Positions 1 through 64,000 of a DNA stretch of 64,000 nt are shown here, piece by piece. This stretch comes from Candidatus Babeliales bacterium (lineage in GTDB: Bacteria > Babelota > Babeliae > Babelales > JANWKD01): NCBI GenBank assembly GCA_963722255.1, contig CAVRJO010000002.1, positions 352,001 to 416,000 of the forward strand, read 5' to 3'. Both the position numbers and the translations under genes were made by a program. Every line of letters begins with the position of its first letter. Positions within the stretch are counted from its first letter, which is position 1. The notes beneath the pieces were generated by a model. It saw nothing but the letters and a program-made list of their open reading frames with translations. It searched no databases and was not told where the DNA came from.

Positions 1-512
1 CCACGTTGGCCTTTACCAATCGGGGAAAAGATGTCCATCAAACGCGTTGATATATATGTTGGGTTTGACTCTAGATTAAATTTTTTATCGGGATGCAAAG
101 GAGTTAAGCGATCAAAAAATAGCCTATCTCCTAAAGTTAAAGGATCAACAAAATTCACCTTATCAATTTTTAATAAAGCAAAATATTTCTCGCCTTCTTT
201 TGGCTTGCGAATAACACCACTAACGGTATCACCGGTTTTTAATCCAAAACGTCTAATCTGTGACGGAGAAACATAGATATCATCAGGCCCAGAAACATAA
301 TCAAATTTTGCAGATCGTAAAAATCCAAAACCATCAGGAAGCTTTTCAAGCACACCTTCAACTTCTAATTCTTTATTCGGATCGTCTTGTAATTCCTTAA
401 TTTTTTGAATCAATACTTGTTTTGACATTAATGTCGCACCGACAACACCCAATTTGCGTGCATATTGATTTAAATCAGCAAGACTCATTTTTTCTAATTC
501 TTGCATAACCAT
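1..512 (-). CDS. rho: Transcription termination factor Rho, N-terminal part (runs off the window start)
   Basis: Not in the ORF track. Manual minus-strand translation from ATG 512 (RBS AAGGAG upstream): MVMQELEKMS...EGVLEKLPDGFGFLRS...GPDDIYVSPSQIRRFGLKTGD...FSPIGKGQRG, all Rho hallmarks. Confidence 0.96.
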   Translation of the reverse strand, partial: MVMQELEKMSLADLNQYARKLGVVGATLMSKQVLIQKIKELQDDPNKELEVEGVLEKLPDGFGFLRSAKFDYVSGPDDIYVSPSQIRRFGLKTGDTVSGVIRKPKEGEKYFALLKIDKVNFVDPLTLGDRLFFDRLTPLHPDKKFNLESNPTYISTRLMDIFSPIGKGQR

Positions 513-623
513 AACAATAATACTCCTTAACAGAAAAACATAGGATTAACAAAACAAGTAAAAAAGAGAATTTTTTTACTTTTACAGCTCAATTATTTAC
601 GAAATTTTTTAAGAACATCAAAA

Positions 624-661
624 AGCGTTTATTCATTTGGAATAAATCATAAATAAACGCT
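624..661 (-). terminator. Inverted repeat, probable intrinsic terminator between secF and rho
   Basis: agcgtttatt...aataaacgct stem followed by a T-run on the minus strand. Confidence 0.45.
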
Positions 662-760
662 CAAATTTTATTTATTTAAATCGAGAAAAAACAAGAGAAA
701 AACTGAATTAATTATTCAACAGATTGGCTATTTTTATACTAAAATAAGGAATAATTATCG

Positions 761-1648
761 TTATTTAACTCCCTCTTTATATAAAGCTAACATAACTGGA
801 CTTGCAATGTAAATAGATGAATAAGTTCCAAATATCATCCCAATTAGCAATGCCAAGGAAAGATCTCTTAATGCTTCCCCACCCAAAATCATCAATGAAA
901 GAACAACTAATGTCGTAGCAAAACTTGTTAAAATAGTACGACGTAATGTTTGATTTAAGCTAATATTAACTATTTTATCAATTGAAATATTTTTCATTGT
1001 TTTAATATTTTGTCTAATCTTAGTAAATATTACAATAGTATCGTTAATGGAATAACCAAGGACCGCTAAAATTGCACTAATAACATTTATAGAAATCTCT
1101 TTATCAAATAATAAGAAGGCAAATAAAATCACCATGGCATCATGAAATAAAGCGATCACAGCTCCAACACCAAAACTTACCGACCAGAATCTAAACCATA
1201 TGTAGAGCAACATTAAAAGAAGCGCTAATCCAACGGCATAAATCGATTTCCAACGTAATATTTCGCCTATACCGCCGCTTACACTTTCAACTTCTAAAAT
1301 TTCAACAGCATTATTCGGCATGGCTTCTTGAAGAGCTTGTTTAATGGCACCACTCAGACCATTTACGTCAGTGGACACTTGCTTTAATCGAACCAAAATC
1401 TCAGTTGGAGAAAAATCACGCATAACGGGATTATTCCAACCTTTAGATTCTAAAACATCCTTTATTTGACTATCAGTAGTTGGCTGAGAAAAACGCAATC
1501 TAATTTGTGTTCCACCTGTAAAGTCAACACTATAGCTAAAAGCATAACCACGAGTTGCAATTCTATAACTATAAAGTCCAATAAAACTTGCAAAAATCGT
1601 AAGAGAAAAAACGGCACAAATTAAACGATATTTAAGAAAATCAATCAC
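761..1648 (-). CDS. secF: Protein translocase subunit SecF
   Basis: SVDFTGGT, HD, GYSINDTIV, SLNQTLRRT and GTYSSIYIASP motifs; multiple TM helices. Confidence 0.96.
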   Translation of the reverse strand: MIDFLKYRLICAVFSLTIFASFIGLYSYRIATRGYAFSYSVDFTGGTQIRLRFSQPTTDSQIKDVLESKGWNNPVMRDFSPTEILVRLKQVSTDVNGLSGAIKQALQEAMPNNAVEILEVESVSGGIGEILRWKSIYAVGLALLLMLLYIWFRFWSVSFGVGAVIALFHDAMVILFAFLLFDKEISINVISAILAVLGYSINDTIVIFTKIRQNIKTMKNISIDKIVNISLNQTLRRTILTSFATTLVVLSLMILGGEALRDLSLALLIGMIFGTYSSIYIASPVMLALYKEGVK

Positions 1649-1730
1649 GGTACTCTCCCAAGCCTTAAAAAAATTATTATCATACAGTTGCGTTATTTTT
1701 TTGTACTATAATCAAACCTATTTCACAAAT

Positions 1731-2000
1731 TTATGAATCGTGTGAAAACTCTTCAACTACAGAAACATAACGTCTGCCTTTAGGACCGTAATGAAATTTA
1801 ACAAAACCAGCACCTTTAGCAAATATGGTATGATCACTGCCCAAGCCAACTGATTTTCCAGGGTGAAAACGAGTGCCTCTTTGACGAACTATTATTTCTC
1901 CACCGGTCACTACTTGACCATCAAACAATTTTACGCCTAATCTTTGACTGCGACTGTCGCGACCATTCGAAGTCGAACCGCCTGATTTACTAGTTGCCAT
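1731..2000 (-). CDS. rpmA: 50S ribosomal protein L27
   Basis: [18 protein letters not shown]...[13 protein letters not shown]. Confidence 0.98.
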
Positions 2001-2305
2001 CAGAATCCTTTATACATAGATTATTATTTTTTGGATTAGTTTAATTCTTTAAAAGAAAATGCTGAAAAAAATTCTATGTTTTCACCATTTACCCACAATA
2101 TTAATTTAAATAAGAAAAATGTCAATAAATACCCATACTCTTAACTCTAAGCCTTAAAAATCACTTTAGTTTAAAAATAGTAGATTCAAGCTACTTTACA
2201 TCATAAATATTAGAGGTCCATCAATTCCTATAAAATTATCTTTATAAACAGTTTTTTTTGGTATACTGACTTAAAAAACAGTATAAAAAAGTAAAAGGAA
2301 TAATT

Positions 2306-3031
2306 ATGTCAATGACTATTGAAACCCAAGAATACAGCGCTCCTCTTATTACAAAAGACCCCCTTGAAGATGGTATCAGTTCAGTAAGCCTCATCCGTGC
2401 TTCAGGTACAGATCTTGATATCGTTAATGCAGCACGAGTTTCTTATGGAAAAACCTCAACCCAAATAACAGAACGAGATAAAAAGCTCATTAAATATCTT
2501 TTGGAACATCATCATACCAGCCCTTTTGAGCATAATCAGCTTTCATTTAGAATTAAAGCCCCTATCTTCGTAGTAAGGCAATGGATGCGCCATAGAATGA
2601 ATTCGTATAACGAAATTAGCTATAGATACGTTGAAGCTCCGATAGAATTCTACATTCCTCAACATTGGCGCTATCAAGATGCAAAAAACAGGCAATGCTC
2701 AACGGGAGCTTTTACTAACGAAGAACTTTTAAAAGCATATAAAGAATCGATCGACTGCAGCGTAAAAACTTATAAACTCCTTTTAGACCAAGGAGTTGCT
2801 CGAGAAATAGCTCGTGGAATCTTACCTTTATGCACCTATTCTGAGTTTATTTTCACCTGCAATCTGCATTCGTTTATGAACTTTTTAACTCTACGCCTTC
2901 ACGCTGGCGCACAACATGAAATTCGGGCATATGCTCATGCACTTCTTGATTCAGCGCTTGAATTCTTCCCTGTAACCTTACATGAATGGAAGCAGATACA
3001 GGAAAAACAGAATCAAAAAGAAACTTTTTAA
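2306..3031 (+). CDS. thyX: FAD-dependent thymidylate synthase
   Basis: AARVSY, HTSPFEH, RQWMRHRMNSYNEISYRY (ThyX motif), REIARGILP. Confidence 0.97.
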   Translation: MSMTIETQEYSAPLITKDPLEDGISSVSLIRASGTDLDIVNAARVSYGKTSTQITERDKKLIKYLLEHHHTSPFEHNQLSFRIKAPIFVVRQWMRHRMNSYNEISYRYVEAPIEFYIPQHWRYQDAKNRQCSTGAFTNEELLKAYKESIDCSVKTYKLLLDQGVAREIARGILPLCTYSEFIFTCNLHSFMNFLTLRLHAGAQHEIRAYAHALLDSALEFFPVTLHEWKQIQEKQNQKETF

Positions 3032-3183
3032 ACGATTTTTAGCTTGATGTAAAAAAGCATTCATGTTTTTTGCTTATTTTTTATAATAATATTGCAAATA
3101 TACATTATATTTTACTATGCTTATAAAAAAGGGATATCAAACTTTTGTATAAGATATTTGAACTATCAGGCCTACAGGAGAGT

Positions 3184-4119
3184 ATGTTCATGCTAAAAAG
3201 TATTAAAAAATTATTTGCCTTCTTATTAATCATAGTATCAATTTACTCTCTTTATGCTGATAATAAATATCCCTACCAAGCACCAAGCCGTTTTAATCAG
3301 GATTATCAAAAATCAAACTATTATTTAGCAGGCGATATCTATTTTTATACAACTCTGTTACCTGAGCTCACAAAATTTAGTACGACTTCCCCAAGAATAA
3401 ATCCTAATGCTAGGAATTCTCACAAAGCTGAATTTAATGCTAATACCAAGTATGATCTATTTTCTCTCTTTTATAACAAAACTTTTGATAAAGAAGCGTG
3501 TAAAAGAGTCTCGCTTCCTAAACCATTGAGCAGTAATGAAGATACGAGAATAATTTTTTATCCACCAGGTAATCAACGAGCATATTCCACAATTTTAATC
3601 AGTCGAAAGAAGTCAGAAGATACAATTGTACTCTACGCAGGCGTTCCATTAAGAAAAGCTATTAATGGTTCAAAACTTACCTTCAACATCGACAATTTTG
3701 AAAAATATATGAAAACGACTGCTTGGTTTAATAGTAGACCTAAATTAGTTGGATACTATGATAGCGCAATAACATTTGGCTTTGCTGTTAATACCGATGA
3801 TTCAAATTTTACTGTACCAAAAGAAAAAAATAGTGCGATACCAGATAGTTTTTCTATAAACTTTGTAAGATTAAGGGAAAATACCATAACAGACTGTTCA
3901 CCTTTCCCCTTATATATTGAAGAAATAGTCGCTTATACCGATACAATGAAGATAGCTGAAATGGGTATTAAAAATTTAAACGATGATCTTTATAAGCCGC
4001 ATACAATTGATTGGCATGGGACATCAATAACAATCCCGCCCATTATAACCATAGAACCAATGAACAAAACTGATTTTGAAGAGTTTCAAAATCTAATAAA
4101 ATTAGGAAATAGTAACTAA
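3184..4119 (+). CDS. Secreted hypothetical protein, paralog of 4135-4938
   Basis: RBS caggag before ATG 3184/3190; signal peptide KKLFAFLLIIVSIYSLYA; blocks shared with the next ORF. Confidence 0.8.
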   Translation: MFMLKSIKKLFAFLLIIVSIYSLYADNKYPYQAPSRFNQDYQKSNYYLAGDIYFYTTLLPELTKFSTTSPRINPNARNSHKAEFNANTKYDLFSLFYNKTFDKEACKRVSLPKPLSSNEDTRIIFYPPGNQRAYSTILISRKKSEDTIVLYAGVPLRKAINGSKLTFNIDNFEKYMKTTAWFNSRPKLVGYYDSAITFGFAVNTDDSNFTVPKEKNSAIPDSFSINFVRLRENTITDCSPFPLYIEEIVAYTDTMKIAEMGIKNLNDDLYKPHTIDWHGTSITIPPIITIEPMNKTDFEEFQNLIKLGNSN

Positions 4120-4134
4120 AAAAAGGAGAAGAAG

Positions 4135-4938
4135 ATGTATAAATATACTAAACATTTCATTATTGTTTTTATAGCAATAAATAATTTCTGTTTTATAATT
4201 GCCGTAAAAGATCGATTCAACTCAGATTATGTAAATTCTCAGTATTATTTTGTTGGAAACTTATTAATAAAAGCAGAAGGGAAAGATGCTGTTTACACGA
4301 CTAATTCAAAAATGTTTCCATCACAAGTAAAAGGGTCAAAAATAATATTTGAACCTAATAAAAATTACGATATTTTAGGTACACTATTTTCATTAGGCAA
4401 AATACCGGATGATAACTTTAAACTTCCACCGGCATTTAACTTTGATCCTAATAAAAAGCCTGAAAATAGAACTATGGTTTTATCACCTTTTTCAGAACAT
4501 TACCCAACAGTTGTAATAACCCAAAAAAACAGTGAGCTTCTGGTGTTAATTGGAAAACCAAATCAAGGCGTGAATGGAACAAAACTGATTTTTAATGTGA
4601 GCGCTTTTGAAAAAAGAATGAGAGGGACTTCTTGGTATGATAATCTGGATCAAAAAGATCGTCGTTTAATTTTTGGCTTAGGAGTCGATGCGGACAAAGC
4701 AAATTTTTTAGGAACCAACTCATTTCCAATAAATATTATAGAAATTTGGGGCGTATCAAAATTAGATTATCCACTTAGTACCGCAAAGTTTATTAGAGCC
4801 ATCGCCCCTATTGTAAGTGCCACTCGCCTTAGTTCATATGATGAGTTATACAAAGGTCCAAATCCAATAATTTCTATAACACCCATGAACTCTGATGACT
4901 ATACATTATTCAATCAGTTAATAAAAAGTAATAAATAG
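4135..4938 (+). CDS. Secreted hypothetical protein, paralog of 3184-4119
   Basis: RBS aaggag; N-terminal hydrophobic stretch; blocks shared with the previous ORF. Confidence 0.8.
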   Translation: MYKYTKHFIIVFIAINNFCFIIAVKDRFNSDYVNSQYYFVGNLLIKAEGKDAVYTTNSKMFPSQVKGSKIIFEPNKNYDILGTLFSLGKIPDDNFKLPPAFNFDPNKKPENRTMVLSPFSEHYPTVVITQKNSELLVLIGKPNQGVNGTKLIFNVSAFEKRMRGTSWYDNLDQKDRRLIFGLGVDADKANFLGTNSFPINIIEIWGVSKLDYPLSTAKFIRAIAPIVSATRLSSYDELYKGPNPIISITPMNSDDYTLFNQLIKSNK

Positions 4939-4961
4939 CTGAACAATCTACTTAGAACATT

Positions 4962-4993
4962 AAAAAAAGCTCTCTTAACCGAGAGCTTTTTTT
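4962..4993. terminator. Bidirectional intrinsic terminator
   Basis: aaaaaaagctctc-ttaacc-gagagcttttttt between convergent genes. Confidence 0.85.
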
Positions 4994-5447
4994 AATCGCG
5001 TATATTCTTTAACTCTCGAGATGTTTCTCGCTTAATATCTCGTTCTTTTAACGATTGTTTTTTTTCATGCATTTTTTTATGTTTACAGATCCCAAGCTCA
5101 ACTTTAACAAGCCCCTTCTCATTAAGATAGACCTTAAGTGGAATGACGGTGACACCTCTACGAGAAATATCTCCGGAAATTCGGTTAAGCTCACGCTTGT
5201 GGATCAGAAGCTTTCGTGTACGCGCTGCTTCTTCATCTTTTTTTTGATACGCCATTGCATAAGGCGTAATCGAAGCATTGACTAAATAAAGCTCGCCATC
5301 TTTAATATGTGCAAAAGATCCTATTAAGGAAATGTGTCCCGCTCTGATCGATTTTACTTCATTACCATTTAGGATAATGCCCGCTTCAATACGGTCAAAA
5401 ATCTCATAATCAAAAAATGCTTTTTTATTTTGAGTAATTATTTTCAT
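4992..5447 (-). CDS. smpB: SsrA-binding protein SmpB
   Basis: NKKAFFDYEI...EAGIILNGNEVKSIR...RTRKLL; likely start MKIITQ at 5447. Confidence 0.97.
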   Translation of the reverse strand: MKIITQNKKAFFDYEIFDRIEAGIILNGNEVKSIRAGHISLIGSFAHIKDGELYLVNASITPYAMAYQKKDEEAARTRKLLIHKRELNRISGDISRRGVTVIPLKVYLNEKGLVKVELGICKHKKMHEKKQSLKERDIKRETSRELKNIRD

Positions 5448-5922
5448 AGGTTGTTCCAAATTCGAGCGCTACATAATAAGCAAAAACTTTTTTCATAATA
5501 GGAAATAAAATCACTCCTAAGACTATTCCTAGTATATTACCACCAAGCAAAAATGACCACAAACAAGGTTTTGCAATACCAATAGTGTTTTCAAAAAAAA
5601 CATTTATAGAATGCATCCATTGCGGTTCGGCTAAAAACAAGTCAAAATCCAATACTTTATGCAATATCCAATAGCCCAACCCATACCCGGCACTATAAAC
5701 GGGAAGCATTGTCCAAGGGTTATTGATAAAACATGAGGAAGCGAGGGTTACACTGAAATTTAGACCAAAAATCCATGTAAATAGAAACACCATTGCCGTA
5801 TGCAAACAAAGAAATGGAGAAAACGCAATATAGGTTCCCATGCTTAATGAAAGTGCTAATTTTTCAGGAGACCTTTCCTGATATACCAGTTTTTTAATAA
5901 ATTTTTTTAACAACTTTGCCAT
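5425..5922 (-). CDS. DUF2062-family membrane protein
   Basis: SPEKLALSLSMG..AFSPF..HT and NNPWTMLPVY..YGLG pattern. Confidence 0.8.
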   Translation of the reverse strand: MAKLLKKFIKKLVYQERSPEKLALSLSMGTYIAFSPFLCLHTAMVFLFTWIFGLNFSVTLASSCFINNPWTMLPVYSAGYGLGYWILHKVLDFDLFLAEPQWMHSINVFFENTIGIAKPCLWSFLLGGNILGIVLGVILFPIMKKVFAYYVALEFGTTYENNYSK

Positions 5923-6130
5923 TATCTATCACCATAGCATTATATGAAAATACTTTTATTAGAAGTATATAGAATTACTATGCTATTTGCTATTAATCTC
6001 ATTTTAAGCCCTGTTAAATTATCAAGTTTATAGGATATTCAGAAGTTAAATATTGAGAAAAAAGATGGAATTAGGCTAAAATCAAACTTAGAAATATCCT
6101 ATTTCCCAGTTAAAAGAAAAGAGAGCGGCC

Positions 6131-6559
6131 ATGCTTTACATAAGATTATTCGTTATTCTTTCTATAACGATTTTTTCACTAACGGCAATGACTAAAAAAC
6201 GAACTAGTTGTTTTGCGCAAACAATTGAAGAAATTGCTACTAATAATAAAAATTATCCTCATGTATTAGGTGAACTCAATAAGATTAAACAAGTTGGCAG
6301 CAATAGTTTACTTACAAATAATGAAGTTTTATCATGTGTTAAAATACTACACCAAGGATATATGAATAATCAAACTTATGATCTGTCCAAACAAACGGAT
6401 TTTCTTCCTCAGAATACTATTTTCACAGAAAATAACCTTGCACTCTTACTAAAATCAATTATTCTCTATAGAATCTTGTACCCGGACGATAAAAATTTTG
6501 AAATAAACCAAATTAACCTTATTCCAACGAAAAGGACCCATTTTTGCACCTTATACTAA
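6131..6559 (+). CDS. Secreted hypothetical protein (signal peptide ...SLTA|MT)
   Basis: 142-aa ORF with an N-terminal signal peptide. Confidence 0.65.
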   Translation: MLYIRLFVILSITIFSLTAMTKKRTSCFAQTIEEIATNNKNYPHVLGELNKIKQVGSNSLLTNNEVLSCVKILHQGYMNNQTYDLSKQTDFLPQNTIFTENNLALLLKSIILYRILYPDDKNFEINQINLIPTKRTHFCTLY

Positions 6560-6891
6560 TAAGTGCAACAACAAGCTACTTTCTTTCTCAAATAACTACC
6601 AAATTAGAAATTTAGGGCATTTCCTTGACCCATTAACCTCTAGAGTTCAGATAAGTTCTTCAATACTATTATTCTTTTTATACTGCATAATCTCAAAAAC
6701 AAAACTTATATTCAAAAAAATAAGTGTGAAAAGATGTAAAAAAAATGGTATATTTATTAAAAGGTTTCCTTTTTTTTAATTATCTTGTAAACTATTTCAA
6801 TTAGAATTTGCCATATTGTGATATTACTATAAAATAAGCATTCTTGAAAATGCAATTATTACACTGTTATTAAGTTAGGGACATTACCCAC

Positions 6892-8031
6892 ATGAAAAAG
6901 ATTTTAATCTTTTCAAGCTACGGCGGAGGAGGCCACATTTCTGCAACTGATGCCATTAAAGGTTATCTTGGGAATGATTATGAAATTATAACAAGTTTCT
7001 ATATCGATGAGGTTATTGGAAGCCTCAGCATCGTTAAAACAGTAACCTTAAATTATTCTACTGAAGAAAAGTTTTATAATTTCTGTTTACGAAGAAAATG
7101 GACTTGGTTTATTAATAAGCTTTATCAATTATCGGCACTTTGGGTTTTTTTAAATAAAAGATTTATGAAGCGTCTTACCATAAAATATTTAGAAAAAACC
7201 AATCCTGATCTGGTTATTTCGGTAATTCCTATATTTAATAATGTTATCAAAGAAAGCTGTAAATTACGCAATATTCCTTTTTTACTAATCCCAACCGATT
7301 TAGATACCGGATCATTCATCAAAAATATAACACACCCAGAATACAATAAATTTAAAGTTGCCTTGTCCTTTAATGATCCTGATATACTTAGCTTAGCCCA
7401 TAATCCAGCTTTACCTGATAACGCCAAAATAATTACAGGATTTCCCATTAAACCCTCATTTTTTGAAGAAAAAAATCTTAATCAAATCAGGAATGATTTT
7501 CACGTACCTGATAACAAACCGGTAATTTTAGTACTTATGGGAGCTGCAGGTTCAAATGCAACCTATTCATATCTTTTAACTCTTCTTCAGTTACAAACAC
7601 CCGTGCATCTGCTACTGTGCCTCGGTAGAAATGAAAAACTAAGGCCACTCGTAGAAAAGATGCGGAAACCAAAACATATCACTATTTCAATTATTAGTTA
7701 TACAAATCGAATTTCAGATCTAATGGCCATTTCTAAACTTTGCATCACAAAAGCTGGAACAGTCAGCGTTTGTGAAACTATGTATATGAATATACCCATG
7801 ATATTAGATAACACTTCAACGCCTTTGGTTTGGGAAAAATTCAATATAGATTTTATTCAAAAAAACAATTTTGGAACTGCAATAGTTCATTACAAAGAGC
7901 TCAATGCTGCGGTGAATAAAATGTTACATGACGATGAATATTATTCCTTCTGCAAGAAAAGCCTCATGAATTTTCCCAAAAAAAATTTCGGAGATTCTAT
8001 TACAACATTGGTACAAGAACTTATTGGCTAA
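6892..8031 (+). CDS. MGDG-synthase/UgtP-like glycosyltransferase (GT28)
   Basis: SSYGGGGHISA, PDLVISVIP, PTD, GFPI, LMGAAG, ITKAG..SVCE motifs. Confidence 0.88.
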   Translation: MKKILIFSSYGGGGHISATDAIKGYLGNDYEIITSFYIDEVIGSLSIVKTVTLNYSTEEKFYNFCLRRKWTWFINKLYQLSALWVFLNKRFMKRLTIKYLEKTNPDLVISVIPIFNNVIKESCKLRNIPFLLIPTDLDTGSFIKNITHPEYNKFKVALSFNDPDILSLAHNPALPDNAKIITGFPIKPSFFEEKNLNQIRNDFHVPDNKPVILVLMGAAGSNATYSYLLTLLQLQTPVHLLLCLGRNEKLRPLVEKMRKPKHITISIISYTNRISDLMAISKLCITKAGTVSVCETMYMNIPMILDNTSTPLVWEKFNIDFIQKNNFGTAIVHYKELNAAVNKMLHDDEYYSFCKKSLMNFPKKNFGDSITTLVQELIG

Positions 8032-8044
8032 TGGAGCTCGCATT

Positions 8045-8878
8045 ATGCAATTGACTCTTTCAGAATCCTCAAAAGACCAGTTACAAAATTTTGTTAAACT
8101 AATTTGGAACTATTATGCTCATCATAAACGGGATTTTCCATGGAGAGATAATCGTTCTCCCTATTCTATTGTTGTTTCTGAAATAATGCTGCAACAGACC
8201 AAAACTGATCGCGTAATTAAAAAATACACTGATTTTCTTTCAATCTTTCCTTCATTTGAATCTTTAGCACATGCTTCTTTAAAAGAGGTTCTTTTAGCAT
8301 GGCAAGGCCTAGGTTATAATCGCCGAGGAATGGCCTTACAAAGGACCGCACAAATAATTATGTCTGAATATAAGGGCAACCTTCCTAATGACCCTACTAG
8401 GTTAGTTACCTTTCCGGGAATAGGAAAGGCCACTGCAGCATCAATATGCGCTTTTGCCTTCAATATGCCAACGATATTTATTGAAACAAATATTAGAACA
8501 GTATTTATAAACTTTTTCTTTAAAGATCGCGGTGAAATTAAAGATAATGAAATTTTACCTTTAGTTGCTGCAACCGTTGATGCTACTAATCCTAGAGAAT
8601 GGTATTATGCCTTGATGGATTATGGTGTCATGCTCAAAAAAACTTTGCCTAACCCAAGCCGCAAAAGTGCACATCATGTACAACAAAGCAAGTTTGAAGG
8701 TTCAGATCGGCAAATTAGAGGTATGATTCTTAAAATTTTAACAAGCCAACCATACAGTGCATTTGATGAGCTTTGTCTTTTGATTCCGCGTGAGCCACAT
8801 AGAATTGAAAAAGCTCTTCGCGAATTAGAAAGTGAAAAATTTATTCGAATTCAAAATAGTTTTATTGTTATTACGTAG
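8045..8878 (+). CDS. mutY: A/G-specific adenine glycosylase (short MutY-like, no Fe-S cysteine motif)
   Basis: RDFPWR, VSEIMLQQT, WQGLGYNRR, HhH PGIGKATA, ALMDYG. Confidence 0.9.
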   Translation: MQLTLSESSKDQLQNFVKLIWNYYAHHKRDFPWRDNRSPYSIVVSEIMLQQTKTDRVIKKYTDFLSIFPSFESLAHASLKEVLLAWQGLGYNRRGMALQRTAQIIMSEYKGNLPNDPTRLVTFPGIGKATAASICAFAFNMPTIFIETNIRTVFINFFFKDRGEIKDNEILPLVAATVDATNPREWYYALMDYGVMLKKTLPNPSRKSAHHVQQSKFEGSDRQIRGMILKILTSQPYSAFDELCLLIPREPHRIEKALRELESEKFIRIQNSFIVIT

Positions 8879-8915
8879 TGCGAATCGGATAAATTTATTA
8901 TCGACTTCGCACTAC
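8875..8915. terminator. Imperfect hairpin between convergent mutY and bamA
   Basis: gtagtgcgaa...ttcgcactac inverted repeat. Confidence 0.5.
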
Positions 8916-8924
8916 CCTTTAATC

Positions 8925-11618
8925 CTAGAAATCATGTGACATACTTAAATGTACCTGACTTGCCGATTCATTTTTTCTGCGATCAAGCTTAAAACCCCAA
9001 TCTATTTTTACCGGAGTTGGTCTTAATAAACGAACACCAAATCCAACTGACTGACGATAATTAAAACCATTGTTTCTTAAGCGCTTTTTTCCAATTAGAT
9101 TAGCATTAGGTGTATCCCAACCGGCACCACCATCATAAAATAAAACACCTTTAATTGAAAAATCAGGAGCTACAGGAAAAATAAGTTCACTATTTATCCA
9201 AAATGCTTTTTTAGCACCTATAGAATCCCCTCTAAATGTTGGCCCAATTTCTCCAAAGAGAAATCCCCTTACGCTGGCAGGTCCACCAATATGATAGAGT
9301 TCTCTAAATGGAATTACCTTACCATCAAAGTTATTAACAACGCCAAAGTGCGTATGCAAATAGAAAACAAGATCTCGTTCGCCAATTAATGGAGTAAAAT
9401 AACTTGCATCAAAATCTATTTTCCAAAATCCGAAATTGTAGCGTGAAGCATTTGGGCTTGTTGCAAGATTAAATTGTCCATTACTTGGAAAAGCAACACG
9501 AGCTTGTCCTAACCATTGATATCCCCTGCTTGGATGCATAGGATGATTTCTGAAATCTTGGCTTGCTTGTGCCGCAGTCCACACATAACTACCATTTGGA
9601 AATCGTCTTTGAAGGATCATATTAAATTCATTAAACTGCTTGTCATCAGGAAATAATGCTCTATCCCCAACTGGCGCATTATGATAATGCAACCCTTCAA
9701 TTCCAAACATAGCTACAAATTTTGTTTGATTAAGATTTTGCGCAACAAATCCTAAACTTAATGCACCATTAACCAACTGCTCTTTAACTTCATCGGTGGT
9801 TAATTTAAAATCTTCATACACCGATTTTTTAATTGCAATATCAAAAGCAGCAAAAATAGGCCGATCAAAGAGCCATGGTTCAGTAAGGTTAAAAAGCAAC
9901 TGCCTTTCTTGTTTTGAAAATTCACCACTTAAGTTAAATCCAATCCCCAACCCTAAAAGATTGGTATCTGAAATAGATCCACCGATTCTTAATGATTCTG
10001 TTGGGTTTTGTAGATCTTTTGGTGAACCCCCGAAGCCAAGTTGTGCATCAACACGACCCGTTTTTACTTCTCGAACGAAAAGTTCTAGATCGGCAATATC
10101 TCTACTTACTCTTTTAATTTTCCAGCTCACTCCATTTTGTTCATCAAAAAAGCCCAATTGTTCGATTTTAAATTTAGATGCTTCTAATCTTTGGGTAGTA
10201 AGCAAATCTCCCTCATCGAATAATAGCTGACGGCGGATAATTTTTTGCCTGGTCTTTTCATTTCCTCGAATTTCAATTTTTCTAACACTTATTTTATCAC
10301 CAAGCTCAATAAAGAAATTTAGCTTTACCGTTTTTGTTTCATCATCAGGCTCCGGTGCAGGATCAACGTCGGCATAAATATATCCAAATTCTCCTAAAAT
10401 GGTTCGTAAAATCTCGATTGAATCGCGTATTTTATCTTTTGAATACAAATCTCCAACACGTATTGGTAACCGCTCTTCTAATTGCTGTTGGGAAATAATA
10501 TCATTGCCGGGAACTTTTATGTCGCTTATTCTATAAATATCCCCTTCTACAATGTGGAAAGTAATTCGTAAAACTGTTGGATCATTAGGATCAGGATCAA
10601 TATCTACTTTGGTTACTTTTGCATTTAAATAACCATTGCTCTGATAAAAATTCTCTAGGGTATGACGATCAGCTTCGATGGCTTCAGGTTGATAACTTCC
10701 TGATCGATCCATAAATCCTAGAATCCAATCCTCACGAGTAAAAATAAGTGAACGCAACTGTTTTGCAGGAAATGCCTTATTACCTTCAAAAAAAACTCTT
10801 TGAATCTGGGTTTTTTTATTTTCATCAATGGTAAATAGTGCAATTACTTTATCGCTCTTTTCATCATCTTGTAAGGAAGCCTTAATTTCTACGTTGTGAT
10901 AATCTTTTTCGCGATATAGTTTTTTCAAAGCAATGACATATTTTTTTAGATCATTTTCATCAAGTGCTGGTTTTTCATTAAAATTTATTTTTTTTCTAAT
11001 GTCTTTTTCAGTTAAGTGCTTATTTCCTTTAAAAGCTACATCTTTTAGCAGTTTTTTTTCTTGAACAATGATATAAAGATCAATCAGATTTTTACCAACT
11101 AGCTCAGCTTTTAGTTCAACATTATTGAAATAACCCATATCAAATATGTTAGAGATAAGAATCTTAGATTTCAAAGGCGTAAAAATCTCATTAATGTGAT
11201 AAGGAATTTTAGTTAAAATAGCATCCAGAGGTACATTTTTATTACCTTGCACATACATAGCACGAATTCTTCTTTGATCATTAAAAGAATCTTCTTCATT
11301 ACTATATTCATTACCTTCAGCAACTTCCTCATTGATTTCAAAAGGTCTATCATCGGAAATAGGAGATTTATCCCCAACTTCGGGAACAATCGCTATATCT
11401 TCCTCAGGATAGGTATCTACAATAGATCCACTTGGGACTTGAATCAATTCATGATTATCTGGTTCAAATGCTACCGGATCATGCAATAACATATCCGAGG
11501 TTTCTGAATATAGATCTTTTAGTTCTCCTGATTGCTCGGCCATTATAGTGAATGAACAGAGCAACATAACTAATAATTTGATTGGCAATGATGTCATACC
11601 GCAACGCTCCCGCAACAT
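8925..11618 (-). CDS. bamA: Outer membrane protein assembly factor BamA
   Basis: Signal peptide, POTRA repeats (GN...; GYF; GNEKTRQKIIRRQL), VRGF motif, C-terminal Phe. Confidence 0.95.
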   Translation of the reverse strand: MLRERCGMTSLPIKLLVMLLCSFTIMAEQSGELKDLYSETSDMLLHDPVAFEPDNHELIQVPSGSIVDTYPEEDIAIVPEVGDKSPISDDRPFEINEEVAEGNEYSNEEDSFNDQRRIRAMYVQGNKNVPLDAILTKIPYHINEIFTPLKSKILISNIFDMGYFNNVELKAELVGKNLIDLYIIVQEKKLLKDVAFKGNKHLTEKDIRKKINFNEKPALDENDLKKYVIALKKLYREKDYHNVEIKASLQDDEKSDKVIALFTIDENKKTQIQRVFFEGNKAFPAKQLRSLIFTREDWILGFMDRSGSYQPEAIEADRHTLENFYQSNGYLNAKVTKVDIDPDPNDPTVLRITFHIVEGDIYRISDIKVPGNDIISQQQLEERLPIRVGDLYSKDKIRDSIEILRTILGEFGYIYADVDPAPEPDDETKTVKLNFFIELGDKISVRKIEIRGNEKTRQKIIRRQLLFDEGDLLTTQRLEASKFKIEQLGFFDEQNGVSWKIKRVSRDIADLELFVREVKTGRVDAQLGFGGSPKDLQNPTESLRIGGSISDTNLLGLGIGFNLSGEFSKQERQLLFNLTEPWLFDRPIFAAFDIAIKKSVYEDFKLTTDEVKEQLVNGALSLGFVAQNLNQTKFVAMFGIEGLHYHNAPVGDRALFPDDKQFNEFNMILQRRFPNGSYVWTAAQASQDFRNHPMHPSRGYQWLGQARVAFPSNGQFNLATSPNASRYNFGFWKIDFDASYFTPLIGERDLVFYLHTHFGVVNNFDGKVIPFRELYHIGGPASVRGFLFGEIGPTFRGDSIGAKKAFWINSELIFPVAPDFSIKGVLFYDGGAGWDTPNANLIGKKRLRNNGFNYRQSVGFGVRLLRPTPVKIDWGFKLDRRKNESASQVHLSMSHDF

Positions 11619-11777
11619 ATACTCAAGGTCATTTTTTTAGTTTCAATACTTGTGATAGAATAATAAAATAGAATACCTTTTTTTTTAAGATTGACCAGTA
11701 ATAACAAAATTTTTTAAACTAATGCTATCTTGCAAGAGCACAAAATTAAGCTTTTTAACTTCATTTTAGAGTTATAT

Positions 11778-13118
11778 ATGATAACAATTACCAATACATT
11801 AAGTGGAAAAAAAGAACTATTTAAACCCTTATACCCCCATAAAGTGACCCTTTATGTGTGCGGTATTACACCTTATGATTATTCGCATCTTGGCCATGCC
11901 CGCGTTTATGTGATATTTGATCTCTTCTATCGTCTATTAACTTTTCTTGATTATAAGGTAATTTATTGCCGTAATTTTACCGATATTGATGATAGGTTAT
12001 TACAGAAAGCTGAAAAAGAATATGGGGATAAACAGCAGTTTTTAATGATTGCTTCGCACTATATTCAAGCATATCAAGAAGATATGGCAGCTTTACATTG
12101 CTTACCTCCTACTTTTCAACCTCGTGTAACAGATCATATTCCCGAAATAATAACCTTTATTAAAGCCCTGATTGATACAAATAAAGCATATGTGGTTGAT
12201 GGAGATGTTTACTTTAGCATCGATGCATTCGCAGACTACGGAAAATTATCAAAACAAAATATTGAAGACCTTCAAATTGGCGCTCGTGTAGAAATCAATA
12301 AAAATAAAAAAAATCCTCTTGATTTTGCCTTATGGAAAAGTGAGCCTGAAGGGACATTTTGGAAAAGCCCATGGGGTTATGGACGCCCAGGTTGGCACAT
12401 TGAATGTTCAGCTCTTGCACGCCATTTTTTAGGCGAGCATATTGATATTCATGGCGGTGGCATGGATCTTATATTTCCTCATCATGAAAATGAAATAGCT
12501 CAATCAGAAAGCCTTTTTGGAAAACCTTTTTCTTATTATTGGATGCACAATGCATTTGTTCGCATCAACAAAGAAAAAATGTCCAAATCTCTTGAAAACT
12601 TTTTTACCATTAAAGACATTATTAAAAAATTTGACCCGATGGTCCTGCGTTTTTTAATAATAAACCACTATTATCGTGCTCCTTTAGATTTTTCATGGGA
12701 TGATTTAGAAGTTGCACAAAAAACATATCAAAGACTTTGCACTTTCTTTGCACAGTTTACCTGTGATGAAAAAGTTTCTCCTGAAAAAATTAAAGAATCT
12801 GATATTGTACAAAAGATGCTAACTTTTTTATCTGATGATCTTAATACTCCCGGAATGCTTGGCGTACTTTTTGAAAACTTAAAGGAACTTGCTAAAAATC
12901 CTGAAGAGGTATGCTTGGTAAAAGCATTTATCCAAGAAGTATTGGGTTTATCATTAGTGCCTTTGCCTGAAAAAGAAGTTGTTATCACTGATGAAATTCA
13001 AAAGCTTATTACGCAACGAGAAGAAGCTCGAGCAGAGAAAAATTGGAAAAAAGCTGATGAAATTCGTGATAAACTTCATCAGCTTGGATATTCAGTTAAA
13101 GATGGCAAAAGTAAGTAA
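11778..13118 (+). CDS. cysS: Cysteine--tRNA ligase
   Basis: YVCGITPYD.SHLGHAR, GRPGWHIECS, DIHGGGMDLIFPHHENE, KMSKS. Confidence 0.98.
   Translation: MITITNTLSGKKELFKPLYPHKVTLYVCGITPYDYSHLGHARVYVIFDLFYRLLTFLDYKVIYCRNFTDIDDRLLQKAEKEYGDKQQFLMIASHYIQAYQEDMAALHCLPPTFQPRVTDHIPEIITFIKALIDTNKAYVVDGDVYFSIDAFADYGKLSKQNIEDLQIGARVEINKNKKNPLDFALWKSEPEGTFWKSPWGYGRPGWHIECSALARHFLGEHIDIHGGGMDLIFPHHENEIAQSESLFGKPFSYYWMHNAFVRINKEKMSKSLENFFTIKDIIKKFDPMVLRFLIINHYYRAPLDFSWDDLEVAQKTYQRLCTFFAQFTCDEKVSPEKIKESDIVQKMLTFLSDDLNTPGMLGVLFENLKELAKNPEEVCLVKAFIQEVLGLSLVPLPEKEVVITDEIQKLITQREEARAEKNWKKADEIRDKLHQLGYSVKDGKSK
13050..13118 (+). repeat. cysS 3' end; copy 1 of a ~60-70 bp direct repeat containing an 11-bp hairpin
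   Basis: aaagctgatgaaattcgtgataaacttcatcagcttggatattcagtt...aaaagtaagtaa recurs at 14177-14238. Confidence 0.9.
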
Positions 13119-13121
13119 CCC

Positions 13122-14087
13122 TCATGAATTTTCCCCTTGCTGATCGAACATCTTCTGGATTTGTTTAAGATTTTCTATCCTTCTAGAAATTCTTGGATGA
13201 GGTGCAAACAATGATAAATCTTCAACACCGTCTCGTTGCAATTCTTTCATATAGAATAATGCACCTTCAGTATCACCTAAAGATTCTACTGTCTGGCTAT
13301 CAGCATGAAATTCTAAATTTTGTGAAAATTTGGAATAAAGGAAATTATTTAAAAGAGCATGAAAAAATCCAGAACAAAGGAGCTTGTTATTCAATGTCCT
13401 ACATAACAAGAACAAAAGATTATTTTGAAGATTATATCATTTTTCAACCATTTTAAGAATTTTACTTGAACTCAGCAGATAGATAAAAAGAGCACTCACA
13501 GTTGATAATGCTGATATTCCGGTAAAACAAACTTTCTTATAAAAATAATTTTCTTTAAAACGAATTAATTCATGAGCGAAAGCAAATTGCTTTGCTTTAA
13601 GAGACATTTCTTTAAATTTTTCTCCGTAATACATCACACCCGATTGGCCAATACAAATGCATGAATGCGCAGAATTGTTTAATGACGGTTCTTCCAAGTA
13701 TTTAATTTCAGATTCATCAACAGCAAGCTTTTCCAAAGTAGCGGAAAACATCGTTAAACATTCTTCGTCAAATGTTTCTTTTTCCCGTAAATCATCCAAG
13801 CTCATCGCATCTTCAAAATACGGTAGATCACTTTTGCATCTTTTTGTTACGTAATACGCTAAACAATACACCAACGGTGATCCAAGAGAATAGGTAAATG
13901 GCAACCAATTCAAAAGAAAATTTATTGTAGTTTTCTCATATTTATCTGTATTTTTCTGCGCTAAATCATCCCCCGTAAATGATGGTGTTGGAAGAGATAA
14001 GAACAAACCAACATTGCGCATTGCTATTAAAGATGAAGAGAACATAAAAAATGTACAAAGTAAAACTGATTTTATTATCATAAACAA
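13122..14087 (-). pseudogene. Secreted M48/HtpX-like protein interrupted by one in-frame TGA (13437-13439)
   Basis: ORFs 13437-14087 and 13122-13415 share a frame (AAA TGA TAT AAT CTT...); FAFAHELIR, EFHAD and HPRISRRIENL are M48-like motifs. Confidence 0.72.
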
Positions 14088-14176
14088 CCTAACTATAGAT
14101 ATTTAGTGTTACATTCCGTTTATTTATTGGAGCATTGTAATAAAAAATATAAACATTAGGAAGTATGTAAATTTTT

Positions 14177-14238
14177 AAAGCTGATGAAATCCGTGATAAA
14201 CTTCATCAGCTTGGGTATTCAGTAAAAAAAGTAAGTAA
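14177..14238 (+). repeat. Copy 2 of the cysS 3'-end direct repeat
   Basis: aaagctgatgaaatccgtgataaacttcatcagcttgggtattcagtaaaaaaagtaagtaa. Confidence 0.9.
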
Positions 14239-14239
14239 A

Positions 14240-14629
14240 TTATTGTATATATAATAATTTTTGCGAATTATAGAAAATGGTTAAATTTTGCCTTTGACCG
14301 ATCTGATCACTACTCCACGTACGCGATAATTTGGTATCATTATCATCATTAAAAATAATTGTAGCATTTATACTGTCAAGATCTTTATAACATCCTGGTG
14401 ATTGCCTATTTTGTAGCGAACCTGAAATATCCATCTTAGATGAAGCGGGAAGCATTACTTTTAATTCAGCATAATATTTAGGATTCTTGTTATCATAACC
14501 CGGAACAAAACATTTCTCTGCATACGTAATCTTCAATTCTATTTCATTCGGCGTCTTATTAGTTATAATGGTTGCTTGCATACTGCCTACAAAAATCACA
14601 CCAAAAAAGAGAACTATTTTTAATTTCAT
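14240..14629 (-). CDS. Small secreted beta-rich hypothetical protein
   Basis: RBS aaagga; MKLKIVLFFGVIFVGSMQA signal peptide. Confidence 0.72.
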   Translation of the reverse strand: MKLKIVLFFGVIFVGSMQATIITNKTPNEIELKITYAEKCFVPGYDNKNPKYYAELKVMLPASSKMDISGSLQNRQSPGCYKDLDSINATIIFNDDNDTKLSRTWSSDQIGQRQNLTIFYNSQKLLYIQ

Positions 14630-14639
14630 AAAATTCCTT

Positions 14640-15092
14640 TCATCGTCCACTACATTGTCCTTTAGTCAATTTATCTTCAATACAAATTCTTAAACGAGAT
14701 TGTCTTATAATCGTAAAATCTCCCGATGGTACCGTAGGATATGTTGAATCGGCTGTATTACCAATTTTAATCTTATTAGTATTCACAACCGCAAACAGCT
14801 TACCGTAAATAGTAATTTTTCGGGCATTAGGTTTTTCAAACGTTGAGGGCCATTGGAAAGTAAATTGATTATTGGGAGTAACCGTTGGAATCGTTCGGGT
14901 AATAAAAGAGCTCCCATGTGGATCAATAATTTCATCAATGACAACAAGAGTCATACCTGTTTCATTAATAATCGTTACCGGCCATAGCTGTATTGAACCT
15001 TGAACCACAATCATAGGTGCTTTTATACACCCAAAAATAGTAAGTGCTGCAGCTAAAATTAACCTAAATCTAATTATTTCTAAACGTTTCAT
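14640..15092 (-). CDS. Small secreted beta-rich hypothetical protein
   Basis: MKRLEIIRFRLILAAALTIFGCIKA signal peptide. Confidence 0.68.
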   Translation of the reverse strand: MKRLEIIRFRLILAAALTIFGCIKAPMIVVQGSIQLWPVTIINETGMTLVVIDEIIDPHGSSFITRTIPTVTPNNQFTFQWPSTFEKPNARKITIYGKLFAVVNTNKIKIGNTADSTYPTVPSGDFTIIRQSRLRICIEDKLTKGQCSGR

Positions 15093-15196
15093 TGTCTTCT
15101 GCCCTACTCTAATAAAACAGTATTCTTTATATAGAGTATAACAAAATTTAATTACAATCTGCAATATTAAGATTTGTGTTATTTGAATATGAGTGT

Positions 15197-15631
15197 TTAA
15201 AGCAAGTTTACAACTTTTGTTTTTAATAACGATAGGCCTTTTAAACCCGATTTTATACCTCTAGAAAAAGCAATTGAATTACAAAGCTGTGATTGAAACT
15301 TCAAATATTTTGATCGGCAAGGTTGTTTAAGTGCTTCACAGCCGCCAAAATAGATCATATGGGCCCCTAAAACTCCTTCAAGCAAGGCAGGGCAACTTGA
15401 ACTAAAAAATCCAGCCAAATTAGATGAATTATTCATAAAAGACGAATATAATGAACTTGCTGCATAAAAAACCATTGTTCCACCTAAAACAACCTTATAA
15501 CAGCCAAATAACTGCTTCGGAGTTGGTTTGGTAAATGATTTTGGCACATTTGATTCAATTTTTGCTGCCAAAGGACTCATTCCTAATAAAACAAGACACA
15601 TTAATAATCTAAGTTTTGGTATATATATCAT
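15197..15631 (-). CDS. Hypothetical exported/membrane protein
   Basis: Strong RBS (gaggaggggg); signal peptide plus hydrophobic segments. Confidence 0.68.
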   Translation of the reverse strand: MIYIPKLRLLMCLVLLGMSPLAAKIESNVPKSFTKPTPKQLFGCYKVVLGGTMVFYAASSLYSSFMNNSSNLAGFFSSSCPALLEGVLGAHMIYFGGCEALKQPCRSKYLKFQSQLCNSIAFSRGIKSGLKGLSLLKTKVVNLL

Positions 15632-15845
15632 AACATCCCCCTCCTCATAGCCTTAACTAGTACCTTTACCCTTCTTAAACATTATATACTATTTGTAATA
15701 TATTTCAAGCTTTCTACTAATTTTGCGTATAAAAACCAGTATTCAAGGCTTACCCATCAACTATCAAAATCACTACTTTTTTTTGCATTATTATCGTAAT
15801 CTAATAAAAAACATCTATTTAAATTAGTTTCAAAATTGGATATGT

Positions 15846-18479
15846 ATGGAAATAACAAAAGAACCTCGTGTTGTAAAAAAAATCTTAGACAATGGATTAA
15901 CCATTCTTATTCGACCATGCCATTCGGTGCCAAAAGTATCTATTCAACTTTGGTATAATGTCGGATCAAAAGACGAAAAAACCGGCGAAAAAGGAATTGC
16001 TCATCTTATTGAACATATGATTTTCAAAGGGACTGCAAAACTTTCTGAATCCGATATAAATATGATTACACAAAAGCTTTCCGGCGTTTGCAATGCTTTC
16101 ACGTCTTATGATTATACGGGCTATCTCTTTGATTTTCCAAGCCATCATTGGCAAGAGGCATTACCAATAATGGCCGATTGCATGAGAAATTGTACTTTTA
16201 AGCAAGAACTCCTCAATTCTGAAATGAAAGCGGTCATCCAAGAACTCAAAATGTATCGCGATAATTATAGTTCAAGTCTCATTGAACATATGATAACAAC
16301 TATTTTTAATGATCATCCATATCACTATCCAATTATTGGCTTTAAGCAAGACCTTTGGAATCTTAAAAGTGAAGATTTAATTGCATTCTATAATAAATAT
16401 TATTACCCCAATAATGCAACGTTGGTTATTGTTGGTGATGTAGATGTGCAAAAAGCATTTCAGTTAGCAGATAAAAACTTTGGTTCTATTGCACCTAACA
16501 ATACCATAAAAAAAGAGTCTTATTCACACAAAAGCGATTTGATAGCAACAACAACCACACTCTATAGAGACATCAAAACGCCACAAATTGCTTTAGCCTA
16601 TGTAGTTCCGGGTGCCTATGAACAACAAGACTACTTTTTAGCATTGCTTTCATGGATTTTAGGTTCTGGAAAAAATTCGCGATTACAAAAAAAACTGGTA
16701 GAAGAGCTCCAACTAGTTACCGAACTTGAATCATTTGTTTATGATCTTTTTGATTATGGTGCTTTCTTTATCTATTTTCAACCTAAAGATCCTCATGACA
16801 ATCAAAAGATTATTTCATTAATACACCAAGAAATTGAGAATATCATCAGTAATGGATTAACAAAAGAAGAAATTAGTCGAGCAATTAAACAAAGTGAAGC
16901 AGATTATTTAGATCTTTTAGAAAATAACCAAAGGCAAGCATATACGATCGGACAATCATATCTTGCCACTGGCAATGAAAACTATTTATTTACCTATTTA
17001 AATCATGCACCTGAAACTATTGAACCTGCTTTAATGCATCTTTTAAAAACTTATTTTAATCCAACAGCGTTGCATAGTGGCAACTTATTACCACTCCCAG
17101 AAAAAGATAAAGACCTTTGGCTCGATATACAAAAAAAATCTGACGAAGAAGATAATAAAATTTTATCAAAAATAGCGCGTGAAGAAAAAGTAGAGGAAGG
17201 CGTTCTCGTACACTCAATTCAAACACAAAAAGCTCCTATTTTTAACTTTCCAAAGCCAAAAGTTTCTATACTTCCTAATGGACTTACTTTGGTATATTAT
17301 CATAATCCAAATATCCCTAAAATCGATCTTATTCTCGATTTTAAAGCTAAATCTTTTTACGATCCGGAAAATGCTCAAGGTCTTTTAAATTTCATGAGCC
17401 TTATGCTTGAAGAAGGTACAAAAAAATATGATGCCATCCAATTTGCATATGAAATAGAATCTCGCGGAATGACCTTTGAATCTCGGCCTGGCTCAATTTC
17501 TATGAACATGCTCAGCAGCGATTTTAGTAGAGCAATATCTCTTCTACAAGAAGTTGTAACAAATGCTCTATTTCCTCTTGAACAAATCAAAAAAGTTCGT
17601 GATCAGTTACAAACAGATTTGCATAATTTTTGGGATAACCCTTCTAAATTTATTAGCTACCTTGCGCGCAAAGAAATTTATCAAAACCATCCCTATAATA
17701 AATTATCATTGGGGACCCAAGAAGCTCTTAATGCAATAACGAGAAATGATCTCTTAACCGCTTACCAAAATTATATAACACCTCAAGAATCTATCCTGGC
17801 TATTGTTGGTAATGTAGATGGCATTGATGTTGAAAACACCATTATGGAACTGCTCAGTAATTGGCAAGGTCCTAAAGTTGCAACACTAGAGTTTCCTAAA
17901 TTACAAGAACAAACAGCACATGAACTCATTCATCAAATTAATCGTGATCAGATTGTTCTTGCATTTGCAGGACTTTCTGTTGATAGAAATAATAAAGACT
18001 TTGATAAACTTCTTATTTTCGATCAAATCTTTACAGGCGGCGTTTTAGGCTCTATGAGTTCACGGCTCTTTGAATTACGAGAACGTTCTGGTCTTTTTTA
18101 TACCATAGGCGGTTCGCTTTTGATGCATTCTGATGAACAACCTGGAATGACCTTTATAAGGACTATTGTTTCACAAGATCGTTTACATGAAGCCGAATTA
18201 CAAATTGCAGAAACTATTAATACAGCATCTCAGGTTATAACTGATGATGAGTATGAACAAAGCCTTAATGCTTTAAGCAACTCTTTAATTGACAATTTTG
18301 AATCAAATAAACGTATTGCACAAAGCTTTTTGTTTTTACAAAGATTTAAGTTACCTGATACTTATTTTGACGCGCGAGCACAACAGCTTGCTAAAATTTC
18401 TAAAAAAGAAATTCAAGAGGCTGTTGCAAAAGTTCTTGATTCAAAAAAGATGGTAAAAATTAGAGTTGGAAGAGTATAA
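15846..18479 (+). CDS. M16 family zinc peptidase (pitrilysin/PqqL-like, fused halves)
   Basis: LDNGL...GSKDE..G.AHLIEHMIFKG (HxxEH), NAFTS; second half LPNGL...SSRLFELRERSGLFY. Confidence 0.93.
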   Translation: MEITKEPRVVKKILDNGLTILIRPCHSVPKVSIQLWYNVGSKDEKTGEKGIAHLIEHMIFKGTAKLSESDINMITQKLSGVCNAFTSYDYTGYLFDFPSHHWQEALPIMADCMRNCTFKQELLNSEMKAVIQELKMYRDNYSSSLIEHMITTIFNDHPYHYPIIGFKQDLWNLKSEDLIAFYNKYYYPNNATLVIVGDVDVQKAFQLADKNFGSIAPNNTIKKESYSHKSDLIATTTTLYRDIKTPQIALAYVVPGAYEQQDYFLALLSWILGSGKNSRLQKKLVEELQLVTELESFVYDLFDYGAFFIYFQPKDPHDNQKIISLIHQEIENIISNGLTKEEISRAIKQSEADYLDLLENNQRQAYTIGQSYLATGNENYLFTYLNHAPETIEPALMHLLKTYFNPTALHSGNLLPLPEKDKDLWLDIQKKSDEEDNKILSKIAREEKVEEGVLVHSIQTQKAPIFNFPKPKVSILPNGLTLVYYHNPNIPKIDLILDFKAKSFYDPENAQGLLNFMSLMLEEGTKKYDAIQFAYEIESRGMTFESRPGSISMNMLSSDFSRAISLLQEVVTNALFPLEQIKKVRDQLQTDLHNFWDNPSKFISYLARKEIYQNHPYNKLSLGTQEALNAITRNDLLTAYQNYITPQESILAIVGNVDGIDVENTIMELLSNWQGPKVATLEFPKLQEQTAHELIHQINRDQIVLAFAGLSVDRNNKDFDKLLIFDQIFTGGVLGSMSSRLFELRERSGLFYTIGGSLLMHSDEQPGMTFIRTIVSQDRLHEAELQIAETINTASQVITDDEYEQSLNALSNSLIDNFESNKRIAQSFLFLQRFKLPDTYFDARAQQLAKISKKEIQEAVAKVLDSKKMVKIRVGRV

Positions 18480-18490
18480 AAATATTTTTA

Positions 18491-18521
18491 ATAAGGTCTT
18501 TTGCTTGTCCAAAAGACCTTA
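18491..18521. terminator. Hairpin downstream of the M16 peptidase
   Basis: aaggtctttt-gcttgtcc-aaaagacctt. Confidence 0.6.
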
Positions 18522-18529
18522 ACCCAAAA

Positions 18530-18700
18530 AGACCCCAACAGTTCCTTTGGATACCTCTCCCGCGCGAATGATGAACCACTTCAACATTAATGCTTACAGC
18601 ATTAAGTTTTCGGGTTCACAACGCGCTAGCGGAGAATTAATCTACTAATTTGGCGATCTAAATTATCGCTTAGGAAAAACATAAGTATCAAGATGTCATT
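18530..18700. ncRNA. Candidate structured non-coding RNA (long imperfect hairpin; family and strand unresolved)
   Basis: GC-richer intergenic stretch with nested pairing: tctcc/ggaga, gcgcg/cgcgc, tgaacc/ggttca, ttaatgct/agcattaa. Confidence 0.4.
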
Positions 18701-18861
18701 TTGAGCGTAGCATAGAAATCAATGTGAATTAATGATTCATGTTTATATATTTATATATACCTATATTTTTTTAACATTTTATTACACATTGCAAATAATT
18801 CAAATTGCTCTATACTAGAAATTAGTAGTTAATAATGGTTATTGATAACAATGGAGAAAAT

Positions 18862-19230
18862 ATGAAATTTTCAAAAAAATTAAAGGTGATGGCAATTGGC
18901 TTAATCTTGTCCCTAGCAAGCTCGACCCAAATCAAATGCGATGAAGTAGAGCAAGTCAAAAAAAATACAGCAAAATTAGCCTACCAACACCCTTATATTC
19001 CTGGGGCCATGGGAGCATTAGCATTTACAAAGTTTTTTAAAGCAACTGCTTTTAAACGTTTTGTTGCCTTTTCAATGATGGCCATTACCGGATCTTTATT
19101 ATCCCAATCTTACAGTGAAAAATACCTTAAAAATAATCTTAACTGTTTTGAATGGGCGACATTTAAAACTCCTACCTTTAAAGCAAAAACAGAAGAATTA
19201 AAACTAAAAATAAAAAATCTATTCAGCTAA
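18862..19230 (+). CDS. Hypothetical exported/membrane protein
   Basis: RBS ggag; MKFSKKLKVMAIGLILSLASS signal peptide; hydrophobic segments. Confidence 0.68.
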   Translation: MKFSKKLKVMAIGLILSLASSTQIKCDEVEQVKKNTAKLAYQHPYIPGAMGALAFTKFFKATAFKRFVAFSMMAITGSLLSQSYSEKYLKNNLNCFEWATFKTPTFKAKTEELKLKIKNLFS

Positions 19231-19432
19231 ACAAATACCCTCTTAAGTCTTAAGCTTTCAAAACTTAAGGGTATTTCATTCTCTCATTACCGGTTATAAA
19301 ATAATTATAGTGTAGAGTTTCCAAGCTTGAACAAACAATTATTTCAAATAAAATTGCTTTTTTTATTACCCCTTTTATACTAAATAATAGAGTATTTATT
19401 GCGAAAAACCGAGTAAGTGAAAGGTGGTACTG

Positions 19433-19999
19433 GTGATCTCAACATCTGAATTCAGAAAAGGATCCAAAATCTTATTTCGAAGCGAACCTTATGTTGTCGT
19501 CGATTTTCAATGGGTTAAACCTGGCAAAGGCGGAGCCTATATTCGTACAAAAATGAGAAACATGATAACGGGTCTCGTTCGTGAAGAAACATTTAGATCT
19601 GGAGAAAAATTAGAAACACCTGATCTTGAATATCGTGATATGCAATACTTATACCACGATGATGGCCATTACCATTTCTTAGATCAAGATAGCTTTGAGC
19701 AAGTTTCATTCAACAAAGAGCAAATAGAAGAAGTTGAAAGCTTCCTCAAAGAACAAGAGATTTATAATGTTCTGAACTTTGCAGGAAAACCGATCGCTGT
19801 AACACCACCCTTATTTATGGATCTCAAAGTAGTGGAAACTCCACCAGGGGTCCGCGGTGACACTGCTCAAGGCGGAGCAACAAAACCAGCAACATTAGAA
19901 ACAGGTCTTGTATTACAAGTGCCTCTTTTTGTTAATGAAGGCGACATCATTAAAGTCGACACCAGAGATTCAAAATATATTGAACGTGTAAAAAAATAA
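19433..19999 (+). CDS. efp: Elongation factor P
   Basis: VKPGKGGAY, PGVRGDTA, KPATLETG..VPLFV; GTG start. Confidence 0.98.
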   Translation: MISTSEFRKGSKILFRSEPYVVVDFQWVKPGKGGAYIRTKMRNMITGLVREETFRSGEKLETPDLEYRDMQYLYHDDGHYHFLDQDSFEQVSFNKEQIEEVESFLKEQEIYNVLNFAGKPIAVTPPLFMDLKVVETPPGVRGDTAQGGATKPATLETGLVLQVPLFVNEGDIIKVDTRDSKYIERVKK

Positions 20000-20026
20000 T
20001 AACTTTTTAATAAAAGGAATAATTGC

Positions 20027-20545
20027 TTGTCTACATGTTTAGAACTTACCCAATTGTCTGCTGAAAATACTCCAGGTACACACTTAAATAATGATCATCA
20101 CGAAAAAAAATTTGCTGAACTCACACAACGTGAAAAAAGATCACTTATTTTCCATTTATTATATGCAGCTGAATCTTTTGATTATCAGCTATCATTGAAT
20201 GCAATCGTTGATAATTTTAATCGGGGCTTTGATTTAGATATACCTTTAGAAAGTGAATTTGTATCTACTGCTCAAACAATTATCGATCAGCGCGATCAAC
20301 TCGACGAAGCATTCAAACCGTTATTAAGCAACTGGCGATTCGACCGACTTGGCGTATGCACTAAACTTATTTTACGGTATGCTATGTGGGAACTTCAAAA
20401 TAGTGATACACTTGCAAGCATTATTATCAATGAAGCAATTGAATTGGCAAAATGTTTTGCTGAAAAAGATGCGTATAAATTCATCAATGGTATTTTAGAT
20501 AAAGCTGTTACTGAATCAACTATACGACCTACACACGCAGAATAA
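20027..20545 (+). CDS. nusB: Transcription antitermination factor NusB
   Basis: LSNWRFDRL...ILRYA..E...IINEAIELAK.F.EKDAYKFINGILD; follows efp. Confidence 0.93.
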   Translation: MSTCLELTQLSAENTPGTHLNNDHHEKKFAELTQREKRSLIFHLLYAAESFDYQLSLNAIVDNFNRGFDLDIPLESEFVSTAQTIIDQRDQLDEAFKPLLSNWRFDRLGVCTKLILRYAMWELQNSDTLASIIINEAIELAKCFAEKDAYKFINGILDKAVTESTIRPTHAE

Positions 20546-20593
20546 GTTAATCGCGAATCAAAAAAAGAGTAACATTTATTCTGTTATTATTTA

Positions 20594-21028
20594 TTAATTG
20601 TCCCTAAATGGATTAACTATTTTCATTGTAGCCAAAATAGTTTGATTATGATGCATATCCTCAGAAAATAATATAGCGCAATCATTTTCAAGTGCAGAAG
20701 CAAGTATTAGACTATCAAAATATGAAAATTGATATTTATTTGCAAGCAACAACGCTTGCTCTATAGTTTGACATGATATTGTTACGATATTAAAAATTTG
20801 GGAAAATTCCTTCAGTACCCCAGAAAGTAGTTTATAATCTATTTTTCTTTTTTTATGCATTACGTTAATAAATTCATTAACTACTTGAGTACTTATTAAC
20901 ATTTCAGAATATTTATTTATCAGCGATTCAGTAATTGTTTTTTTATCTAATTCATCAATTGAATAAGCATAAATTAATATATTTGTATCAATAAATATTT
21001 TATCTCTTATTTGCTTCTTCTCTATCAA
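20594..21028 (-). CDS. PIN-domain (VapC-like) toxin; start uncertain (TTG 21028 or ATA 21010)
   Basis: IFIDTNILIYA, STQVVNEF, SYFDSLILASA, LFSEDM. Confidence 0.9.
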   Translation of the reverse strand: MIEKKQIRDKIFIDTNILIYAYSIDELDKKTITESLINKYSEMLISTQVVNEFINVMHKKRKIDYKLLSGVLKEFSQIFNIVTISCQTIEQALLLANKYQFSYFDSLILASALENDCAILFSEDMHHNQTILATMKIVNPFRDN

Positions 21029-21218
21029 AAGATAGCCCTTTAGTTTTTATCTTTATAGCAGTAAGTTGTTTTTTCTTAGCTTCTTTTTGTTTTTCAATTG
21101 GTTCACTATTAATTAAAATTATAATACGAAACTCTTCCGGTAAGTTTTTCAAATATTTTTTAGGAATTTTAATTATTCCATTCTGTGCATTAGCAACAAA
21201 TTCAATTGCTTCCATCAT
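21000..21218 (-). CDS. Putative antitoxin of the PIN toxin
   Basis: 72 aa, upstream of and overlapping the PIN gene; NGIIKIP AbrB-like strand pattern. Confidence 0.75.
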   Translation of the reverse strand: MMEAIEFVANAQNGIIKIPKKYLKNLPEEFRIIILINSEPIEKQKEAKKKQLTAIKIKTKGLSFDREEANKR

Positions 21219-21316
21219 GTCCTTTACAGAGATTATTTATATATTTAATAATTTTATCTCACTATGAAAATATAAACAACTGCAATCACAATTCAAAATT
21301 AAATAACAATATCCTT

Positions 21317-24300
21317 TTACGTCGGTCCTCCAAAACTGTATTCTCCACCACTTGCTGCTTCAGATTGCTTTTGTTCACTTTTATTTGCTGGTGAATCCGG
21401 TGGTAACGATTTTCCGGATCCCGAACCTTTATTTTCCGTTTTAGATGCAATATCTTTATCGGTTGTTTTTTTTGTTGAAGAACTTGTATCAGGCGTATCG
21501 CTGGGGCCACCGGAAGGCTGAATAACCGCTTTGTAAGCGTCTTGAGATTGTACAATTGCTTTCCATACTTCAGGTAATGTATTATCAGGGTCAAAACGAC
21601 TCCACAAATAATCTGTTTTATAGTTAGTATGCACTTTAGATCCATACAAATTTCCAGAAACTAAACTCGTTATTCCAATCGAATCACGATCATGCGTAAG
21701 CATATCTGAATAGGTAATTCCCGGATTGCCAGCTGTTTTTGCATATCCTTGTTTATCTGGTGCTATAACCGTTAATAAGAAATAATCTTGTATTGGCTGT
21801 CCTTTTTGATCTTTTATTATCCCCTTTGCATCTCTCATAGGTGCCGTATAAAGATTTTTTTGTTTTTGCAAAGCATCTTTATTTACTTGCAAACTAAATG
21901 CACCTAAGGTAAATGCAGTACTCTGTGAAAAATATTTCTTGCGCAGTTCATCTATCTTTTGTTCAAGAGCAGTGCTCAAAGGACCACTTTGTTTAACATA
22001 CGTTTCATAAATATTCGATGCTTTCACATTAGCGTACTGCATATCACTATCAAACAATGATTCTGAAATTAAACTCACCAAATAACTCGATTCTTCAGGG
22101 CGACTACCGATCGAACCGGATACAATATCTATCGTCTCTTCAAAAGATTCAGTTTTACAAGGCACAACATAATCCTCAACAACTTTGCCATCAATAGCGA
22201 GCTTTGTTTTATCGGTGTTATATATATATTGCCCACGTAAAATCTGCATTCTACCAACCGCATTTAACTTAGTTTTTCCTATAACAGGATTCATCAGATA
22301 GTCTAAAATCGGTCGTGCTTCATTTTCACGATCTACTTCTTTTTGTAAAGATTCAAAATTGGTAAAATCACAGGGAAGCGTACAACGTTTTCCTTCAGGT
22401 CTAATTTTTGGCGTAGGAATAGTTGGGACAATCTGAGGCACAAATTGATATTCTATAGAAGCTCCAGATGAAATTACTCCTACAACTTTTTGCGAAGGCG
22501 ATGGTGCACTGCACGTAAATATTAAGGCCGTTGAGGGTTCAGTATCAGGCTCTTGCCACACTTTTACTTGTAACGATGTTCCTTGCAGCATCATTTTTAT
22601 TCGATACCATGTTCCTAGTTGAAATTTTGGGGCATTAGCTGATTGTGTCAACCAACCTTTACCTTCATGCTCGTAGACACCAAAAGATACAGCTCCATCA
22701 GTTTCTTCTCTTTTAAATACAGCCATTTTTGCCAGTTGGCCTAAATCAAGTGGTGCTTTTTGAGGTTTATTAGTTTCAGCTTGATGAGTTTTAAAATCTG
22801 CAAGATTAATATCTTGCCCACCAAAATACAAACCAATATAGAATGAATTAAGCAGATAAATTGCCTGAAATCGTATCTCAACTTCATTAACCGGTTTATC
22901 TAATATCATAACCTCTTTTTGATTAAACCAGTTTTTCGTTTCAACTTTTTTTACTACTTTTTCATCAGTTTTTATAGCAAGCTCCGGTAGTACCGCAATT
23001 TCCTGACTAAAACTCTTTCGTGCAGCACTATACAGCGAAAATCCTTGAGAAGGATTTAGCTCATAAACACCCGATGAAAATCCGTAAATTGCTCCAACGT
23101 CAGCTGGAGTCAGATTATAATATGAAGGATCCGGAGATAATAATTGTGACCAATAAGATCCTAATGCTTCTGCATATTGCTCTTTTAGAGCTTCAAAATT
23201 ATTGGCCAAGAAGTTTTCATAAAATCCTAAATTCCTTTCTTGATTTTCAAGCTCACTTGTATATTTTAATTGCAACTCTCCTAACCATTCATTTTGTTGC
23301 TGCTGATAAATAAGAGAATTTGTTGAAACAAAAGACGAGAAGCTTTCAACAAACTCCTTTTCTTCCTTCTTTTGCTTAATCGCTTCTTCATCAGCTTGCC
23401 AACTGCCATATGCTGCAAAAATTTGTGGACCAACGGTCATGGCAATTAAAGGTACTGAAGCTCCACCTGTCAATGGAATCGATGCCAAAAGCAATCCCGT
23501 TGTAATAGCTGTTCCGATTAATCGTTCATGCTCTGTTAAAGCTGTATCAACCGCATCAGCCCATTCAGATGCACTAATATTGGCGCCAAATAAGTTTGCA
23601 AAATTACCAATTGTTGCTCCAATGGCATAGGTAATTGCCGTTGTCACATCGATAAATATTCGTGTAATTACTGAGATAAAATATTGGCAAAAACGTAACA
23701 CATCACCAAGCGATTTCATAAAATATTGAAATTGGAAGGTGAGTGGCTCTAAAATTGCCACTGCTGCATCTGCACCAAACTGCTCCAATTGATCAAGAAT
23801 ATCAGCTTCATACGTAGCATTTTTTGTAGCAATAAAGGCTGCCTGTGTTGAAATTAATCTAATACCTTCAACCGTTAATTTGATCATTCCCCCGGTAAAT
23901 GAAATATAACTCAAAAGATTGCCTGCAATTTGGTCTATAATAATTTCAAAGGCACTTTCAAATGCACCTCTCAATGATTTGCAAATTTCTGTATCCTTAT
24001 TTGCCAAAGTCATATCGCAAACACCCTCCATGACCGTTCCTAATACGTCCAAAGAATCTTTAGATACATTTTCAACATCTACAACAGTTTTTTCTAACTC
24101 TTGTTTGGCATTTTCTACATGATCCGCAACTTCTTTTTGAAGAGCTAACGATTTATCTAAAAGTTTTTTAGCCAAGCCAGGATTAAGACCGCTTAAAAAA
24201 ACAGCACCAACGCCAAAGCCAAGACTTTCGGCTTCTTCAGCTATTGCTTCTCCTGCATCAGTTGCAAAATCAATGAAATCTTTACCCGTTTTTTCAACAT

Positions 24301-25942
24301 CTTTCCAAACCTTTTCACCAGCATCCTCAACATCACCAGCCCAGCCAACAACATTTTTAGTAACATCAATCCATAGATCGCCAAAAAATCCCTGAACCTT
24401 TACTTGAGGATTTTCAATCTTTTTTTGATTTTGCATTACCGCATCAAATAACGCCTTTGCAGTTTGCTTTTTTGAGGTCCCTCCAGGCCCTAGAGCCATA
24501 GGCGTTTTTGTCTCTACCGTTGTTTGTTTAAATGAATCATGCACCAAATTTAAATCTTCAAGATACAAATAGTCCTCAGGAGCATACAAAAAAATTGACG
24601 GATGTGGCTGAACAATCGATTTATTTGCTAAAACATTCATCGTCGTTTCAAGATGCTTAGAGTCATAAAGATAGTTTGTTAAAGCATGAAGAATTTTAAT
24701 CATGCTTAAAAGTAATAACTCTTCTTGTAATAAAGGTTCTTGTTTAAACTTTTCATCATTAAGAGGAACTTTGATTGGATCTTTATTTTGTGCTACTGAA
24801 GCATATACTGCTGATTGATCTTCAAGCGCATAAGAAGCTAACGAATAAAAAGGCGTCTTTTGAAAATCGAGCGATGCAGTATATATTTTTTTTATATCAT
24901 CAAGCTTTTGCCATTCATCACACTGTGGAACATATCGATTACGTAAAGCATCGGTTAAAATCAAGGTTATATGAAACATTTCAGATGCATTACGCAACGA
25001 GGTAAAATCCGGTGTATAATAAGCAATCTCTATATTAGGAATATACTTAAAAATCGTTTCTTCGACCTGCTTAATTGAAAGCAGAAGCTGCTGATCTTGT
25101 ACAAAAGAACGAGTAATAGTATATTTCACATATTTTTGCCAAAAACTTGATCGGGTTAAACTTTGATTACTTATCTTATTAAGACTTGTCCAAAATGAGG
25201 TTGTAACTAAATCTTGCCATGACGAAGCTTTAATTAATCCTTGAATCGCATTCCAATCGGGTTTTACTGACCCATCAAATAACTTTTTTTCAAGCGCTGA
25301 CCATCCACCTGCTTTTCCTTCAACAAGCGTTACCAAATCTTGCCAGGATTTCGTCTCCAATAATGATCTGAAATCTATCCCATTTTGGTGTGCATAATCA
25401 GCAATACGCGCAGCAAATTCTATTTTAACGACGTATTCAAAGTAAAAATAAAAGTTCTTGAAATATTGAATTATCTTTGAATCTACCTTCAATCCTTTAG
25501 CACCAAATAATGCATCAACAGCTGCAGCGTTTTTTGAACTCACTGCATAAGGATTTGGTTTAACAGTCTTTTCATCAATGCGCTCTACCGGATTAAATAA
25601 AACTGCTGCAGTAGCTTGTATGGTTGCAAGCAAATCTTGAGCATGATTTATCGCTTGTAAAGGAGTCATTGCAAATAAATCATAACTTTTGCCATCGGCT
25701 CCCACTATTGAACCAATAAGCTGATCCTGTATACCTTGCGGTTCATGCAATACTTTTTTAACATTTTGAAAAGTTCCATGATCTTTACAAGAAACCGTAT
25801 TAATTTGATCGTCATAAAAACAAGAATCATTACGCAAATATGAAAAATATGAATTAGAGGTATTGACCAATATTTGTTTTGCACTCAATTGCCCAGCATA
25901 AAAGCAAAAAGCCAGAATCACAAAAAAGTAAAACTTTTTCAT
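21317..25942 (-). CDS. Giant (1541 aa) secreted protein: amphipathic/hydrophobic helical core, coiled coil, ConA-like beta-sandwich, low-complexity tail
   Basis: Signal peptide MKKFYFFVILAFCFYAGQLSA; LLLASIPLTGGASVPLIAM; TWYRIKMMLQGTSLQVKVW. Confidence 0.85.
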   Translation of the reverse strand: MKKFYFFVILAFCFYAGQLSAKQILVNTSNSYFSYLRNDSCFYDDQINTVSCKDHGTFQNVKKVLHEPQGIQDQLIGSIVGADGKSYDLFAMTPLQAINHAQDLLATIQATAAVLFNPVERIDEKTVKPNPYAVSSKNAAAVDALFGAKGLKVDSKIIQYFKNFYFYFEYVVKIEFAARIADYAHQNGIDFRSLLETKSWQDLVTLVEGKAGGWSALEKKLFDGSVKPDWNAIQGLIKASSWQDLVTTSFWTSLNKISNQSLTRSSFWQKYVKYTITRSFVQDQQLLLSIKQVEETIFKYIPNIEIAYYTPDFTSLRNASEMFHITLILTDALRNRYVPQCDEWQKLDDIKKIYTASLDFQKTPFYSLASYALEDQSAVYASVAQNKDPIKVPLNDEKFKQEPLLQEELLLLSMIKILHALTNYLYDSKHLETTMNVLANKSIVQPHPSIFLYAPEDYLYLEDLNLVHDSFKQTTVETKTPMALGPGGTSKKQTAKALFDAVMQNQKKIENPQVKVQGFFGDLWIDVTKNVVGWAGDVEDAGEKVWKDVEKTGKDFIDFATDAGEAIAEEAESLGFGVGAVFLSGLNPGLAKKLLDKSLALQKEVADHVENAKQELEKTVVDVENVSKDSLDVLGTVMEGVCDMTLANKDTEICKSLRGAFESAFEIIIDQIAGNLLSYISFTGGMIKLTVEGIRLISTQAAFIATKNATYEADILDQLEQFGADAAVAILEPLTFQFQYFMKSLGDVLRFCQYFISVITRIFIDVTTAITYAIGATIGNFANLFGANISASEWADAVDTALTEHERLIGTAITTGLLLASIPLTGGASVPLIAMTVGPQIFAAYGSWQADEEAIKQKKEEKEFVESFSSFVSTNSLIYQQQQNEWLGELQLKYTSELENQERNLGFYENFLANNFEALKEQYAEALGSYWSQLLSPDPSYYNLTPADVGAIYGFSSGVYELNPSQGFSLYSAARKSFSQEIAVLPELAIKTDEKVVKKVETKNWFNQKEVMILDKPVNEVEIRFQAIYLLNSFYIGLYFGGQDINLADFKTHQAETNKPQKAPLDLGQLAKMAVFKREETDGAVSFGVYEHEGKGWLTQSANAPKFQLGTWYRIKMMLQGTSLQVKVWQEPDTEPSTALIFTCSAPSPSQKVVGVISSGASIEYQFVPQIVPTIPTPKIRPEGKRCTLPCDFTNFESLQKEVDRENEARPILDYLMNPVIGKTKLNAVGRMQILRGQYIYNTDKTKLAIDGKVVEDYVVPCKTESFEETIDIVSGSIGSRPEESSYLVSLISESLFDSDMQYANVKASNIYETYVKQSGPLSTALEQKIDELRKKYFSQSTAFTLGAFSLQVNKDALQKQKNLYTAPMRDAKGIIKDQKGQPIQDYFLLTVIAPDKQGYAKTAGNPGITYSDMLTHDRDSIGITSLVSGNLYGSKVHTNYKTDYLWSRFDPDNTLPEVWKAIVQSQDAYKAVIQPSGGPSDTPDTSSSTKKTTDKDIASKTENKGSGSGKSLPPDSPANKSEQKQSEAASGGEYSFGGPT

Positions 25943-27738
25943 TGCTTTTCCTCCAAATCAGTTGATGGCAAAACGAGTTTTTCAGGTTTTATTATTTTAA
26001 ATTCTGCTTGTGCTCCAGGAGCCATAAAACCAATTCCTCCAAACAGGGCAATTGTAGAATCTAAGTTACTGAATGTTTTTTGGATAAGTTGTTCTTTTCC
26101 TTTTTTTGAAACAGTTACTGTAACAGTTTCAGGAGATGTTGTTATATCAAAAATGAAAGTAATTGAATCTTTCGCTAAGAGATCAGTATCATTTTTTGAA
26201 AGTGTGTAAAGTATATGATCATCAGTAGGTTTTGCTCGTGTTATTTGCTCTAAGGGAGAAATAATATTTTCTTTCTCTTTTTCAAAAGTTATTATCTGTT
26301 GGGCAAAACCAAGATTAATAGATCTCGTTGCAGGATCCTTATCATTAGTTTGTGTACCATAGAATCCAACTAATCGATACTGCCATAACCGTTCAGGATC
26401 TCCGGATATCCAACGACCTCTATTAAAAAATATCCCAACAAAAAAAGGATATGAACAATTAAGCAGTGTGCATTCAATAGAAACTTCGTAGGATTTTTCA
26501 TTACTTATATATTCAGTAAAAATACTATTTCTTGAAGGATCTGTAGGATAAACCTCTTCTTTTTCTCCCGGCTTTTGGAGCTTTCTAAAATCTTGTTGCC
26601 AAAAAGGCATGCCAAAAGGAACTAATCCATTTTGGAAAAAGCTCTTAGTTTTTGGATCAAATTCCCAATCGCCCTGTTGATAGATATTATACCACTGTTG
26701 TCTTTTCGGCGTATTCATGATGCTTGCTTCAAACATCTGATCGTAAGGAATAGGCGGCCAGGATAACATATGGATAGCAGGGTCACTTAAATTAATTGAT
26801 TTAAAAAGATATATTTGTTCTTGAACTGCAGCATCACTAGCCTTTTTGCGCTCATCATATATCTTTTGCAGGCCTGTTTTAAATCCATTGAAAATTTGTT
26901 GAATAAGATTTTTTTTTATAGCTTGTAATTGATTTACAAAGACTTCAAAACGTGTCTCAATCTCACCTTGCTTTTTTTGATACTCTTCAAATATCTTGCC
27001 ATCTTCTTCAACAAGCCACTGAATATACATTCCATTACCACCCATCATAAAGGACTGTAATGCTAACATAAAAAGCTCTGATATAAATTGTATGGTTGCT
27101 TCCGGTGTTATACTTTTTGCTCGAGTTACCAGTTCAGCCTGCACTGCGCGCTTTTACCAAAAATTTATACTATCTGGTAAATGGGAAGACTTACTTGTAG
27201 TAAGCAAAACAATAAATTTCAAAAGATTTTGATAATTAAACAAAATATTTTCACGCTCAAAATTGCAGTAATCAACTATTCTATCTGCTAATGATTCTTC
27301 CCAACAAACTTTTTTAGTACCCATTTTTTTTATATAACAACTTAATTTTTTAAAAGTTTTCTCAAACCGAAACTCCAATCGTTCATAAAACGTCATAGTA
27401 CGCGCTATCTGTTTTTTATAATTTTTTAAATAGCGTATTTGATGATCTAAAATAAAATTTTTAAAATGTGCTTTTGCATTGTGTGCATTATTCTCAACTA
27501 AGAGTTGAAGTTGCGGAACTACTAAATCTATTGCACAAGAGCGCTGGCTTGGTGTCGAAATGCTTAAGTCATTCAAAAGAGTTTCAATCTTTTTTTGTTC
27601 AGCATCTGAAATATGTAAACCACGATTACCGAAGATATTTTCAATAAGTTTTCGATTTTCTGTTATCAAATGAATCTGTTCAGAAGAAAATACAATAGAA
27701 AAAGTCCCGATCACAATAAGAAATAACATCTTCCTCAT
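25939..27738 (-). pseudogene. Probable single ~599-codon secreted protein gene split by one in-frame TAA (27154-27156); alternatively two CDSs (27154-27738 and 25939-27144)
   Basis: TTT TGG TAA AAG CGC GCA GTG CAG keeps both ORFs in one frame; only the first has a signal peptide; 4-bp overlaps with both neighbours. Confidence 0.65.
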
Positions 27739-29345
27739 GATGCACTCCCATCATCTGAAGGTGGAGGTGGTTCAATAACAGGCGGAGGTACAGTTTTTTC
27801 TTGTTCATTTTTTGCAATTTGTTCCTTTATGCCTTTTATAAATGCGTCAGCTGCTTGGCAACTCTTATCATTGGCTGAAACAGAAAGTCCTGCTTTAACT
27901 GCTGTCTTATTGATAATACATTGAATGCAGGGGTCAAGAATTTCCTCATTTTCAAATGCAGGATCTAAAAGTCTAGAAAAATCTCCTAAACATGCTTGTA
28001 ACATTTTAATAATACCCTCTTGAGAATTAAGCCAATCGGGTTGTGGTAACAGTTCTTGCTCATAGATATAATCTTTGGTTGGAATATTAACAAAAAGACG
28101 TTTTATATCTTTGTTATTAACTCTATCATTCTTATAAAAAGCAACGAGTATATCAGTTTGAGGACCATATAACGGTTTATATCTTGTTCTAGCATTAGCA
28201 TCAAAAACTATTTGTGCAGGCCATGGTACATTTTGAACATTTTTTGGCAAAGATTTTGCTAAGGTCGGAATTATCTTGAGCCCGCGCATTGTCTGTTCAT
28301 CATAAAAAAAAATAGGTGGATTTAACTTTGTTAATGAACGCAAAAAAGTAATTTTTTCTTGAGAAACTTGGTTTTTTCCGTCTTTATTTACCATAGTTGG
28401 TATTGAAGAATTTGGTCTATACGCATAATCTTGCATATATTCAGCAATTTTTTTTGCATGTTGGGCAAATTTATTAGCACCAACATAACCTTTGCTTATA
28501 TCTTCTTCATGCAAGGTTTGTGTATATCGATTAAAAAACTTTAAATAATCACTTAATAAATTAAGATAATTGCTTCTAAGAGAGTCAACGTCAGACTTAA
28601 TAATAGTTTGAACTTCAGGATCAGTTACTAAAACCAATTCTGCTTGCTCCATCATAATATTAAGATCAACCCCATAATCATGCTTCATAAGCATGTTTCC
28701 TGCATAAGTCGCTATCAACGGAGGCAATGACGGGAATCGTGCCCTTATTGCTCCATTCAATTGCGCTTCAACAATATTAACGAGATGGTTAATTATTAAT
28801 GTCTTCTGATTAAGACCCTGCTGAATTCCTTCTTGCAAATAACCATCTTTTCTATTTTTTGCTTTATCTTGTCCGGGTAGAAGTGAATCAATATGAGTCA
28901 TATTAAAAACTGCATAAATTTTTGTTAAATAAATGTAGAGTTCATGCAAAACAAGCATATGAATTTTTGTAAAATAGAAGGTAAAATTTTTTGAAACTTC
29001 ATCTTTTGATAAATTAGATAAAAAATTTGAAAAAAGATCACTTAATACTGAATCATCTGGGAAAAGTATTTTTCCACCCGGATGATTTACTTCGGGAGTT
29101 GCAGATTTAATAAAACTTATTAATGTCTGCTTTGCTCCATATTTACAAGCAGCAGGAAGCCGATTTTTTGTTTGCGCATTAGCTACAGTTTTGCCTCTAC
29201 TATTTTTTGGAAACGGATTAAATACTTGATCTTTTGTTAATGGTGAATCTGATCTTACGGCTGAATAAGAGAAATGGATTGAACAATAGAACGATACAAA
29301 ACAAAATAAACTATAAACAACAAAACGAGACGCAAAACGAAACAT
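27735..29345 (-). CDS. Secreted hypothetical protein (536 aa) with Pro-rich C-terminus; first gene of the operon
   Basis: RBS gagg; N-terminal hydrophobic segment; VPPPVIEPPPPS tail. Confidence 0.8.
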   Translation of the reverse strand: MFRFASRFVVYSLFCFVSFYCSIHFSYSAVRSDSPLTKDQVFNPFPKNSRGKTVANAQTKNRLPAACKYGAKQTLISFIKSATPEVNHPGGKILFPDDSVLSDLFSNFLSNLSKDEVSKNFTFYFTKIHMLVLHELYIYLTKIYAVFNMTHIDSLLPGQDKAKNRKDGYLQEGIQQGLNQKTLIINHLVNIVEAQLNGAIRARFPSLPPLIATYAGNMLMKHDYGVDLNIMMEQAELVLVTDPEVQTIIKSDVDSLRSNYLNLLSDYLKFFNRYTQTLHEEDISKGYVGANKFAQHAKKIAEYMQDYAYRPNSSIPTMVNKDGKNQVSQEKITFLRSLTKLNPPIFFYDEQTMRGLKIIPTLAKSLPKNVQNVPWPAQIVFDANARTRYKPLYGPQTDILVAFYKNDRVNNKDIKRLFVNIPTKDYIYEQELLPQPDWLNSQEGIIKMLQACLGDFSRLLDPAFENEEILDPCIQCIINKTAVKAGLSVSANDKSCQAADAFIKGIKEQIAKNEQEKTVPPPVIEPPPPSDDGSAS

Positions 29346-29508
29346 AAAGACCTCTTAAAAAATCTTGAATCAGCATTAGTCTAATTTTTAGATTTTCTAC
29401 AAAGCAATAGTCTGTTATATTTTTTTAAATTGACATAAGATTGATAAAAAAAATGCTTTTGAATAGCAATAAATTTCTCATTGTAATTGCAAACAAACCT
29501 TCTTGAGA

Positions 29509-30663
29509 TTATTGATAATGAACTCTCTTCATATGCTTCTTTAAACCATCATCATAGAAATAAGATTTTGGACATTCAGAACACTTAAACTCTTTTTCAC
29601 GATTCGGATTATGTACTTGTAAATGTCTTTCAAAATCAGTTCTTTGTACAAAGCGTTTTTTACATGTTGAACAGCAATAAGGTTTTATATTTTCATGCTT
29701 AGATTTACTATGATTAGAGTAACTGTAGAAATTATAAAAACCTCTATTACATATCTCACACCAATGTTTATACTTCTCCCGATGTATTATTTTATGTGCT
29801 TCAAGTTCCTCCTTTTCTTTAAATGTTTCAGTACAATGAGGACATCGATTTGTTTCGTGAACATCTTTTATATGTCTTTCTAAATTTTGCTTATTAGCTA
29901 ATCTCTTACCACATTGTGAACATTTAAATGAAGCAAAAACGTTCCCAGAGCCTTCAATTTCATGAACTTTTTTCATGTGTGTTCTTAAATTTTGCTCATT
30001 TGCCAACCTCTTACCACAGTGTAAACATTTAAATGAACTAAAAGCAGAACCTTTTTTAGTAAATACTTTTTTTATAGGGAGAGTTTTTATATCTTTTTTT
30101 TTGGATTTTAATTTTTCCATACAAACTGCCAAATTGGCAACCGAAGATTTAATAAAGTCTAATTCATACGTAGCTGAATTCAACTCACCATTAATAGCTT
30201 TCAAATAAATATCCAAATGAGATTCAACTTCAGATAATTTCTGTTGTAACTTATCTTTATGTATTTTTATATGATCCATAAGTAAGCCTGGTTCATTAAA
30301 TTTTTCAAAACATCGAGGACATCCAAAACTCTCAAAGCTATCAATCTCCGATTGTTGAAAAAAAGATTGATTATTTATATTAAAACCATGATCAACTTCT
30401 GTAATTCCAATATTCCAATTAGTTATGCTATCTCCGTCTAGTGTCATGTTGAGTGTACTTAGACCCTCGATTTTTTGATCATCCAGCTGATCAAAAAATC
30501 GAGTAGACCCTAAAAAGGCTTCAGATTCATTATCAGAAAATCCATCGTCAGAGAAAAATGAAAAAGCAGATGGCAATGGAGCAAATAAATCAAAGGGATT
30601 ATCTTTATGCATTCCAAAAAGAGTTGTTGTAGAAAAAATTAATACGAAAAACAAGTAGTTCAT
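29509..30663 (-). CDS. Secreted protein with seven C2H2 zinc fingers
   Basis: Signal peptide MNYLFFVLIFSTTTLFG|M; seven Cx2Cx12Hx3-4H motifs. Confidence 0.92.
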   Translation of the reverse strand: MNYLFFVLIFSTTTLFGMHKDNPFDLFAPLPSAFSFFSDDGFSDNESEAFLGSTRFFDQLDDQKIEGLSTLNMTLDGDSITNWNIGITEVDHGFNINNQSFFQQSEIDSFESFGCPRCFEKFNEPGLLMDHIKIHKDKLQQKLSEVESHLDIYLKAINGELNSATYELDFIKSSVANLAVCMEKLKSKKKDIKTLPIKKVFTKKGSAFSSFKCLHCGKRLANEQNLRTHMKKVHEIEGSGNVFASFKCSQCGKRLANKQNLERHIKDVHETNRCPHCTETFKEKEELEAHKIIHREKYKHWCEICNRGFYNFYSYSNHSKSKHENIKPYCCSTCKKRFVQRTDFERHLQVHNPNREKEFKCSECPKSYFYDDGLKKHMKRVHYQ

Positions 30664-30857
30664 GGCATTCTTTCAAAAAATAAATAAGGGATGTTAAGAA
30701 AGAGTATCTATTTTTAAAGAAAATTCCAGAATTTCTCTTACTTAAAAGCATTTTTTGAAAGAATACAAAAAACCAATTTTACGAAAACAACAAAAAGAAT
30801 TATACTCAAAAATATATACAAAAAATGTATCTCACGCTAAATGAATGGAAACTATTT

Positions 30858-32063
30858 ATGAATTTTCGTATTACTCATTTTTTATTACTTTTAAGCTTTA
30901 TAGTCACATCCTATTTTAGTTGGAAAGGGTATCACTATTTTTTTGATAAAGAAAATCCAACGATTTCACTGATAGGTATTGAAGATAAGGCATATTATGC
31001 AAATGAGATGCAATGCGTTCTTAACGCACAAGATCGATATAAAGTTTCTGACATTTCAGTATGGCTTGATGGCAAATTACTGATAAATAAATTTAAAATA
31101 AATGCCTGCTCTTGCGAACATCCCTTTTTTATTTCAACAAGAACATTAACAAATGGAAATCACACCTTAAAGGCAGAAGCAGTTAATGGCACCTATAATC
31201 AAGGAAAAACATCAAAAGAGGTTTCTTTTTTTGTAGATAATACACCGTTACAAGCTGCATTCATACGACCTGAAACTGATTATAGGGTATTTCAAGGAAG
31301 AACACTTCATATTCAATTTCAAATGAACAAAGATATTAAATCTGCTCAAGTACAAGCACTATCAAATACGTATCCAGCTTTTCAGGAAGCAAAAAATTCA
31401 CCGATTTACGAATGCTTTATTCCCATTACCTGTGAAGAAACGCCCAATGAATATATAGTGACCGTACATATTGTTGATCACGTCGGCAATAGCCTAGCTC
31501 TTGAAGCAAAATTCCAGGTGGTTGCATTTCAATTCAAAAAACAAAATCTTCATATAGATCCAGCAAAAGCGCAAATGGAAAAGGAAGCGGGCATTGCTGC
31601 AGCACAGTTAGAGAATGATTTAGAACGGTTAGTAAAACTTTCTCCGGAACAAAAATTATGGCAAGGAATTTTTTATCCTCCTATTGATATCAAAGCAATA
31701 ACCACCGAATACGGAACCATTCGAACAACACAAGAACGAGGGCGCTATGCTCATAAAGCCGTAGACGTAATTAATACACCAAAATCGGTTGTTTGGGCAA
31801 CGCAGGATGGTATTATAGTCATTAAAAATCGTTATGCACATAGCGGAAATACTGTTGTTATTGATCATGGCTATGGAATTTTTTCACTTTTTTATCACCT
31901 TGATTCTTTTGCAGATATCAAGGTTGGTGACAAAATTAAGCGTGGAAATCCAATTGGTACATTAGGCAAAACCGGTTATGCAACGGGAGATCATTTACAT
32001 TGGGAGATGAGAATTAATAATATACCTGTAGATCCAATGCAATGGATAAAGCATAATTTTTAA
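30858..32063 (+). CDS. M23 family metallopeptidase with N-terminal membrane anchor and Ig-like domains
   Basis: HKAVD (HxxxD), GNTVVIDHG, YHL, TGYATGDHLHWE, VDP. Confidence 0.92.
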   Translation: MNFRITHFLLLLSFIVTSYFSWKGYHYFFDKENPTISLIGIEDKAYYANEMQCVLNAQDRYKVSDISVWLDGKLLINKFKINACSCEHPFFISTRTLTNGNHTLKAEAVNGTYNQGKTSKEVSFFVDNTPLQAAFIRPETDYRVFQGRTLHIQFQMNKDIKSAQVQALSNTYPAFQEAKNSPIYECFIPITCEETPNEYIVTVHIVDHVGNSLALEAKFQVVAFQFKKQNLHIDPAKAQMEKEAGIAAAQLENDLERLVKLSPEQKLWQGIFYPPIDIKAITTEYGTIRTTQERGRYAHKAVDVINTPKSVVWATQDGIIVIKNRYAHSGNTVVIDHGYGIFSLFYHLDSFADIKVGDKIKRGNPIGTLGKTGYATGDHLHWEMRINNIPVDPMQWIKHNF

Positions 32064-32084
32064 AAAAAACTAAAAGGAGAATAA

Positions 32085-32696
32085 ATGGCTGATTTTTTCT
32101 TTAAAACGACAAGAATTCAGGCCCTCCTTATATCAGTTCCTAAATCACTACGCGCGATCTCTACATTATTTTTGTTGACAATCTTATTTTTGATTTGGTT
32201 TATCTGCGTCTATAAACCTTTATTCAGATACAATCATCAACAACAAACTCATTATACGAATATTCAGTCAATGCATGCTATTGGCAATAAAACTGTTGAG
32301 AAAACTAACAAAATAGAGAAACTTATTAAAAAAAAAGATACAATTTTAACTAAAAATAAAAAAAGTATAGTAGTAGATTCTTGTAACTCACCAGAAGAAA
32401 TCACTAATAAAATAGTTGCTACTCTTTTTGATTATGCTCATAAATCTCAACTAACGGTTACCAGACATACTCCTTTGAATTCAACGGAAACTGATTGGTT
32501 TTTATCATTTCATACTACCAATGAATTTCAAGGTTCTTTCAATTCGCTACTAAAATTTTTACAAAGTCTTTCAGACAATAGTCTAGGAATTCATATCAAT
32601 AACATGAGCATAGGCAAACAAAATGACTCTTCATTAATCCTCACTTTACAATATACCATTAATCACCTTAAAGAGAGCTTCAATGAAAAAAAATAA
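32085..32696 (+). CDS. PilO/GspM-like inner membrane protein
   Basis: One TM, coiled coil, C-terminal FQGSFNSLLKFLQSL...IHINNMSI pattern. Confidence 0.5.
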   Translation: MADFFFKTTRIQALLISVPKSLRAISTLFLLTILFLIWFICVYKPLFRYNHQQQTHYTNIQSMHAIGNKTVEKTNKIEKLIKKKDTILTKNKKSIVVDSCNSPEEITNKIVATLFDYAHKSQLTVTRHTPLNSTETDWFLSFHTTNEFQGSFNSLLKFLQSLSDNSLGIHINNMSIGKQNDSSLILTLQYTINHLKESFNEKK

Positions 32697-32937
32697 TATC
32701 GGATTCTTTATTCATCTCATACTGTTTGTTTTTACATTACAATGTGAGCAATATTCAGGAAGAAACCCCTTTGAATTTAAACAAGAACAAGGCGTAATTA
32801 ATGATGAGATTCCTCATCTTAAATCAGAAACATTAAGTAAATGGAATATAAAAGAAAATGGCGACGAGCTCATTGTGATTGAAAATATCGATGATGGACA
32901 AATTAGGACTATAGAAATCGCACCATTCGATCATTAA
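32683..32937 (+). CDS. Small exported protein, possibly PilP-like
   Basis: Overlaps the PilO-like gene; signal peptide then RNPF motif. Confidence 0.4.
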   Translation: MKKNNIGFFIHLILFVFTLQCEQYSGRNPFEFKQEQGVINDEIPHLKSETLSKWNIKENGDELIVIENIDDGQIRTIEIAPFDH

Positions 32938-33186
32938 AAAAATTCCCTCCAACTTACGTAAGCTGAAGGGTTAGGGGGTGAATAATACCGAAGTACTATT
33001 CATTTTAGGGACATTATATTTCTTTTAAATTATCGAAATCCTAACAATGCATTTATGCATTGTCAAGAAATTTTAGATATATGTCCTTTCTGAACAAAAT
33101 ACAAATTTTCAAACTTATTATTTTGGGTTAGTTTAATTTCTGGTATACTAAAGAATATTTTTTTTGGTTTAAATGTAAGGATTCTC

Positions 33187-34644
33187 ATGGCAGAGCAAAC
33201 ATCAATTCTAGATCGTTACCCAGAATATGAATGTACTATTGGTATAGAAGTGCATGTTCAACTTAAAACAAAAAGCAAAATATTTTGCCGTTGTTCTAAT
33301 GAGCCATGCCAAGAACCTAATACCAATATATGCCAAATCTGCTGTGGGCACCCGGGCGTTTTACCAGTTTTAAATAAACAAGTGGTTCAAAGCGCAATTT
33401 TGGCAGGTCTAGGAACAAATTGTACCATTTCCCCTGTTTCTGAGTTTGCTCGTAAACATTACTTTTATCCGGATTTACCAAAAAATTATCAAATTACTCA
33501 AAGTGATGAGCCGATCTGCAAAGAGGGTCATATTACTATTCGACTATCCGATGGAACCAAAAAAAATATTCGCCTCATTAGAATTCACATGGAAGAAGAT
33601 GCAGGAAAAAACATACATGCCGATAAAACTAATGAAAGTTTTGTTGATCTAAATCGAACTGGAACACCATTACTTGAAATCGTAAGCTATCCCGATATTT
33701 CAACTATTGAGGAAGCAAAGGCATACCTCAAAACATTACGACTTATTGTTGTTTATCTTGGCATTACCACGGGAAACATGCAAGAAGGATCATTTAGAGC
33801 TGATACCAATGTTTCTGTACGCAAAAAAGGAGATCCAAAACTCGGAACACGCGCAGAACTAAAAAACATCAACTCTTTTAAATTTATTGGCGACGCTATC
33901 GAATATGAAATTGAACGGCAAATTGAACTTTTGGAATCAGGGCAAAAGGTTAAACAAGAGACACGTTTATGGGATACTAAACATCATGTTACCCGCTCTA
34001 TGCGCTCTAAGGAAGAAGCGGCCGATTATCGCTATTTTAATGATCCTGATTTACCTTTAGTTGTCATCACACAAGAAGAGATTGAAGAAGTAAAAAAGAC
34101 GATGCCTGAGTTACCTGAACAACGTTTTGAACGCTATTGCACTCAAAAAGGCATTTCACCGTATGAAGCTGAAATTCTTATTGAAGATCAAGAATTATCT
34201 GACTATTTTGAAAAGGCATCCGCACATTCTTCAAGCAAAACTATAATCAACTGGATTTTGCGCGACCTCATGGGCTATTTAAAAAATGAAAAAATAACAC
34301 TTGCTGAATGCAAAGTTACCCCAGAAAAGCTTGCGCAATTGGTTGATTTGCTTGAAAAGGGAGTCATTAACAATAAAGCAGCACAAGAAGTTTTTATACT
34401 TGTTGCAAAAACAGGAAAAAGTCCTGCGGAACTCGTAAAAGAACATGGCTTTGAACAGATTCAATCAACAGGTGAAATTGAAGCGATCATTAAACAAATT
34501 ATTGACCAAAACCCTGCTCAAGTTGCTGAATATAAATCGGGAAAAGAAAAAATGTTTGGTTTCTTTGTTGGATTAGCCATGCAAAAAACACAAGGCAAAG
34601 GAAATCCAAAGATTATTCAAGAGTTGCTGAAAAAATTGTTATAA
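33187..34644 (+). CDS. gatB: Asp/Glu-tRNA amidotransferase subunit B
   Basis: IGIEVHVQL, RKHYFYPDLPKNYQITQ, HMEEDAGK, DLNRTGTPLLEIVS, MRSKEEAADYRYF. Confidence 0.98.
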   Translation: MAEQTSILDRYPEYECTIGIEVHVQLKTKSKIFCRCSNEPCQEPNTNICQICCGHPGVLPVLNKQVVQSAILAGLGTNCTISPVSEFARKHYFYPDLPKNYQITQSDEPICKEGHITIRLSDGTKKNIRLIRIHMEEDAGKNIHADKTNESFVDLNRTGTPLLEIVSYPDISTIEEAKAYLKTLRLIVVYLGITTGNMQEGSFRADTNVSVRKKGDPKLGTRAELKNINSFKFIGDAIEYEIERQIELLESGQKVKQETRLWDTKHHVTRSMRSKEEAADYRYFNDPDLPLVVITQEEIEEVKKTMPELPEQRFERYCTQKGISPYEAEILIEDQELSDYFEKASAHSSSKTIINWILRDLMGYLKNEKITLAECKVTPEKLAQLVDLLEKGVINNKAAQEVFILVAKTGKSPAELVKEHGFEQIQSTGEIEAIIKQIIDQNPAQVAEYKSGKEKMFGFFVGLAMQKTQGKGNPKIIQELLKKLL

Positions 34645-34671
34645 AGGCTATCTATTTACACCATAAGGTAT

Positions 34672-36171
34672 ATGCATTTGAAAAGAAGAGTTTTACTAGT
34701 TATTTTATTCATTGTGAATATAGGCATAAATACACCAAGCTCTCATGCTATGGAAGAGATCGAAAAAGAACCTCAAGAACTTTTGCCTCGTTTGCCACCG
34801 GAAATAACTTTGCCTATATTAAATTTTGCAACAAATGAAAAAGGAAAAGATGCACAACACCCTATATTTAAACTTGGAAATAACTATTATTTTTTCAAAC
34901 CTATTGCTAGGGAAACATGCTACTTAAGAATGAAAAACCCTCATGCACACGAGAGTTATTCAGTAAGTAGAAACATGAATAGATTACATATTTTGCTTGG
35001 TACCGGAATGAATCTGTTTTCTCAGCAATGTTGGCTTGGCAAAAATGTATATCATGGTAATAACTTTTATAGAATTGATGATGATATTACCATGCAGCGA
35101 TATCTTAGAAATGAAAAAAAAGAGATAGAAAGTCATCACTTCGATGGAATCAATGACAATAATCTATTTTTAATTATGGCTCATGGTAAAAAATTTAGCA
35201 GATTTTATATAGGAAAAATCGATCAAAGGCATAATCAATATTATGACAATAACAGCCGTAACTATCGCACACACGTTCCTCTCAATGATGATAATCAGCC
35301 ATTTGATTATGTATCAAATAATTATAGGGGACAAATTTCAGCATTCGCATTGTGTAAAACTATTAATAGATGTGCAATTGTAGATGAACATAAGAAAGTT
35401 GAGGTTTATACTATTGTAAGCAATGATAATGATGATGAGTCCATGCAAGTATCTCTTTCATCATCGAGAAACACCCCTGCTCACCTAAAACAAATTTCAT
35501 TTATTACACCAAATACACTTCTTGCATTATCTAACAAAGGGAAACTATTCATCGTTGCTGCTGATGCAGGTCAACCCATACAATTTTATAAACAACGCAT
35601 CAAAACTCATGGCAGTAAAAAATTAAACTTTATCAATATTGCCATTGATGCATGCCACCCCTATCAAATACTAATGCATACCCGTGATAATCATCTTATA
35701 TTCTGGGACATTAAACACAAAATTTTAATACCTCTGATACAACCAAAAGAGCAAATTCAAGATATATGGTTTTATGACGATGCATTTGGTTGTTTAGACT
35801 TACCTAGAAAAGATGTTGGTGATGAAACAATTACCGGTTGGTCAACAAATTTTACAAAGTATAGATTAAAACTTTTTTCACCTGAAAATATAGCTTCTAA
35901 CTTATTAGAAGAGTATAGTTCTCAAACAACAGTCACTCCATTCGAAAAAAAATCAAAAAAATCCTTTATTAAAAAGCATTTTAATGAAAAATTACTTAAA
36001 CCATTGGGAATTTCTGCAAGTTTAGTTGCTGGGTCTTTAGCCGCTTATTACGCACTAAAAAAATTAGAATTAAGCGACTCATTCTTTAACTACCCATTGA
36101 TTATTGGAAGTGGAATTGTAACTGCTTTAGGTGGCAATTATCTAATAAATAGATTGCTTAGCAAAAACTAA
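34672..36171 (+). CDS. Secreted protein with F-box-like motif, beta-propeller-like region and C-terminal TM pair
   Basis: ...SSHA|MEE; LLPRLPPEITLPILNF; WD-like LIFWD; two C-terminal hydrophobic helices. Confidence 0.7.
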   Translation: MHLKRRVLLVILFIVNIGINTPSSHAMEEIEKEPQELLPRLPPEITLPILNFATNEKGKDAQHPIFKLGNNYYFFKPIARETCYLRMKNPHAHESYSVSRNMNRLHILLGTGMNLFSQQCWLGKNVYHGNNFYRIDDDITMQRYLRNEKKEIESHHFDGINDNNLFLIMAHGKKFSRFYIGKIDQRHNQYYDNNSRNYRTHVPLNDDNQPFDYVSNNYRGQISAFALCKTINRCAIVDEHKKVEVYTIVSNDNDDESMQVSLSSSRNTPAHLKQISFITPNTLLALSNKGKLFIVAADAGQPIQFYKQRIKTHGSKKLNFINIAIDACHPYQILMHTRDNHLIFWDIKHKILIPLIQPKEQIQDIWFYDDAFGCLDLPRKDVGDETITGWSTNFTKYRLKLFSPENIASNLLEEYSSQTTVTPFEKKSKKSFIKKHFNEKLLKPLGISASLVAGSLAAYYALKKLELSDSFFNYPLIIGSGIVTALGGNYLINRLLSKN

Positions 36172-36695
36172 TTCCAAATAAAAACATCATTAAAATTGTC
36201 ATTAGCCTCATCATTATCATCTAAGGATAATGATACTACAAGTTCATTAATCTGTTTTTTATTAACTCTTTTTTCTAAAATAGCACCTTTTCCATTTGGA
36301 AGCATAATAATATTGCTTCCAAGCTTCCTAATAAGTTCAATGATCTCTTCATTTCTATTACGTAAAGCATAGAGCAACGTTCGACTTCCATGAGTAGGTC
36401 CTGCTACAATTCTTTTTCCATGATTTTCTAAAAGAGATCTAACCATAGAAGCATCATCTAATGCGATAGCCAGATGTAAAAAATAGGTGTCATATGAAGG
36501 AAATTTAATAATACCGCGTGGTGGATACAAAAAAACACTTTTACCACGACCGGTATTTAAATAACACTCCAGCTCTTCATAATAAGCTCTTTTTTCTTCT
36601 TCAGAACAATTTTTCTTTACTTGAAAACGCATTTCCATAGCCGCTGCACCATAGAATGAAAACAATACAATACAAAATAAATTTTTTAAAATCAT
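36168..36695 (-). CDS. Secreted ankyrin-repeat protein
   Basis: ...GAAA|MEM; FLHLAIALDDASMVRSLLE and TLLYALRNRNEEIIELIRKLG. Confidence 0.75.
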   Translation of the reverse strand: MILKNLFCIVLFSFYGAAAMEMRFQVKKNCSEEEKRAYYEELECYLNTGRGKSVFLYPPRGIIKFPSYDTYFLHLAIALDDASMVRSLLENHGKRIVAGPTHGSRTLLYALRNRNEEIIELIRKLGSNIIMLPNGKGAILEKRVNKKQINELVVSLSLDDNDEANDNFNDVFIWN

Positions 36696-36767
36696 ACAAT
36701 CTTTCAACTCAAATAAAAATACAAATAAGTTATTTTTGTAAACAATAGCTTATTTGTACAACAAAAG

Positions 36768-36797
36768 CAATGGGCCTGAAATATTTCAGGCCCATTG
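36768..36797 (-). terminator. Intrinsic terminator of the S9 peptidase gene
   Basis: caatgggcctgaaa-ta-tttcaggcccattg perfect stem followed by a T-run on the minus strand. Confidence 0.8.
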
Positions 36798-36830
36798 TAT
36801 ACTATCTAGAATAGATTTTGCAATTAATTT

Positions 36831-38741
36831 TTATGCTTCGTAGCTTCCACCCAAATGTTTAGCTAAAAACTTTTCAACAGCTTGATAATATTTTAATCTA
36901 TTTTCTTGCCGTACAAAGCCGTGCCCTTCATCAGGGAAAAGCAGATATTCATATTCAAGCCCTTTTGCTTTCATCGCTTCTACAATCTGCTCTGATTCTG
37001 CCTGCTTAACACGTGGATCATTTGCTCCTTGTGCAATTAAAATTGGAATTTTTATTGCATCAACTTTATTAACCGGTGAAATCGATTTTAAAAACTCTTC
37101 ATCCGTTTCAGGATTTCCAACACGATTATAAAATACCTCTACCATTGCTGACCAATAAGGTGGAATTGATTTAATAAGAGTAATAACATTGCTTGGCCCT
37201 ACAAGATCAACTGCACAACGATAAAGATCTGGCGTAAAGGTTGCACCAGCGAGTGCTGCATAACCACCATAAGAACCACCGTAAATTGCAATACGTTTGG
37301 GATCAGCAATACCTTGTTTAATAGCCCAATCAACGCCATCGGTAAGATCATCCTGCATTGCCTTAGACCATTGCTTATTGCCAGCATTCACAAATGACTT
37401 ACCATAACCTGTTGAACCACGATAGTTAATCTGCAAAACAGCGTATCCCCGATTGGCCATCCACTGCACCTCAGGGCTAAATCCCCATGCATCACGAGAC
37501 CAAGGTCCTCCATGTACATTTACTATCAGAGGAAGATTCTCTTTTTTGTCGCCGCAAGGGTAAGTCAAGTAGCCATGAATCAATAAGCCGTCCCGAGCAT
37601 GAAATTCAATGGGTTCCATATGAACCAAAGCATATTTTTTAAAAATTGGCTGATGATCAAATAAAAACTTTTTTTCTTGCGTTCTTATATTATAAAGCCA
37701 ATATGCTATTGGACCATTATCTTTAATATATGCAACAGTCCACAACGAATTATCTAACGTACGACTTCCAACAATGATATCGCCTTGATCAATCAATGCA
37801 AGCTGTGAAAATATGTCCTCAGTCGCTGCATCAAAAAATATCCAATTTTGACGATCCTTTTCATAACTTAATGCTAATGGTTCTAACGAATCTTGATCAA
37901 CGAACAAACTGCCAGATATGTCATATTCAGGATCCGTCGCAAGTTGAATGATTTCTCCCGATCTTAGATCGATTTTGATAAATCTACTGGTATTGGATGA
38001 ACGAGAATCGGAAAGAAAGATATAATTCCCATCTTTTGAAAAATATATATTATTAGGAGCTTCATCTTGAGGAGTCCATGTTCCGATTTCTCTCCACTCA
38101 TCTTTAACTGTTTTGCGAACAAAAAGCTTATAACCACCATTCTCAAGCGATTCGACTTTGCCTAAAATATCTAAATTATTATCTGCAATCCATTCAACAA
38201 CTCTTCCGGGATTTTCTTCTAATAACTTTAATTCTCCCGTTGCAGTATTGAGCTCGTACACATCATGAGATTTAGGATCACGTTTATTGATCCCTAAAAG
38301 CATTCTCTCAGGAAATTCTTTAATGTATTCTACTAATCGCACCTGAACATTATCAAATGGGGTATATTCTTGGACTGAACCATCGGAAATAAGTACACTA
38401 TACAACCGCCAATTTTCATTTCCTTCTTGATCTTGCATATAGAAAATACGAGAATCATCATAAGACCACCAATAGCCAGTATTAATACCACGCTTGGTAT
38501 CATGAGTGATTGACCTATCATCTTCTTTATCAATACTGCGTAGCCAAATATTCATAACCGTGCCGACAGGCGCACAATAGGCAAGCTTATCGCCTTTTTT
38601 TGAAATTCTTAATTGCACCTTTTTTGCATGATTACCAAATAAAACTTCACGTGGGATTAATGAGCACCCTTTAGCCTTTACCTTAGAAACAATATAAATT
38701 CCTAAACATGCTGCCAACAAAACAATAATCAATTTTTTCAT
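36831..38741 (-). CDS. S9 family serine peptidase (prolyl oligopeptidase/acylaminoacyl peptidase-like)
   Basis: VHGGPW, NYRGSTGYG, GGSYGGY, GANDPRV, DEGHGF catalytic motifs. Confidence 0.95.
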   Translation of the reverse strand: MKKLIIVLLAACLGIYIVSKVKAKGCSLIPREVLFGNHAKKVQLRISKKGDKLAYCAPVGTVMNIWLRSIDKEDDRSITHDTKRGINTGYWWSYDDSRIFYMQDQEGNENWRLYSVLISDGSVQEYTPFDNVQVRLVEYIKEFPERMLLGINKRDPKSHDVYELNTATGELKLLEENPGRVVEWIADNNLDILGKVESLENGGYKLFVRKTVKDEWREIGTWTPQDEAPNNIYFSKDGNYIFLSDSRSSNTSRFIKIDLRSGEIIQLATDPEYDISGSLFVDQDSLEPLALSYEKDRQNWIFFDAATEDIFSQLALIDQGDIIVGSRTLDNSLWTVAYIKDNGPIAYWLYNIRTQEKKFLFDHQPIFKKYALVHMEPIEFHARDGLLIHGYLTYPCGDKKENLPLIVNVHGGPWSRDAWGFSPEVQWMANRGYAVLQINYRGSTGYGKSFVNAGNKQWSKAMQDDLTDGVDWAIKQGIADPKRIAIYGGSYGGYAALAGATFTPDLYRCAVDLVGPSNVITLIKSIPPYWSAMVEVFYNRVGNPETDEEFLKSISPVNKVDAIKIPILIAQGANDPRVKQAESEQIVEAMKAKGLEYEYLLFPDEGHGFVRQENRLKYYQAVEKFLAKHLGGSYEA

Positions 38742-38821
38742 AATATATCCTCTTTCATTAACTATATTTTTTTATAATCTACAGAAAATAACCACTCAAA
38801 TACAATAATACATACATCAAA

Positions 38822-39532
38822 TTATTCTATACTGAAAGTTTTAAGTTGAGCAACTTCTTTAGGGGTCAAAAATCTCCAACGACCAATTGATAAATCTTTC
38901 TTTGAAAGATCTGCATAACCTGTTCGATCGAGCTTTACAACAGTATAACCAAAATGCTCGAATAATCTTCGTATAATGCGATTTTTGCCACTATGTAATA
39001 GAACTTTTAAACGGGTTCGAGTTTGATTAAGACTTTGCACACTATCAACATATGCTTCTCCGTCACTAAGAGTAACGCCATTTTTTAAAGCCTCTGTATC
39101 TCTGAAATCAAAAGATCTATTTAAGGTAACAATATAGGTTTTTGTAATCTCATAGCGTGGATGTGATAATCGTTGAGCGAGAGTACCATCATTTGTTAAA
39201 AGCAAAAGTCCAGTTGTATCTCGATCAAGTCTTCCTACCGGCTTAAGATTTTGTGTAATTTTAGAATCCACAAGAAGATCAACTACTGTAGGACGGTTTT
39301 TTTCATCGCTTGTGGTAGTTATATACCCTTTTGGTTTATTTAACAAAACATAAACATTCTGTTCAAGAACAACTAATTTTTTATTGACACGAACTGCATC
39401 AGTTGATTTAACTAAATATCCAGGCTCTGTAATAACCCAATTATTTATAGAAACAACTCCTTGTTTAATGAGTTCTGCCGATTTTCTACGGGAGCTTATT
39501 CCTGCATACGCTAGATATTTATTTAATTGCAT
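38822..39532 (-). CDS. RsuA/RluB-family rRNA pseudouridine synthase
   Basis: S4 domain LNKYLAYAGISSRRK; NKPKG; PVGRLDRDTTGLLLLTNDG; GKNRIIRR. Confidence 0.95.
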   Translation of the reverse strand: MQLNKYLAYAGISSRRKSAELIKQGVVSINNWVITEPGYLVKSTDAVRVNKKLVVLEQNVYVLLNKPKGYITTTSDEKNRPTVVDLLVDSKITQNLKPVGRLDRDTTGLLLLTNDGTLAQRLSHPRYEITKTYIVTLNRSFDFRDTEALKNGVTLSDGEAYVDSVQSLNQTRTRLKVLLHSGKNRIIRRLFEHFGYTVVKLDRTGYADLSKKDLSIGRWRFLTPKEVAQLKTFSIE

Positions 39533-39620
39533 AGTGAGATCTTTATAGTTAATCAATAGGTTACAAATAATTTAATATAATCATTGTAACCTATTGATAA
39601 TTTTAAAGCCAAAAAAAATC

Positions 39621-40448
39621 TTAGCTTAACGCTTTTTTCATAAGTTGACCAATAATGAAGCGAGCACGATCAGAATCGTCTGCATTTGACTGATTCATAA
39701 GTCTTTGAACATAAAGATTTTGACCTTTTCTATACTCGTCGCCAAGAAGCATTGTTCTTATATCGGCGCGAACAACTTTTAAGCGTTCATATTCGGCCAT
39801 AATTTGAGAAAGTTCTTCAAACTCAGGCGTAAAGTTCAATTCACATACCACGGCAGGACCAAAAGGTTGTTCAAAAGAAACCTTTTGAGACTCTTGCATA
39901 CTTTTCAATTGACGTAATTTAGCCAATTCAAAATCAGTTGAATGATCACCATAAAGCGCCATAGCAACTGCAAGCGCTACGACATATTTTTTGACTTCCA
40001 ACGGCATAGGAGCTGGAATGCAATCTTGATTAATAAAAAGAACTGTATCTGTTGATCCTGCAGGGGCACGTTTTGCAAAAGGAACTATTTGCAACGAATC
40101 ATTTTCACAGCCAAAATCCTTAAGAACTGCAGCTACAAGATTTTTATGGCTTTGAGAAAGCTCAACTTCAATGCGATCGTTTTGCACCATTTCTTGTACA
40201 AGAGCATCATACTCAGCCTTGTGTGCCCTTTTAAGCTCTTGGCATTGATTTTGATCAATTCCATAAACTTTATGCAATTTTTCCCAGAGCTTTACCTCTT
40301 CTTGCTTCAACCATTGTTCAAAATCACCCTTTGTTTGGGCTTTTTCGATATTTATTGGCTCAATTCCTGGATTTTCCATTGAATTCAATGAAGAAATCAC
40401 TAAAAGGCCAATAAAGAGCGAAAATATAGTTCTTATAGATATATTCAT
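39621..40448 (-). CDS. Secreted hypothetical protein (...SLNS|MEN), possibly degenerate M48-like fold
   Basis: RBS gagg; signal peptide from ATG 40448. Confidence 0.72.
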   Translation of the reverse strand: MNISIRTIFSLFIGLLVISSLNSMENPGIEPINIEKAQTKGDFEQWLKQEEVKLWEKLHKVYGIDQNQCQELKRAHKAEYDALVQEMVQNDRIEVELSQSHKNLVAAVLKDFGCENDSLQIVPFAKRAPAGSTDTVLFINQDCIPAPMPLEVKKYVVALAVAMALYGDHSTDFELAKLRQLKSMQESQKVSFEQPFGPAVVCELNFTPEFEELSQIMAEYERLKVVRADIRTMLLGDEYRKGQNLYVQRLMNQSNADDSDRARFIIGQLMKKALS

Positions 40449-40571
40449 AGAGAAACCCTCATTGTTATACGTATGCGTACCCTTCCTGGTATTCGCATAT
40501 ACATTACTGTTTGACATTATCATAGTATATATATTATACAATATTACAAAATTGTCAATTGCGCCTGGGTG

Positions 40572-41123
40572 TTATACGGTGGGAACAAAAAAATGCTTAC
40601 GATAGGTTCTCAAAACCTCTATAGATTCATAGACATCAGGTAAAGCTCTATGTTTATCCTGTTTTTTTATATCACTAAAGGGGCTTGAAGGATACCAACG
40701 TATAACCAGCTCTTTAATCGAGCTGACATCAACAATTTTATAATGGAAAAAAGCGTCTAATTTTGGCATATATCGTTGAATAAAGGATTTATCCTGCCAG
40801 ATGGAATTGCCACACAAAATGCCCTGACCTTTTATACAATAGTCTTTTAAAAAATCGCAAACTGCTAATTCTGCTTCTGAAAGAGATATAGTAGATTTTT
40901 GTACCGCTTCGGTTAATCCAGAAATAGTATGTTGCTTTTTACACCACTCGTTCATAGAGTCAAGAACTTCTTGTGGTTGGTGAATTACTATAGAAGGCCC
41001 TTCAGCAATAACAGCAAGATCTTTATCGGTGACGACAACTGCTATTTCAAGAATCACATCGAGCATAACATTTAAACCGGTCATTTCCAAATCAAGCCAA
41101 ATAAGATTATTTTTATCACGCAT
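40572..41123 (-). CDS. orn: Oligoribonuclease
   Basis: LIWLDLEMTGL, GNSIWQD, DVSSIKEL, HRAL.D..ES. Confidence 0.96.
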   Translation of the reverse strand: MRDKNNLIWLDLEMTGLNVMLDVILEIAVVVTDKDLAVIAEGPSIVIHQPQEVLDSMNEWCKKQHTISGLTEAVQKSTISLSEAELAVCDFLKDYCIKGQGILCGNSIWQDKSFIQRYMPKLDAFFHYKIVDVSSIKELVIRWYPSSPFSDIKKQDKHRALPDVYESIEVLRTYRKHFFVPTV

Positions 41124-41126
41124 TAC

Positions 41127-41741
41127 TTAGTTCTCTTCTTTAACTACGGCAAAGGGTCCAGCATTTTCTTTTGGGGATTTTGAATACGAAGAATTTGTTG
41201 CTTTACGACTTTCCATTGCTTTTCTCATTTCTGGGTTTTGAATAAAAAGATGCCCATAGATTTCATTTAAGAGATTCTTTTGAGGTTCTTCTTTATGATG
41301 TTGAAATTGCAGTGCAGCACGAGATGAAGGTCTTTTAATTTCAGTTTTTTTAGGCTTGTTATACCATTTTAAGAATTCGTTTTTTATATAATCATCTTCT
41401 CTCCTAGCTAATTTTTCATAAGACAGATTTTTCTCTTTGATAAATTTATTAATAAGAATTTCAGAATCTTCTTTTAAACCTTTTGCTTTAGCACATTCCT
41501 TGAGGGTTTCTAGAACATCAGACTTAGCGTCTCCAATTGATCCATTAATCTTCATTGGCTCTGAAATAGATCTGCGAATGTTTATTGCTGGACTAAAAGG
41601 TATTCTAGTGGAAAGCTCATGAGAGGACGTGATTCTTGAATCAGCTGATCCTTTTTTGGGTTTATACTCTTTAAAGGACGCATTAACGATGCAAGGCAAT
41701 AAGAAACAGACGTAAAAAAATTGATTTTTATTCATATACAC
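41127..41741 (-). CDS. Secreted hydrophilic K/S/E-rich hypothetical protein
   Basis: Signal peptide ...LLPCIVNA; 204-aa ORF. Confidence 0.7.
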   Translation of the reverse strand: MYMNKNQFFYVCFLLPCIVNASFKEYKPKKGSADSRITSSHELSTRIPFSPAINIRRSISEPMKINGSIGDAKSDVLETLKECAKAKGLKEDSEILINKFIKEKNLSYEKLARREDDYIKNEFLKWYNKPKKTEIKRPSSRAALQFQHHKEEPQKNLLNEIYGHLFIQNPEMRKAMESRKATNSSYSKSPKENAGPFAVVKEEN

Positions 41742-41909
41742 TCAACAATTTTAAGCATTCTAAATTCAAATTTACTATAAACATTTTAATAAGAATTTAC
41801 AATTTTAATGTTATTTGCTGTAAAATATCATTTACCATAATTTGAACTTTTACACTGATTTTATTAAGCTTTACTCAAATTTTCCCACTCATAAAAAAAG
41901 GACCTTTGT

Positions 41910-43436
41910 ATGCGCTTTTCAGCAATTTTTTTGTATTTTTTATTGCTAACGACAAACTCTATTTTATCAACGACCTATAAACTTACTCATCCAAGTCAAA
42001 CACCATGGCCGGGTTTTTTTAGTGTTTTTAATACCGTCTTAGGAGCACTCGAGTTTTATGAAAATAGCGATGATGCCGATGGTTTTATTGTTGATTTTGA
42101 AAAATCAGGTTTCTTTTATGATCCAAATTTTGGAGAAAATTGGTGGGAATATTATTTTGAACCAATCAAACTCGGTACGCCCAATATCAATGAGATAATA
42201 TTCAAAGAATATAAAAAAATTACTTTTAGTTTTTCTGCGCAACTTAAAATGTCTCGAGAAAGAAGCTATGAGCTTATTAATAACTACATAAAACTTAAAC
42301 CACATATACAAAATAAACTTGATGCATTTGTTAAAGAACATTTTGAAGGAGAAACTGTTATCGGCCTTCATTATCGAGGAACCGATAAAATTCTTGAAGC
42401 ACCAAAAATCAATTATGAGCTAGTAGGGAAACTCTTATCAAAAGAAATTGAAAATGATAATTCCATTAAAATTTTTGTAGCCACCGATGAGGATTCCTTT
42501 TTGCAGTATATGTATAAAAAGTTTCCGGGAAGGATTATCGCTTTAGATGCCATTCGTTCAAAAAATGATATACCGGTACATAAAATTATGACAGAAAGTC
42601 CTTACCAAAAAGGAGAAGATGCATTACTCGATTGTTTATTACTTTCAAAATGCTCAAAAATTTATAAAACTGCTTCAAATCTCAGCGATGTTTCAATAAA
42701 ATTTAATCCAACCATGCCTGTAATTAACATAAGCGAGCATTTTACTGAGAAAAAATCTTATAGTAGATATAATTTTTTTAAAGTATTGGATACTATTTTA
42801 ATGCTGCTCGATACCTATGAAAAAAACCCCAAAGCAGGATTCACTGCTTATTTGCCAACTAAAGATGCTAACTGGTGGGAATTTCATTTTAAACCCCTCA
42901 TTGTAGGCAATCCTCATCCAAATTTACAACTAGATGACATCGATTTAACTATTTTTGGCTTTACCGGAATCTATGAAATGGACCCCAATAGAGCATATGA
43001 GCTCATAACAAAATATATAGAAATTAAACCTCATGTCATTGATAAAGTTGAGGAACTTTATAACGAAAAATTAAAAAATTCATTTGTAGTAAGCATTTTT
43101 TACATGAAAGGTGAAGGAAATGATTACCAACACTACAATGAAATTATCTTCAGAACACAAAAAATTCTTCGCAATGCGCCTAATAATAATAAGATAGTAG
43201 TTATCACCGATGATAATCTTCTCATACAAGTAATGAGAGAAAAATTTTCAAATATAGTACATCCAGTAAGTCCTAAATGGCAAAATCTTGATGGTGAAGT
43301 AGATCTCCTTTTTTGCCTAATTATGGCAAGAGCAAATTATCTAATTGGCTCTCAATCAGTCTACCTTAAAGTAGTTTCTCAATTTAATCCTTTACTACCG
43401 GTTGTAGCAATTGGAGATTATTGGCTTGAAAAATAA
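41910..43436 (+). CDS. Secreted NodZ/GT23-like fucosyltransferase with tandem duplicated domain
   Basis: GFFS, NWWEYYFEP, IGLHYRGTDK, IFVATD, DCLLLSKC; degenerate second copy. Confidence 0.75.
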   Translation: MRFSAIFLYFLLLTTNSILSTTYKLTHPSQTPWPGFFSVFNTVLGALEFYENSDDADGFIVDFEKSGFFYDPNFGENWWEYYFEPIKLGTPNINEIIFKEYKKITFSFSAQLKMSRERSYELINNYIKLKPHIQNKLDAFVKEHFEGETVIGLHYRGTDKILEAPKINYELVGKLLSKEIENDNSIKIFVATDEDSFLQYMYKKFPGRIIALDAIRSKNDIPVHKIMTESPYQKGEDALLDCLLLSKCSKIYKTASNLSDVSIKFNPTMPVINISEHFTEKKSYSRYNFFKVLDTILMLLDTYEKNPKAGFTAYLPTKDANWWEFHFKPLIVGNPHPNLQLDDIDLTIFGFTGIYEMDPNRAYELITKYIEIKPHVIDKVEELYNEKLKNSFVVSIFYMKGEGNDYQHYNEIIFRTQKILRNAPNNNKIVVITDDNLLIQVMREKFSNIVHPVSPKWQNLDGEVDLLFCLIMARANYLIGSQSVYLKVVSQFNPLLPVVAIGDYWLEK

Positions 43437-43487
43437 AGCACGTTTATACACAACAAAGGGCTCAGCCCGCATTTTGGACTTTAAATC

Positions 43488-44021
43488 ATGCAAAAGTTAA
43501 TTTTTTTATATCTACTATTCTTTTTCACTATTCCATTATTTGGGATGTTAGAAAACTTTAAAGAGATAGAATTAAACTCAACACCACATTCATTTACTGG
43601 TGAAAAGGTAGCAGCCTACATGCCTGAGAAACATATTTCTACTCTACCAAAGTCACTATCAAGATATAAATCGGCCTTTATTTTCCCTAAAGAATATTTA
43701 GATGAAAATAATCTTATGTTGGTCAATTTTGTTTTACAAGTGTTGCGTGCTCTTCCTCATGAACAATACTTCAATATCTATAAAGAGGATTATTTAGTAT
43801 ATGACTGTCGACAATTGTGTAAAATTTTAAAAGAACATTCATTGTGTAGTTCATGTATTGAAAAGAAAGCAAAAAAACAACAGAAAAAGGTACAACCTGT
43901 ATCCCCTACAGCAACATCAAATGATCTTCGCAATGCATTTATTTTTTTAGGCTCCTACGGTCTTTTTTGTTGCGGTTTAGGAGGAGGATTCATTTTATTA
44001 TATAATCGCTTTTTTAAATAG
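43488..44021 (+). CDS. Secreted, tail-anchored hypothetical protein (...PLFG|MLE)
   Basis: Signal peptide; C-terminal TM containing CC. Confidence 0.7.
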   Translation: MQKLIFLYLLFFFTIPLFGMLENFKEIELNSTPHSFTGEKVAAYMPEKHISTLPKSLSRYKSAFIFPKEYLDENNLMLVNFVLQVLRALPHEQYFNIYKEDYLVYDCRQLCKILKEHSLCSSCIEKKAKKQQKKVQPVSPTATSNDLRNAFIFLGSYGLFCCGLGGGFILLYNRFFK

Positions 44022-44037
44022 GGTTAATTTTTTTAAT

Positions 44038-44862
44038 TCAAAAAAGTTTATAAAATAAACAATCCGGTAATAGCTTAAAGAGCCATGCAATCAAGCGCCA
44101 ACGGTGTGTAATATATGCATGAGAAACTTTATTTTCGATAGCAGTATAAATTTGATCGGCAGCTTTTTCAGAAGTAGCGCGCCAAAAACTAATCGGTTCC
44201 CCCATTGCAGTATCAACAGCTCCAGGTTCAATAGTTGTTACAATAATATTTTTATTATTACGAACCGCATAGGCTCTTAACCCTTCAAGATAATTGGAAA
44301 CAAATGCTTTTGAAGCACTATAAATAGGGGCACCCGGAATCCCGCGCAAAGCTGCAATTGATGAAATTCCAACAAGATGGCCTTGGCCCTGTTGAAAAAA
44401 ATAGTGCATCGAATCTTGCGCCAAAGCTGCAAACCCCAATACATTAACCATTATCGTTTCTTTCTGCTCATTCCAGTTCCACATATTCATCGTTCCCACA
44501 CCAGCATTTAAAATAATAAGATCTACTTTCCCCATCTTTTTTATCAATTTTTTTAAGATGATTTGTGAACGTTCTGTTTCTTTAATATCCATATAATGAA
44601 TGTAGGATTTTTCTGTCAACTCTTGCTGCAATGACTCCAATAAAAGTTTCCTTCTTCCGGTTAAGCCAACAATATAACCAGATTGGGATAATTTTTTTGC
44701 CAATGCTCTTCCAATTCCCGATGTAGCACCAATAATGATAGCTTTTTTTTGAATAGAAGATGTTTTTTGTAAGAAAGATGTTGAAATTAGTAGAGAAAAT
44801 ATGCCAATAAAAAAAATAATAATAAATTTTTTATTCAATTGCATGGTCCCAATTAAGATCAT
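44038..44862 (-). CDS. Short-chain dehydrogenase/reductase with N-terminal membrane anchor
   Basis: GATSGIG, NAG, YSASK, PG.VDT. Confidence 0.93.
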   Translation of the reverse strand: MILIGTMQLNKKFIIIFFIGIFSLLISTSFLQKTSSIQKKAIIIGATSGIGRALAKKLSQSGYIVGLTGRRKLLLESLQQELTEKSYIHYMDIKETERSQIILKKLIKKMGKVDLIILNAGVGTMNMWNWNEQKETIMVNVLGFAALAQDSMHYFFQQGQGHLVGISSIAALRGIPGAPIYSASKAFVSNYLEGLRAYAVRNNKNIIVTTIEPGAVDTAMGEPISFWRATSEKAADQIYTAIENKVSHAYITHRWRLIAWLFKLLPDCLFYKLF

Positions 44863-44903
44863 TAACTAAGCTTTAATTTTTTACATTTAGTTTAACATAT
44901 CTA

Positions 44904-46175
44904 TCAAAAGTTCAACGTAATACCTGCGCCAATGGTATGCACACCAACAGAACGTTTGCCGTTAAAAGGAACTTTATAGAAAAACTGTAGTTGTGGTTTA
45001 AACCAAGAATCTTCGTTCATATCACACTGAAAATCATATTCTGCTTTAAAAATAAACTGATGAATTGTCCATTCTTCTAATGATACCGCCGTATTTGCTA
45101 TCTGTTGAGAAAAATCATTCGTGAACAATCCTAATCTATCATCATTGTGTTTCCAAAATTGATAAATTACCGAGGCAGATAGACCTCTATAAATTTGATA
45201 GGCTTGAAGAAAAAGATTATAACGTTGCGTAAAACCATATTCGGTATGAACTCGAGTTTCAGCTAAAAATAAAAATTCAGTTTGATCGGCATGAGTTTTT
45301 ATTCTTCGTGTTCGATTATCGCCAAAGAGTGTTAAAAATTCAAAATCGATTCCTCCACGAATATAATTGAACCAATTAAGAATTATGCCGCCTCCAAAAA
45401 AAATACCCCATGCACCATCAAAACCAAAAGGAACAAAAAATATATCATTTATATCAGTTTTGACACCCGTTGGAATAGTTAGTCCGGCACGTACGTTCAA
45501 ACCTACATTTTTTAAATATTCTTTCGCTTGAGGAAAATACTGCAACCATTCTCCCATAATAACTGCATCACCAAGTCCTGTTTTTTTCCAACCGTTTAAA
45601 TTAAGACATGGATCAAACTGTTTAAGCGTTTGCGAAAAATTATCCGTTAAATTTTCTTTAACGAGTATATCTTCTGCTGTAATATCTTGAGTTAAATCTA
45701 CAAAGCCAACGTTTTTTAAACGCATAGAAAGAACCGGCAAGAAAAAACCAACCGTTATATTATGTGGAACATGGTAGCGAGCACATAACACAGCATTAGC
45801 CAAAAGATCTAGATTTCCGCAAAATAAAAGATGACCCCGTACACCATCATCCTGCGGATTCATGAGTACATTTTGGAAAAAATTACTTTCCGGACTACTA
45901 TCTGGAAATCCTTTTAACATTGCCAAAGCATCTTGTGTTCCAGACCAGATCTGCATAACATTTACATGTTTATCAGTGCTATTATACCCTGATGATCTCA
46001 ACCCACCTTCATAATAACCCGTTATTTGCAATGGAGCACCACACCATTCTGGCGGACGTAAATTGATATCCCAAGGCCTAAAAAAGTTAATTGGAAAAAA
46101 ACCGAATGATTTATTGCTCAGGCATGATGCCACAACGAAAACGAGCAAGGCGATTTTTGTTCTTTTACCTGTCAT
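44904..46175 (-). CDS. Putative outer-membrane beta-barrel protein
   Basis: Signal peptide; amphipathic strands; GLGD and GLTIPTG motifs; C-terminal GAGITLNF. Confidence 0.7.
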   Translation of the reverse strand: MTGKRTKIALLVFVVASCLSNKSFGFFPINFFRPWDINLRPPEWCGAPLQITGYYEGGLRSSGYNSTDKHVNVMQIWSGTQDALAMLKGFPDSSPESNFFQNVLMNPQDDGVRGHLLFCGNLDLLANAVLCARYHVPHNITVGFFLPVLSMRLKNVGFVDLTQDITAEDILVKENLTDNFSQTLKQFDPCLNLNGWKKTGLGDAVIMGEWLQYFPQAKEYLKNVGLNVRAGLTIPTGVKTDINDIFFVPFGFDGAWGIFFGGGIILNWFNYIRGGIDFEFLTLFGDNRTRRIKTHADQTEFLFLAETRVHTEYGFTQRYNLFLQAYQIYRGLSASVIYQFWKHNDDRLGLFTNDFSQQIANTAVSLEEWTIHQFIFKAEYDFQCDMNEDSWFKPQLQFFYKVPFNGKRSVGVHTIGAGITLNF

Positions 46176-46199
46176 GATTGTAATCCTTGTTTTACTATG

Positions 46200-49139
46200 C
46201 TAATTATGAATTCGAAGACCAAAATCTCCTGCAAGAAGCCAATTTCCTGTTGCAGAATTCTGTACCAAAGCAGAGACATTTTTTGTTTTTTTCCCAATGT
46301 TTATTATTACAGAAAATAAATTGGGCTCAACTACTCTATAATTTTTTATATGCGGTAATGAGACAACATCCATAAATGGCTTTTCATGCATTTGTCTTGA
46401 TCGAGCACTAAAATAATGCACTCCGTCGGTAGCAAAATGGTCTCTAAAATTTGTAAAAGTAAATAATGGCATCAACCCCTTATCAAAATACCTATGATCC
46501 TGCAAAAGTTGAACAGTGGTATCAGTAATTCCATGTTTAGAAATATCGTTTACATACAAACGATAAACACGCGTCATATTTTCTAATAATGAACCCGTTG
46601 AAACATATACTTGTCCACTGTGACAAAAACCATTTTTTTGACCCGTTGCCGTCACAAAAAACAGCCTATATACCGCTCCTTTTGCATGAGGCAAAACAAT
46701 TTGATTCCATTGCATAGAGCCATAAACATCGGTTCTACAATCCTTTCCTGCAGCATTAACCAAGAGACCTTTTGAAGTTGCAAGTAAGCAAAGTGGTCCT
46801 GATACACCAACATCAAAAAAGCAACCTTCTTGCGGTGCAATTTCTATTACAACAGATCCTTTTTGCAAAGTAGCTTCTTGCACAACTTCCTGGCTTATTG
46901 CAATTCTTTCAAGCTTATTTTTAGTAAGTACAAATAAAAACTGCTCATCTGCTGCAAGTTTTTTAATTCCGTTCCAATTTCCTATTTTTTTAAATGAATA
47001 GTTTTTTTGAATACCTGCAAAATGGGGCAATATTCCGGGATCACGTGCAATTCCTGAACCATCATCGGCCGCAAGAATAGCCGCACCTTTCATACCTGCA
47101 ACAATAAGCCAAGCTTGTACCTCATCATGAACAACCACAGCTTCTGTTATTGATCCAATTTCATCCAAAACGCCACCTTCAACAACAAGCACATTAGGCT
47201 TACTTATATCCTGAGGTTCTGTTACCGGCGTAATTGAGCCATTATTATTAGTAGAAATATTGGTTGTGAAGCCTTCTTTAAATGCAGTAAAGATAGCTTC
47301 GTTATTTAAATTTCCTGTTTCAACAAGAACAATTTTTTTGTATCCTGTTGCAACAAGTAATGATACCAGATTATTGTTACCACAAAGAGGATTTGTTGTT
47401 GAAAAATCAAATAATCCATGTATACCACCGCGATCACGCTTAAATTGTTCATTAAGAAGATCAGCTAAATCGCCTTTTTCTTTTTCTGCGTCAACTCTTT
47501 CTTTATTTGGGGGAATATTTTGCGTTATTTGACAAACGACTTCAGGCTTTTCTGATTTTAAATATGCAATAAAAAATTGTTCTGTATTAATCATTGCTTT
47601 GGCTACACCTTCTTGAACTCCTGCAATACGTTGCCAAGGTGTCCATGCTGCTATTTTACCCTCTTTATCCAGAATTGCTTGAGAATGAAAGATACCAGGT
47701 TGTTGGCCACATCCTGCTTGTGCACAGGTAACATAAACCACATCTCCTTCAATTATCATATCAGTAATTAAACTTGGAAGTTCTTTACCTGCACCGACTT
47801 GAGTTTCTCTATCATATTTCGTTACAACATCTTCAAGAGAATCAACTTCATTATGCATTGCTCTGCCAAAAAGCCTACGCTCAAAATATTTGTTATCGAT
47901 ACTACTATGCTTAGATGCAATGGTTCCTTTTGATCTATCTTCTGATGACTCTTGAATAGTTTGGATTACCCCCTTATCAGTTAAGGGCAAAGCATATACT
48001 TCTTTGTCAGTTTGATGGGGCTCACCAACACCACCAACAAGAATTAGATAGATATATCCCGTACTTGTACACATGGTACGAACTTTATGTATAGAACTAC
48101 CAACTCCAGGACCACAAGCACCAATAATCTTATCGCTTCCCCGGCAAAGGCAATCCGGCATAATAGGATCAAAAACAAGCCGCTGTTGAGCATCGATTCT
48201 TCCGATTAAAAGCGCCCTACTCCCCTGCGTTTCAGAACAATCAAAAGAATTTTTAACATGTAATGCAATATAAAGCCTTCCAAGATATGGATTCCAATAC
48301 ATATCTACAGCTTTGGAATCTATAGAATAGCTTCCTCCATTAATAGAAATAACCGATTGATCAAGAGCAACAGCTTTATTACCAAATGAAGTTCCGGTTG
48401 CTGCATCTAGAACATTGAAACAATAATCTATCTTTTTTTCAGTTTTTTCTTTGCCATCGTAATCTTTTGTAAGAACTTCTTCTACTTTTCTGTCATATTT
48501 AATGACGGCAATCCCACTAGCACTTGCATCACCCCAAAGCCCTTTACTATCTTCTACTGCGGCAAAAACATAGGTGCTTTGGTTATTCTCTATTGTTCCT
48601 GTTGTACCTAATGCAAGTCCAAGAATACCAGCTGAAACATCTCCTACTACATCTTTTAAAGGCTCGGTTGCAAGTAATTTTTGATACGTTGCCGTTATAA
48701 TATTTTCAATATAACAAACAATATTTGGATTTTTTTCTGTAACAAATAGTGGATAGGTAGTGGCCGTAGAAAGATGTTTAATGGAAGAGTTAAAACAAGG
48801 ATGAACTTGATCAGGTTCTTCGTTAATCATAGCGGTTTCACAAGCAACTCCCCTTGGTTCATGAACAACATTCAATAGACTCCGCGCCGGATTATTTTCT
48901 ATATAACCATAGGCTAAAGAATCGTTCTTTTCACCTTCTTTTGAGCTACAAAAGTAGAAGTTTGCAGAATTTTGAGGCCTGTTAAAATTTGAATCAAATT
49001 CATACCCCTTAAATTTAAAGAGAGTAGGATAATAGGGTAATGGTATTGTTACCAGTTTCTGTAGATACTCTCTATATGTAGTATACGTGGGTACAATGAT
49101 TGTCGCGACAAAAATTACAATAGCGGTTCTAAGTTTCAT
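46200..49139 (-). CDS. Large secreted beta-rich (propeller-like) protein, 979 aa
   Basis: RBS aaagga; signal peptide; blades such as LLATSKGL and WLLAGDFGL. Confidence 0.75.
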   Translation of the reverse strand: MKLRTAIVIFVATIIVPTYTTYREYLQKLVTIPLPYYPTLFKFKGYEFDSNFNRPQNSANFYFCSSKEGEKNDSLAYGYIENNPARSLLNVVHEPRGVACETAMINEEPDQVHPCFNSSIKHLSTATTYPLFVTEKNPNIVCYIENIITATYQKLLATEPLKDVVGDVSAGILGLALGTTGTIENNQSTYVFAAVEDSKGLWGDASASGIAVIKYDRKVEEVLTKDYDGKEKTEKKIDYCFNVLDAATGTSFGNKAVALDQSVISINGGSYSIDSKAVDMYWNPYLGRLYIALHVKNSFDCSETQGSRALLIGRIDAQQRLVFDPIMPDCLCRGSDKIIGACGPGVGSSIHKVRTMCTSTGYIYLILVGGVGEPHQTDKEVYALPLTDKGVIQTIQESSEDRSKGTIASKHSSIDNKYFERRLFGRAMHNEVDSLEDVVTKYDRETQVGAGKELPSLITDMIIEGDVVYVTCAQAGCGQQPGIFHSQAILDKEGKIAAWTPWQRIAGVQEGVAKAMINTEQFFIAYLKSEKPEVVCQITQNIPPNKERVDAEKEKGDLADLLNEQFKRDRGGIHGLFDFSTTNPLCGNNNLVSLLVATGYKKIVLVETGNLNNEAIFTAFKEGFTTNISTNNNGSITPVTEPQDISKPNVLVVEGGVLDEIGSITEAVVVHDEVQAWLIVAGMKGAAILAADDGSGIARDPGILPHFAGIQKNYSFKKIGNWNGIKKLAADEQFLFVLTKNKLERIAISQEVVQEATLQKGSVVIEIAPQEGCFFDVGVSGPLCLLATSKGLLVNAAGKDCRTDVYGSMQWNQIVLPHAKGAVYRLFFVTATGQKNGFCHSGQVYVSTGSLLENMTRVYRLYVNDISKHGITDTTVQLLQDHRYFDKGLMPLFTFTNFRDHFATDGVHYFSARSRQMHEKPFMDVVSLPHIKNYRVVEPNLFSVIINIGKKTKNVSALVQNSATGNWLLAGDFGLRIHN

Positions 49140-49381
49140 TATTCACTTCCTTTAAAGAGCATAAAAAGAATTCATTATAGCTTATCACAGATTTTTGTTG
49201 TCAACCATCGGTAGCTGTTTGATATAAGTGTAAGTTATTTTAAAAAAAGCGCACCATTTTCAAACTTTTATAGACTACTAAAAAAAATAATTATTTCCAA
49301 ATAATAAAACATGTGTTATACAGATATTATATATAAGTTTTATATTTTTTAATTTATTTTTATACTAGGTATTTTTTATTA

Positions 49382-50917
49382 ATGAATACGACGATATATT
49401 CAGCAACAACCGTAGGCGTTGATGCGTATAATGTTCATGTAGAAGTTGATCTTTCATTAGGCATGCTTCAATTTTTTATTGTTGGACTCCCTGATCGGGC
49501 AATTAATGAAAGTCGTCAACGAATACAAACCGCTTTAAAAAATAGTGGTATACGACTACCTGAAAGAAAGATCACCGTAAACCTTGCACCGGCGGATTTA
49601 AAAAAAGAAGGCACCTTATTTGATTTGCCCATAGCAATCGGTATTTTACAAGCCAGTAAACTTATCAATCTTGATCAACAATTCTTAGAAGAAACCTTAT
49701 TTCTTGGAGAACTTTCTCTTGATGGGACCATCAGAAGCATCAAAGGGGCACTTGCTATCGCTTGCGATGCAAAAAAATTACAAAAAAAACGAATAATTCT
49801 TCCTGAAGACAACGTATTTGAGGCATCTCTTATTGACGGCATTGAAGTAATAGGAGCGCAAAGTTTGGTACATTTGATTGGTTATTTGCGCAAAGAAATA
49901 GCAATAACAACCATTATGGGTGGCACCCAAAGTTTTAATGGCAAAAAATTAAAGAGCGATCTTGACTTTAATCAAGTTAAAGGCCAACACCAAGCAAAAC
50001 GTGCTTTACAAATTACAGCGGCCGGACGTCATAACATTCTCTTTGTAGGATCTCCCGGTTCAGGAAAAACAATGCTTGCAAAGAGATTGCCAACCATTAT
50101 GCCATCAATGTCATTTGAAGAAATCCTTGAAACGAGCAAAATTTATTCGATTAATGGAAAACTCACCAATAAGCATCTGGTCATCGAACGGCCATTTAGA
50201 AGCCCACACCACACTATCTCACAAGCCGGCCTTGTCGGAGGCGGAACATTTCCACAACCTGGAGAGATTAGCTTAACGCACAATGGCATTCTTTTTCTTG
50301 ATGAATTGACAGAGTTCAAACGCACAACACTTGAAGTTTTACGACAACCTCTTGAGAGCAAAACCGTTTGTATTTCCCGTGCAAACCATACCCTAAATTT
50401 TCCGGCATCTTTTTTATTAATAGCCGCACTCAACCCTTGCCCATGTGGATATTTAGGAGACAAAAAGAAGGAATGCTCCTGCCATCCTCAGCATATTAAA
50501 CGATATCTTGAAAAACTTTCTGGCCCTCTTATGGATCGTATCGATATTCAGATCCATATTCAATCATTGGAATATACAGATATACATAATCAACAGCAAA
50601 ATAAGAGCTCTGAAGAACTTTTAGTTGCCGTACACCATGCAGTTAAAACACAATATAATCGTTTTGGTAAAGCATACTATAATAGCGAAATGATGCCCGA
50701 TCAGATTGAAAAATATTGTATTCTTTCTGAACCGGCACAAGAAGCAATAAAAAAAGCATTTGATCGACTTCATTTGAGTATGCGCGGCTATCATAAAATT
50801 CTCAAAGTAGCACGCACTATTGCCGATCTCTCACAGTCAGAAATAATTGAGCTGAATCATATTCAAGAAGCAATTATGTATCGATCACTTGATCAAGCGC
50901 TAGAAAAACTTAGATAG
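49382..50917 (+). CDS. comM: YifB/ComM family Mg-chelatase-like AAA+ ATPase
   Basis: IVGLPD, NLAPADLKKEG, GSPGSGKTM, RPFRSPHH, LFLDE, NPCPCG, SGPLMDRID. Confidence 0.93.
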   Translation: MNTTIYSATTVGVDAYNVHVEVDLSLGMLQFFIVGLPDRAINESRQRIQTALKNSGIRLPERKITVNLAPADLKKEGTLFDLPIAIGILQASKLINLDQQFLEETLFLGELSLDGTIRSIKGALAIACDAKKLQKKRIILPEDNVFEASLIDGIEVIGAQSLVHLIGYLRKEIAITTIMGGTQSFNGKKLKSDLDFNQVKGQHQAKRALQITAAGRHNILFVGSPGSGKTMLAKRLPTIMPSMSFEEILETSKIYSINGKLTNKHLVIERPFRSPHHTISQAGLVGGGTFPQPGEISLTHNGILFLDELTEFKRTTLEVLRQPLESKTVCISRANHTLNFPASFLLIAALNPCPCGYLGDKKKECSCHPQHIKRYLEKLSGPLMDRIDIQIHIQSLEYTDIHNQQQNKSSEELLVAVHHAVKTQYNRFGKAYYNSEMMPDQIEKYCILSEPAQEAIKKAFDRLHLSMRGYHKILKVARTIADLSQSEIIELNHIQEAIMYRSLDQALEKLR

Positions 50918-50939
50918 CTTTTTTATGTAGAATCTTCAA

Positions 50940-51191
50940 CTACTTAAGAAAATCATGAACGCACAAATTCTCTTCGAAAATAAAATCATTGCTGTGCAAA
51001 CCGTTCGATACATGAAGAAGCGTTCCAAATTGATATCCTAATGCAAATACTCCTTTTTCATATTCAAATGGATCTTCTTCATATTCTAAATGTTTATTTT
51101 CATATAACCAGGTCAATTCTGGAGGATTATTCATTCCAAACACAGAATACATACTAATGAAAAAAAGAGTTACTACTGCTTTCATAGTCAT
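50940..51191 (-). CDS. Short secreted hypothetical protein (...SVFG|MNN), possibly truncated
   Basis: Signal peptide; 83 aa. Confidence 0.5.
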   Translation of the reverse strand: MTMKAVVTLFFISMYSVFGMNNPPELTWLYENKHLEYEEDPFEYEKGVFALGYQFGTLLHVSNGLHSNDFIFEENLCVHDFLK

Positions 51192-51300
51192 CCCATTTGC
51201 AAATATGATTTAACATTTAGTTGTTTTAAGAATAAACTAATTAGGTCATTCATATATATATTATGTATCCCTAGAAGGTACTTACTCTAAAGGAATTTTA

Positions 51301-51708
51301 ATGATCTTAGGAATTGGAATAGATTCTGTTGAAATAGATCGTTTTGAAAAATGGCATTTATATAAGTGTAAATCACTAACAAAAATTTTTAATCAAATCG
51401 AAATAGATTACTGCCTCAGTAACAATAAAAAAAGTGCTGAACGCTTTGCAGTACGCTTTGCAGCCAAAGAAGCATTTTTAAAAGCAATTTTTCAGCATAC
51501 CTGTCAAAAAAAGCCTCTTACCCTACTCACAATATGCAAGAATGTAGCCCTTATTAATGCACAAAGCGGCATGCCTGAACTCGTCATTGATTGGAAAAAT
51601 CTTCTTCCCTATCTAACAATTCAGACAGTACCGCTCAAAGTTCATGTTTCATTAACGCATAGCAATACGCTCGCTACAGCATTCATTATTTTAGAAAAAA
51701 TTATTTAA
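51301..51708 (+). CDS. acpS: Holo-[acyl-carrier-protein] synthase
   Basis: GIGID.VEI.RF, RFAAKEAFLKA, VSLTH. Confidence 0.95.
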   Translation: MILGIGIDSVEIDRFEKWHLYKCKSLTKIFNQIEIDYCLSNNKKSAERFAVRFAAKEAFLKAIFQHTCQKKPLTLLTICKNVALINAQSGMPELVIDWKNLLPYLTIQTVPLKVHVSLTHSNTLATAFIILEKII

Positions 51709-52307
51709 TTTACTTTTTCTTCTCTTGCAGCTTCTTGTTTACTTAATGCTAGTAATGAGAAAGATCCATCCTTTTTTGGCCTAAAACAACGTGCTTTAAT
51801 TTTTTGACCCTTTTTCTTCCTAATAAATGGCTTTGGTTTAATGTTTCCAGTATCAATTTTTTTACCATTTTTAGATTCTTCATTTTTTACCGGACTCATT
51901 TCTTTCTCTTTCATTTCAAAGAAATTTAAATCAGGTTCTTGTAAAAGATCAACTAATGAAACTAATTTTTCATTATCGTTCTCATATGTAATCTGGTCCA
52001 CTTTCATTGTTGGCATATTATCAGAAGACCAAGCTTCTCCTCGATAAACTAATTCAGAGAATAATTCATTAGAATTAAGAGTTAATGCATTCGTTGGCTC
52101 ATAAGAATCTTGAAAATAATTCATTATGTTTGTGTTTCCTGCTCCTGAACTATGCTCATTCATTATGCCGCTTCTAAAACCTTGCATACCAACAAGAAAT
52201 TGACCAAATAATTCATTTTGCTTATCCATGCCATAGATTGTGTACATACTCATAGAACTACACATAAAACCGATTGCCAAATAACACTTTTTCATTGAAA
52301 ACCTCAT
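51705..52307 (-). CDS. Secreted hypothetical protein (...TIYG|MDK) with acidic middle and basic C-terminus
   Basis: Signal peptide; RKKKGQKIKARCFRPKK. Confidence 0.7.
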   Translation of the reverse strand: MRFSMKKCYLAIGFMCSSMSMYTIYGMDKQNELFGQFLVGMQGFRSGIMNEHSSGAGNTNIMNYFQDSYEPTNALTLNSNELFSELVYRGEAWSSDNMPTMKVDQITYENDNEKLVSLVDLLQEPDLNFFEMKEKEMSPVKNEESKNGKKIDTGNIKPKPFIRKKKGQKIKARCFRPKKDGSFSLLALSKQEAAREEKVN

Positions 52308-52521
52308 AAATATAATATGTACAAAAAATAAAATACTCTTTATAGTATAACAATTTAATAATTTATTGCAATAAGAAATTTAATAGCAGCAAAAAATTCG
52401 AACTCGGCCACTATAAACTGTTCTGATCAAAAGGAAAAATATGTAACAATATAATAATGCATATATTCAATTATTAAATAAGAAAAAAATGGTTCAAATA
52501 GATATGAACAATCACCTCTCA

Positions 52522-53721
52522 ATGAATAAATTTTTCGCTCTCATCAGCATTTCATTAGTAATCTTTCAAGTTACCTTAGGAATGGAAGCATGGTCACTTG
52601 ATGACCAAAATAAAAATAATTTTGCTGAAGGTCTTTATTGCGTTCTTAATGAGGAAATAAAGGATATATGTAAAGCCACATATGAAGAAATAGAAATAGA
52701 TGAAGCCATGGAAGAAACAACGGAAAAAGAACATTTAGTTTCTAAAAAAAAAGAGCACAAGTTGCATATTCAAGAAGAAGAGATTTCTCAAGAAACAATA
52801 GAATTGATGCTAAATTTTTTATCATTACCAGATTTACCAAAAGAGATTATTATTTCATTTCTTGAACGACATTCATTAGCATTTTTTTGTCGATTAAAAG
52901 GTATATCTAATAAAACTCGATGTAAAGCATATAAAAAGCTAAAATACCCTCATACTCTAGCTATGATAAAAAAATATGAAAAGGATCCAACCGCTCTGAC
53001 AATTAAACATCTTTTTTATGAGGCGCTTAGTTTCGGAAATTTAAAAAACAAACCAAATCATCACCACCTATATTCAGATTTAGAAAAAATAGATTTTTTG
53101 ACAAAAAAATTAATTGTGAATAAAAATAAATTAACCCATGCAGTGGGTATGTATGTAGTAAATTCTGGGAATATTTTCGATATCAATTGTGATAATGCAG
53201 GATATTATAACTTAAGAAAAAAATTCTTAAAACTAATTAATCAAAGGCTTAATACACGCATAAAAACTCTTGATATCTGCGGAGATTCTTGTAACCTCTT
53301 CACTAGATATGGTTTCAGCAGTGAAGGCTTTTGCTTAGGTTCATTTTTTTTATACTTTTCAATTCTATCACCAACGACAACCCTTATAGTGGGAACAATT
53401 TCTAGTTATGTATGCTGTATTGGCTCTATAGCAACCTGCTATTCAATGAATGTATTCCTACCCTGCCCGGAAAAAAAAATCACCAACAAGCTTGTTAATT
53501 CACTACAGTTCACAGCCTGCTGTATACCATGTTGCATTCTTTGCCCAGAAGAGGCAAAAGTACGTTTAACTTCCATTTCTGAAAACGAGAAAGATTCCAT
53601 TCTCAACCTAAGCGCCATGACAAACCTTCATGAACTCAAGGAAATTATTCAAAATGCACAAAAAAGCTTAAAACAAGCAAAAGAGAAAGTGTCCCTACAA
53701 CAGGAAGATTCTTTCAATTAA
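52522..53721 (+). CDS. Secreted protein (...VTLG|MEA) with F-box-like motif and Cys-rich membrane region
   Basis: FLSLPDLPKEIIISFLE; VCCIG..TC and ACCIPCCILCP. Confidence 0.7.
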   Translation: MNKFFALISISLVIFQVTLGMEAWSLDDQNKNNFAEGLYCVLNEEIKDICKATYEEIEIDEAMEETTEKEHLVSKKKEHKLHIQEEEISQETIELMLNFLSLPDLPKEIIISFLERHSLAFFCRLKGISNKTRCKAYKKLKYPHTLAMIKKYEKDPTALTIKHLFYEALSFGNLKNKPNHHHLYSDLEKIDFLTKKLIVNKNKLTHAVGMYVVNSGNIFDINCDNAGYYNLRKKFLKLINQRLNTRIKTLDICGDSCNLFTRYGFSSEGFCLGSFFLYFSILSPTTTLIVGTISSYVCCIGSIATCYSMNVFLPCPEKKITNKLVNSLQFTACCIPCCILCPEEAKVRLTSISENEKDSILNLSAMTNLHELKEIIQNAQKSLKQAKEKVSLQQEDSFN

Positions 53722-53749
53722 TTGACAATCATAAAAAAGACGTTACTCT
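53722..53749 (+). promoter_or_regulatory. Putative sigma70 promoter of the tRNA
   Basis: TTGACA-16 nt-TACTCT upstream of the tRNA. Confidence 0.4.
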
Positions 53750-53799
53750 TGAGAGTATAAATCTGATTTATACAATAAATTTTGAATTAATAAATTTGA

Positions 53800-53876
<77 letters not shown>

Positions 53877-53881
53877 AGTAT

Positions 53882-53912
53882 ATAGCCGCTTTTCTAAGCG
53901 GCTATTTTTTTT
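53882..53912 (+). terminator. Intrinsic terminator after the tRNA
   Basis: atagccgctt-ttct-aagcggctat followed by a T-run. Confidence 0.9.
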
Positions 53913-54155
53913 ATAAAAACCCTCAACCTCTCCCCTTTTTCCTCTTTTTATTTTCAAAGCAAATCTACTCGATTATGATTTTATTTGAAATAAAATTAAA
54001 AAATTCTTATGCTTTATTACAACATCCTCCAAAAATATATTATTTTATTTGAAATATATTAAAAAATAGTATAGAATCTACATTGTTTTTAGTATGCCAT
54101 ATTGTTTCATATTAGTAATAAGCATACTTTATAGGTAGGTACTTGAAAGAAATTT

Positions 54156-55424
54156 ATGGAAAAACTTATAGCCTTTAGTATGATTGTGCTCTTGTTTTCA
54201 TGCGTTCAAGCTATGGAAGAACAGAGAACTTCGCCTCAAAAGCTTGATGTTCCTTCTCATAATCAGCATGATAAAAGTTCTTGGGATTTTAATTTTTTTT
54301 CAGATCAAATAAGTATTATACAAAAGCAGAATGAAAAACTAATAAATTTTCATTTACAACAAGATTCTTCATTAGAAGACATAAATAAAACAATAGACAA
54401 CATTAATAGCATACAAAAACATTACCATCTGCTCTTAACAACTAATCCAGCATTAGAACATCTATGCCGAAATGCTCTTGCTGAAAATTTCTATTTGCTT
54501 GCTCTTCTTTATAAGAAAAATAGAAAAAATGAACATACCCAGAGCTGTATTCAATCCGGATTGAGTTTTTCAAGGGTCGGCGATCCAGTACATATTAAAC
54601 TTGAAAACTTAAAAAAACAGTCAAATCAAATTTCCGCTCAATTACCTTCATTAGTTCAAGAAAAATCGACGCCTCACTTTTCTAACAAAAGACCAGTTGA
54701 ATCCCCTATATCATCTTCAAACCTTACACATCCTTCAAAAAAACAGCGTACAGCTCACTTATCTAAAAAACAACTTGTACAAGAAATTGTTAACTTTAGA
54801 AAAAAATATACTGTTCACATTGAAACTGGGTATTCATTCGTTATAATTGCTCAAAATATGCTTACCTTTTATTCTTCTATTCTCAATAAAATTCCCGATA
54901 ATTTAATTGGCGCTGTTGCATTCGATTATTACACCGTATTCAATCATTTGATAAATGATTCAGAAATTAATCTTGCTCAAAAAATTGCAGAGCAAATTAT
55001 TGCTATTGTAAAAAAGAACAAATATTTAAATGACATTATTCCAACTCTGCATCAAATCAAAGAATCACAGGAACATTGCAAAAAAATATATGAAATACTA
55101 GAAGCGTTAAAAATAGAGATACAAAAAAATAACATACTACCAGTCTATGAAACATTTCGTAAAAAATTATCGGATATACCTACGATTATTCAACACTCTT
55201 ATATTGATAAATCAAACAAACAATCTCTTAAAAAAAACCTTGCAGAATTTCACTTAAATCTTGCACAAAAACTCATCGAAATTTCCCATTATCAAGAAGC
55301 TCTTATTATCATCAGAATAGCAAAACAATACTACCCACTCGAGGAATTATCTGAACAATTTGAACAGCTCAAAATTCAAGCTGAACTTGCACAAGAAGCC
55401 GTCTATCAAAACAACCCCCTATGA
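54156..55424 (+). CDS. Secreted helical (TPR-like) protein (...CVQA|MEE) with bipartite NLS-like motif
   Basis: Signal peptide; KRPVESPISSSNLTHPSKKQR; TPR-like helices. Confidence 0.75.
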   Translation: MEKLIAFSMIVLLFSCVQAMEEQRTSPQKLDVPSHNQHDKSSWDFNFFSDQISIIQKQNEKLINFHLQQDSSLEDINKTIDNINSIQKHYHLLLTTNPALEHLCRNALAENFYLLALLYKKNRKNEHTQSCIQSGLSFSRVGDPVHIKLENLKKQSNQISAQLPSLVQEKSTPHFSNKRPVESPISSSNLTHPSKKQRTAHLSKKQLVQEIVNFRKKYTVHIETGYSFVIIAQNMLTFYSSILNKIPDNLIGAVAFDYYTVFNHLINDSEINLAQKIAEQIIAIVKKNKYLNDIIPTLHQIKESQEHCKKIYEILEALKIEIQKNNILPVYETFRKKLSDIPTIIQHSYIDKSNKQSLKKNLAEFHLNLAQKLIEISHYQEALIIIRIAKQYYPLEELSEQFEQLKIQAELAQEAVYQNNPL

Positions 55425-55455
55425 TCTAGTTTAAAATAATGCATTTTTTACTATT

Positions 55456-55872
55456 TTAATTCTTCAAAAAATTATCTACTTTTTTTAAAAGTTCTTTTGC
55501 GTTTTTAAAAGTCAACTGATCTAATGCTTTTTTATAGGGCAACCACAAATACCCTCTATGCTCATGAGATAAAACAACATCTTTGCTTTCTGACTTGCCA
55601 ATAAAAAAATAGACCTTTTTTTTAATCAATTCTGTACTATTAGGATAACGGAAAAAATAACTGAACTCTTCTTGAAAGCCCTGGTACAATTCAGCTTTCA
55701 ATCCTGTTTCTTCCATGAGCTCTCGTAAAGCCGCTTCTTCCTTTGTCTCATTATCTTCAATATGCCCTTTTGGAAAATCCCAATGACCCGATTGATAATG
55801 CAGTAATAAAAATTCTACCCCGTTTTCATCATAACAATAAACAACAACTCCGGCAGAATATTCTTGTTTCAT
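55456..55872 (-). CDS. NUDIX hydrolase, asymmetric Ap4A hydrolase-like
   Basis: SAG, HWDFPKGH, Nudix box EAALRELMEETGL, LSHEH. Confidence 0.92.
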   Translation of the reverse strand: MKQEYSAGVVVYCYDENGVEFLLLHYQSGHWDFPKGHIEDNETKEEAALRELMEETGLKAELYQGFQEEFSYFFRYPNSTELIKKKVYFFIGKSESKDVVLSHEHRGYLWLPYKKALDQLTFKNAKELLKKVDNFLKN

Positions 55873-55878
55873 AGCCCA

Positions 55879-57588
55879 TCAATCCAGAAAATATAAACGC
55901 ACATTGAATAACCTTCTCGTTTTAATTAAGAGATAGCAGGTCGTTAAACATAAAGGTCCAACCCAGAACCAAAAACCAATTTTATACAATAAAAATTGTT
56001 TAAAAAATTGATTTGCAAGCACAGTGATAAGCATTTGGCCACAAAAATAAAGGCAGCCAAAAAAGAGAACTATGAAGGCTGTTTGCATGAGTGAATAGGT
56101 TATAAACTTGGCAAATGCAGAAAAATAGAACTTAAAATTAAAATTTTTATATAAAAAGAGAGCAAAAAAAGCAACATGAATTATATTGGTTATAACAAAA
56201 GCTAAAGCCAATCCGTTAACACCAAACATTGGAGTAAATGTTTTACATAAACAGTAGTTAATCATTAAAATACCTAAAGAAATGTAACATGGTGTAATGG
56301 TATCATGTAAAGCATAATAGATATTCAATAGAATTTTATATAATGAAAAAAAGAAAAGCCCTGATAAAAAAATTATCAAAAGTTGTGATGCCTGTTCAAC
56401 ATGTAGTAGTGAAAATTTTTCCGATAAAAAAATTGTGTGAAAAAATTTTTCAGCCAAAAAGCTCATTATGATAGTGCAGGGAACAGTAATCCAAAAAACT
56501 ACTTTTGCGGCCTCCAATAAATAGATACTAAGTCGTTTTGGTGCATAAATACTAATTCGAGAAAAATAAGGTAAAAGTATTGTTGAAAAAGCACCTATTA
56601 AAACTGCTAAGGGAATACCCATAAACCTATTGGCATAATAAATCAATGCAATAGAACCCTTGGGCAAATAGGTTGCTAAACTCGTACTCATGAAAAGATT
56701 CAATTCAAGAATACTCATACTTACCATACAAGGAAGAAACTTTTTCATTATTTGTTTAAAATGCTCTATCGTTTTATTATTTATTTTTCCAAAGGTAAAA
56801 TTAAGTTTAAAATAAACAATAAAATGCAATAAAAACTGCAAAAACCCACCAAAAAGAACGGCTGCACACAACCATTCAATGGTAAGTCCAAATTTTAAGC
56901 AAACGAGCAAGCCAGAAATAAAGGCAATGTTAAATAATACAGGAGTAAAAGAAGGAACAAAAAAATGGTTGGCAGCTTGCAAAGCACCGGCTAGCAATGC
57001 ACTACTTGAAAAACAAACAATAAGAGAAATTAATATCCGTAAATAGATAATTGCATAATATGCTTGCCCAACCGATGGCGCTAAACAATACCACGCTGGC
57101 GCAAACCATTCCAAAACATGGCCGAGCAAGGGCAAATTCGAAGAAATCATTTCAGCGCCTTGTGCGCAGTACCAACCGGGAGCTATTAATCGAATAACAG
57201 CATCAGCTTGCCAAAATATTAAACCACAAAAAAGTAGTAATAGCCCTTCGAAAAATAAAAAGGTAAGAGACATTAAAGAAGAAGCCTCTTTTTGGGATTC
57301 ATTTTTAATTATTTTTACAAATGTTGGAACACAAGCAGCACTCAAAGCACCTTCTGCAAAAATCTTTCTTAATGAGTTAGGTATTTTAAAAGCCGTAAGA
57401 AAAGCATCGGCCATTTCACTGACTCCCAAATATTTTGAAGTTAACAATTCGCGCATTAAGCCAAATAACCTGCTTAAAAGCGTTGATGCTCCGACTTGAA
57501 CTGTTTTTGAAATAAGATTTTTTTTCACCGTAGTTTGATGTTGTGCTTCATGAGATCTCGCTGGAGTATATGCCATTTGCTTAGCCAT
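55879..57588 (-). CDS. murJ: Lipid II flippase MurJ (MviN)
   Basis: SRLFGLMRE, ADAF..AFKIPNSLRKIFAEGALSAA.VP, YYANRF. Confidence 0.95.
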   Translation of the reverse strand: MAKQMAYTPARSHEAQHQTTVKKNLISKTVQVGASTLLSRLFGLMRELLTSKYLGVSEMADAFLTAFKIPNSLRKIFAEGALSAACVPTFVKIIKNESQKEASSLMSLTFLFFEGLLLLFCGLIFWQADAVIRLIAPGWYCAQGAEMISSNLPLLGHVLEWFAPAWYCLAPSVGQAYYAIIYLRILISLIVCFSSSALLAGALQAANHFFVPSFTPVLFNIAFISGLLVCLKFGLTIEWLCAAVLFGGFLQFLLHFIVYFKLNFTFGKINNKTIEHFKQIMKKFLPCMVSMSILELNLFMSTSLATYLPKGSIALIYYANRFMGIPLAVLIGAFSTILLPYFSRISIYAPKRLSIYLLEAAKVVFWITVPCTIIMSFLAEKFFHTIFLSEKFSLLHVEQASQLLIIFLSGLFFFSLYKILLNIYYALHDTITPCYISLGILMINYCLCKTFTPMFGVNGLALAFVITNIIHVAFFALFLYKNFNFKFYFSAFAKFITYSLMQTAFIVLFFGCLYFCGQMLITVLANQFFKQFLLYKIGFWFWVGPLCLTTCYLLIKTRRLFNVRLYFLD

Positions 57589-58270
57589 TCTGTTTTTCCT
57601 TTACTGCTTCTGATAAAAAACCATTGTTTAGCACTAAAATTGTATCCATTTTTTGTATTACATAGCGATCATGAGAACTAATAATAAGCCCCATATTATA
57701 TTCTTTATGATATCGTACTAGTATTTCAAGTATGAGCTTTCCTGTGGTCTCATCAAGATTCCCTGTTGGTTCATCTGCTAATAAAAATGAAGGTTGCGTT
57801 AACAAAGCACGGGCAATAGCAACTCTTTGTTGCTGGCCGCCTGATAATGATCTTGGAAAATCGCTCGATTTCTCCGCAATACCTAATTCATTCAACAAAC
57901 AAACTGCTTTTTGATAACAGTCATCATACAATAATCCCGCAATAAATCCCTTACACATAACATTTTCAATAACAGTCAATTCATCGATTAAATAAGGCAA
58001 TTGAAAAATAAGACCAATTTTAGTATTAAAAAATTGCTCTTTTTCTTTCAAAGAAAATAGGTTCAAATTTTGATTATTATAGAAAACCATGCCCTGAGAT
58101 GGAAGCTCAAGGCCTGCAATAATATGCAAAAGAGTTGATTTTCCCGAACCAGAAAATCCTGTTATTGCATAGGTACTACACTGTTCAAAGCTTTGCGTAA
58201 TAGATCGCAAAACTTGAAATTGCATGAACTGTTTTGAGATAGACTGCAAAGATAGAATATTAGTATTCAT
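57581..58270 (-). CDS. lolD: LolD-like ABC transporter ATP-binding protein
   Basis: GFSGSGKST, LSGGQQQRVAIARAL, ADEPTGNLD, SHD. Confidence 0.8.
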   Translation of the reverse strand: MNTNILSLQSISKQFMQFQVLRSITQSFEQCSTYAITGFSGSGKSTLLHIIAGLELPSQGMVFYNNQNLNLFSLKEKEQFFNTKIGLIFQLPYLIDELTVIENVMCKGFIAGLLYDDCYQKAVCLLNELGIAEKSSDFPRSLSGGQQQRVAIARALLTQPSFLLADEPTGNLDETTGKLILEILVRYHKEYNMGLIISSHDRYVIQKMDTILVLNNGFLSEAVKEKQNG

Positions 58271-58409
58271 TAAAATGCTCACTATATGTTTTTTATAAGT
58301 ATATCTAATTTTCCAATAAAAAATAGCAATCACTTGATTTGGCACCATAGAAAAAATATACTAATTTACATATAACTATTATTTTTTAATTGAAATAACC
58401 AGCAAATCA

Positions 58410-58628
58410 ATGAACATGTATAAACTATATTTCTTATTTGTCATTTTTATTAGCAGTTCTACTCTTTCTTATCCACCCTTCAATGCCTTAAAAATGAGAA
58501 GAATCAATAACCTGCACCATGAACTCGTTGAATATAACTATTCCTATAAAGAGATTCTTGCAACATGTTGGTACCTTACATCCTATTGCTGGTATACTCA
58601 AGATGGTTGGGAAGCAAAAAATGAATAA
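58410..58628 (+). CDS. Short exported hypothetical protein or gene remnant
   Basis: Signal-peptide-like start; stop overlaps ATG 58621. Confidence 0.35.
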   Translation: MNMYKLYFLFVIFISSSTLSYPPFNALKMRRINNLHHELVEYNYSYKEILATCWYLTSYCWYTQDGWEAKNE

Positions 58629-59070
58629 AACTAAGTATAGTGTAGCTCTTGCTATCATATTGTTTCTCATTCTCTATAACCCTTTACAAAGCTCCCAACA
58701 AGAAACTGGCATTTGGAACCAACCATCTAGTTCTAGCAAAATAGTGAAAGCAAAATCACAATTGCTTGACGCATGGTATAAATATGTAAAAGCTAGCATT
58801 TCATATAAAGATTTTAAAAAAGTAGCCAAAAAATCGATTAGAGTTCTTGGGTTTACACAGTTCAATCACGCAAAGACCTCTTCAATCATCGACCCTCTTT
58901 TTTATGCCGCATTAAATGCAGATTATTCTTTCATGCTTTCACTTTTAAAAAAATTCGCTAATCCTCATTTTTCACAAATCAATTTAATTTCGGTTATAGA
59001 ACAAATGGATACAACAGAATCTAATCCTGACAGAGATACAATTATTGCCTTACTTAACAAAATAGGCTAA
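58621..59070 (+). CDS. Secreted protein with a degenerate ankyrin repeat
   Basis: Signal peptide; PLFYAALNADYSFMLSLLKKFANP. Confidence 0.65.
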   Translation: MNKTKYSVALAIILFLILYNPLQSSQQETGIWNQPSSSSKIVKAKSQLLDAWYKYVKASISYKDFKKVAKKSIRVLGFTQFNHAKTSSIIDPLFYAALNADYSFMLSLLKKFANPHFSQINLISVIEQMDTTESNPDRDTIIALLNKIG

Positions 59071-59111
59071 TCATATAAAATATAGTATCAACTGCCTCCC
59101 TCTATTCTTTA

Positions 59112-59141
59112 TTGACAAATATAAATTAATTCCTTTATGAT
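59112..59141 (+). promoter_or_regulatory. Putative sigma70 promoter
   Basis: TTGACA-18 nt-TATGAT upstream of ORF 59189. Confidence 0.5.
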
Positions 59142-59188
59142 AAAAATGAAAAAGATCTCAAATTTTACTTTTATTATAAAGGAATACC

Positions 59189-59674
59189 ATGAATAACTTG
59201 CAAACTATGTATATTTCTATTGCCTTATTATGCATATCAACTAATTTCTCTCTTCGGGCCGGAGAAATCATTTCTCCCGAAAGTTGTACAAATAGCGAAA
59301 AATCAACGATTGAGTTACAAGCTGAATGCTTAATAAAAGAAGCAAAAAAACTTGATTGCGACATTCCCGAAGAATTCAATCGAATTAAAACAATAATCCA
59401 TGAATATATACAACTTATGAAAAAGGCTCCACAACAGCCAGACTTTGATTCACTTGAATGTGCAATTTTATCTGGAGATATTGAGCTTTTAAAGCTTCTT
59501 TTAAAAAATCGTGCAAACCCAAAATTTAAAGGAAAATATGGAAGAACTTCATATAACTACTTAGCTCGATATACAAGTGAAAGGATACTTAATCAAAAAG
59601 AAAATAAAGCTCTAAAACGAGCAGATCCTGTTGAAGTGAAAAAGTTGTTGGACACCTATGCTCAAAATTTTTAA
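59189..59674 (+). CDS. Secreted ankyrin-repeat protein
   Basis: RBS aagga; signal peptide; SLECAILSGDIELLKLLLKNRANPKFKGKYGRT. Confidence 0.75.
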   Translation: MNNLQTMYISIALLCISTNFSLRAGEIISPESCTNSEKSTIELQAECLIKEAKKLDCDIPEEFNRIKTIIHEYIQLMKKAPQQPDFDSLECAILSGDIELLKLLLKNRANPKFKGKYGRTSYNYLARYTSERILNQKENKALKRADPVEVKKLLDTYAQNF

Positions 59675-59820
59675 TCCTTAAAATACAAAGAGAGAAATAC
59701 CTCGAATAAGAGCTCTTCCTTTTATAGTAAGTAATAACTATTTACATGCTTTAAAAAGATTTTTTAAAGTAATTTAAATAATATTGATCGACTTTGAATT
59801 TTTTTATAGAAGGAAACTCT

Positions 59821-60357
59821 ATGGCAACATATTTAAAAAATAAAACAGGCACCACCCAAAAAATGACCCACGTATTTAAGTTGTCTGACTTACCTGAAGA
59901 GCGTTATGGTGATGCCGGTGAGTTAAAACTAATAACACAATCAGATTTTCCAATTCTTCGCGGATTATCAATATTTTGGGTTAATTTAGACAGTGATGGT
60001 ATTGCACTTCCTCATTGGCATCCCAATGCTGATGAACTCGTTTTTGTTCTGAGTGGAAAGGGCCGCATGAGCGTGGTAAGCCCAAATAATGAGATTGAAA
60101 CTAAAGAATTTGAAAAGGGGAATCTACTTTTTTTCCCTCGAGGATATTTTCATTATTTTGAAAGCATTGGGGATGAAAAAGTCCAAGTATTAGCTATCTT
60201 TAATAATGAATTACCTGAATATATGGGGGTTGTAAGCGCACTTTCCGGCATTCCAAATGATACACTTGAAAATGTATTTAAAGCCCCAACCAATACTTTT
60301 AAAAACTTTGAAAAAAACGATACTATTCTTACCAAGAAAAAAAACACTAAAAATTAA
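59821..60357 (+). CDS. Cupin-domain protein (oxalate decarboxylase/germin-like)
   Basis: PHWHPNADE.VFVLSG and FPRGYFHY cupin motifs. Confidence 0.88.
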   Translation: MATYLKNKTGTTQKMTHVFKLSDLPEERYGDAGELKLITQSDFPILRGLSIFWVNLDSDGIALPHWHPNADELVFVLSGKGRMSVVSPNNEIETKEFEKGNLLFFPRGYFHYFESIGDEKVQVLAIFNNELPEYMGVVSALSGIPNDTLENVFKAPTNTFKNFEKNDTILTKKKNTKN

Positions 60358-60440
60358 AATCCTGAATCACAAACAAGGAAGAGGTGTATAAGTCTTTAAC
60401 AACTTCACACTCTTCCCCTTTTTTATAGAGATCGAAAAAT

Positions 60441-60469
60441 TTGACAAATATAAAAATAAATAATAAAAT
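60441..60469 (+). promoter_or_regulatory. Putative sigma70 promoter of the nucleotide transporter
   Basis: TTGACA-17 nt-TAAAAT. Confidence 0.6.
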
Positions 60470-60517
60470 TCATACTTATCCATTTTCTTTATTAATTACT
60501 CTAAAAATTCATCTACA

Positions 60518-61912
60518 ATGGCATTACTAAATAACTATTTTAAACGCAATTTTCCTTTTACTCATCCAGATGAACTAACAAAATTTTTCAAAATGGGATT
60601 AATTTTTTGTACCATACTTGCGGCATATTGGACTCTAGGAACCATTAAAGAATCCCTTTTGAGTGATCTTATTGGTAGCTCAATGCTTCCCTATGCAAAG
60701 ATCTTCTCATTACTTTTCTTAGTTCCTGTACTCTTACTCTATTCTCGATTACTTGATCTACTCTCTTGCCAAAAACTTTTTGTACTTATTTCATCATTGT
60801 ACGCATTTATTACACTCATTTTTGCCTATTTAATCGATAGTTCCCTGTTCAATGAAATGAACAGCCCTTCTTTAATGCAAAACTCACATGTACCACTCTA
60901 TGCATCATACATATTCTGTTTTTCATTCTACGCATTTGTTGAAAGTTATGGCTCTCTCTTGGTCGCTTTATTTTGGGCTATTGCAACAAGCACAACCCAA
61001 CCGGAATCAGCAAAAAAAGGATTTCCTCTTATTGTTGGTTTAGGTCAAATAGGTGGCATTTTAGGTCCTCTTGTTTTGAGTAGAATTCCACGTTATTTCC
61101 ATTTAACAACGAGCAGCCTTTCAGTATATATATCAGCTCTACTTATAGTAATTTCTTCTGTTTTATTTTGGTATTTTTTACGTTCTACCCCTTCTATTTT
61201 GCTACAACCATTTCAGGGCTCAGAAAAAAAATTTTCCGATACCAAACAGGTTCCAGGCTTCTTTGAAGGATTGAGCCTCATTATAAAAAACTACTATTTA
61301 ATTGGTATATGGTGCATTATATTTTTTTTTGAATTTATTACTCAACTTTTTGACTATTATTTTAAATGCTTTGCTGCTGAGCAACTTTCAGGATTAGAAC
61401 TTGCTGAGTATATTGGTTTTTATGGCAGCGCAATAAATTTTGTTACATTGCTGTGCTTAGTGCTCGGCATCAATAAAATCAACAATTTTTTTGGTATTAT
61501 ATATTCTCTTTTATTAATCCCCATACTTGTAGGGTTTTCAATTTTTGGTTTTATACTTTATCAAAATAGTACAATCTTGTTTTTCATATTAGTGCTTCTA
61601 AAAGCAGTAAATTTTTCACTCACTATTCCAACAACAAAACAGTTATATATTCCCACAACTCAAGATGTACGTTTCAAGGCTCAAGCATGGATTGATACGT
61701 TCGGCTCACGTACCGCACGACAATGTAGCGGAATCTATGCTATGCTGCTTAATCCTCTACAATTTAAAACATTACAAATTTGTTTTGTATCAACGCTTAT
61801 TCAATTCACCAATTATTTTTGCCTGAGCTTGGTATTTTTTTGGTTTTTTATTGCATTCTATCTTGGTAAAAAACATACCAATGCAATAAAAAACAATACG
61901 ATAATCTGCTAA
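60518..61912 (+). CDS. TLC/NTT family nucleotide transporter (ATP/ADP translocase-like)
   Basis: ~12 TMs; FVESYGSLLVALFW, AKKGFPLI, KAVNFSL..PTTKQLYIPT..DVRFKAQAWIDTFGSR. Confidence 0.88.
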   Translation: MALLNNYFKRNFPFTHPDELTKFFKMGLIFCTILAAYWTLGTIKESLLSDLIGSSMLPYAKIFSLLFLVPVLLLYSRLLDLLSCQKLFVLISSLYAFITLIFAYLIDSSLFNEMNSPSLMQNSHVPLYASYIFCFSFYAFVESYGSLLVALFWAIATSTTQPESAKKGFPLIVGLGQIGGILGPLVLSRIPRYFHLTTSSLSVYISALLIVISSVLFWYFLRSTPSILLQPFQGSEKKFSDTKQVPGFFEGLSLIIKNYYLIGIWCIIFFFEFITQLFDYYFKCFAAEQLSGLELAEYIGFYGSAINFVTLLCLVLGINKINNFFGIIYSLLLIPILVGFSIFGFILYQNSTILFFILVLLKAVNFSLTIPTTKQLYIPTTQDVRFKAQAWIDTFGSRTARQCSGIYAMLLNPLQFKTLQICFVSTLIQFTNYFCLSLVFFWFFIAFYLGKKHTNAIKNNTIIC

Positions 61913-61992
61913 CGATACATAGCCTTGTATCCGCGCTTTAAACGAGTTTAAGCAAAAATCACACTCTTCCTACAGTTCTTCCTCTTCAATCA

Positions 61993-64000
61993 TTATAAAG
62001 GCGGGAATGACAAATTAGAATTTAGATTCGCAAATGGACTCCTTGTATTAGCTTGAAATTGCGTATATATATTTGTTGCAAATACATAATTAAGATCATT
62101 CTGGAACGCAGTATTCTGAATAACAAGATTAGAGCTTGAAGAAGCACTAATCCCTCTTCCGGAAGATACTCCTGCTGTAACGGTTGGTCCCGTTACATTG
62201 CTTACATTGTTTCCCATAATTTGTGTTTTGGAAGGAAAGTTTAATCCTGATAAAACTTCAACTGAAAGCGTTGCTGTGTTTTGGACCCCTCCAATAACAA
62301 CTAAATCTCCTTTTGGGGACCAATCAACATCATCAACTGTTGCACCATGACTATATTCTGAAACAAGAGTTAAAGAAGAACCACTATAACTGACAACTCG
62401 AGTATCAAAACTACTACTTGGTGCACCCCCGATTAAAATATAGTTATTATCGGGAGACCAAGCAACACCTAAAGTGGTTCCGCCCGTTGTAAACGTAGGG
62501 CCTGCGGTTAATGTAGTTCCATTAAATGTATAGACTTGTATTGCAGTACCTGTAGTGGTACCTATTACAATTTTTTGACCATCTGACGACCATCTAATAG
62601 TACCAATCGCTCCAATTGTTGAAGTTGCCGAAGTAAGAACGCTTATTGTTGTACCATTAATTCTCACAATACTTATTAATCCGTTACCTGAAGTTCCTCC
62701 CACAACAAGAAGGCTTGGATTTGTTGGGCACCAATGCACTGCAACTGCAAAAAAAGTAGCTCCGCCTGTATTTGAAGGAAGATTTGCAATTAAAGAGAAG
62801 GGAATTGTTGCATTTGCATTAAATTCATATATTAAAAGTGCACCCGTACAAACAGCAATATATTTACCATTTTGCGACCAACTTACTGCGTTTGGAGCTG
62901 CTAAAACCTCAATATTATTAACGCTATAGCTCGCACCAAACATTCCACCGCTAAAAGAATAAACTGTTATTTTACCACCAGCAACACTATCAACAGCAAC
63001 AAGATAAGCACTATCAGGTGACCATGATATAGCTCTTGCATTAGCTGAGGCATCGACAACACTTGCAGTAACTATTAAAACACCATTTGTTAGCTCATAT
63101 ACCAAAATAGTGCCTAAAGTAGATGTTGCTATGTATCTTCCATCAGGCGACCACGCGATGGAAGTTATTGTTCCGGCTCCCGATATAGAAGGTAAAGATG
63201 AATTACTCAGTGCCGTAAAGGTATACGCCATTTGAATACCAAAGGGCTGCGCATTGGAACTGGTAGAAACATTACTTATTATATTATTTGTTATAATATC
63301 ACGATTTTCACCGGAACCAATAAAAATGGCATTAGCGCTATTGACTGAAGAAGTATCGCTGGTGCTGACATTATTAATGAAACAGTCTGTAAATATATTG
63401 CTCCCTCCATTATTTGCAGTAATGCCAAATATACTACCTGTGGTCGTCGTAGTATTTTTGATGGTACATGCTGATATATTATTAGAAAAACTGCTATTGA
63501 ACTCCATTCCGGCACTTAATGAATTGAAAATTGAACAATTTGATACTTCTCCACCTAGAGCAGCATTTAAAGTCAGAGCTGTTGTATTACCAACAAATTC
63601 TACATCCGTAATTTCAAATGTGGAAATAGGTGAACCAGTCGTTCCATTAAATAAAACACCATGTTGTGAATTTAAGATTGTCGTACCTGATAAATCAATA
63701 TTTGAAGAACCTGCTGCGATGCTAATGCCATTTCCAGTCATGCCACTTAACGACCCATTATTAATAGAGACATTTGATTGACCATTAATTAATATGCCAT
63801 TCACTCCTGTTGTACTATTACTTTGAGTAATGCCATTACATCCTAAATCAAGGGATACATTGCTCGCATTAATGGTTATGGCTGAACTACCCGGCGTTAC
63901 CGGAGCAAAAGAAACATTACTTGCAAGAGTATACGCACCTGCTTGTGCAATAACATAGCCGGAAGTTCCAATTAATGCTGCAGTGATTATAGTTGTTACA
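61993..64000 (-). CDS. Large surface-type protein: right-handed beta-helix with inserted WD40-like propeller (5' end beyond the window)
   Basis: Frame stays open from 63804 to the window end (GYVIAQAGAYTLASNV...AITINASNVSLDL); seven W[S/C]xxx blades such as WSPDG. Confidence 0.85.
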   Translation of the reverse strand, partial: VTTIITAALIGTSGYVIAQAGAYTLASNVSFAPVTPGSSAITINASNVSLDLGCNGITQSNSTTGVNGILINGQSNVSINNGSLSGMTGNGISIAAGSSNIDLSGTTILNSQHGVLFNGTTGSPISTFEITDVEFVGNTTALTLNAALGGEVSNCSIFNSLSAGMEFNSSFSNNISACTIKNTTTTTGSIFGITANNGGSNIFTDCFINNVSTSDTSSVNSANAIFIGSGENRDIITNNIISNVSTSSNAQPFGIQMAYTFTALSNSSLPSISGAGTITSIAWSPDGRYIATSTLGTILVYELTNGVLIVTASVVDASANARAISWSPDSAYLVAVDSVAGGKITVYSFSGGMFGASYSVNNIEVLAAPNAVSWSQNGKYIAVCTGALLIYEFNANATIPFSLIANLPSNTGGATFFAVAVHWCPTNPSLLVVGGTSGNGLISIVRINGTTISVLTSATSTIGAIGTIRWSSDGQKIVIGTTTGTAIQVYTFNGTTLTAGPTFTTGGTTLGVAWSPDNNYILIGGAPSSSFDTRVVSYSGSSLTLVSEYSHGATVDDVDWSPKGDLVVIGGVQNTATLSVEVLSGLNFPSKTQIMGNNVSNVTGPTVTAGVSSGRGISASSSSNLVIQNTAFQNDLNYVFATNIYTQFQANTRSPFANLNSNLSFPPL

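Follow-up and report, generated by a model that had tools for sequence, protein, structure and literature searches.

What do three coupled genes for large, apparently exported proteins do in a bacterium of the Babeliales, and which membrane would their products engage? The genes lie in a window of 64,000 nucleotides (GCA_963722255.1 CAVRJO010000002.1:352001-416000) from a Babeliales/Dependentiae MAG that is 93% complete. Members of the Dependentiae occur widely and live in obligate association with protists, and a first-pass annotation of the window had read the genes as encoding a pore or translocon for host membranes.

Organization of the A-B-C cluster

ORF lists placed three genes on the minus strand, in the order A-B-C and joined by 4-bp overlaps.

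27735-29345, minus strand: gene A, an ORF of 536 aa with a signal-peptide-like start, then mostly helical, with a Pro-rich tail
25939-27738, minus strand: gene B, 599 codons, interrupted by a single in-frame TAA
27154-27738, minus strand: upstream piece of B, 194 aa, putative signal peptide and N-domain
27154-27156, minus strand: in-frame TAA in B, dividing the 194-aa signal peptide/N-domain from the 401-aa core
25939-27144, minus strand: downstream piece of B, 401 aa, conserved core
25969-26694, minus strand: sandwich region of B (residues ~349-590), homologous to the ConA-like sandwich of C by profile alignment
21317-25942, minus strand: gene C, 1541 aa, intact

The overlaps of A with B (27735-27738) and of B with C (25939-25942) confirmed the ATGA-type coupling proposed in the first-pass annotation, and all of the peptides quoted there were found in the translations. 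Both pieces of B share one reading frame, which is split by the single TAA. The sequence AAGAGG sits 6 nt 5' of the gene A ATG. A promoter/terminator scan of the block found promoter-like sites to be rarer than in shuffles and no minus-strand terminator inside A-B-C, and it carries no weight for or against an operon.

Conservation and position of the cluster

Among 41 related genomes, C was found in 14, B in the same 14, and A in 13 of these, the one absence of A being accounted for by a contig that begins inside B. The three genes were adjacent and in the same order in 13/13 fetched loci and in 14 of the 17 loci in genome contigs, the other 3 being cut by contig ends; synteny and co-conservation thus bear out the proposed operon. 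In a search of 261 Dependentiae genomes, the C core was found in 53, comprising 4/4 genomes of family f1, 14/14 of f6, 15/16 of f13, and 8/10 of f11; it was found in 0/35 genomes of f12 and in 2/80 of f19, both of these matches being weak. Representative clusters matching the C core at E 1e-30 or better numbered 123. The C core is near-universal in some Dependentiae families, and the trio is clade-specific. No description of the A-B-C family was found in the literature on Dependentiae lectins or Babeliales pore-formers.

On the chromosome the cluster holds a core position, flanked by M23 and uvrC/clpB-like genes, and an M23-peptidase gene lies beside the cluster, in divergent orientation, in every locus. 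In a genome without the trio (G022), a single small ORF separates the uvrC-like gene from the M23 gene, so that the trio behaves as a cassette between conserved neighbors. The earlier suggestion that the cluster is linked to a zinc-finger gene directly upstream did not hold up: in 12/12 relatives' loci with both genes, A lies directly beside the M23 gene with none between, and the zinc-finger gene is an insertion specific to this window. A phage origin was considered and dropped, based on the core chromosomal position and the lack of a PHROG match.

Identity to a genome of the same genus was 54% for A, 49% for B, and 49% for C, the corresponding values for other genes being 84% (GatB), 87% (EF-P), 77% (M23), and 67% (NusB). 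A-B-C evolves approximately twice as fast as its housekeeping neighbors, and lineage-specific insertions in the trio proteins are large. The operon would have been vertically inherited within the Babeliales, bacteria that depend on protist hosts.

Export signals

Signal-peptide-like N-termini were found in 13/13 relatives for A, 12/13 for B, and 19/19 for C, as called by a crude hydropathy rule of our own rather than by SignalP. In C and in 19/19 of its relatives, the N-terminus consists of a basic n-region and, after it, a hydrophobic h-region. The Sec-type-like starts of A, B, and C agree with the signal peptide assigned to each protein in the first pass, and these sequence features support the three being Sec-type exported proteins. 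Lipoprotein identity was dropped, as no lipobox precedes the Cys residues of the signal regions. Two secretin genes are present in the source genome. Excerpts of a report on TM6 describe a type II system as well as two copies of gspD (PMC4776705), and excerpts of a study of Dependentiae describe a Sec system only, along with many signal-peptide proteins (PMC6561590).

Domain organization of C

From its N- to its C-terminal end, C contains the following parts.

24443-25879, minus strand: N-terminal domain (C 22-500), conserved, appears mostly helical by sequence
23573-24391, minus strand: amphipathic region (C 518-790), long, strongly amphipathic helices with abundant Ala, Gly, Asp, and Glu
23399-23527, minus strand: hairpin (C 806-848), uncharged and helical, with the tip T-G-G-A-S (825-829)
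23138-23398, minus strand: stalk helix (C 849-935), predicted partner of B 257-311 in a parallel coiled coil
22430-23119, minus strand: jelly roll (C 942-1171), ConA-like (lectin/glucanase-type), with an invariant Y-E-H strand motif
21515-22297, minus strand: alpha/beta repeats (C 1216-1476), two homologous copies of ~125-135 aa in tandem
21320-21502, minus strand: tail (C 1481-1541), disordered, rich in Ser, Gly, Pro, Thr, and Lys

The N-terminal domain contains invariant residues (alignment A1) and had no family or PDB match. Within the amphipathic region, the helical hydrophobic moment exceeded that of shuffles by 6.0 sd for C 536-573, 3.8 sd for 588-644, and 5.6 sd for 713-784, in agreement with the long amphipathic helices described previously; C 518-790 is modelled as all-helix with pLDDT below 50. 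Weak profile matches of this region were to proteins with ApoLp-III or Baculo_PEP_C-type repeats.

The hydrophobic segment noted in the first pass proved to be a property of the family, C 800-850 being hydrophobic in 50/52 members, and the median hydropathy of the hairpin over 17 residues is 2.06. The hairpin is modelled as helix, turn, and helix, with pLDDT of 60-61 at about C 790-809, 53 at about 810-819, and 37-47 at about 820-879. Lys and Arg are absent from the tip in 50/50 members, with about 2.4 such residues in each flank. According to the positive-inside rule, positive residues favor the cytoplasmic loops of inner-membrane proteins, and a tip of this composition thus fits poorly with such a loop. 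An additional 93-332 aa are inserted at the tip in 10/52 members, and these long insertions are Lys-rich at the end adjoining the second arm.

The model of C 942-1171 has the fold of the ConA-like superfamily, a curved two-sheet jelly roll of ~200 residues superposable on members. The roll superposes on lectin/glucanase-type structures, and in this respect the ConA-like beta-sandwich proposed earlier was substantiated. The head of C is thus lectin-type by predicted fold, and a ConA-like fold is not proof of sugar binding. Its invariant polar strand consists of Y1090-E1091-H1092 along with W1097, E1093 not being invariant (alignment A1). Similar rolls are found in the CBM66 of B. subtilis levanase (4b1m), ECA2234 (3mep), the thrombospondin C-terminal lectin-like domain (2rhp/1ux6), ERGIC-53, and the legume lectins. 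The C head differs from these in that sequence identity is 10-12%, that it has no Pfam match to a lectin, CBM, or 3keto-disac_hyd family, and that it forms part of a 1541-aa protein which also has a membrane hairpin. No match to 3-keto-disaccharide hydrolase/DUF1080 (PF06439) was found in C, B, or their relatives. P0147, a distant profile match of the sandwich segment, carries PF06439 elsewhere in its chain. Foldseek matches to neurotoxin receptor-binding domains (E 5e-5, prob 0.69, TM 0.07-0.16, rmsd 28-44) were set aside as reflecting the jelly roll only.

The tail has pLDDT of 32-50 and ends in a conserved short motif, a hydrophobic residue followed by Gly-Gly (alignment A1). Pfam searches assigned no family to C at E up to 1, and a scan of 19 C relatives found nothing either.

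B resembles the core of C and carries a nonsense codon

The first-pass annotation had proposed that B repeats the order hydrophobic helix, coiled coil, and sandwich found in C. With shallow profiles, hhalign aligned B with C at 16.7% (E 0.0015); with deeper profiles, B 236-581 aligned with C 834-1172 at 75.9% (E 2.3e-5, 311 columns). These data give moderate support to the proposal, and the sequence relationship indicates that B is probably a shorter paralogue of the hairpin-stalk-sandwich core of C. A sandwich fold in B is suggested by the same alignment to the C roll (75.9%, E 2.3e-5), the partner having pLDDT of 63-74 in the complex run described below. A Pfam scan of 15 B relatives found nothing.

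At the position of the TAA in B, 5/5 of the closest relatives carry Ser and have intact B genes, such that a single base change (TCA to TAA) would explain the stop. Intact B proteins of relatives are 594-631 aa in length. B is single-copy, a second copy being absent from the source genome, and the 401-aa remainder is without a signal peptide. Due to this nonsense codon, the complex may be impaired in the source genome. A stronger interpretation is that the operon is decaying there, the TAA being real, the exported N-part cut from the core, and the complex no longer made. The Ser in relatives, the missing signal peptide, and the lack of another copy are all in keeping with decay, but neither A nor C is shortened and B has no further defect, suggesting that the change is either very recent or an assembly error. 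In addition, B of some lineages naturally lacks the N-domain (398-445 aa). Based on these considerations we regard decay of the operon as unlikely.

Predicted complex of B and C

Prediction of a B-C complex gave a score of 0.66 (0.66, 0.71, and 0.01 in the individual runs), the best of 3 controls scoring 0.00. A score of 0.66 was reached by 116/157 solved complexes and by 2/215 mismatched pairs, counts that are only rough given that our own alignments were used. At least 14% of contacts are common to the B-C runs, with partner pLDDT of at least 63. Contacts at the interface are heptad-spaced and describe a parallel coiled coil between the C stalk and B 257-311. The prediction supports a model in which B and C bind through this coiled coil, with their two sandwiches touching. 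The model-based interface and the modelling of C 876-935 as a 60-residue helix also argue for the coiled coil that had been noted in C. One of the three runs scored just 0.01, and this counts against the pairing.

Gene A

Conserved Cys residues, which would be in keeping with export, are found in A, and of these C452 is invariant (alignment A4). Comparison of A with B or C by hhalign found a short motif only (NPPxFFYD, PSIFLY, LPxxINFW), with E values of 0.038 and 0.12 that are not significant. None of A, B, or C had a meaningful match in Pfam, NCBIfam, or PHROGs. Profile searches of the PDB with alignments A1, A2, and A4 reached no better than E 0.003, the matches being to designed helical bundles or of low complexity, and the ESM Atlas held no usable match for C or A. 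A would act as a third subunit of the complex or as an assembly factor.

Comparison with known translocators and toxins

C had been likened to the SctE translocators (IpaB/SipB/YopB), which would share a G-G-A-S-type turn with it. SctE proteins are exported by an N-terminal T3S signal with a chaperone and have no cleavable Sec signal. C resembles them in its long helices, its hydrophobic hairpin, and its coiled-coil-like helix, but it is ~3x larger and carries the lectin-type roll and repeat modules; the hairpin (806-848) followed by a stalk helix (876-935) is a generic feature and does not define the SctE family. No match to the export gate FHIPEP/SctV was found in the source genome, a search whose control matched in 4/14 reference genomes. 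Pfam models of the SctE family (SseC PF04888, IpaB/SipB) did not match C at E up to 1 or its 19 relatives at E up to 0.1. A whole-genome search for SseC carries no weight, since the control itself matched nowhere. The lack of an export-gate match in a genome that is 93% complete, the Sec-type signal on C, and the lack of a match to SseC or another Pfam family speak against SctE identity, and the earlier resemblance was not upheld.

The tripartite toxins of the ClyA family (Hbl, Nhe, AhlABC/SmhABC) consist of three adjacent, co-transcribed, exported components, which are ~35-45 kDa paralogues of one fold, some with a hydrophobic hairpin. The trio differs from these in size (536, 599, and 1541 aa) and in that only B and C share a core. 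HBL/HlyE Pfam models did not match C, B, or their relatives, the helical part of C having pLDDT below 50. A bilobed hydrophobic hairpin with a coiled coil behind it is also shared with the Inc proteins of Chlamydiae and the LegC-type effectors of Legionella, likewise from intracellular bacteria; these are T3SS/T4SS substrates without Sec signals or a lectin domain and are much smaller than C. No sequence relation of Inc/LegC-type proteins to the trio was found.

Which membrane would the complex engage?

We tentatively favor the reading that A-B-C encodes a clade-specific, exported, extracytoplasmic complex in contact with a membrane and probably also with a glycan, the host interface being the likeliest site. 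Following Sec export, perhaps by way of either secretin of the genome, carbohydrate on the membrane of the host phagosome or vacuole would be bound by the repeats and the paired lectin-type heads, and the hairpin and amphipathic helices of C would anchor the complex in that host membrane or disturb it. Several observations count against a host interface. The hairpin is hydrophobic enough that it could act as a stop-transfer sequence in SecYEG, anchoring C in the inner membrane, and the Lys-rich tip insertions would fit a cytoplasmic loop; an M23 peptidase gene lies beside the cluster in every locus; the membrane-active part has pLDDT below 50; and B is interrupted in the source genome. The hydrophobic hairpin, the Lys-rich insertions, and the neighboring M23 gene, along with the core location of the cluster between M23 and uvrC/clpB-like genes, would fit an envelope complex of the bacterium itself, in which the hairpin would hold C in the inner membrane with its tip in the cytoplasm, and the stalk, head, and repeats, with B, would reach into the periplasm and bind peptidoglycan or another envelope glycan for architecture or division. 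We consider this, the principal alternative, the less probable location. Short tips lack Lys and Arg in 50/50 members, an unusual composition for a loop in the cytoplasm. In 208 of the 261 Dependentiae genomes searched no cluster was found, although these retain the M23 gene along with its small partner, and so the adjacency of M23 may be incidental. The faster evolution of the cluster, about twice that of its housekeeping neighbors, also speaks against an envelope role. If the complex is an envelope structure, A-B-C would still represent a new family with a new fold.

A more specific role at the host membrane, close to that proposed in the first-pass annotation, is that of a true alpha-pore-forming toxin or translocon. 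C, together with B and A, would drive its amphipathic helices and its hairpin into a host or vacuole membrane to open a pore, through which other exported proteins might pass. Three coupled exported components, strongly amphipathic helices, and a conserved helical hairpin would be consistent with such a pore, as would the absence of the T3SS gate from the source genome. The receptor-binding-type jelly roll downstream of the helical region recalls the order of modular toxins, and a neurotoxin receptor-binding domain was, weakly, among the Foldseek matches. However, at the thresholds used no family of pore-formers or translocators matched in sequence, and the trio proteins are far larger than the tripartite ClyA-type toxins. 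The helical part has no confident fold (pLDDT below 50), which makes a structural match of this part impossible. We therefore judge a pore to be quite unlikely. Very unlikely, in our estimation, is the most elaborate version, a Dependentiae host-membrane device in which a B-C heterodimer exported by Sec and the T2SS docks on vacuole glycans through its paired lectin heads and the repeats, and the amphipathic helices and hairpin of C open the membrane so that effectors with signal peptides (ankyrin, zinc-finger, and other eukaryote-like proteins) gain the host cytosol. If true, the trio would represent a Sec-dependent translocon of a new class, with an as yet unseen protein fold, in a phylum that lives inside protists without type III or IV secretion. 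The trio offers three experimental handles in the predicted B-C heterodimer, the lectin-type head, and the membrane hairpin.

A repeat module shared with other Dependentiae proteins

The repeat module of C is well predicted, had no structural neighbor among 48,161 PDB representatives, and matched viral structures in Foldseek at a best E of 0.013; its structure is worth solving in its own right. Profile searches also found the module (C 1216-1476) in other Dependentiae orphan proteins of ~1800-2000 aa, those of G014, G121, G123, G124, G050, G005, and others, at E 1e-9 to 1e-16. None of these was found in the source genome. The orphan proteins are likewise without a Pfam family, and they differ from C in being encoded at other loci with other neighbors (M17 peptidase, GH1).

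Gene organization and the stop codon in B

The window (G000:C2:352001-416000) comes from a genome of 1.62 Mb in two contigs, with approximately 33% G+C. The three genes A, B and C, hereafter the trio, were placed as follows.

27735-29345, minus strand: gene A, ORF of 536 aa
25939-27738, minus strand: gene B, single frame of 599 codons with one TAA inside
27154-27156, minus strand: in-frame TAA of B, the sole stop within the 599-codon frame
21317-25942, minus strand: gene C, ORF of 1541 aa

The A/B and B/C junctions both overlap by 4 bp, and the ORF coordinates thus agree with the first-pass annotation of three coupled genes, the middle one split. When the stop was read through as X in an alignment, its position was Ser in all five of the closest relatives, each of which has an intact B of about 594-601 aa. 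One substitution, TCA to TAA, would be enough to account for it. No second copy of B or C was found in the window's own genome. The TAA may have disabled the complex in this genome, which we consider clearly unlikely and which is compatible with the other readings considered below.

A short similar motif was observed near the end of the helical N-part of each protein, that of B directly preceding the TAA. By hhalign the similarity was not significant (E 0.038 and 0.12).

28302-28328, minus strand: A 340-348, NPPIFFYD
27157-27180, minus strand: B 187-194, LPDSINFW
24587-24604, minus strand: C 447-452, PSIFLY

Domain structure of C and its relationship to B

Searches of Pfam, NCBIfam and PHROGs returned nothing for A, B or C, nor did Pfam for 19 C relatives and 15 B relatives. 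Profile searches of the PDB with the trio proteins gave no meaningful match and the ESM Atlas no usable one; public collections label the relatives just 'hypothetical protein', and our literature search found no paper on the family. The features of C are as follows.

C 22-500: conserved N-domain
C 806-824 and 830-848: arms of a helical hairpin, uniformly hydrophobic, modelled as helix, turn T-G-G-A-S, helix
C 942-1171: jelly roll, confidently modelled

AlphaFold2 modelling of C 480-1541 with 60 sequences gave a mean pLDDT of 68. Residues 480-880 were modelled as long helices throughout, with pLDDT below 50 over most of the region and about 61 at its highest. Strong amphipathicity was measured for three of the helices (z 6.0, 3.8 and 5.6 against shuffles). 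Among the hydrophobic features of the C family the hairpin is the most conserved, being present in 50 of 52 members, and its tip contains no Lys or Arg in 50 of 50 members. Ten of the 52 members carry 93-332 Ala/Glu/Lys-rich residues inserted at the tip, indicating that the tip must be exposed to water. The model becomes confident from about residue 890 (pLDDT 85-97), where a 60-residue helix runs into the jelly roll, which matched legume lectins and ERGIC-53 in Foldseek (E about 3e-5). The amphipathic helices, the hydrophobic TGGAS segment and the ConA-like sandwich that had been read from the sequence of C were all recovered. Folded separately, C 1172-1480 gave a pLDDT of 91.2 and a pTM of 0.83, and is built from two repeats that are homologous to each other by hhalign (99.7%, E 7.8e-27). 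The tail is disordered and ends in a conserved short motif. A known superfold, the ConA-like one, is joined here to domains of no known family, an arrangement for which we found no counterpart among described systems.

The repeat module was also found in orphan proteins of approximately 1800-2000 aa from several Dependentiae genomes. This second family (1793-1992 aa) has no Pfam match, and its neighbors vary (M17 peptidase, GH1 glycosidase, alpha/beta hydrolase).

L039 4227-10205, L040 4894-10755 and L041 4850-10231 (loci from other genomes): orphan proteins with the C repeat module

By a crude rule of our own, signal-like N-termini were present in 19/19 C relatives and 12/13 B relatives, supporting the signal peptides originally assigned to both. 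In B the signal-like start is followed by an N-domain, a helix of moderate hydrophobicity, a further helical stretch and, at the C-terminus, a conserved domain; the N-domain is absent from some lineages, whose B measures 398-445 aa. Profile-profile alignment of B with C was collinear, and rose from 16.7% (E 0.0015; 15 and 19 sequences) to 75.9% (E 2.3e-5; 58 and 60 sequences). The deeper alignment spans 311 columns and pairs B 236-581 with C 834-1172. This alignment suggests that B is probably a shorter paralogue of the C core, and that the middle gene probably repeats the order of helix, coiled coil and sandwich found in C, as had been proposed.

We also examined the pairing of C 800-1175 with B 199-599 by complex prediction from our own alignments. 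The B-C score was 0.66 (runs of 0.66, 0.71 and 0.01), compared to 0.00 for the best of three controls. Of 157 solved complexes 116 attain this mark, as do 2 of 215 mismatched pairs; these counts apply only roughly here, since the alignments were our own. The runs share at least 14% of contacts, with a partner pLDDT of at least 63. Confident contacts join C 868-930 to B 257-311 in parallel register with a spacing of 3-4 residues, and continue between both jelly rolls. This supports but does not show B-C binding; the pattern is the one expected of a heterodimeric coiled-coil stalk bearing paired heads.

Distribution and rate of change

Contigs encoding C relatives are labelled as MAGs of Candidatus Babeliales, Dependentiae or TM6, a few bearing other MAG labels. 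Of 41 related genomes, 14 had both C and B, and 13 of these also had A, the contig of the remaining genome beginning within B. The order A-B-C was constant in 13/13 loci examined, so that the genes are co-conserved and syntenic; where the flank is present the trio is divergent from an M23 peptidase gene, and the trio is usually followed by a uvrC-like gene. The order also held at 14 of 17 further loci from named contigs, partly derived from the same genomes as the 13, the other three being interrupted by contig ends. A profile of C 480-1541 matched 239 of 1.84 billion representative proteins at E ≤0.001 (123 at E ≤1e-30) and 53 of 261 Dependentiae genomes. With this profile the C core was near-universal in some families of these genomes (f1 4/4, f6 14/14, f13 15/16, f11 8/10), weakly matched in 2/80 genomes of f19, and not found in f12 (0/35) or f7 (0/12).

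30825-32063, plus strand: M23 peptidase gene, with N-terminal membrane helix
32085-32696, plus strand: small membrane protein gene, about 190-200 aa, next after M23

This M23 pair is kept across Dependentiae genomes, including those lacking the trio; in one of the latter (G022) a single small ORF lies between the uvrC-like gene and M23. These data indicate that the trio behaves as a cassette between conserved neighbors. Compared with the same-genus genome, A was 54% identical and B and C 49% each, as against 67-87% for the neighboring GatB, EF-P, NusB and M23 peptidase genes. The small membrane protein had only 27% within-genus identity, versus 77% for M23.

Secretion background and possible function

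A resemblance of C to SctE translocators had been suggested, and this was contradicted on export gate, signal type and Pfam. No FHIPEP/SctV match was found in the 93%-complete genome (the control rang in 4/14), the trio proteins bear Sec-type signal peptides by the crude rule, unlike what SctE requires, and no SseC or IpaB-type Pfam model matched C or 19 C relatives. An SctE translocator is ruled out on these grounds. The window's own genome carries two genes with secretin domains, which lie 5 kb apart and have ORFs of 801 and 945 aa, in agreement with the two gspD copies reported alongside a type II system in TM6 genomes (PMC4776705). For a cultured member of the Dependentiae, a Sec system and signal peptides on 44% of the proteins are reported (PMC6561590).

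G000 contig C1, 854358-859728: two secretin genes

The trio would be classed as a putative exported, lectin-bearing, membrane-engaging complex. Sec would export the proteins, B and C would join through their stalks, the paired lectin-type heads and the C repeat modules would bind a carbohydrate-bearing surface, and the hairpin and amphipathic helices of C would lodge in or on a membrane. We tentatively favor action at the host interface, at somewhat less than an even chance, because the trio is clade-restricted, changes faster than its neighbors and has acquired large insertions specific to single lineages, and because the hairpin tip lacks positive charge. As the main rival, an inner-membrane-anchored complex belonging to the envelope of the bacterium appears rather unlikely; it is favored by a hairpin hydrophobic enough for stop-transfer in SecYEG and by long tip insertions that finish in Lys-rich stretches, and any passage of the trio proteins across the outer membrane is putative. 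That the trio is a true pore or translocon is quite improbable, the positive evidence being limited to the amphipathic helices and hairpin of C.

Other neighboring genes

20594-21028, minus strand: PIN-domain gene (Pfam E 6e-16), just downstream of C
29509-30663, minus strand: C2H2 zinc-finger gene (Pfam E 9e-27), 384 aa
34672-36171, plus strand: large ORF, 499 aa
44904-46175, minus strand: large ORF, 423 aa
46200-49139, minus strand: large ORF, 979 aa

No Pfam family matched the three large ORFs at E 0.001. In the same-genus genome, whose locus L009 is collinear with this one, no ORF of at least 120 aa occupies the place of the PIN gene. The first-pass annotation had linked the trio to the zinc-finger gene, which lies between A and M23 in the window only; in 12/12 relatives' loci with both genes the A-M23 gap is 70-450 bp with no ORF listed within, and the zinc-finger gene does not belong to the trio. 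Its product has six to seven eukaryote-type C2H2 fingers and a hydrophobic signal-like N-terminus, making it a candidate exported eukaryote-like protein.

Follow-up and report, generated by a model that had tools for sequence, protein, structure and literature searches.

The window analysed here, a stretch of 64,000 nucleotides, belongs to the 1.6-Mb genome, 93% complete, of a parasite-type bacterium of the Dependentiae (TM6). An intact, open reading frame on its minus strand (29509-30663) encodes a protein of 384 aa with C2H2 zinc fingers. The parts of this gene and the features that frame it are as follows.

29509..30663, minus strand: whole coding sequence, 384 aa and stop, ATG start; Pfam zf-C2H2 at E=9e-27
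30613..30663, minus strand: leader, residues 1-17 (MNYLFFVLIFSTTTLFG), a putative Sec signal peptide with a putative SPase I site before M18
30328..30612, minus strand: acidic/aromatic region, residues 18-112, predicted to be disordered (composition, AF2)
30259..30327, minus strand: isolated finger 1, residues 113-135 (C115, C118, H131, H135), pLDDT 88-95
30088..30258, minus strand: predicted helical segment, residues 136-192 (AF2)
30034..30114, minus strand: NLS-like basic patch, residues 184-210 (KLKSKKKDIKTLPIKKVFTKK...), predicted to be disordered (charge, AF2)
29518..30033, minus strand: six tandem C2H2 fingers, residues 211-382 (Pfam, motif count), pLDDT 83-95
29853..30043, minus strand: DNA-level tandem duplication underlying fingers 2 and 3 (repeat family D1)
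30664..30824, no strand: intergenic region between this gene and the divergently oriented M23 peptidase gene, where the insertion ends on its upstream side
30825..32063, plus strand: M23 peptidase gene, bounding the insertion on the other side (Pfam; orthologues in relatives)
27735..29345, minus strand: leader-bearing, conserved neighbour gene of 536 aa, adjoining the M23 gene in three relatives

Genomic setting

In the three relatives, the orthologues of the 536-aa neighbour (42-54% identical) and of the M23 peptidase (76%, 69% and 67% identical) lie next to each other, with gaps of 450, 157 and 137 bp; the C2H2 gene is an insertion between them. A comparison with the loci and genomes of the relatives revealed no orthologue of the C2H2 gene, even in the same genus, so that conservation provides no argument for function. 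No remnant of it was found in the 450-bp gap of the same-genus genome, and no convincing direct or inverted repeats, as signs of a mobile element, flanked the gene. A promoter scan returned 6 sites compared to 10.1 expected, and the promoter/terminator scan yielded no terminator-like site. A search of sequencing runs returned no RNA run and a single DNA run, in which 5% of the words sampled were present; it yielded one 151-nt metagenome contig, which matched positions 30693-30843, covering intergenic sequence and the start of the M23 gene.

Outside its own genome, the protein matched eukaryotic PRDM5-type proteins best (24-34% identity), as might be expected if the locus were an assembly chimera or eukaryotic contamination. 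The properties of the gene speak against this. Its synonymous-codon conformity lies at the 98th percentile among 952 ORFs, and contamination is dismissed on account of this native codon usage; moreover, the gene carries a Dependentiae-type leader, is situated ca. 380 kb inside a 712-kb contig between conserved bacterial genes, and is accompanied in the same genome by seven other ORFs with at least two C2H2 motifs. Contamination or a chimera at this locus is very unlikely, to the point of being negligible. The preliminary description had called the gene AT-rich, intronless and flanked by bacterial genes, and it was correct on all three points: the GC content is 0.299 (3.9th percentile of the 952 ORFs), the 384-aa frame is uninterrupted by introns, and the flanks encode an M23 peptidase and GatB, with BamA, CysS and MurJ farther off. 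Together with the conserved flanks and the Pfam score, the codon usage shows this to be a real and native bacterial gene with real, eukaryote-type fingers.

The seven C2H2 fingers

Seven C-X2-4-C-X12-H-X3-5-H motifs were identified in the protein, with the ligand spacing observed in 7/7: an isolated one (C115-H135) and six in tandem (C213-H234, C248-H269, C274-H294, C302-H323, C331-H351 and C361-H382), the same division that the preliminary description had given. A Pfam scan, which it had suggested, matched zf-C2H2 at a level far beyond chance (92.4 bits against a cut-off of 25.2, in 5 stretches) and zf-C2H2_4 at E=2.3e-26; in a six-frame scan of the genome, three single fingers of the protein exceeded the zf-C2H2 cut-off. 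All 28 zinc ligands are intact, as are the hydrophobic core positions (X12 positions 4 and 10), occupied by F/L/Y in 7/7 fingers. AF2 predicted a strand-strand-helix (beta-beta-alpha) arrangement for each finger with a pLDDT of 83-95, and the best Foldseek matches of the array were the DNA-bound solved folds of CTCF, ZFP568 and PRDM9. The duplication underlying fingers 2 and 3 consists of 86-nt copies that are 81% identical and 105 nt apart.

The array had earlier been labelled Kruppel-like, with linkers resembling TGEKPY. The H-to-C linkers measure 13, 4, 7, 6 and 9 aa and 0/5 match [TS]G[ED][KR]P; the two stretches cited as examples, ENIKPY and NREKEF, have only two or three letters in common with the consensus. 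The C-X2-C...H-X3-H pattern is found in only 3/7 fingers. The linker claim thus fails, and the Kruppel-like label is overstated; it was rejected because there is no TGEKP linker and because H-X4-H spacing occurs in 4/7 fingers. Identity with a Kruppel-type, TGEKP-linked polydactyl array was likewise discarded, neither the linker consensus nor a uniform H-X3-H spacing being present. The protein resembles eukaryotic polydactyl C2H2 proteins (CTCF, ZFP568, PRDM9, PRDM5) in its tandem classical beta-beta-alpha fingers, but differs from them in being encoded by a bacterial gene with an export leader, in lacking TGEKP linkers, and in mixing H-X3-H with H-X4-H. It also differs in its lack of a partner domain: the Pfam scan of the protein detected no PR/SET, KRAB or BTB domain.

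By these measures the fingers are atypical for sequence-specific DNA readers. The protein could be exported and host-directed while its fingers bind RNA, protein or DNA non-specifically, in which case it would not mimic a transcription factor. In addition to the irregular linkers and the H-X4-H spacing, this is suggested by the acidic contact positions of finger 4 (E, E, E, A), by weak Pfam matches to the dsRNA-binding type zf-C2H2_jaz (E=2.6e-5) and to pairs of the ZNF451 type, and by the single isolated finger, which AF2 joins to a long helix. On the other hand, positions -1, +3 and +6 of fingers 2, 3 and 6 are occupied by residues of the N/Q/R type, which would permit base contacts, the top structural matches are DNA-bound arrays, and the relatives described below display the variability pattern of DNA readers. 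We consider this alternative unlikely.

Leader and translation start

The N-terminus had been described as a signal peptide. The leader YLFFVLIFSTTTLFG does have a hydrophobic h-region and a small residue at -1 (G, with L at -3); it is, however, weaker than a typical signal peptide, residues 1-17 being devoid of a K/R n-region, as are 16/256 leaders of the genome. Leaders were called by a home-made hydropathy rule, not by SignalP. An N-terminal h-region was found in 519/1468 ORFs, and in 256/519 of these a Met follows within 12 aa, compared to 17.8% at control positions. Glu comes directly after the leader-end Met in 91/256 (36%, versus 5.4% in the control), and position -1 is A/S/G/C/T in 75%. 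An SD-like 4-mer precedes the first start in 144/256 cases and the inner Met in only 14/256 (internal-Met control, 63/600). The data show that the leader of the C2H2 gene belongs to a genome-wide class of translated leaders.

The database copy of the protein is 367 aa long, an automated gene call having placed the start at M18. If this call were correct, the protein would stay in the cytoplasm and regulate genes of the bacterium itself, and what looks like a leader would be T-rich upstream sequence that is not translated. The missing K/R residues and the absence of an SD 4-mer before M1 are in line with such a start, and prokaryotic zinc-finger regulators do exist: references cited in PMC12491435 describe Ros/MucR as bacterial DNA-binding Cys2His2-type zinc regulators. 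Against it stand the genome-wide placement of SD-like motifs ahead of the first start, the pyrimidine-rich stretch at -18..-4 before M18, the suitability of the -3/-1 residues for a peptidase site, and the leaders on the array ORFs of relatives (see below). Ros/MucR proteins, furthermore, are cytoplasmic and have one finger within a larger globular domain, whereas the present protein combines a leader with seven classical fingers; the 11 Pfam families matched at E<=0.01 do not include ROS_MUCR, and identity with this family was rejected. A start at M18 is accordingly judged improbable.

Only 4/1468 ORFs start with M(x)NY[FL][FL], each of them a zinc-finger gene. A 5' module in common with a paralogue trio was considered and rejected: with no more than 37-49% identity in the leader DNA, homology with the trio is unsupported.

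The same type of leader is present on 2/2 F-box-like genes and 24/33 ankyrin genes of the genome, against the background of 519/1468; proteins of both kinds make sense only in a eukaryote. For one cultured member of the Dependentiae, Deeg et al. 2019 (PMC6561590) gave signal peptides on 44% of CDS and on 78% of ankyrin proteins. The eukaryotic-like repeat effectors (ankyrin, F-box) of Dependentiae and other amoeba-associated bacteria, covered in the same account, are comparable to the C2H2 protein in their occurrence in the same genome, in leader type and in lineage-specific expansion and turnover; they differ from it in that the module here is putatively nucleic-acid-binding. As for export machinery, the genome encodes two secretins, two GspE/PilB-type ATPases and two SPase I genes, and neither VirB4 nor FHIPEP was found in its 93%-complete sequence.

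The acidic, helical and basic regions

The region between leader and finger 1, previously noted as acidic and aromatic, indeed contains 19% D/E and 15% F/W/Y with a net charge of -15, and pLDDT is below 50 over residues 2-109. The stretch that follows finger 1 had been called coiled-coil-like; it is termed helical here on the basis of the AF2 helices at 125-157 and 166-192, and the coiled coil itself was not borne out. The basic patch, also part of the preliminary description, was recovered at residues 184-210 with a net charge of +9 and a pLDDT below 50 at 192-206; read from the sequence, it fits no strict classical NLS consensus. Acidic and basic disordered regions are placed in the same way in many zinc-finger proteins of related genomes. 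The acidic activation domain and the reprogramming of host transcription that had been proposed for this protein are deductions from its composition only.

When the N-terminal half (residues 18-210) was compared with 1.84 billion representatives at E<=0.001, 27 matches were obtained. One was the protein itself, 25 of the 26 others fell on finger 1, and the one remaining was weak (E=2e-4, query 43-85). No paralogue of this half was found in the same genome, and an atlas search with it returned only C2H2-type leads with low shared-feature counts. These results bear on a further explanation, namely that the product is a periplasmic or surface protein without a host target, or that the gene is young, drifting and of no fixed function. 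The gene is unique to its genome, its N-terminal half has no relatives, and its fingers are degenerate in comparison to the canonical ones of the phylum, the three scorable fingers reaching 14.5-26 versus the canonical profile (mean 51.4, sd 10). Conversely, drift is hard to reconcile with 28/28 intact zinc ligands, an intact hydrophobic core, an open frame and well-adapted codon usage; zinc- and thiol-dependent folds such as this one are poorly suited to an oxidising periplasm. We regard this explanation as quite improbable.

C2H2 proteins across the Dependentiae

PF00096 matches were present in 81/261 Dependentiae genomes compared to 1/14 control genomes, several of them on contigs of about 1 Mb, another observation at odds with contamination. 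Similar C2H2 proteins are common in the phylum, and their genes can form tandem clusters, one of which has eight members. A leader was found on 44/52 sampled array ORFs of relatives whose 5' end is intact; a net negative charge characterises the distal spacer in 33/38 sampled array proteins, and a net positive one the 25 aa ahead of their first finger in 25/38, with a basic cluster in 18/38. Linkers in the sampled relatives are 7 aa long in 228/267 cases, 130/228 of these being canonical. The sampled relatives thus unite a leader, an acidic spacer, a basic patch and canonical TGEKP arrays, and the layout of leader, acidic region, basic region and fingers is shown to recur across the phylum. 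Within their fingers, positions +3, +6 and -1 vary the most; variability thus appears to be greatest at the predicted DNA-contact positions.

Identity between the array of the C2H2 protein and the other arrays sampled, whether from the phylum or from the same genome, is 20-35% throughout; neither these values nor the identities to eukaryotic matches (24-34%) pointed to a donor lineage. Literature searches retrieved no description of exported bacterial proteins with classical C2H2 fingers in tandem, and zinc fingers are not named among Dependentiae effectors in the passages and listings examined, PMC6561590 among them.

Proposed function and relation to known effectors

The reading we favour, with about even chances of being right, is that the gene serves this Dependentiae (TM6) bacterium to make a host-directed effector that is exported through Sec and binds nucleic acid. 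Translation would start at M1, and the 17-residue leader would guide the unfolded protein through Sec, with cleavage by SPase I before M18. The mature protein could leave the cell via secretin/GspE-type machinery or vesicles and reach the host cytoplasm, where the fingers would acquire zinc and fold. The disordered basic patch (184-210) may favour nuclear import, some of the seven fingers would then contact host nucleic acid, most likely DNA, and the acidic, Phe-rich, disordered N-region might recruit or titrate host factors. Export, delivery, nuclear entry, DNA binding and an effect on transcription are all candidate steps.

Bacterial effectors that act in the host nucleus, or nucleomodulins, are known, as are eukaryote-like repeat proteins in amoeba parasites. 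For membership of the nucleomodulins, which the preliminary description had proposed, the leader in common with F-box-like and ankyrin genes would be an indirect pointer to delivery, and the disordered basic patch a candidate NLS. TAL effectors are bacterial DNA-binding type III effectors with an acidic activation domain and 34-aa repeats that carry variable base-contacting residues. The principle proposed here would be similar (delivery to the host nucleus, modular repeats, variable contact residues, an NLS and an acidic region), but with zinc fingers in place of 34-aa repeats and a Sec-type leader in place of type III secretion. Identity with TAL effectors was rejected, as the Pfam scan found no TAL family and the 93%-complete genome no FHIPEP. 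The use of an NLS and importin by the TAL effectors of Xanthomonas is mentioned in PMC12488382. The same source describes MoHTR1 and MoHTR2 of Magnaporthe oryzae as secreted C2H2 nuclear effectors that reprogram rice transcription, MoHTR2 being 110 aa long with one zinc-finger domain. By that description they may be analogous to the C2H2 protein, with a signal peptide, C2H2 fingers, putative nuclear targeting and a putative action on host genes; they are, however, small proteins of a eukaryotic pathogen, whereas the putative effector considered here comes from a bacterium and has seven fingers.

A broader and more tentative proposal, which we think somewhat less probable than its converse, is that the Dependentiae phylum deploys a whole set of polydactyl C2H2 proteins that carry an NLS, are exported via Sec and address specific host genes by the eukaryotic zinc-finger code. 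Their contact residues would diversify in tandem gene clusters, and the protein in the window would be a recently inserted, divergent member. If so, the phylum would possess a bacterial counterpart of TAL effectors made from a borrowed eukaryotic module. Should these proteins bind host DNA, they would be a second natural case, after TAL effectors, of a pathogen that turns a modular DNA-recognition code on its host. They would also offer a handle on the control of protist hosts by the almost unstudied Dependentiae, and a case study of the uptake and diversification of a eukaryotic DNA-binding module in bacteria. Within the same proposal, the conserved Met-Glu/Asp/Asn/Gln residues with which mature exported proteins begin may reflect adaptation to a life in eukaryotic cytoplasm.

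A seven-finger C2H2 protein

The open reading frame that the preliminary description had assigned to a secreted zinc-finger protein was confirmed at its position and begins with ATG. The Pfam scan called for in that description gave a match to zf-C2H2 at E=9e-27 (92.4 bits; cut-off 25.2) and to zf-C2H2_4 at E=2.3e-26, and a motif scan (C-X2-4-C-X12-H-X3-5-H) recovered one isolated and six tandem fingers, as claimed, with the hydrophobic core positions occupied in all seven. The acidic/aromatic region and the basic patch were likewise found:

29509..30663, minus strand: zinc-finger protein, 384 aa
Residues 1-17: leader (short N-terminal hydrophobic stretch, putative Sec signal peptide)
Residues 18-112: acidic region, Phe-rich, net charge -15, 15% aromatic
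C115-H135: isolated finger 1
Residues 184-210: basic patch, net charge +9
C213-H234, C248-H269, C274-H294, C302-H323, C331-H351, C361-H382: six tandem fingers

As modelled by AlphaFold2 (18-row alignment, mean pLDDT 67.8, pTM 0.33), the six array fingers adopt the strand-strand-helix fold at pLDDT 83-95; finger 1 is also confident, its helix continuing into helices 125-157 and 166-192, and confidence is low at residues 2-109 and 192-206. The top solved Foldseek matches were the DNA-bound arrays of CTCF, ZFP568, PRDM9 and ZBTB24. What did not hold was the description of the linkers as TGEKPY-like: the five linkers measure 13, 4, 7, 6 and 9 aa, and none fits [TS]G[ED][KR]P. These irregular linkers, the H-X4-H spacing seen in four fingers and the acidic character of finger 4 leave room for another, less favoured scenario, in which the fingers may serve RNA or protein binding.

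Two minor features lie in the acidic region. The mature N-terminus reads MHKDNPFDLF..., with an NPF tripeptide (residues 22-24, window 30592-30600) and several acidic-Phe motifs; motifs of this type can act as ligands of endocytic adaptors, and in so short a stretch may be due to chance. The coding sequence of the same region also contains, at window 30466-30503, an inverted repeat whose perfect 16-nt arms enclose 6 nt of loop; it may likewise be a chance occurrence.

A native gene in a lineage-specific position

The genome comprises 1,618,240 bases in two contigs and is 93% complete. The bacterial flanks reported earlier were recovered (M23 peptidase, GatB, BamA, CysS, MurJ), and the window also encodes a TLC ATP/ADP transporter, a type typical of energy parasites. 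Three proteins encoded at window 60518-63804 and 41910-43436, namely this TLC-type transporter, one of WD40/beta-helix type and a NodZ-like member of the fucosyltransferase family, are consistent with dependence on a host and with a repertoire of eukaryote-like proteins. For GatB, identity is 64% with the protein of a "candidate division TM6" genome and 61% with that of a "Candidatus Dependentiae" genome, which identifies the organism as a member of the Dependentiae; cultured members are parasites of protists, according to the available text of PMC6561590.

The AT-richness noted previously was reproduced, with a GC content of 0.299 in the gene (GC3 0.197) against 0.348 +/- 0.028 in 952 ORFs of at least 200 aa, and its synonymous codon use conforms to the genome better than that of 98% of these ORFs. 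Contamination or a chimera is very unlikely given the native codon use and the location of the gene, ~380 kb inside a contig of 712,466 bases. A real, native gene with seven fingers is almost certain.

Orthologues of the M23 peptidase were found in three genomes, one of the same genus and two of the same family (76%, 69% and 67% identity), and in all three the orthologue of a 536-aa gene (window 27735-29345) directly adjoins the M23 gene, with gaps of 450, 157 and 137 bp and no zinc-finger gene between them. The gene is therefore a lineage-specific insertion between these two neighbours. No remnant of it was detected in the 450-bp gap, and no flanking repeats pointing to a mobile element were found at the insertion. 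The origin of fingers 2 and 3 is a tandem DNA duplication that is still visible as 86-nt copies, 81% identical and 105 nt apart. When the non-finger half was searched against 1.84 billion representative proteins, 27 hits were obtained at E<=0.001, one of them the protein itself; 25 of the 26 others fall on finger 1 and the last, marginal, lies elsewhere, so that no relatives beyond finger 1 were detected among these representatives. No paralogue of this half was found in the genome itself.

Next to the locus, three genes of 1541, 597 and 536 aa make up a conserved block without a Pfam family. ORFs of 401 and 194 aa (window 25939-27738, minus strand) share a frame with one TAA between them and correspond to a single protein of 597-612 aa in three related genomes; the explanation is a nonsense split of the gene, an error of sequencing or read-through.

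C2H2 arrays across the Dependentiae

Eight ORFs with at least two C2H2 motifs were found in the genome, including a tandem trio (C2:468595-471630) and a pair (C1:820247-822758), and most of them begin with the same kind of leader. In the phylum, PF00096 reached E<=0.001 in 81 of 261 genomes and scored over the Pfam cut-off in 59; the match was present in 56 of 189 high-quality genomes, compared with 1 of 14 control genomes.

To this survey we added a sample of 26 loci, namely 20 regions from the top of the PF00096 match list and six further loci. Its 54 ORFs with at least two fingers include two cut at the 5' end, which were dropped; a leader is present in 44 of the remaining 52, and 32 of these also have a Met just after it (inner Met), shares that, like the others from this sample, are upper estimates because top-of-list sampling favours strong canonical fingers. 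Linkers are 7 aa long in 228 of 267 cases, the canonical form [TS]G[ED][KR]P accounting for 130 of the 228. After exclusion of six leader-bearing ORFs with spacers below 25 aa, the distal spacer was net acidic in 33 of 38, a net basic stretch of 25 aa preceded the first finger in 25, and 18 carried a cluster of at least four K/R, commonly KKRKR, KRKR or KRQKK. Among 216 unique fingers of the C-X2-C-X12-H-X3-H spacing, the only one profiled, the ligands hardly vary, nor do the core F and L, and the greatest variability is seen at +3, +6 and -1, through which DNA-reading fingers contact bases.

In four of the sampled loci (L103, L106, L108 and L111) the genes stand in tandem, up to eight to a cluster, and each gene encodes a leader, an acidic spacer, a KRQKK/KKRKR patch and 2-12 canonical TGEKP-linked fingers; L103 (G053:C1:232000-243000) holds eight such genes in one genome.

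The three scorable fingers of the window's protein reach 14.5, 16.0 and 26.0 against a family profile mean of 51.4 (sd 10.0). Its array is 20-35% identical to any array sampled in the phylum or its own genome, about equal to the eukaryotic PRDM5-type hits (24-34%). As judged by these comparisons, it is a divergent member among the phylum's C2H2 array proteins.

Leaders and start sites

Leaders were scored as a 10-residue uncharged stretch of mean hydropathy >=2.0, starting within the first 30 residues and followed by no membrane-like segment; 519 of 1468 non-overlapping ORFs of at least 100 aa have one. A Met lies within 12 residues after the h-region in 256 of the 519, compared with 17.8% of 9920 control positions, and is followed by Glu in 91 of the 256 (36%, control 5.4%), or by N (9%), Q (9%) or D (5%). 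In 75% the residue preceding this Met (position -1) is one of A/S/G/C/T, and L/I/S/V/A predominate at -3, which is the pattern of a predicted signal peptidase I site. Shine-Dalgarno-like 4-mers, counted 4-18 nt upstream, occur at 144 of 256 first starts, at 14 of 256 inner Mets and at 63 of 600 internal-Met controls; this indicates that the leaders are translated and that the inner Met is the first mature residue.

The claimed signal peptide fits this genome-wide class, having L at -3 and G at -1 ahead of M-H. Against it stand the lack of K/R in residues 1-17, shared by only 16 of 256 leaders, and the 367-aa database copy (P0002), which starts at M18; no Shine-Dalgarno-like 4-mer lies 4-18 nt upstream of M1. 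The missing K/R and the missing 4-mer make the protein an unusual member of the class, whose leader is nevertheless likely to be translated and functional.

Directly after the peptidase site, Met-Glu/Asn/Gln/Asp is the favoured start of mature exported proteins in this genome (30613-30663 is an example); speculatively, such an N-terminus may look native or be stable in eukaryotic cytoplasm. The inner Met is missing in some relatives, as in the sampled locus L108 (...SLSA|LEN). The start M(x)NY[FL][FL] occurs in 4 of 1468 ORFs, all C2H2: the window's gene and the trio at C2:468595-471630, which lies ~87 kb from it. The shared start hints that the four 5' ends have one origin, although the leader DNA is only 37-49% identical.

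Proposed export, host delivery and function

SPase I, secretins and GspE/PilB-type ATPases are each represented twice in the genome; VirB4 and FHIPEP were searched for in this 93% complete genome and neither was found. Both F-box-like genes, of a family matched in none of 14 control genomes, carry a leader, and since F-box domains function only with eukaryotic ubiquitin machinery, the leader class very probably includes proteins that reach host cytoplasm. Leaders were scored on 24 of 33 ankyrin genes, against the background of 519 of 1468 (63 of 82 Ank_2 places counted, each over the cut-off alone, two of the 63 outside the ORF set); several of those scored negative clearly have a leader on visual inspection. 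The pattern is in line with the available text on Chromulinavorax, where signal peptides are reported for 44% of CDS and, among ankyrin proteins, for 78% (Deeg et al. 2019, PMC6561590).

The best-supported interpretation is of an effector that would be exported by Sec through its leader, reach the host, fold there around zinc and bind nucleic acid through its fingers. Its entry into the nucleus would likely be signalled by the disordered basic patch, and the disordered acidic, Phe-rich region may serve interaction or activation. On balance, delivery to a host appears probable; nuclear DNA binding can be proposed only tentatively, and transcriptional activation through the acidic region seems unlikely. 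The earlier proposal of a nucleomodulin that reprograms host transcription is accordingly graded plausible but unproven.

The Pfam scan rejected Ros/MucR identity. No description of Dependentiae/TM6 zinc-finger or C2H2 proteins was found in the openly accessible literature covered, which included the main text of PMC6561590, no C2H2 effector of intracellular bacteria appeared in titles and abstract openings, and "zinc finger" does not occur in a 2024 review on amoeba symbionts; an Ehrlichia review has a single mention of C2H2. The protein possibly belongs with the eukaryote-like, perhaps nuclear, bacterial effectors, and the finding gains value by pointing beyond this one gene, to proteins with a leader and a zinc-finger array as a class found across the phylum. 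Among the closest working analogues, as far as the available text of PMC12488382 goes, are MoHTR1/2, secreted C2H2 nuclear effectors of a fungus; bacterial TAL effectors are analogous in principle, not in fold.
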